From: Ignavibacteriales bacterium
GTDB taxonomy: Bacteria > Bacteroidota > Ignavibacteria > Ignavibacteriales > Ignavibacteriaceae
DNA length: 24,000 nt
Reading direction: 5' to 3'
Assembly (NCBI GenBank): GCA_015709675.1
Contig: CP054182.1
Location: 637,448-661,447 of the forward strand
Of this stretch, positions 1-24,000 are shown one piece after another. Under the pieces are notes generated by a model. The model did not search any database. It was not told the DNA's origin and saw only the letters and a program-made list of their open reading frames with translations. The translations under genes were made by a program, and so were the position numbers. Every line of letters starts with the position of its first letter. Within the stretch, counting starts at the first letter, position 1.

Positions 1-1437
1 GGTTGCACCGCCGTCAGTGGTTTTTCTCAGATTGCCGCTTGCGCCCGTTATCCATCCGTTATTGCTGTCAGAAAAATAAACACCGAATATATTTGTTGTC
101 AGGCCGGTTGACTGCGGAGTCCAGGTCGCACCGCCATCGGTAGTTTTAAGAAGATTTCCGCTGTTGCCTGCAAGCCATCCTGTTGAAGTGTTAAGGAAAA
201 AGAAACTGTTCAGATGTGCAGTAACGCCGATTGGTTGCGAAGTCCAGCTTTCTCCTCCGTTTGTAGTTTTTATAAAAGTACCTGAGTCACCGGCGGCATA
301 ACCATTCTGCTGATCAAGGAACCAAAGTGCTTTAAGGTCTTTATTCACCCCGCTTGTTTTAGTTACCCATGATCCGCCGCCATCTGTGGTTTTTGCGATA
401 AGACCGCGTGTTCCGGTTGTCACCAGGGTATTCTCACCGGTTTTCCGGATGGTATATAATAAATTGGTAAAACCGCTGCTCTGATAGGTCCATGCGGCAC
501 CGCTTACACCGGAGCGTAATATCAGCCCCTCATTACCGCCGACAAAAATTACATTCATCGTTACATAACTGGCAGTCCTGGGTGCGATATCCGGAGTTCT
601 TGTGCGGAGAGTCCAGGTGCCGCCTCCGTTGATGGTGGTCATAATAAATCCGTCACCGGTAAGCGCGTAGCCGACTGCAATGCCGATCTGGTCATTAAAG
701 AATGAAATATCTTCAAGATCAATACTGACCGGTGTTGTCTGCAGGGTCCATGCAGCGCCCCCATTTGTAGTTTTATATACCCGGCCTGAAGCCCCCCCGG
801 CAAATCCTTCCAGTTCATTAAAGAAATGGAGAGTATATATAGAGCCGGTTGTCCCCGCGGAGATTGAAGTCCAGGTTGCTCCTCCGTCCGTGGTTTTACT
901 GAGCAGGGTTCCACCTCCCAGAACAGAACCGGCGATATATCCGACCTGTCCGTTCAGGAAATGAATATCACTGGGGATGTTGCTTGAGGCAAGACTTTGT
1001 GAAACCCAGCTTTCACCGCCGTCCGTGCTTTTGAAAAGTTTTCCGGAAGAACCGGTAACCCAGCCGGTATCTGCGTTTACAAACTGAATTGCAATAAAGT
1101 ACCCTGTAGCTGTTACCGGTTTAATACTCCAGGTTTCACCGCCGTCGGTGGTTTTCAGGATTTTAGCACTGTCACCGGCTGCCCACCCTACCGATTCGTT
1201 AATGAAGTGAATTGAGTAAAGAAACGCCAGAGTGCCGGACTCTTTCCTGACCCACGACTCCCCGCCATTGGTGGTTTTCAGGATTGTGCCTCCCAGCCCT
1301 GTCATAAAGCCGGTTGTACTGTTAAAAAAATGGGAACCTGTAAGTGAATTCCCCTGAGGAAGAGGATTCAGCCACTGCCAGTTATGCTGGGCAAAAGAAA
1401 AGAAAGAAAGGAGAAGAACAACGCCAATTGTTTTCAT
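1..1437 (-). CDS. Secreted BNR/Asp-box repeat beta-propeller protein (Ycf48-like / sialidase-repeat type); C-terminus lies outside the window
   Basis: Absent from the ORF track because it has no in-window stop. I checked every reverse-frame codon from the ATG at 1437..1435 down to position 1 and found no stop (479 codons). The N-terminus MKTIGVVLLLSFFSFAQ looks like a signal peptide. About ten Asp-box motifs (KTTNGGESW, KTTDGGETW, KSTDGGESW, KTTDGGATW ...) recur every 43-45 aa or so. Confidence 0.8.
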   Translation of the reverse strand, partial: MKTIGVVLLLSFFSFAQHNWQWLNPLPQGNSLTGSHFFNSTTGFMTGLGGTILKTTNGGESWVRKESGTLAFLYSIHFINESVGWAAGDSAKILKTTDGGETWSIKPVTATGYFIAIQFVNADTGWVTGSSGKLFKSTDGGESWVSQSLASSNIPSDIHFLNGQVGYIAGSVLGGGTLLSKTTDGGATWTSISAGTTGSIYTLHFFNELEGFAGGASGRVYKTTNGGAAWTLQTTPVSIDLEDISFFNDQIGIAVGYALTGDGFIMTTINGGGTWTLRTRTPDIAPRTASYVTMNVIFVGGNEGLILRSGVSGAAWTYQSSGFTNLLYTIRKTGENTLVTTGTRGLIAKTTDGGGSWVTKTSGVNKDLKALWFLDQQNGYAAGDSGTFIKTTNGGESWTSQPIGVTAHLNSFFFLNTSTGWLAGNSGNLLKTTDGGATWTPQSTGLTTNIFGVYFSDSNNGWITGASGNLRKTTDGGAT

Positions 1438-1527
1438 AATTATCCTTTATAAGTGAACGAGCTTATGGATTATAACCGGATTTCCCTTCCGGTATTTTTC
1501 AAAACAAAAATAAGTAAAAATATTTGA

Positions 1528-2316
1528 TTAGTATAAATTCTCCTTAGGTACTCCTGTCAGATACATAATCCCCCGTGGACCGGGCCGTGTTACCCCTGTC
1601 TGCCAGAGAAAGTTTTCAGATCCGTCCGTTTCAGATATCATCTGTTCCATTTCTTTAATTGTGTAGGTTCTAAATACTGATACAATGCCATCCCACATAA
1701 TGGTTACAAGAAGAACAGGGAGGATATAAGTAAAAAACAAACGCCCCGCGCGGAACGGCCTGATAAAAGGTGTTACCAGAAGTGTGCTGAGCGGAGAAAG
1801 TATCATCGGCAGCAGATGAAACAGAGTCCGCTGCTGCGCTTCAAAAATTGCGATTGGTTGTTTACGGTCAACAGCATCCTGCAGAATCTTTTTTGCATCC
1901 TCATACCGGAAGTGATGAAACGAAAGAAACATGGTTCTGATACCGGTAAGATCTTCCGGGACGTTCATTGCATCAACGGGTGTTGTCACAGCTGAATATA
2001 TATCAGGGTATTGCGAAACCGTTTTTTCATTAGCGCTGCTGTTGGGGTAAAGATCGGTGAGATAAACCTTCAGATTGGGAAACTCCCTTTTCAGCCGTGC
2101 AGCCACCGGGGGAAGTCCGCCCCCGCCTCCTGAGGCAAGATCAAGTACGGTTGTTACGCCTGAGGTTCTGATAACACCGGCGAGCACATCATAACTGTCA
2201 TCGAAAAGCTTTGTCATCCGTGCCGCCTGTGAGAGGAAATCAGTCATGTAGTTCCGCAGAATCTTCGGGAACCAGGGGAGGTCTTCGAATTCGAAGAGGT
2301 GAAATCTTGGCAACAT
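1528..2316 (-). CDS. Class I SAM-dependent methyltransferase with a hydrophobic C-terminal region
   Basis: 262-aa ORF. It has a glycine-rich SAM-binding motif I (VLDLASGGGGG) followed by an acidic post-I residue (YLTDLY). Two hydrophobic stretches near the C-terminus (LFHLLPMILSPLSTLLVTPFI, LFFTYILPVLLVTIMW) suggest membrane association. Substrate unknown. Confidence 0.75.
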   Translation of the reverse strand: MLPRFHLFEFEDLPWFPKILRNYMTDFLSQAARMTKLFDDSYDVLAGVIRTSGVTTVLDLASGGGGGLPPVAARLKREFPNLKVYLTDLYPNSSANEKTVSQYPDIYSAVTTPVDAMNVPEDLTGIRTMFLSFHHFRYEDAKKILQDAVDRKQPIAIFEAQQRTLFHLLPMILSPLSTLLVTPFIRPFRAGRLFFTYILPVLLVTIMWDGIVSVFRTYTIKEMEQMISETDGSENFLWQTGVTRPGPRGIMYLTGVPKENLY

Positions 2317-2323
2317 TATTTCA

Positions 2324-2355
2324 GTTAAAAGTTAAAAATTAAAAGTGAAAAGTTG
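2324..2355. repeat. Degenerate tandem heptamer array (GTTAAAA)n; left arm of an inverted repeat around the four-helix-bundle gene
   Basis: The sequence is GTTAAAA GTTAAAA ATTAAAA GTGAAAA GTTG. Its partner at 2735..2766 matches at 27 of 32 positions when reverse-complemented. Confidence 0.8.
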
Positions 2356-2358
2356 CTT

Positions 2359-2715
2359 TTAATTAGAGTTTTTTGCTTTTGAGGTTTTAAGTATGGCGGT
2401 TAACATTTTTTGAATTTCCTTCAGGTCACTGTCTATAGAGCTGTATTCTTTTAATGTAATGTTATCAGTATCTTTCAGTAACCGAAGCCAATAAGATGTT
2501 TCCCTTGATTCATTATAGGTGATGGAGAGTTTGGAAATGAAATCCTTTTTGCTTTGTCCTCCCAGAGCTTCTTCAACATTAGCCCCGATAGATGTTCCCG
2601 AACGGAGAATCTGTTTTGAAAGAACGAATTCTTTCTTCTTTTCAGTTAAATATTTAAATAGTTTATAAATCCTGATGGCAAATTTGTAGCTTTTTTCCCC
2701 AACAATACCAGCCAC
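2359..2715 (-). CDS. Four-helix-bundle protein (23S rRNA intervening-sequence protein / Avd family)
   Basis: 118-aa ORF with a GTG start. It carries the family pattern ...SKQILRSGTSIGANVEEALGGQSKKDFISKLSITYNESRETSYWLRLL... typical of TIGR02436/PF05635-type proteins. Confidence 0.85.
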   Translation of the reverse strand: MAGIVGEKSYKFAIRIYKLFKYLTEKKKEFVLSKQILRSGTSIGANVEEALGGQSKKDFISKLSITYNESRETSYWLRLLKDTDNITLKEYSSIDSDLKEIQKMLTAILKTSKAKNSN

Positions 2716-2734
2716 ATCTAGTCCAGTTCTTTTT

Positions 2735-2766
2735 CAACTTTTAACTGTTCACTTTTACCTTTTAAC
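2735..2766. repeat. Degenerate tandem heptamer array (TTTTAAC)n; right arm of the inverted repeat
   Basis: The sequence is CAAC TTTTAAC TGTTCAC TTTTACC TTTTAAC, the reverse complement of the 2324..2355 array with 5 mismatches. Its last base is the first base of the rsmG stop codon. Confidence 0.8.
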
Positions 2767-3455
2767 TATTTAACCAGCTCCACAACTATCAGTTTTTTCT
2801 CTTTAATATTCTTGATATTCGTCGGCTTATAATGCAGCTCGTAGGTGGTGATCTTCTTAATATGGGTTGAGTATTTCACCTGAGCGGTGGTAAATTCATT
2901 GGTCAGATCGCCGCCTTTGATGGCCATGATATATGCTTTCTTTTCAAAGAGGGGGAGTGCATATTTTACCAGCATGATCAGGGGTACGGTCGCACGGCTG
3001 ACAATCAGGTCAAACTTGCCGCGGTATTTCTCAATAAATTCAGGTGATTCAACGCGGGCGTTTTCAACGGTGACATTCTTCAGACGGAGCTTTTCGATGA
3101 ACTCCGCAACAGCATTCGTTTTTTTGGCAATGGAATCAACCAGTACACCCTTGAGCATCGGATTCATAATAGCCAGAGGAATTCCGGGGAATCCGCCGCC
3201 GGTGCCAAGATCAAGAAAATTTGAACATTTTTCAGGAATAAACTTGGATATATACGAAGAGATAAATACATGGTTTTCGATGATGGATTCAACATCCTTG
3301 CGGGAAATAAGATTGACCGCTTCGTTCTTCTCCACAACCAGCTCTGCAAAAAATGCAAGCCGCTCCAGCAGCGTGCTGTCGGGATTCTGCCCGTTCTCCC
3401 AGTAGAAGGAAGTAAGTTCTTTAAGGTAGGATTCCTGTGTATGGTGCTGTATCAT
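2766..3455 (-). CDS. rsmG: 16S rRNA (guanine527-N7)-methyltransferase RsmG (GidB)
   Basis: 229-aa ORF with the SAM motif FLDLGTGGGFPGIPLAI and a downstream ...LIVSRA... segment typical of GidB. It lies 25 bp downstream of mnmG, as in the classical gidA-gidB operon. Confidence 0.9.
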   Translation of the reverse strand: MIQHHTQESYLKELTSFYWENGQNPDSTLLERLAFFAELVVEKNEAVNLISRKDVESIIENHVFISSYISKFIPEKCSNFLDLGTGGGFPGIPLAIMNPMLKGVLVDSIAKKTNAVAEFIEKLRLKNVTVENARVESPEFIEKYRGKFDLIVSRATVPLIMLVKYALPLFEKKAYIMAIKGGDLTNEFTTAQVKYSTHIKKITTYELHYKPTNIKNIKEKKLIVVELVK

Positions 3456-3480
3456 GCCACGATAATCAAAAAAAATGAAA

Positions 3481-5355
3481 TTACTTTTTCAAATATACCA
3501 ATAAAACGGATATATCGGAAGGGGTTAAGCCCGATATTCGCGATGCCTGCCCGACGGATCTCGGTCTGAATTTGTTCAGCCGGTCCCTCGCCTCAAGAGA
3601 CAGATTCTTAAGTCCTGAATATTCAAAATCTGAAGGAATTCTCATATCCTCGTACTTGTCAAGCTTCTCAACATGTTCTCCCTGCCGCTTGATATAGCCC
3701 TCATATTTTATCTCAATTTCTATTTGCATCTGAATCGCAGGGTCGGTGTAGTCCTGATGCTCTCCGTTCAGATAATCCTTAGCGTGTTCAGCAATCTCAG
3801 CCAGAGTGAGTTCCGGGCGCTTGGTCAGTTTGGCTACGGTTTCGGAGTTGTCCAGAAGTCCTAGTTCTTTCTTCTCCAAAAGCGGATTAATCTGGGGGGG
3901 GGTGAGCCGCACCGAGTTATAAAAACTGATACCTTTGCGGATGATTTCCTTTTGCTCTTCAAAGTACCTGAGCTCGTCATCGGTGATGAGTCCATAACGG
4001 TGGCCGTAAGTAGAAAGTCTGAACTCAGCATTATCAGCTCTCAGCAAAAGCCGGTGTTCAGCGCGGGAGGTGAACATCCGGTAGGGCTCATCGGTGGATT
4101 TATTCACCAAATCATCAATCAGCACACCGATATATGCCTCACTGCGTTTCAGAACCATCTCTGGTTTGCCGGTTATCTTTGCTGCCGCGTTAATGCCCGC
4201 TACAAGTCCCTGGGCAGCAGCTTCTTCATATCCTGAGGTTCCGTTAATTTGTCCGGCGAAGTAGAGTCCGGAAATCTTTTTTGTCTCAAGGGTAAGATCC
4301 ACCTGATGCGGGGGAAAGAAGTCATACTCAACTGCATATCCGGGGCGGATCATAACTGCTTCCTCAAGTCCCCGTATCATGTGGATAGCTTTTAGCTGGA
4401 CCTCAGCAGGCAGAGAAGTTGAAAACCCGTTCAAGTATATCAGATCGGTATCCAGCCCTTCCGGCTCTAGGAAAAGCTGATGCCGTTCCTTGTCGGAAAA
4501 TCTTACAATCTTATCCTCAATAGACGGACAGTATCTGGGTCCCGCGCCTTTAATCAGTCCGGTGAACATTGGGGACTCCTTAAATCCGGTCTCAAGAATC
4601 TTATGCACTTCCTGGCTGGTGTAAGTCAGATGACAGGGAAGCTGAGGAAGATAGGGAAATTCATTCCGCGGGGTTCTGAAAGAAAAAGGGAGGGGAATAT
4701 CATCACCCGGATGTATCTCAAGGATTTCCCAGTTGATGCTTTTCTTATCCAGGCGGGGAGGAGTTCCGGTTTTGAGACGCCCGGTTTCAAACCCCATCCG
4801 GACGAGAGATTCCGTAATACCTGTTGCCGGCTGTTCACCGAATCTTCCGCCCGATACAGCTTTCAGGCCTGTGTGCATCAAGCCGTTCAGAAAAGTACCC
4901 GAACAAAGAATCACTGCTTTTGCCGGAAAGAATTTTCCCTCGATTGAGTTTACTCCTGTTACAATACCATTTTCCTGATTTATTGCTGTGATGTTTTCCT
5001 GGAGGATAGTGAGGTTTGGTTCGTTTTCAACGATTTTCAGGGCCTCGAGTGAGTAGAGAGTTCTGTCGTTCTGAGAGCGGGGAGACCAGACAGCGGGGCC
5101 CTTAGAGCGGTTTAGGGTACGGAACTGAATACCTGAGCGGTCTGCGATCTGCCCCATCACTCCTCCGAGAGCATCAATTTCCCTCACCAGATGACCCTTT
5201 GCGGTACCTCCTATCGCCGGATTGCATGACATCCGACCAATTCCGTTTTTTTCCATCGTAACTAAAGCAACGGAGACCCCCATCCTGGCAACTGAAACCG
5301 CTGCTTCAATCCCGGCATGTCCGCCGCCAATAACTATAACATCGAAACTAAGCAA
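3481..5355 (-). CDS. mnmG: tRNA uridine 5-carboxymethylaminomethyl modification enzyme MnmG (GidA)
   Basis: 624-aa ORF with an N-terminal FAD fold ([16 protein letters not shown]). The full-length pattern matches the GidA family ([47 protein letters not shown]). Confidence 0.97.
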
Positions 5356-5370
5356 AAATCCTCGTATCTC

Positions 5371-5384
5371 GTTTCACGTGAAAC
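5371..5384. promoter_or_regulatory. Perfect 14-bp palindrome GTTTCACGTGAAAC, copy 1, 16 nt upstream of the mnmG start codon
   Basis: Read directly from the sequence. An identical 16-mer, GTTTCACGTGAAACGG, recurs at 5475..5490. Confidence 0.35.
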
Positions 5385-5474
5385 GGGTAAAATCAATTAA
5401 AAAATGCAGTGCAAAAATAACCTTATTTTGTCCGGAATTCAACCGGGCGAAATGTCCTGCGTGGTGCAGGGAAT

Positions 5475-5488
5475 GTTTCACGTGAAAC
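5475..5488. promoter_or_regulatory. Perfect 14-bp palindrome GTTTCACGTGAAAC, copy 2
   Basis: Identical to copy 1, with centres 104 bp apart. I saw no third CACGTG-centred copy in the window. Confidence 0.35.
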
Positions 5489-5494
5489 GGAGTT

Positions 5495-5908
5495 CTTCTC
5501 TGGCGTGTTGGAGCGGAGACCGGAGCGCACTGGAGTTGGTCCCCGAGCGAAGTCGAGGGGTAGTCCGGATTGCAGAAGAGCTGGTCCCCGAAATGGTCTC
5601 CTCGACTCCGCTCGGAGACCGGAGCGCACTGGAGTTGGTCCCCGAGCGTAGTCGAGGGGTAGTCCGGATTACAGAAGAGCTGGTCCCAGAACTGGTCTCC
5701 TCGACTCCGCTCGGAGACCGGAGCGCACTGGAGTTGGTCCCCGAGCGTAGTCGAGGGGGAGGGGTAGCCGAGGGGGAGTCCGTATTACAGAAGAGCTGAT
5801 CCCCGAACTGGTCTCCTCGACTCCGCTCGGAGACCAGAGTAGAAGCCAGCCCCCGAGCTGCTCCCCGCTCCGACGTGTCGGAGGAGGGGTAGCCGAGGGG
5901 AAGCGACC
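5495..5908 (+). repeat. GC-rich tandem repeat array (family 1), about 3.5 units of 99 bp
   Basis: Units start with GGAGACCGGAGCGCACTGG at 5515, 5614 and 5713; a degenerate fourth unit starts at 5829. Units 1 and 2 differ at 4 of 99 positions. Unit 3 carries a 17-bp insertion. Each unit contains GGTCCCCGAGCG(A/T)AGTCGAGGGGTAG and the hairpin GGTCTCC-TCGACTCCGCTC-GGAGACC. Confidence 0.9.
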
Positions 5909-6014
5909 GCTGATACTCAACAAATAATCACTGAATTCTGTCACATAAAATCATAATATGATACTATCCACTATATTCGCATCATATTTTATCAACATCA
6001 CCGGAAGCTATCAT

Positions 6015-6476
6015 ATGAAGTCACTTTTTTCTTTGCTGTTTGCTCTTTGCATCATTGTGCCGCTGAGTGCTCAGAGGCCAAATCCAGACTACGATTCCAC
6101 CCTGGCTAAAAAGCTCGGGGCTGATGACATCGGAATGAAGGGATACACTCTCGTGATTCTTAAAACAGGTACAAATACCAATACGGACAAAGCATTCACT
6201 GACAGCTGCTTTAAGAGTCATTTCAGCAATATGCGGGAGATGACCAAAATGGGTAAACTTGTGGTGGCGGGCCCTCTTGGAAAAAATGATAATACCTACA
6301 GGGGAATTTTCATTATGAACACCACAGATTTTGATGAGGTGCATCAGCTTCTGCAGGGAGATCTTACGGTTAAGGAAAAGATATTTGATGTAGAGTTATA
6401 CAAATGGTACGGCTCGGCCGCACTGCCATTGTATCTGGATTCAACGGAAAAAATAAGCAAAAAGCTGTTTGATTAG
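6015..6476 (+). CDS. Secreted YciI-like domain protein
   Basis: The track ORF starts at 5958. I prefer the internal ATG at 6015 because MKSLFSLLFALCIIVPLSAQ is a clean signal peptide. The body (YTLVILKTG...FKSHFSNMREMTKMGKLVVAGPLG...YRGIFIMNTTDFDEVHQLLQGD) fits the YciI/DGPF-like pattern. The family call is tentative. Confidence 0.55.
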   Translation: MKSLFSLLFALCIIVPLSAQRPNPDYDSTLAKKLGADDIGMKGYTLVILKTGTNTNTDKAFTDSCFKSHFSNMREMTKMGKLVVAGPLGKNDNTYRGIFIMNTTDFDEVHQLLQGDLTVKEKIFDVELYKWYGSAALPLYLDSTEKISKKLFD

Positions 6477-6548
6477 GTCTCCTCGACTCCGCACGGAGAC
6501 CGGAGTAGATTCGGTCCCCGAGCCGGACCCCGAGCGTAGTCGAGGGGG
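6476..6548 (+). repeat. Family-1 GC-rich hairpin repeat, single copy
   Basis: GGTCTCCTCGACTCCGCACGGAGACC followed by ...GGTCCCCGAGCC...CCCCGAGCGTAGTCGAGGGGG. It begins on the last base of the upstream stop codon. Confidence 0.8.
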
Positions 6549-6613
6549 TGTGATATTTTCTACTGTGAAAATTAACTGCCGATAATTAAGTTTCAGATAA
6601 AAAAGAGAGCTAT

Positions 6614-6952
6614 ATGCCCAAGGGATATATGTATATACTCCGGTGTGCAGACGGAACGTATTACACCGGAAGCACAACCGATTTGGAGCTGAGATTACTT
6701 CAGCATCAGCAGGGTGAAGGCGCGAATTACACCAGAAAAAACCTGCCGGTAGAACTTGTATATTATGAAGAGTATGAACGGATAGACGAAGCTTTCGTAA
6801 GGGAAAAACAGGTTCAGCGCTGGTCACAGAAAAAGAAAGAAGCGCTGATGAATTCGGATATCGAATCAGTAAAAAAGCTTTCTGAGTGTCATAACAAGAC
6901 ACATTATCGGTATTATAAAAATGGTGATGACGGTAAGGAGAAAGAGCAATAG
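6614..6952 (+). CDS. Small GIY-YIG nuclease family protein (UPF0213/YhbQ-like)
   Basis: 112-aa ORF with the motifs GYMYIL...GTYYTGSTTDLELRLLQH...ELVYYEEY...AFVREKQVQRWSQKKKEALM, matching the GIY / YIG / R / E pattern of the stand-alone GIY-YIG family. Confidence 0.85.
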   Translation: MPKGYMYILRCADGTYYTGSTTDLELRLLQHQQGEGANYTRKNLPVELVYYEEYERIDEAFVREKQVQRWSQKKKEALMNSDIESVKKLSECHNKTHYRYYKNGDDGKEKEQ

Positions 6953-6959
6953 TTACAAC

Positions 6960-7214
6960 GGTCTCCTCGACTCCGCTCGGAGGCCACAAAAGAGTCGGTC
7001 CCCGAGCGTAGTCGAGGGGTAGCCGAGGTGAGAAGTAATAGTTCCCCCCTCCGACAAGTCGGAGCGGAGACCGGAGTAGAACTGGTTCCCGAGATGGTCT
7101 CCTCGACTCCGCTCGGAGACCACAAAAGAGTCGGTCCCCGAGCTGTTCCCCGATCCGGTCCCCGAGCTGTTCCCCGATCCGGTCCCCGAGCGGAGTCGAG
7201 GGGTAGTCGAGGGG
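6960..7214 (+). repeat. Family-1 GC-rich hairpin repeats, several modules with an internal 24-bp duplication
   Basis: GGTCTCCTCGACTCCGCTCGGAG(G/A)CC occurs at 6960 and about 7096. GGTCCCCGAGCGTAGTCGAGGGGTAG modules are present. The hairpin CTCCGAC-AA-GTCGGAG is present. GGTCCCCGAGCTGTTCCCCGATCC occurs twice in tandem at about 7133-7180. Confidence 0.85.
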
Positions 7215-7431
7215 AAATCGAAAAAGAACTTACAGCAAAGGAATTTATTTAACTTCCGTATTTTTCAAAACTTAATATATATTAAAACCAGGCACATTTC
7301 TCTCAGCCAACAGCCCCGCATAAGGGAGTGATGTTTATTTCCTTTTTGTTATCTTGCATATAAGGGTACCGGTCAGACGGTACATTCCTTCGTGTTCAAA
7401 TTATTTAACTATCAAATATTTCAGAGGGCAG

Positions 7432-8334
7432 ATGAAACGTTACGTACTCGTTTTTTTTCTTTTGGCAGCCGTATCAGTTAAGCCGCAGACGGTTGATACT
7501 TTTTTCTATGGTGACACCCGCGCCGTGCTTCCGAATCCATACGGAGCAGGTTATATAGCTGGCACCAATGCTTACCTTGATATCGGCAAATATCAGCGCA
7601 TTGATGTATATGCTGAAGCACTCATCCGCGGGACGGTTATCCACATGGGTTTTAAACAGATTGTAGATACTCCTGATACTATTTATATTGTATTCAGGGA
7701 AATGGCCGCGGACAGCTCTCCCGGCACTTTGCTCGCCTCAATCACCACTACGCTTGATCAGTTTGATACTACAAACGGACTTTCCTTCATGCTTCCTAAT
7801 CCGCTGCCGATGCCGGGCGGTCCTTTTGTTCCGGTGCATTTTTACATCGGGCTTGAGTGGGATGTTGCGGTAAATGATACCTTCGCTCTTGCAACAGACG
7901 TGCAGGGGGAGGGAGAATACCAGAACCGCGCATGGGAGAAATTCTCCGATGGCACCTATCAGCGGTTTAATCAGGACAGTGACTTCAGCTGGCGCCTGAA
8001 CGCCGATATCTGGATCGGAGCTTTATATACGGAAGGTCTGACCAGCACTGAAGATGCAGAAGCATCTCCCTCAGTATATATACTGCGGCAGAATTACCCC
8101 AACCCGTTCAACCCGTCAACAAGGATCGGATTTACCTTGCCGGAGAGCGGTGAAGTTTCGCTTAGAGTATATGATCTGCTCGGTAATACAATTGCGGTAC
8201 TGGCAGAAGGATTCCGCGAAGCAGGCTCTCATTCCGTAAAGTTTGACGCAAAGGATTTAAGCGGAGGTGTGTATTTCTATGAACTGAATGCAGGCAGCTT
8301 CCGTGATGTGAAGAAACTTACTCTCATCAAATAA
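7432..8334 (+). CDS. Secreted protein with a T9SS C-terminal sorting domain
   Basis: The track ORF starts at 7354. I prefer the ATG at 7432 because MKRYVLVFFLLAAVSVKPQ is a signal peptide. The C-terminal 80 aa or so (LRQNYPNPFNPSTRIGFTLPESGEVSLRVYDLLGNTIAVL...GVYFYELNAGSFRDVKKLTLIK) match the T9SS type A (Por_Secre_tail) pattern. The passenger domain is unrecognised. Confidence 0.8.
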   Translation: MKRYVLVFFLLAAVSVKPQTVDTFFYGDTRAVLPNPYGAGYIAGTNAYLDIGKYQRIDVYAEALIRGTVIHMGFKQIVDTPDTIYIVFREMAADSSPGTLLASITTTLDQFDTTNGLSFMLPNPLPMPGGPFVPVHFYIGLEWDVAVNDTFALATDVQGEGEYQNRAWEKFSDGTYQRFNQDSDFSWRLNADIWIGALYTEGLTSTEDAEASPSVYILRQNYPNPFNPSTRIGFTLPESGEVSLRVYDLLGNTIAVLAEGFREAGSHSVKFDAKDLSGGVYFYELNAGSFRDVKKLTLIK

Positions 8335-8444
8335 TCACGCATAAAGGAGATTAACCGGATTTTGATTTGAGGGTTTAACGGAGATCCGGCAATGGTCATA
8401 ATTCGGTGAATCGAAATATGCAGGAGAGAGTAATTATTATTTGG

Positions 8445-8481
8445 CGGCAATCTTTGTTAAAAAGGTTGCCGTTTTTGTTTT
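8445..8481 (+). terminator. Rho-independent terminator candidate downstream of the T9SS cargo gene
   Basis: 11-bp stem CGGCAATCTTT / AAAGGTTGCCG with one G-U pair and a 5-nt loop (GTTAA), followed by TTTTTGTTTT. Confidence 0.6.
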
Positions 8482-8487
8482 GTAATG

Positions 8488-8810
8488 CCCTCCCCCTCGA
8501 CTTCGCTCGGGGACCAGCTCGGGGGCCGGTATCAGGTACCAACTCGGGTTGTCACTCCGGTCTCCGTTCCGACTGGTCGGAAGAGGAGACCAGTCACGGC
8601 TTCCCCCTCGACTTCGCTCGGGGAATGGTATCGGGGATTGGATCGGATTCCACTCCCCTCGACTACGCTCGGGGACCAGCCTCAAACACGCTCGGGGACC
8701 GGCTCGGAGACCGGAGACTGACCAAAGGAATGAGTTTTCAAAACCCGGTGTCCGAGCGGAGCCGAGGACACCGGTATTCGGGGATCGACCACGGCTCTGC
8801 TCGGAGACCG
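8488..8810 (-). repeat. Family-1 GC-rich hairpin repeats in inverted orientation
   Basis: CCCTCGACTTCGCTCGGGGACC occurs twice and CCCTCGACTACGCTCGGGGACC once. These are reverse complements of the GGTCCCCGAGCG(A/T)AGTCGAGGG module. There is also a nested hairpin, GGTCTCC-GTT-CCGAC-TG-GTCGG-AAGA-GGAGACC. Confidence 0.85.
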
Positions 8811-8870
8811 TCCTATCTGTTCATCTGACCGAGGATAAATCAGGGTATAAGCACTCGTGCGTAAAAAACG

Positions 8871-8905
8871 AATTCATAACTCATACTTCAAAATTCATAA
8901 TTCAC
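8871..8905. repeat. Degenerate tandem heptamer array (AATTCAT)n abutting a stop codon
   Basis: AATTCAT AACTCAT ACTTCAA AATTCAT AATTCAC. It ends one base before the stop codon (8906..8908) of the DUF1801 gene. Confidence 0.7.
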
Positions 8906-9331
8906 TTACGGCCATTTTTTGGCAGTGATGTAATTGTATGATTTTTTAATCAGTTCGGCGAGCACCTTCCGGTCTATATCATCAAGTGTTTTAATATATA
9001 AACAGGAAACACCGGTTTTGTATTTGCCGAGCTTTTCCATAAGTTCTGCATTCCTCGGAAAGCCGGCCATGATGTAAACTGACAGAGCATCCTTGCGCGG
9101 AGAAAATCCTGCGGCCGGAGCATCCCCCTCGCGTCCGGTTGCGTATTTGTAATGATAGGAACCAAACCCGATAATGGAGGGACCCCACATCACCGGGGGC
9201 TGCCCGGTCGCTTTTTGCATCATTTCAAGCAGTTCGAATGATTCTCTCCTTTTCTTTTCATCGGAGACTTTGTTAATAAATTCAGCCGGACTGGTTTTTT
9301 CCGGTTTGGTTTTATTTTCCGATTTAGCCAT
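8906..9331 (-). CDS. DUF1801 (YdhG-like) domain protein
   Basis: 141-aa ORF. The pattern ...PVMWGPSIIGFGSYHYKYATGREGDAPAAGFSPRKDALSVYIM... is typical of DUF1801 proteins as I recall them. Confidence 0.75.
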   Translation of the reverse strand: MAKSENKTKPEKTSPAEFINKVSDEKKRRESFELLEMMQKATGQPPVMWGPSIIGFGSYHYKYATGREGDAPAAGFSPRKDALSVYIMAGFPRNAELMEKLGKYKTGVSCLYIKTLDDIDRKVLAELIKKSYNYITAKKWP

Positions 9332-9399
9332 AGGCAGAGTTACTCCTCTAAAATTTGCGAAACATAAAAAAGACTTAAAGCTAAATAAGAAGAGGTTGT

Positions 9400-11127
9400 T
9401 CAGGTGACAGGAAGCGTGATAGTAAAGGTGCTTCCTTTACCAAGTTCGCTCTCAGCGCGGATGGTTCCGCCGTTCTTTTCAATGAAATCTTTGCAGAGAA
9501 TCAGTCCCAGACCGGAGCCCCTTTCTCCTTTGGTACCGGCGGTCTTTGGCTTTTCAGCAGGAGAAAAAATCTTTTCAAGGGCAGCTTTATTCATTCCAAC
9601 ACCCTGGTCTGAGATACTAATGGAACAGGTTTTTCCGGGAAGTTCAGTAAGATCAACCGTGATAACCGAACCCTCGCGGGAAAATTTAACTGCGTTCGAG
9701 AGCAGATTGCGCAGGACAGTTTCAATCATATATTTATCGGCGGTAACCAGCACTGTATGGCTTACGTTATTCCGGATGACGATGCCCTTGCTCTTTGCAA
9801 TCTGATTTAGTGAATGAAGCGCGGTAATAAGAGAATCTCTGATCGAAAAGAGTTCCGGATGAAACGAAATCTGATTAGTCTGCTGTCGTGACCAGTCAAG
9901 CAGGTTATCCAGAAGCTGATGGGTATTCACCGAAAGAAGATTAATCTCACTGATAAGCATCTTTTTATACTCATCATCAGTGGTGTCATAGTCCTGCATC
10001 AGGATCTCAGAAAGCCCGATCAGTCCGAAAAATGGATTCTTCAGGTCATGGGCGATAATGGAAAAGAGCCGGTCCTTTGACTGGTTCAGCTCGTTCAGTT
10101 TCTGCTCGGTTTCCTTAAGCCGTGTTACATCATGGAGCGTGAGTATATATCCGGACTGTTTCATCCCCTCGGAAAGCCGTGCCGACGCGATCTGATATAT
10201 ATTACCATGTTTCTCCGTCTGGAAGATTTTCCCGTTAAGCAGTTCATCAGCGTTTATCTCAGTTTCATTCAGAAGCTGCTCAACCGGAGTACCGGTGCGT
10301 GAAGCAAGGGGGAAGACCTGAAGCGCGGAGTTATTGCAGTCCACCACACGCCGGCTTGCATCAGCAACAATGATTCCGGCTTCAAGGGACTCAAACACAC
10401 GGTCGCGGGCTGCGGGCACGATATCAAACAGGCGGTATTTCTGCACGGCAAAACCCATTACAACAGCGCTATAGGTAAAGGCGATGTTGGTGAAATCCAG
10501 CCGCATAAAACTGTTCATCCCCGCCACATAGATAACGCTTACAATAACGGGGACAAGAAATCCGCCCAGCAGAAGACCAGCCTGTCCGCGGAACATCACG
10601 CTCTGGTTTTTCACAAAATAAATAAGATAAACCGCGCTAGCAAACAGGATCAGGTAAGAGTAATAGACATGAACATAAAACCAGGGGCCCCAGTCCTTGG
10701 TAATCAGAAGAAAAGAGCCCGATTCAATAAGGCGCGTATTCCGGTAAAGAAGCTCGTGGGATTCCATCGCAAGCGCAAAGATCATCGTAAGGAAAGGGAT
10801 GATGCACAGCAAAACAGCAACCGGATAAAATGATTTCCGCCGGAAGTTGGTATAATCCAGTACGGCCAGAAACCAGAATACACCGGTAAAAGGAATACCC
10901 AGGAAATATTGAATCTTTACGCCGGTCATCTTGAAGGAGAGAGTCTCGGCCGCTATTTCTATAAAATAACCGATGTTCCAGAAGAGCGCTGAAATTTCCG
11001 ATAAGGAAAGAAAAAGAGCACCCGGCACACTTCTTTTGGTAAAGAAATACACCGCTGCCCAAAAAGCAAAAAGCGAAGAGAGCGCAATTAACAGGAGAAA
11101 AAGTGTAACCTCAGAAATATCCGGCAC
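9400..11127 (-). CDS. Sensor histidine kinase (N-terminal multi-TM sensor, PAS-like linker, HisKA + HATPase_c)
   Basis: 575-aa ORF. The first 220 aa or so hold about seven hydrophobic helices. H-box FSIIAHDLKNP, N-box LLSNAVKF, G1 DQGVGM, G2 GSGLGL. No response regulator is adjacent. Confidence 0.9.
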   Translation of the reverse strand: MPDISEVTLFLLLIALSSLFAFWAAVYFFTKRSVPGALFLSLSEISALFWNIGYFIEIAAETLSFKMTGVKIQYFLGIPFTGVFWFLAVLDYTNFRRKSFYPVAVLLCIIPFLTMIFALAMESHELLYRNTRLIESGSFLLITKDWGPWFYVHVYYSYLILFASAVYLIYFVKNQSVMFRGQAGLLLGGFLVPVIVSVIYVAGMNSFMRLDFTNIAFTYSAVVMGFAVQKYRLFDIVPAARDRVFESLEAGIIVADASRRVVDCNNSALQVFPLASRTGTPVEQLLNETEINADELLNGKIFQTEKHGNIYQIASARLSEGMKQSGYILTLHDVTRLKETEQKLNELNQSKDRLFSIIAHDLKNPFFGLIGLSEILMQDYDTTDDEYKKMLISEINLLSVNTHQLLDNLLDWSRQQTNQISFHPELFSIRDSLITALHSLNQIAKSKGIVIRNNVSHTVLVTADKYMIETVLRNLLSNAVKFSREGSVITVDLTELPGKTCSISISDQGVGMNKAALEKIFSPAEKPKTAGTKGERGSGLGLILCKDFIEKNGGTIRAESELGKGSTFTITLPVT

Positions 11128-11271
11128 TCACATCTGGTTAAAAAGAAATACAGCTAAAACTTTATTATGTTAATATAATTCAATTCGGCGGAATTTGAAG
11201 AGAGCGAAATCATAACACCGGGAATCCGGTATGAGGAAAATCCGGTACAATAAAACAGAATCAAAAAACCT

Positions 11272-12081
11272 ATGGAAAAAGAGATAGCCATCATTGATGC
11301 GTTTACGAGTGAACCATTCAGCGGAAATCCGGCTGCGGTCTGCCTGAGTTCATCCCCCCTGAACGATGATGAGATGCAGAAGATAGCGGCGGAGTTTAAT
11401 CTTTCTGAAACCGCATTTCTGGTAAAACGGGAGGGGCATGAAAATATTTACAGCATCAGATACTTTACCCCAACTACCGAGATTAAATTCTGCGGACACG
11501 CCACACTCGGCTCATTCCGATTTATCTTCAGCAAAAGCAGTATCTCTGAAGCTGCATTTTTAACCGCTCACGGACTCCGCCTTACCGGAAAGAAACAGGG
11601 AGATGAAATTCAGATGGAATTCCCTCTTTACGAGACAGAGCTTGCAGCGGTACCGGAGGGAATGAAGGAAGCACTGGGCATCAGCCGGATAAACGAATGC
11701 GGCTTTTGCCGGGAAACCGGAATGCTCCTGATAGAGATAAGCAATCCGCTTGAACTGAGACAGCTAAGCCCCGACCCCCGAAGCCTAAAAGCCACAACAG
11801 AAAAATGTAACTCGGTGATAGTAACCAGTCTCTCTGATAAAAAGGAGTATGATTTTCTCTCCCGCTGCTTTGCTCCGTGGGTGGGGATAGATGAGGATCC
11901 GGTCACCGGTTCGGCTCACTCGGTACTGGCGAAGTGGTGGTCAGACCGGCTGGGAAAGGAAGAGCTCCGCGCGTACCAGGCCAGCCGCCGGGGCGGAGAG
12001 ATGAAACTCCGGATAACCGGAACCGGCAGCCTGGAAGTAACCGCCAGTGCAGTGGTGGTGGTTGAGGGGAAGATGAGATAA
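11272..12081 (+). CDS. PhzF-family isomerase/epimerase-fold protein
   Basis: 269-aa ORF with PhzF-family signatures: DAFTSEPFSGNPAAV, LSETAF, YFTPTTEIKFCGHATL, DEDPVTGSAH. Confidence 0.9.
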   Translation: MEKEIAIIDAFTSEPFSGNPAAVCLSSSPLNDDEMQKIAAEFNLSETAFLVKREGHENIYSIRYFTPTTEIKFCGHATLGSFRFIFSKSSISEAAFLTAHGLRLTGKKQGDEIQMEFPLYETELAAVPEGMKEALGISRINECGFCRETGMLLIEISNPLELRQLSPDPRSLKATTEKCNSVIVTSLSDKKEYDFLSRCFAPWVGIDEDPVTGSAHSVLAKWWSDRLGKEELRAYQASRRGGEMKLRITGTGSLEVTASAVVVVEGKMR

Positions 12082-12447
12082 TAGGTGATTTCCTTTTGCG
12101 GCTTATTGCAGAAGGAAAACGAAGAATTTTAACACGAAGTAGCGAAGGGTGAAGAATTATAAAAAATGGTTCTCATGCGGTTCTGATCCCCTGAAAGTTC
12201 GGGGGTAACAAGATGAAAACTGTGGCAGAGAGTCGCGGAATCTTCGGGAGAAAACAACCTTCTGTCTGAGAATACGATACACATCACTGTTAGTTGGAAC
12301 AAAAACTGCAACTCAGGGTAGCAGTTTTGCTTTTGCAGATTTTTTAATTTTATTGATTAAGATTGACGAGAGCATCATTTGTAAGAAGGAAATAATATTC
12401 TGGAAAAAGAGTATAGATATTTGATTTAAAATACGTACCGAACGGAT

Positions 12448-12879
12448 ATGGATGTTTTAACAAAGGAACAAAGAAGAAAAAACATGCAGGCAATCAGGGG
12501 AACCGGCACAAAACAGGAAGGAAGACTTGCAAAAGCCCTGTGGAACCGGGGATATCGTTATAGAAAGAATGACAAAACGGTTTTTGGGAAACCGGACCTG
12601 ACCTTTAAGCGGTGGAAAATTGCTATATTTGTTGATAGTGAATTCTTTCATGGCTGGAAATGGGATAGCGAAAAATATCGAATTAAAACCAACAGAGATT
12701 TCTGGTGGAAGAAGATTGAAAACAACATCAAAAGAGACAAACAGGTAAACAGATTTTTAAGATACCGGGGATGGAAAGTGATTCGTTTCTGGACAAAGAA
12801 AGTCGAAAAAAATCTCGAATTTTGTGTACATAAAACCGTTAAGATAATTGAAGAAAACAGTCCAAAAAAAATACAGTAA
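12448..12879 (+). CDS. vsr: Very-short-patch-repair (Vsr) endonuclease homologue lacking the usual zinc ligands
   Basis: 143-aa ORF collinear with E. coli Vsr: N-terminal (K/R)xxNMxAI(R/K)GxxTKxE, the catalytic-Asp context GKPDLTF, then [10 protein letters not shown] and GWKVIRFW. Positions equivalent to E. coli C66/H71/C73/C117 are not Cys/His here. Confidence 0.85.
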
Positions 12880-14089
12880 GGTAAAAGAAAAACTTAAACT
12901 GGAAGTTGATCGAAAAACAACAAATGAACAGGCGTGTTTAACACATTATTTGCAAAATGCCGATACGGGCTGTTCTGAAGTATATAGAAAACCAGCTTTT
13001 AGTTACCTTAAAGCTTTACATGAGGAACTGGAATTTGTTGAAGATCCTGATTTTCAATATTACCTTCCTATAAAATGGGATATACCCTTTCCTCCGGTTA
13101 CAGAGGCAAAATTTACCTGCGTTGATCTTTTTGCAGGCATAGGCGGGACACGGCTCGCTTTTCAGAACCTGGGGGGTAAATGTGTTTTCTCCTCTGAATG
13201 GGATGGATTCGCTAAAAAAACCTATGAAGCAAATTTTGGGGAAATACCTTTTGGCGATATTACTGAAATAGAGGCTGATGAAATACCCGATCATGATATA
13301 CTGCTTGCCGGTTTTCCCTGTCAGCCGTTTTCTATTGCGGGAGTAAGCAAGAAGAATTCTCTGGGAAGAAAACACGGATTTCTGGATGAAACACAGGGAA
13401 CACTTTTTTTTGATATAGCCAGAATACTTAAATCCAAGAGACCAAAGACGTTTTTACTGGAGAATGTTAAAAATCTGGTTTCTCACGATAAGGGAAAAAC
13501 TTTCTTTATAATTTCTGAAACACTTAAAGAACTTAATTACACCATTTATTACAAAGTATTAGACAGTAAATATTTTGTTCCGCAGCACAGGGAAAGAATT
13601 CTTATAATAGGATTCGACAATACAGTTTTTAAGGGAAGACAAAAATTCAGATTTCCCGAACTGGAAGACCCGGGATTAAAAATCAGAGATATTCTGGAGC
13701 CGGACCCCGATCCAAAATATACATTGACGGATAATCTGTGGAATTATTTGCAGGAGTATGCAAAGAAACACAAAGAAAAAGGTAATGGTTTTGGTTTTGG
13801 GTTAACGGATTTAAATGGAATATCCAGAACTTTAAGTGCGCGATATTATAAAGACGGATCCGAAATACTTATACCGCAAAGAAACAAAAATCCAAGAAGG
13901 CTAACACCAAGAGAATGTGCAAGACTTCAGGGTTTTCCTGATAAATTTGTAATTCCTGTTTCTGATAATCAGGCATACAGACAATTTGGAAATTCTGTTA
14001 CCGTACCTCTGATACAATCGGTTGGAAAAAATCTTATTAAGGAACTTCGGTTAATTCATGAATCTGGAAAATCTGCTATCGCTGTTTAG
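12848..14089 (+). CDS. dcm: DNA (cytosine-5)-methyltransferase, Dcm/M.EcoRII-like, probably CCWGG-specific
   Basis: 413-aa ORF. Motif I is [10 protein letters not shown] is [10 protein letters not shown] is LLENV, VIII is [13 protein letters not shown] is [16 protein letters not shown] is GNSV. The variable region ([48 protein letters not shown]) is near-collinear with E. coli Dcm as I recall it. The start is an in-frame TTG at 12848, which is uncertain; no ATG occurs before motif I. Confidence 0.93.
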
Positions 14090-15359
14090 AGACAAAGGCT
14101 GCTCCAAGGTCTATGTAAAAGAACTCAGCCCCAATGATAATTCAAAGAACCAGGTGTATCTGGGTGGAAGTTATGATGTTCTGAATATTCTGCCGTTCAA
14201 TGAGATAAAAGCAGAAGGAATTGGGGACTGGAAAAGGGAGAGATTTAAGGCGACTGTTAATTTCGGTTGGATAGGTGAGGATGGAAACATTTTTAATGCA
14301 CCATTTGCTCAATTAATTCTGTACCCTAAATATCCCGAAGTGCGTTTTTCCGGATTTCTTAAAAAATGCGATAACCCTCCATCGGAAATTATGTCTGGTA
14401 GAGAAGCCGGAAGGCTTTTGTTTTTGGGCGTGGCTGATGGAGGAAAGTTACTCGGAAAAGCTGTTTTTCCGGATTCAGAAGTGGCTCAGGAGTTTGTAAA
14501 CTACTCCCCAAAAGAGGAAACCGGCTTATTTAAAGTTCTGTATACGAAGCGCATCGAAGATCATCGGGCGCAGCTTTTGACCGAACTGAGAAGAATTACT
14601 TCGCTTGGATGGATCGATTCGAAACGATTAGACAGGACAGGGAATATATTACCATGCAACAGTTCGAACTGCGGAGGATATACACTTGAAGCAGAACTTG
14701 GAATAACACCAAATGGTTATTCTGAACCCGATTACCTGGGGTGGGAAATAAAGCAGTTTGGAGTCAAAGATCTTAACAAAACCTCATCAGCCGTGGTAAC
14801 TCTGATGACCCCGGAGCCGGATTCAGGATACTATCATGAGTACGGAGCATCGGATTTTGTCAGAAAGTATGGATATTCGGACCTGAGAGGCAGAATTGAC
14901 AGATTGAATTTCGGAGGAATATTCAAAGCCGGTCTTACAAACGTCAGGACCGGACTTAAACTTGAAATTTCAGGATTTGATAAAACAGAAAAACAAATTA
15001 CCAGTACCGGTGGAAAAATTATATTACTGGATAATCAGGAAAATGAAGCCGCTGCATGGACCTTCTCGTCTGTTATATCACACTGGAAAAGAAAGCATAC
15101 CAACGCATGTTATATACCATCGCTTCTGAAACAAAATGGTTCACGAAAGTATAAATACGGCAACAACATATTATTGGGGCTTGGAACTGATTTTGTCCTG
15201 TTTTTAGCTCAGCTAAGCCTTGGCAATATTTATTATGATCCAGGCATAAAAATTGAAAACGCATCAACAAATCCCAGAACAAAACAAAGAAGTCAGTTTA
15301 GGATAAAATCCCGGTTTTTATCAGAACTTTACAGGAACAGTGAATGGGTTACACTTTAG
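14058..15359 (+). CDS. Type II restriction endonuclease: N-terminal EcoRII-N/B3-like domain fused to an MvaI/BcnI-like PD-(D/E)xK domain
   Basis: 433-aa ORF whose ATG overlaps the end of dcm by 32 nt. The N-terminus ([21 protein letters not shown] ... EVRFSGF ... GRLLFLGV) parallels EcoRII (FVYIKRLSANDTGATGGHQVGLY ... KRITRW ... GALTLLAF). The C-terminal half has [10 protein letters not shown] (P224-D225-x4-E230-I231-K232), the same spacing as MvaI APDFHDIEIK. Its tail (AWTFSSV...RKYKYGNN...[12 protein letters not shown]...[13 protein letters not shown]) parallels the MvaI C-terminus. Confidence 0.7.
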
Positions 15360-15419
15360 TAATGGAAGTCAAAATAAATTATGAGCGTTCTCGCGAGGTT
15401 TGGTCTTTAAATTGCTGTC

Positions 15420-15797
15420 TCACAACGTAAACAGCGTATCCACCGTAGTACTGTCACTCTGCCAAAAACGGAAGGTGTAGCTGCCGGTGGGGAGGTTGGG
15501 GATTGAGATACCGGTCAGATACCTGATGAAGCCCTGAGTGCAGACGGCCCCCTCCGGCTGCTGTCCGTAAACCGTAATGAAGCGGACTGAGTCAGCGCTG
15601 AACATTTCATAATGAGAATATCTTCCGCAGCCGTTAAGCCAGCTCGCCCAGACCCATGCGGTAACAATCGTTCCCGTTCTCGTTACATCCACTATGGAAG
15701 TTACGGGAGATTTGGCTGTAATCATCTTGGGGTTCTCTTCCGGTTCCTGGCAGGAAAGGAAGATTAGGGAGAAAAATAAGATTACCAGGGGTTTCAT
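15420..15797 (-). CDS. Small secreted/lipoprotein-like hypothetical protein
   Basis: The track ORF starts at 15878. I prefer the ATG at 15797: MKPLVILFFSLIFLSC gives a signal peptide ending in Cys. 125 aa, no recognisable domain. Its G+C looks host-like. Confidence 0.55.
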   Translation of the reverse strand: MKPLVILFFSLIFLSCQEPEENPKMITAKSPVTSIVDVTRTGTIVTAWVWASWLNGCGRYSHYEMFSADSVRFITVYGQQPEGAVCTQGFIRYLTGISIPNLPTGSYTFRFWQSDSTTVDTLFTL

Positions 15798-15936
15798 AAC
15801 AATTGTTTTTTGTTTACTGTATAAAATAAGTATAAAAAACAAGAATGTAAAGATTTTTGCAAATGAGGCGATTTTCAATTGGCACTAAAAACACTGTCAC
15901 CTCCTCAAGGTTTGGGGTAGGTCGGCGGATTGAATG

Positions 15937-16325
15937 GTTTCTGTTTTTCTCAAGGGGGGTACCGCTTTGTATTCTGGTCTCAAAAAAGTGTAAAAAGTTT
16001 GATGATGTATTGTTTGTGAATGCAGTTGATCACTTTAACAGCGGCAAACGCCAAAACAACTTAGCCCCCGAGCACACTGACAAAAAGTAGAAACTTACAA
16101 AACCGCAAAGAAGAAAACCGATTCTCCCGCAGAGTATCAATGGCGGAAATTGAGAAAAACGAATATAATCTTAACATCTCTAGATATGAAAGCACATCAT
16201 TAGACGAAGAAATTATTGATTTAAAAGAAGATAATAAGAAGCTGGTAGGGCCTGAAAAAGAAATCGCCCAAGCCCGCGCAACTCACAACCAATTCCTTAA
16301 AGAGCTGGGTCTGCCGGAGATATAG
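15937..16325 (+). pseudogene. hsdM: 3' relic of a type I restriction-modification methylase gene (hsdM), truncated and frameshifted
   Basis: Three reading frames together reconstruct a typical HsdM C-terminus. Frame A gives LFFSRGVPLCILVSKKCKKFDDVLFVNAVDHFNSGKRQNNLAPEHTDKK then a stop at 16088. Frame B gives VETYKTAKK. Frame C gives ENRFSRRVSMAEIEKNEYNLNISRYESTSLDEEIIDL...HNQFLKELGLPEI then a stop at 16325. No catalytic N-terminal part and no hsdS or hsdR are present. Confidence 0.75.
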
Positions 16326-16399
16326 GGGAGTACAAAAGCTCAAAATGTTTATGGCAAGAATATCTAATATCCCCAAGAATATATAAATTATTACTTTAT

Positions 16400-16987
16400 T
16401 TACTCGTTACCAATATCTTTTCGCATTTGCAATTCTAACTTTCTTCTTATGTTATTTAATTCCATAAGATTGTCGGTATAACTTTGAAGAACTGACATAT
16501 CAAAATTGCCTGGAACAGAAGTTGTATGCATAAAAATATTTTTAGCATTCGCTTCCAAAAATTCTTTTGACTTATTTTGATAATCATCCAGAATGGATAA
16601 TATTTCCAAACTGCCAACAAGCCGTAATTCATTTAATTCATCTAAATATTTGTTATATTTTCTCATCCATTCGAAAAGTATTTCTGCTTGAAATTGCATA
16701 ACATTATAATATCCAGAAAGGTTATATGGATTTATTTTGACCTCTTCAAAGAGCGCAAATATCTTTTTCATGGACTCTTCTCCATATTGTTTGTTGTACA
16801 ACTCTGAATTCATCAAGTCAAGATTAGACAAGAAACTTCTATAAATAATAAATCTTTTATCTCTAATCGAAGCGAGATTTTCATACTCCTTTCTTTTATT
16901 TATCTCGTATCGAATCTTGATTAAAGAATAAATTGCACCTAGAATAAAAAGAACATAACCGGTATATTTAATTAAAAATTCACTCAT
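16400..16987 (-). CDS. Hypothetical membrane-anchored helical protein (third gene of the AT-rich cassette)
   Basis: 195-aa ORF with one N-terminal hydrophobic helix (YTGYVLFILGAIYSLIKI). The remainder is rich in K/E/L/N and looks helical. No recognisable family. Confidence 0.6.
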   Translation of the reverse strand: MSEFLIKYTGYVLFILGAIYSLIKIRYEINKRKEYENLASIRDKRFIIYRSFLSNLDLMNSELYNKQYGEESMKKIFALFEEVKINPYNLSGYYNVMQFQAEILFEWMRKYNKYLDELNELRLVGSLEILSILDDYQNKSKEFLEANAKNIFMHTTSVPGNFDMSVLQSYTDNLMELNNIRRKLELQMRKDIGNE

Positions 16988-17096
16988 TATTTAAAGTACA
17001 GCTCTTATTAAGAAACACTTCACAAGAAAAGAATACCAGCCGTTGAAATGTTAAGGGATGAAACAAATTTCGGCTCACACAAAAAGAACTGTCGTC

Positions 17097-18296
17097 TTAA
17101 TCTTCATGTATTAAAAAATTTTGCCTTATTTTGAACTTATAATACTGAGAGCCAATTTTTTTCATTCTTTGATCAACAAAATAATCTTGATTAAAAGAAT
17201 AAATTGATAACTTATCACTATTTATTACATGCAACTGATTTTCATAACGTTTTGAGGCCGGAAACACTCTCCAATTTACCGGTTCGTTATGAATGTTAAA
17301 TATATCTCCGTCACTTAACTTCACAATAATTGCGTTTTCGCATTCAACTAAAATACCAAATAGTGCGTTTTTCGCAGAAACAAAATTCCCTTTCCAATTT
17401 TCAAGTTGAATTTCACCAAGTTTCCCGTACTCCCTATTATCTTTACTGTGCCATGGAGAATACTTTATAATTGATATTTTATCATTCTTTACCAGATAAA
17501 TTTTATCTTGCATTCCCCAGGAATATCCTGTTTCATTAAAAATACTACCGCTATACTTAATTTCTTTGAATTCTCTATGAACATGGTTGTTATCAGACTT
17601 TTTTTCGAAAGCGGCATGATAGCCATCAGACAAGTGTGAAGAGGCAAAAATACTGTAAAATGTCCAACCACAATCAGAACAATTGGATGAAGAAAGTTGC
17701 TTTGGCTCCCTAAAGTTACTTTCATCATTGAAATACTTGGATTCTAATCCTATTTGGTAAAGACCTTCATCACCGGCAGCTATTGCCAGGCTTCTATAGT
17801 TAGCGGAGATTGATAGCGAGGGAGCGTCCCATTTTCTTTCTTTTTTTGTACTAACTACGTATTTGTTTTTACGACGGTTACATGTTGCACGATGAATTCC
17901 ATCCTTTGAACTTGTATAAATACTATTACGGTAAATGATTGAATCTGAATGGGGAAATGGAAATGGATTATTTTGTTTAGTTAAAGTGCATCTCTCTATT
18001 TGGCTTTTGGAAATAAATAACTCCTTGTTTGAGAGATCTGAAAATTTACTAATTATTACTTGCTTGACTTCAGGATCATTAAATAATAAAGAAAATTCTG
18101 TGTTATATAAATAATCACTTCGCGAAAAGGAACACGTTAAAGCTAATTTCAAATAATCTTCAATATTTAATTCATCAAGAAGTCTATCCCAATTGACAGA
18201 AATAATTTCACCATTCAATGTGAATAAATATAGAATGCCGGAATAAATTTGTGAATCCCAAAATTGACCTTCTATGTCCAGTTTTATAGGCTGCAT
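17097..18296 (-). CDS. Hypothetical protein, 399 aa, with repetitive beta-strand-like segments (second gene of the AT-rich cassette)
   Basis: A long ORF in very AT-rich DNA, which is unlikely to stay open by chance. Its ATG overlaps the upstream gene's stop within ATGCAGCCTATAA. No recognisable catalytic or NTP-binding motif. Confidence 0.7.
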   Translation of the reverse strand: MQPIKLDIEGQFWDSQIYSGILYLFTLNGEIISVNWDRLLDELNIEDYLKLALTCSFSRSDYLYNTEFSLLFNDPEVKQVIISKFSDLSNKELFISKSQIERCTLTKQNNPFPFPHSDSIIYRNSIYTSSKDGIHRATCNRRKNKYVVSTKKERKWDAPSLSISANYRSLAIAAGDEGLYQIGLESKYFNDESNFREPKQLSSSNCSDCGWTFYSIFASSHLSDGYHAAFEKKSDNNHVHREFKEIKYSGSIFNETGYSWGMQDKIYLVKNDKISIIKYSPWHSKDNREYGKLGEIQLENWKGNFVSAKNALFGILVECENAIIVKLSDGDIFNIHNEPVNWRVFPASKRYENQLHVINSDKLSIYSFNQDYFVDQRMKKIGSQYYKFKIRQNFLIHED

Positions 18297-18694
18297 GGCT
18301 GACCTTTAGTTATTTTTCTAATTTTAGTCGGTGGGAATATTGATAAATTTAACCATTTATTAAGAATTTCAGTATCAGGAATATCATCTGTGCAGCGTTG
18401 ATAATCAATTGGATATCCATGCCAGTTTTGACCACCAACAAATTTTGCTATAAATAATTGTTTGGTACCATTTTGATCGATACCCAGATACTGAACTGAC
18501 GATGTATCGCTAAAGTGTAACCCCCAGCCAATCTGCTCTTTAATCCAATTCTCTGTAAGGCATCGTCTAAAACATTCAAATTCCTGCATCGCCGTAATAG
18601 TCCATTGGGATTTATTATTAGCTCCGTTTCTATGGTGCGGATGTGACCGATAACAAATGTTTGAAAATATAACAGTTTCATTAATTCGGGACAA
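18284..18694 (-). CDS. Hypothetical protein, 136 aa (first gene of the AT-rich cassette)
   Basis: TTG start preceded by AGGAG with a 6-nt spacer (AGGAG AATATT TTG). Features include a Cys/His cluster (C14, H18, H20, H21, C41, C45) and a QNWHGYPIDY segment. No family recognised. An alternative start is M36. Confidence 0.6.
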   Translation of the reverse strand: MSRINETVIFSNICYRSHPHHRNGANNKSQWTITAMQEFECFRRCLTENWIKEQIGWGLHFSDTSSVQYLGIDQNGTKQLFIAKFVGGQNWHGYPIDYQRCTDDIPDTEILNKWLNLSIFPPTKIRKITKGQPCSL

Positions 18695-18789
18695 AATATT
18701 CTCCTGTTTTTTTCTCTTAAATATAATGTACTTATTACAATCTGTAAAATGTCACCTCTTCGAGGTTCTGGGGCAATGGCGGATTGATT

Positions 18790-19270
18790 AGTTTCTACAG
18801 TAATGTCATCACTTCGTGATTTTGGCTGGTGTGTGTCTTTGCGGTTTTCTACCAATCTTCGACTCCTCCGGAGTCGGGTTGGGATTTTGGGGATGCGTAA
18901 TTTTCTACCAATTTGCGACTCCGCTGGAGTCAGAGGTTTCATGTCATCGGATTTCTACCAATGTACAATTCCTCCGGAATTGAATCGGGTTTTGAATCCG
19001 GAGGATTCACATCTTGGTAGTTATGATAAATGCCCCGCATAAGAACGAATCCGGAGGATTCGAATATCTCAGGAGAGAATCACCAGATTGTTCAAAAATC
19101 TGCGACTACTCTGAGTCGGGTTGGGATTTTGGGTATGCGCAATTTTCTTTCAAAATGCGATTCCGCTGGAGTCGGATGGAAAATTAATAATTCATCATTC
19201 AGATTTCAGAATTGTTTGCGACTCCTCCGGGGTCGGGGGGAATTTCATGTCATTGGATTTTCTACTAACC
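18790..19270. repeat. Family-2 hairpin-repeat field
   Basis: TTTCTACCAAT occurs at 18846, 18902 and 18952. A 47-nt module, CGACTCCTCCGGAGTCGGGTTGGGATTTTGGGGATGCGTAATTTTCT (18860..18906), repeats at 19103..19148 with 4 mismatches and 1 indel. Short hairpins include GACTCC-NNN-GGAGTC and GAATCC-GGA-GGATTC (18993, 19046). CATGTCAT(C/T)GGATTT(T)CTAC occurs twice. Confidence 0.8.
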
Positions 19271-19361
19271 CCAACTTAACCATCAGTGTGCTTAAAGCAC
19301 TAATCCCCTTACGAATAATTGAGCTCAAACCTCCAGTTGCTGGTTCCCGTTTGCCGGTATA

Positions 19362-19393
19362 GGGCGGCTCGCGAGCCGCCCCTGCAGTTTTTT
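19362..19393. terminator. Perfect 20-bp GC-rich palindrome followed by a T-run; possible (bidirectional) terminator
   Basis: GGGCGGCTCG/CGAGCCGCCC (19362..19381), then CTGCAG TTTTTT. It lies about 65-95 nt downstream of the tricorn-like gene, which is on the minus strand. The T-run, however, is on the plus-strand side, so the orientation is ambiguous. Confidence 0.4.
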
Positions 19394-19426
19394 AACACCA
19401 CTCAGCCGGGTGTTGGTTTCTGAATC

Positions 19427-19457
19427 AATTCACAATTTACAATTCACCATTCACAAT
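19427..19457. repeat. Degenerate tandem heptamer array (AATTCAC)n abutting a stop codon
   Basis: AATTCAC AATTTAC AATTCAC CATTCAC AATT. It runs into the stop codon (19457..19459) of the protease gene. Confidence 0.7.
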
Positions 19458-22400
19458 TATTTCAGCAGTTCTTCAACTGCGCGTTTGAGTTGTTCATCCA
19501 CGCCTTTTGCTTTGCTGTCAGGGTAGGTGTCAACTAAGATGTGCGGTATGGCGGGACCGGTTACTTCCTGGTTTTTGTCGTCAGCCAGGGTGTACCAGCC
19601 GCGGAACGGGAGCCGGACAAAGGAGCCGTCCATCAGTCCCCTGCCTCCGGTGGAGATGACGGAGCCGTTGGTTGGCTTGCCGACAAGTGTTCCGATGCCG
19701 AGGTTCTTATAAGCATGTGAAAAGATTTCTGCATTGGAGTAACTTGACTCATTGCAAAGCGTTATGCTCGGCTTCAGCCATGCAGTATATACAAGCCGCT
19801 CTCCGGTCGGATAGTAAGGACGGAATTTTGTTTTTTCTTTTTCTAGATCTTCTGCCGCGCCACGCGGTATGGTGTATGCGTGCTGTTTGTAGTTGAGTAT
19901 TGCCATCAGAAGGTCAGTGGTTGAACCGCCGCCGTTATAACGCACATCTATAACCAGCCCATCCTTGCCATAACCGGCAGCGGTTAGTTCGCGTTCAAAT
20001 TCTTCAAAGCTGACCATATCCATGCCGCGGATGTGTATATATCCGAGCTTTCCGCCGGAGTATTTGTCAGTGAGTGCTTTGCGGTCGGCAACCCACTCTT
20101 TATATATCTGTGTGCGGAGTGATGCTGCGGGACGTATAACCACATCGCGGGTTTTACCTTCTTTTCCTTCAACGGTCAGGAGTACCTGCTCATCAGCGGT
20201 GCCGGCGAAGAGTGAGTATATATTAACATCATCGGTAATCTTAACTGAACCGACCGAGCGGATGATATCCCCTTTCATCAGACGGCTTGCGGTGCGGTCT
20301 GCGGGTGAGCCGGGGATGACACGCAAAACCTCAACGCCGTTCTTAACGGGTTTCAGTTCAGCGCCAAGCAGCCCGGTTGCTTCTTTCTGTGTTTCAGCAC
20401 GGTCATTGCCTGAAAGCCCCATGTGGCTTGAGTTCAGTTCGCCGAGCATCCAGTTAAACATTTCGCGGAAATCACTTTCGGTTGAGGCCGCCATGCAAAG
20501 GGGGAGATATTTCGAGCGAAGGGCTTCCCAGTCCTTGCCGTGGAAATCAGGATCATAAAATCCGTCACGCAGGGTGCGCCATGCCTCGGCAAAGACCTGC
20601 TGCTTTTCCTGTTCGTAATCAATCTTCATCTTTAGTATATACGGAAGCGCTTCTGCCTTGTCGGTCTTCAGATCGTGACGGCTGAGTGAGCCGCCGGTTC
20701 TGAAGTAGTATAAATAAGCGCCGTCAGCTCCGCCTGATACTGCCATCGGGTTCTGTCCCCCTTTGGTCAGCTCTTTCAAATCTTTGCCGTCCCATTTGAT
20801 GCTGTAAAGGTCATTCCCCTTTGCGCTGCTTGAAGAACCGGTGTAATAAAACGTTTCGCCGTCTTTTGAAATGCGCGCGTTCCCCTCGTTGCCGGGGAAT
20901 GTGGTAACCTGTGTGAGGCGCTCGTGAATGTTTTCAAAGTCAATCACAACCGGAGTAACCTTCGCGCTGTCTTTTTTGCCTGCGGGCTTGTCATCCTTCT
21001 TTGCGGGTTCTTTGTCTTCCCAGTCCTGTTTGGTGCGCTCCCAGTCTTCTTTTTTCAGCCAGGCAAACCAGACATCGTTGTTGCGGCCATTGCGGGCAGA
21101 GATGAATCCGAGCTTTGAGCCGTCCGGCGACCAGACGGGGTTTGAGTCACCGCGCGGGTGCATGCTCACATTAACCGGCGGCTGTGAGTTGTCGGCGGCG
21201 TGTATATATACTTCGTCATTAAAATAGAGGTCGCTCATGCTGTAGGCAATCCAGCGGCTGTCAGGGCTCCAGGCGGCGTCATCAGCGGAAGCCCAGCCCT
21301 CGTGAAGAATGGTTTCTTTACCGAGTGAGCCCTCTTTGCTGATTTCAGCAACGATGAATGTACCGCGTCCACGCATAAAGGCAACTTTTTTGCCGTCCGG
21401 GGAAACGACCGGACGGGATTCATCCTCATCGGTTTTGGTAATGCGTATGACCTCATGGCGCAGCGAGCGGAACGGATTTGGCTGTGATTTATCAGCGCTG
21501 CGGAGTATATATAAATCAAAATTGTCATCCTCCCGGTCTGAAACAAAGAGGAGTGTGCTGTCATTAAGCCACGCGGGGTTCATATCGCGGAAAGGATGAT
21601 TAGAAACATTAACGCTGCGTGATTTATCCTTATCAACCTCCTTGATAAAAATCTCACCGCGGTTCACCAGTGCAACCAGTTTTCCGTTTGGTGAAACTTC
21701 ATATTCGCTGGCATCTTTGCTGAAGGATTTCAGTTCTTCCGGGTCGAAGCGGTTATCAGCCGGGACGGTTATATTCAGCTTTTCCGGTTTGGAAAAATTT
21801 TTCATAATCCAGAGTGATGTTCCCTGCTCAATCACTGCATGTTTTCCGTCACCTGAGACGGTGAAATAGCGGACTGCGTAGTCCTTAAAATTCGTAAGCT
21901 GTTCGGGCCTCCCCTGCGGCTGTCCTTCCTCGCTGAGGGTGATGCGGTATATATTATACTTTCCGTCAGCGGAGCTTATATACGCAAGAGTACGGCTGCC
22001 GGTCCATTGGGGCATCAGTTCGTTGCCGTTGGAAGGGGTGATATTGGTATAGGTGTTTTTCTTTGAATCGTAAAGCCAGATATTCTTATTTGCCGCACCG
22101 GTATATCCTTCGCGGGTAACAGGGTTTGATCCGCCGATGGTAATGGCAATAAAGCGGCCGTCGGGCGACTGCACCGCATCAGAGCCGAGAGCGTCAAGCA
22201 GGCGGTACTCTGTTCCCCCCGTGGGACTGATCGTATATACTTCCGGATCCCGTTCAACATGATTGAACTCCCTCACGGTTGCAAAGAGGATATTCCCCTG
22301 CTTAGTCCATGAAGTTACCATGTCACCGGAAGAGTTCCAGGTAAGGCGTCGTGCCTGTCCGCCGGATGCAGGGATGATGAAAATATCACTGTTGCCGAAG

Positions 22401-22648
22401 CGAGCGCCTGAGAAAACAATCTGGCTGCCGTCAGGACTGAAACGCGGATGTCCCTCGTTTCCCTCATGCACCGTCAGACGGAGTGCAGTACCGCCCGAGG
22501 AGGAGACTTTCCAGATATCCCCCTGGTAGGAAAAAGCCAGCTCACTGCCATCGTGGTTGAGCGCCGGATGGCGGAGCAGTTTTGCTTCACTCTGCGGAAA
22601 GAGTGATACGGTTGCAAAAAGGAGCAGTGCAGAAACTAATTTCAGCAT
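19457..22648 (-). CDS. Tricorn-like protease homologue (TolB-type beta-propellers + PDZ + S41 peptidase core)
   Basis: 1063-aa ORF with signal peptide MLKLVSALLLFATVSLFPQ. The N-terminus LLRHPALNHDGSELAFSYQGDIWKV and the repeated SPDG..(I/V)AF propeller motifs fit the family. A C-terminal S41-type core is present (VIDVRYNGGGS, CNESSYSNAEIFSHA). Confidence 0.9.
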   Translation of the reverse strand: MLKLVSALLLFATVSLFPQSEAKLLRHPALNHDGSELAFSYQGDIWKVSSSGGTALRLTVHEGNEGHPRFSPDGSQIVFSGARFGNSDIFIIPASGGQARRLTWNSSGDMVTSWTKQGNILFATVREFNHVERDPEVYTISPTGGTEYRLLDALGSDAVQSPDGRFIAITIGGSNPVTREGYTGAANKNIWLYDSKKNTYTNITPSNGNELMPQWTGSRTLAYISSADGKYNIYRITLSEEGQPQGRPEQLTNFKDYAVRYFTVSGDGKHAVIEQGTSLWIMKNFSKPEKLNITVPADNRFDPEELKSFSKDASEYEVSPNGKLVALVNRGEIFIKEVDKDKSRSVNVSNHPFRDMNPAWLNDSTLLFVSDREDDNFDLYILRSADKSQPNPFRSLRHEVIRITKTDEDESRPVVSPDGKKVAFMRGRGTFIVAEISKEGSLGKETILHEGWASADDAAWSPDSRWIAYSMSDLYFNDEVYIHAADNSQPPVNVSMHPRGDSNPVWSPDGSKLGFISARNGRNNDVWFAWLKKEDWERTKQDWEDKEPAKKDDKPAGKKDSAKVTPVVIDFENIHERLTQVTTFPGNEGNARISKDGETFYYTGSSSSAKGNDLYSIKWDGKDLKELTKGGQNPMAVSGGADGAYLYYFRTGGSLSRHDLKTDKAEALPYILKMKIDYEQEKQQVFAEAWRTLRDGFYDPDFHGKDWEALRSKYLPLCMAASTESDFREMFNWMLGELNSSHMGLSGNDRAETQKEATGLLGAELKPVKNGVEVLRVIPGSPADRTASRLMKGDIIRSVGSVKITDDVNIYSLFAGTADEQVLLTVEGKEGKTRDVVIRPAASLRTQIYKEWVADRKALTDKYSGGKLGYIHIRGMDMVSFEEFERELTAAGYGKDGLVIDVRYNGGGSTTDLLMAILNYKQHAYTIPRGAAEDLEKEKTKFRPYYPTGERLVYTAWLKPSITLCNESSYSNAEIFSHAYKNLGIGTLVGKPTNGSVISTGGRGLMDGSFVRLPFRGWYTLADDKNQEVTGPAIPHILVDTYPDSKAKGVDEQLKRAVEELLK

Positions 22649-22694
22649 GGGAAGTTTTCTTTCTTGATATTACCGGGAAACAAAAACGCAAAAT

Positions 22695-22733
22695 AATTAT
22701 GAATTATGAAGTATGAAGGATGAATTGATGAAC
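22695..22733. repeat. Degenerate tandem heptamer array (AATTATG)n upstream of the protease gene
   Basis: AATTATG AATTATG AAGTATG AAGGATG AATTGATG AAC. The reverse complement reads as (TTCATNN)n, so this is the same TTCAY family as 8871 and 19427 but in inverted orientation. Confidence 0.7.
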
Positions 22734-22794
22734 GGCGGAAAAAAGAAGGTAAAAGTTGCCAGGGCGTAAGGTTAAACGCATAGGGCGCGGAGTT

Positions 22795-22955
22795 TAGTAC
22801 GAAGTAACGCAGAGGTTTTATGGACGGTGCCCCCAGAAGAGTTCGCGCAAAGGCGCAAAGGTTTTCCGCAGATTTCGCAGATTAACGCAGAACATTATTG
22901 CTCAATGTCCCGAGAGTCCCCATTTTCCCCGGAAGAGCTCGCGCAAAGGGGGTGA
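22795..22955. repeat. Family-3 mosaic repeat, left copy
   Basis: Modules: AAGTAACGCAGAG (22802), GCGCAAAGGCGCAAAGG (22845), CGCAGATTAACGCAGAACATTATTGC (22876..22901), CCGGAAGAGCTCGCGCAAAGGG (22929..22950). Confidence 0.75.
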
Positions 22956-22971
22956 GGAGCAAAGGGGAAAT

Positions 22972-23586
22972 TTAGCTGATGGTTACATCTGAGGGGAAAT
23001 AGGCCAGCGTATGCACTTCGCCAATGTCTGAGTAGTGCTCGGTTCCGCGGGTGATGCAGATAATCTGCGGGAACATGATTTCCTTAAAGCCCTCTTCGGT
23101 CATGAGGATATATTCGTTTGCTTTGAGTGTGTTCTTTAATAAGCGGTGAACCAGGATAACATCTATGCCTGAGATTTCTTTGAACTCCCCTATTTCAATT
23201 ACATCAGCATTGCCGAAATGCACGATGATTTTAACACGGAGGCGGTCAATGATTTTGCAGGAGTCCCCTTCGCAGAGGATGGAGTTTGAAAGCTCCTGTA
23301 TTCTTTCAGAGAAAATGTCAAAAAAGGAAATCAGTTTTTCACCGATGCAGCAGCGGAGGGAATCCCATTCCTTGTCATCGGTATCTTTTAGTGCGTAAAG
23401 AAAAACAGCATCCCCCTCCAGCTTTGCTATTTTGAGGGGCATGTGCAGATGTTCGATGATGGTTTTGATAAGCTCCACAATAATCATCTGACTGCGGCTG
23501 ATGGTGCTTTTGTTGGCAATCATAAACTTGGTATAACCGCTTATATCGGCGATGATAAAAAGAGCTTTTCCTGAGAACCGGTGCAT
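22972..23586 (-). CDS. DUF2652-like protein (nucleotidyl-cyclase-like fold family)
   Basis: The track ORF starts at 23658. I prefer the ATG at 23586 (MHRFSGKALFIIADISGYTKF...), which gives the canonical family N-terminus. FIIADISGYTKF and KLEGDAVF resemble the class III cyclase-like metal/substrate motifs. The family name is from memory. Confidence 0.65.
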   Translation of the reverse strand: MHRFSGKALFIIADISGYTKFMIANKSTISRSQMIIVELIKTIIEHLHMPLKIAKLEGDAVFLYALKDTDDKEWDSLRCCIGEKLISFFDIFSERIQELSNSILCEGDSCKIIDRLRVKIIVHFGNADVIEIGEFKEISGIDVILVHRLLKNTLKANEYILMTEEGFKEIMFPQIICITRGTEHYSDIGEVHTLAYFPSDVTIS

Positions 23587-23674
23587 AAAAAAGGTGTTTG
23601 TAAGATTTAGGCTGCTAATATAATACGTATAGTAGTAAATCTGGCGGAAAAGGGTCACTGGGGAAAGGTTATAG

Positions 23675-23880
23675 GCAAAGTAACGCAGAGTTTAACAGGG
23701 TAATGACTCCCGGAAGAGCTCTCGCTAAGGGCATGAGGCGCAAATAGTCTCCCGCAGATTAACACAGAACATTATTGCCCTCTGTCCCCCGGAAAACCCC
23801 GAGCAAACAGGCAAAGGCACAAAGGTTTCCCGTAGTGTAACGCATCCCGGTGTCCCCCGCAAATCCTGCGCAAAGACACC
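23675..23880. repeat. Family-3 mosaic repeat, right copy
   Basis: The same modules in a different order: AAGTAACGCAGAG (23678), CCGGAAGAGCTCTCGCTAAGGG (23710..23731), CGCAGATTAACACAGAACATTATTGC (23753..23778, 1 mismatch to the left copy), GCAAAGGCACAAAGG (about 23811). Confidence 0.75.
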
Positions 23881-23935
23881 AGGAAGCTAAGAAAGAACTG
23901 CTTTTTAAAAACTGTTAAAACAGGCTGCTCAGCGT

Positions 23936-23970
23936 TCAATGTACATTGTTAATTGTACATTATACATTGA
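23936..23970. repeat. Degenerate tandem heptamer array (CATTGTA)n
   Basis: CAATGTA CATTGTT AATTGTA CATTATA CATTGAT, read directly from the sequence. Confidence 0.65.
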
Positions 23971-24000
23971 TCCGGTTTTTATGTTCTTCTGATAAACCGC

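Follow-up and report, generated by a model that had tools for sequence, protein, structure and literature searches.

A horizontally mobile two-gene module pairing a small basic protein with a predicted beta-propeller: a candidate bacterial toxin-antitoxin or abortive-infection system

Background

In toxin-first type II toxin-antitoxin (TA) systems, such as those of the higBA, hicAB, mqsRA, and brnTA types, a small protein is encoded upstream in an overlapping, translationally coupled two-gene operon. These systems are carried on plasmids and genomic islands and spread patchily by horizontal transfer, and the antitoxin may outlive the toxin. Among toxins that act on RNA, those of the RNase A superfamily and the BECR class, represented by CdiA-CT of Y. 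kristensenii (PDB 5E3E) and MafB2-CT (PDB 8HHJ), are small and basic and have an alpha-plus-beta-meander core. In the CapRel-type fused toxin-antitoxins and in DarTG, both known from defence islands and mobile elements, a restrained toxin is freed when a component of the invader engages the restraining partner. Beta-propellers are common ligand- and protein-recognition modules, and propeller domains are familiar sensors in eukaryotic and NLR-like immunity.

In the present study, we examined a block of three minus-strand genes, here called A, B, and C, in a 24,000-nt stretch of Ignavibacteriales DNA (the window). The initial annotation regarded the block as a candidate undescribed defence or toxin system made up of all three genes. 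We found that A and B constitute a conserved two-gene unit and that C lies outside it. The proposal thus holds in so far as the genes are undescribed, horizontally acquired, apparently of the conflict type, and located beside restriction-modification (R-M) genes; the unit itself is of two genes, not three. The A-B pair has in common with the toxin-first type II TA systems the small upstream protein, the overlapping coupled operon, the carriage on plasmids and islands, the patchy horizontal spread, and a proposed antitoxin that outlives the proposed toxin. It differs from them in showing no sequence similarity or significant fold similarity to known toxins or antitoxins, and in that a beta-propeller of 400 aa, which lacks a DNA-binding domain, takes the part of the proposed antitoxin.

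Results

The three ORFs of 136, 399, and 195 aa that had been noted in the block are all present and intact (Table 1). The first two genes are translationally coupled, as had been suggested: ATGCAGCCTATAA, the 13 nt that the two genes have in common, includes both the ATG of the 399-aa gene and the stop codon of the 136-aa gene. The AGGAG-N6-TTG initiation site before A is also present. The promoter-like TTTACA-17-TATATT upstream of A is a consensus match only, and such matches are commoner in this region than in shuffled sequence.

Table 1. Features of the A-B locus and its surroundings in the window
Feature	Position	Strand	Description
Vsr	12448-12879	+	PF03852
Dcm	12848-14089	+	PF00145
MvaI/BcnI-family REase	14058-15359	+	PF15515
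vsr-dcm-REase operon	12448..15359	+	assigned by Pfam; context, outside the A-B module
Frameshifted type I R-M methyltransferase (hsdM) 3' remnant	15941..16325	+	two collinear fragments
Gene C	16400..16987	-	195 aa; N-terminal hydrophobic helix, then helical region
Gene B	17097..18296	-	399 aa, ATG start; proposed neutraliser, possibly sensor
A/B overlap ATGCAGCCTATAA	18284..18296	-	13 nt, holds the B start and the A stop; translational-coupling junction
Gene A	18284..18694	-	136 aa, TTG start; proposed toxin/effector
A initiation region	18694..18748	-	AGGAG-N6-TTG and sigma-70-like TTTACA-17-TATATT at 18748-18720
Repeat cluster	18842..19246	.	about 5 copies of a 46-64-nt repeat

A computed profile in 400-nt windows gave a G+C content of 0.27-0.37 over 16400-18800 and of 0.45-0.55 in the housekeeping flanks; the compositional discontinuity first seen by hand counting is therefore real, and the hand counts (23-32% against 47-67%) overstated its size. 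The window contains no tRNA gene. No integrase was found among its ORFs scanned against Pfam, in agreement with the earlier reading.

The R-M genes beside the block were likewise correctly recognized. The products of the vsr-dcm-REase operon matched Vsr (PF03852, E 3e-27), Dcm (PF00145, E 6e-97), and an REase family (PF15515, E 9e-47), so that the operon has the C5-methyltransferase, the restriction endonuclease, and the very-short-patch repair endonuclease of a type II R-M operon with Vsr. The frameshifted hsdM remnant consists of two fragments in different frames, which align to residues 353-369 and 414-450 of an HsdM protein taken as reference from a locus neighbour. In the repeat cluster, which lies between a peptidase gene and A, each copy bears a short palindrome of the type GAYTCCNCYGGARTC. 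We considered these hairpin repeats as an RNA antitoxin (type III TA) or a conserved regulator and rejected both, as the motif was absent from all 179 other loci and gave no match in Rfam.

The joint occurrence of A and B across genomes proved to be very strongly conserved, and was seen in A-centred and B-centred samples alike. Among 159 A-B pairs collected elsewhere (genomes, metagenomes, and plasmids), 150 have the two genes overlapping by the identical 13 nt, the A reading frame ending 12 nt past the start of B. The same geometry was found in distant pairs whose B proteins are only 23-30% identical. A and B are thus two adjacent, coupled, and co-inherited genes, as in type II TA systems.

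The partners are not lost equally. At the 80 A-centred metagenome loci, B comes after A wherever space allows: it was full-length in 51 and ran off the contig end in 22, while five had no room to judge B and two were ambiguous; A without B was found at none of the 80. At the B-centred genome loci, A was missing in six and frameshifted in five, with B intact and its motifs retained (some of the frameshifted A genes come from long-read metagenome assemblies, in which sequencing error is possible). This asymmetry, in which B survives without A and not the reverse, gave p = 0.017 in Fisher's test. In one whole clade, B occurs alone with all its motifs intact and with no conserved partner.

Homologues were detected in only 101 of 185,579 species genomes (about 0.05%), yet these belong to at least 12 phyla. 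The pair is present in phyla as unlike as Cyanobacteria, Chloroflexota, and Bacillota. The G+C content of the module was below that of its flanks in 59 of 61 loci, with a median difference of -8 points. The pair is carried on a 14-kb MOBQ plasmid of Acinetobacter beside the replication genes, on plasmids of Sinorhizobium and Ruminococcus, and in elements with integrase, relaxase, and TraG-type genes; one copy interrupts a trp operon. These observations show that A-B is horizontally mobile, its two genes being carried jointly by plasmids, integrative elements, and genomic islands in different phyla. No copy was found among GenBank phages, and we rejected a phage-borne module, since the four "viral" contigs from IMG/VR resemble integrative mobilisable elements (relaxase, integrase, TraG-like, HTH_36).

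None of the three proteins contains a domain recognizable with Pfam, NCBIfam, PADLOC, or PHROGs, as had been noted from the letters alone, and none matched a family of PADLOC-DB v2.0 at E <= 1. For A and B, there was no match in these libraries and no usable one among PDB sequences, and the libraries gave no homology to phage structural, housekeeping, or known defence families. The A-B family is absent from every annotation library searched (Pfam, NCBIfam, PADLOC, and PHROGs), and no description of it was found in the literature on propeller antitoxins and on the Acinetobacter plasmid pALWED1.4.

Protein A is small and basic (NCBI record QOJ27756.1, named 'hypothetical protein'), with a median pI in its family of 9.1, compared with 6.2 for B. 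The family comprises 676 clusters at 50% identity. When all 34 members of the alignment were each scanned against Pfam at E <= 10, nothing consistent appeared. H21-R22, W31, and E38 are conserved family-wide, including in distant plasmid copies, as are an AKF motif with K84 and a WHGYP motif with H92 and Y94. In the alignment the invariant or near-invariant residues are of the types H, R, K, E, H, and Y; with its conserved H, R, K, E, and Y residues A looks like an enzyme, and its His, Arg, Lys, and Tyr are of the kind on which metal-independent RNases rely. Among them H21/R22, K84, and H92/Y94 are conserved candidates for a catalytic acid-base pair and a Lys or Arg that stabilises the transition state.

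The AF2 model of A (pLDDT 94.5) has a predicted alpha-plus-beta-meander core. A Foldseek search of PDB structures gave no significant neighbour. The best matches, all below threshold (E 0.11-0.2, TM 0.32-0.36), were chains B and D of 5e3e, the CdiA-CT toxin domain of the RNase A superfamily, and chain B of 8hhj, an entry in which the RNase A-fold toxin MafB2-CT is bound to the immunity protein MafI2 and whose chain B may be either of the two. A resembles the RNase A-superfamily/BECR toxins in its small size, basic charge, and predicted core, and has in addition an N-terminal hairpin and two C-terminal helices. Whereas CdiA-CT and MafB2-CT are joined to delivery domains, each of the best 150 of the 676 A representatives stands alone: they measure 93-205 aa, have the domain C-terminally, and include no fusion to an Rhs, PAAR, LXG, VENN, or haemagglutinin scaffold. 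The immunity proteins of CdiA-CT and MafB2-CT are small and are not propellers, unlike B.

Protein B is, by its predicted fold, a seven-bladed beta-propeller. The AF2 model (pLDDT 90.6) has 28 strands in seven groups of four; blade 1 is followed by a helical insert of about 65 residues, at about residues 36-102. Among the 597 PDB matches that Foldseek gave at E <= 1e-3, propellers came first; the matches to the seven- and eight-bladed WD40, BamB, and RCC1 propellers had a probability of 1.0 and E of about 1e-7, at an identity of at most 11% and a TM of at most 0.53. The fold is common to these proteins and the B model, and B differs from them in its low identity, its helical insertion, and its family-specific motifs (PFPFPHxDS, AAGDEGL, YENQLH, and SFNHDYF). 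No Pfam WD40, PQQ, or RCC1 repeat was detected in B, and none of its more than 261 homologues contains a Pfam domain. We detected no DNA-binding domain (HTH, RHH, or AbrB) in B, the model of which is an all-beta propeller plus the helical insert. Many polar residues are invariant in B, so that it could be an enzyme and not a passive inhibitor.

Gene C adjoins B downstream after a gap of 109 nt, and its product has the hydrophobic N-terminus that had been described (YTGYVLFILGAIYSLIKI). Its conservation is another matter: just 17 homologues of C were found, with identities of 59-67%. These lie in unrelated mobile-element settings that lack A and B, and at the other loci fetched none was found near A-B. 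Comparison therefore lends no support to a third, membrane-anchored component that would serve a cassette as abortive-infection effector, and C is, judging from these homologues, an unrelated adjacent passenger.

No other gene takes the place of C. In an all-against-all clustering of 408 neighbour proteins, no third gene was conserved beside A-B, the largest clusters having four (Uma2-like) and three (HsdM) members, and neither recurrent secretion-system genes nor a conserved pathway partner was found among the neighbours. In raw counts, the defence genes near A-B at other loci were SIR2 (three loci), AbiEii (two), and PtuB (two); Abi_alpha, Mrr, Fic, DUF1156/DUF499, PglW, HerA, a DRT reverse transcriptase, and type I methyltransferases were also seen. 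Many other copies have housekeeping genes around them or are carried by plasmids or integrative elements. The defence-island context inferred for this locus is thus seen in the window, with its R-M operon and hsdM relic, and often elsewhere, and it is not universal. Such a mixed neighbourhood is as compatible with a selfish TA module as with a system dedicated to defence.

Discussion

We propose, with moderate confidence, that A-B is a self-contained mobile two-gene conflict module of the TA or abortive-infection type, in which A would be the toxin and B its neutraliser. A would act in the cytoplasm as a small, basic enzyme harmful to the cell; a metal-independent RNase relying on the conserved H21/R22, K84, and H92/Y94 is the likeliest kind. 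B, a mildly acidic propeller, would bind A stoichiometrically and hold it inactive. A would then be set free, and the cell arrested, if the module were lost or if a product of an invading phage or plasmid sequestered or degraded B. The canonical gene order suggests the opposite assignment, with B as the toxin and A as the antitoxin; we rejected this because B stays intact where A has been lost.

Several observations count in favour of a toxin and its neutraliser, namely the 13-nt coupling, the loss asymmetry, the mobility and the carriers, the defence neighbours, the difference in charge, the enzyme-like A, and the structural lead. On the other side, B lacks a DNA-binding domain and greatly exceeds classical antitoxins in size, the loss asymmetry would equally suit an effector that needs B to work, and the neighbours at many loci are ordinary housekeeping genes.

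More tentatively, the pair may represent a new TA or abortive-infection family in which the propeller serves both as the antitoxin and as the sensor of the invader, for a small RNase-like toxin with no detectable relative of solved structure. The concept would be that of the CapRel-type systems and DarTG, to which A-B is alike in its occurrence in defence islands and on mobile elements and has no homology; a sensing role for B is a conjecture drawn from how widely propellers serve as platforms for binding. If the proposed pairing of toxin and neutraliser is right, bacterial conflict systems would gain a further toxin family and, in the form of an entire beta-propeller, an antitoxin class that is also new, and propellers could act by themselves as partners for restraint or sensing in minimal bacterial modules. 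About 700 clusters of 'hypothetical' proteins would be flagged for annotation, and A-B would be a candidate that defence-system predictors currently miss. Since the comparative signature is unusually clean (the 13-nt junction), the hypothesis can be tested directly by cloning two small genes.

B might, on the other hand, recognise a phage protein and then activate an A that is otherwise inactive, so that the pair would be a sensor-effector anti-phage system with no constitutive neutralisation. The common use of propellers in recognition, the frequency of defence genes beside A-B, and the failure to find A without B, which is expected if A is useless alone, agree with this. However, a clade of solitary B with intact motifs would be odd for a sensor deprived of its sole effector, carriage on a small plasmid beside replication genes and insertion in the trp operon look more like addiction, and a stoichiometric complex would be well served by the strict 1:1 translational coupling. 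We consider such a system rather unlikely.

A function outside conflict, with B as a propeller enzyme or binding protein and A as its small obligate subunit, cofactor, or regulator, would explain the invariant polar residues of B, its survival without A in one clade, and the housekeeping neighbours at many loci. It is hard to reconcile with the extreme patchiness of the pair, its consistently foreign composition, its carriage on plasmids and integrative elements, and the lack of a conserved pathway partner, and we regard it as doubtful.

It is improbable that A is an exported effector of an interbacterial polymorphic toxin system with B as the immunity protein of the producer. The best, weak structural neighbours of A do come from contact-dependent and Maf toxin-immunity complexes, the gene order of toxin then immunity agrees, and the solo-B clade resembles orphan immunity genes; but the stand-alone form of the best 150 of 676 A representatives, with no delivery fusion, the absence of recurrent secretion-system genes among the neighbours, and the presence of the pair in such unlike phyla speak against export.

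The three-gene defence or toxin cassette with membrane-anchored C as an abortive-infection effector has very little probability left: C has the same orientation as A and B, no terminator-like site was detected in the interval from B to C, and C shares the low G+C of the block, but its homologues are few, stand in contexts of their own, and are absent beside A-B in the loci fetched, and no third gene recurs next to A-B anywhere examined.

The low-G+C tract extends beyond A, B, and C, as the R-M operon at 12400-15400 has a G+C of 0.34-0.44, and a native-like patch (0.45-0.50) at 15200-15800 divides the tract in two.

Conservation of the A-B gene pair

We found that the two-gene module at this locus is real, widespread, and unannotated, with a comparative signature among the cleanest possible for a candidate toxin-antitoxin or defense system. 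The kind of system is familiar; A and B, the two genes, are both new families. Together with gene C they are carried by an Ignavibacteriales metagenome-assembled genome, in which all three products were deposited as "hypothetical protein". ORF calling recovered the three minus-strand genes as initially described (see the table), and the AGGAG, six bases, and TTG of gene A were read in the sequence. The overlap string ATGCAGCCTATAA, on which translational coupling of A and B had been proposed, is present at the junction; the ATG of B lies ahead of the TAA of A, and the two genes share 13 nt.

Features of the locus and its flanks (positions in the window)
Feature	Position	Strand	Description
R-M operon	12448-15359		Vsr, C5-methyltransferase, MvaI/BcnI-family endonuclease
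152-aa ORF	15420-15878	minus	lipoprotein-like signal (…LIFLSC) at start; about 50% G+C
hsdM relic	~15941-16325		two collinear fragments in different frames, matching the C-terminal part of HsdM
Gene C	16400-16987	minus	195 aa
Gene B	17097-18296	minus	399 aa
Gene A	18284-18694	minus	136 aa, TTG start
Repeat cluster	18842-19246		about five copies of a 46-64-nt repeat
Hairpin	~19375-19400		G+C-rich, at the end of the protease gene
Tricorn-like protease gene	19457-22648	minus	PD40 propeller repeats, Tricorn C1, PDZ, Peptidase_S41

The homologs of B (more than 261) and A (172) are all unnamed, and none contains a Pfam domain. In six gene-context look-ups and 80 B-centered loci drawn from species-representative genomes, A was nearly always directly upstream of B. 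Around A in 80 metagenome loci, B came next wherever the contig left room (full-length in 51, running off the contig end in 22, no room to judge in 5, and ambiguous in 2), and A without B was observed in 0 of the 80. The pairing is obligate, and the genes are translationally coupled: 150 of 159 A-B pairs have the identical 13-nt overlap geometry, and an overlapping A is kept even where B identity is only 23-30%, as on plasmids of Sinorhizobium, Ruminococcus albus, and Acinetobacter lwoffii and on four IMG/VR contigs.

Gene C behaves differently from this pair. It has only 17 homologs (identity 59-67%), which sit amid hypothetical and mobile-element genes (RadC, DUF932, Mu Gam-like) without A or B, and no C homolog was found in the other loci fetched. 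Only A and B thus make up the conserved unit, with C as a passenger. The initial annotation had proposed a three-gene cassette, which the comparative data contradict. No other neighbor of the pair recurs, the biggest cluster of neighbor proteins having 4 members. An unannotated gene of about 244 aa lies ahead of the C homolog in both L098 and L099, two loci with the same RadC, DUF932, and Mu Gam-like surroundings, and C may belong to a different, uncharacterized cargo set of conjugative or integrative elements.

On Sinorhizobium americanum plasmid A (NZ_CP013108.1; locus L094, 4558-5013), the PLSDB gene table omits a clear A-family gene that overlaps an annotated B-like gene by the usual 13 nt. 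In one metagenome contig (L147, 648-854), the A/B junction is tandemly duplicated, the repeated piece carrying profile positions 101-138 of A, its end, and 1-54 of B, its start.

Predicted structures of A and B

Profile searches against Pfam, NCBIfam, PADLOC, and PHROGs gave no match for either protein, in agreement with the earlier statement that neither has a recognizable domain, and PDB sequence profiles gave none. Protein B was predicted (pLDDT 90.6) to contain 28 strands that fall into seven groups of four, plus a helical insertion spanning roughly residues 36-102. A Foldseek search retrieved WD40, BamB, and RCC1 propellers (E about 1e-7), which are alike in fold but share at most 11% identity with B (TM at most 0.53), and B is therefore a propeller that lacks close relatives.

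Protein A was predicted (pLDDT 94.5) to consist of an N-terminal hairpin, a helix, a beta-meander, and two C-terminal helices, and it has no significant structural neighbor in PDB or BFVD. Its top three matches, all sub-threshold, are 5e3e chains B and D and 8hhj_B. The former are the CdiA-CT toxin domain, of the RNase A superfamily (PMC5435912); 8hhj is the complex of MafB2-CT, which has the RNase A fold, with MafI2 (PMC9970974), and 8hhj_B is one or the other of these two proteins. RNase A itself ranks 26 among the sub-threshold matches. The possible kinship of A with the RNase A fold is thus a coherent lead, short of a finding. The polar residues conserved throughout the family, distant plasmid copies included (H21-R22, E38, K84 in AKF, and H92 and Y94 in WHGYP), suggest that A is an enzyme. 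The median pI is 9.1 for A, which is basic, and 6.2 for the mildly acidic B.

When 1.84 billion representatives were scanned in full with HMMER, 676 clusters were assigned to the A family. Each of the best 150 is a stand-alone protein (93-205 aa) in which the domain occupies the C-terminal end, and fusion to a polymorphic-toxin delivery scaffold was seen in none. A secreted polymorphic toxin paired with an immunity protein is disfavored as a reading, since these 150 show no such fusions and no secretion genes recur beside the module.

Distribution and neighborhood

B homologs are rare (101 of 185,579 species genomes), yet they are spread over Desulfobacterota, Gammaproteobacteria, Binatia, Acidobacteriota, Chloroflexota, Verrucomicrobiota, Cyanobacteria, Bacteroidota, Planctomycetota, Bdellovibrionota, Omnitrophota, and Actinomycetota; plasmid copies add Alphaproteobacteria and Bacillota. 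The module is horizontally mobile. Its G+C content is below that of the flanks in 59 of 61 loci (median -8 points), some copies lie within integrase, HTH, SSB, or TraG-type elements, and one is carried on a 14-kb MOBQ plasmid, adjoining its replication genes. A non-conflict accessory function is disfavored by this patchy, foreign, and mobile-element-borne distribution. No copy was found in GenBank phages. Distant pairs are present in IMG/VR contigs catalogued as viral (L090-L093), which also encode an HTH_36 replication-initiator-like protein, a relaxase, an integrase, and a TraG/DUF87-type ATPase; judged by these genes, they look like integrative mobilizable elements, not phages.

The neighbors are very diverse, 148 upstream proteins having hits to 172 different Pfam families. 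Defense and toxin-antitoxin genes are frequent among them (raw counts, with no background rate): SIR2 three times, AbiEii and PtuB twice each, and also PglW, HerA, a DRT reverse transcriptase, and a type I methyltransferase. The closest homolog has Abi_alpha, Mrr, and Fic alongside, and another copy has a DUF1156-DUF499-DUF5131 operon. The defense-island context noted initially holds to this extent, but other copies are in other settings, and the argument should be given less strength. One pair (L007/L014, ~7386-9215, Candidatus Thiosymbion ectosymbiont) lies within the trp operon, between trpB and trpA, with a PD-(D/E)XK gene inserted one gene before it; here A is split by a frameshift and B is intact. 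In two unrelated genomes, an fpg/nei DNA glycosylase gene is located a few kb upstream of the pair (L003, 2351-3079; L008, 6648-7496), which may reflect a recurrent insertion neighborhood or coincidence.

Asymmetric decay and possible function

Six genome loci lack A, and five of them make up a solo-B clade in Verrucomicrobiota and relatives; at 5 further loci A is frameshifted beside an intact B, although assembly errors may account for some of the frameshifts. An A gene whose B is missing or broken was seen at most in 2 of 75 loci. The asymmetry (Fisher p = 0.017) is what one would expect if A harmed the cell in the absence of B and B by itself did no harm; we therefore read A as a putative toxin and B as its stoichiometric neutralizer. 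The survival of B alone contradicts the reverse assignment (B as toxin, A as antitoxin). In the solo-B clade (L033, L034, L035, L038, and L039; Verrucomicrobiia and 'Sulfotelmatobacter' MAGs), every B motif is intact, the N-terminus is distinct (MSDTKQIAPL…), and the five loci have no conserved upstream or downstream partner. A sensor-effector system without constitutive neutralization is possible, but it explains this clade poorly.

As a toxin, A would most plausibly, if tentatively, be a metal-independent RNase. Propellers are general binding platforms, and defense genes frequently accompany the module; B may therefore also be a trigger point engaged by an invader, which would make the toxin-neutralizer pair an abortive-infection device. 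The copies on plasmids and integrative elements would fit simple addiction equally well.

Composition and boundaries of the locus

The computed G+C content is 0.27-0.37 over 16400-18800 and 0.45-0.55 in the housekeeping flanks, so the compositional step described initially is real, but smaller than the hand counts had indicated. The low-G+C tract starts near 12200, takes in the R-M operon (0.34-0.44), and is broken by a native-like patch at 15200-15800. Both the vsr-dcm-REase operon and the frameshifted hsdM remnant of the initial annotation were identified, and, as it had stated, the ORFs scanned included no integrase; the window contains no tRNA gene. Because the 152-aa ORF separates the R-M operon from the second low-G+C block (the hsdM relic and C-B-A), two separate insertions are suggested instead of one island.

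The large flanking tricorn-like protease gene is an ordinary housekeeping gene. Between it and A, each copy in the repeat cluster contains a short GACTCCNNNGGAGTC-type palindrome, a motif found nowhere else in the 24-kb window nor in 179 other loci. The cluster has no Rfam match, and its fold is more stable than that of shuffled sequence (z = -4.1). Possibly it is a REP- or MITE-like element that marks the boundary of the island.
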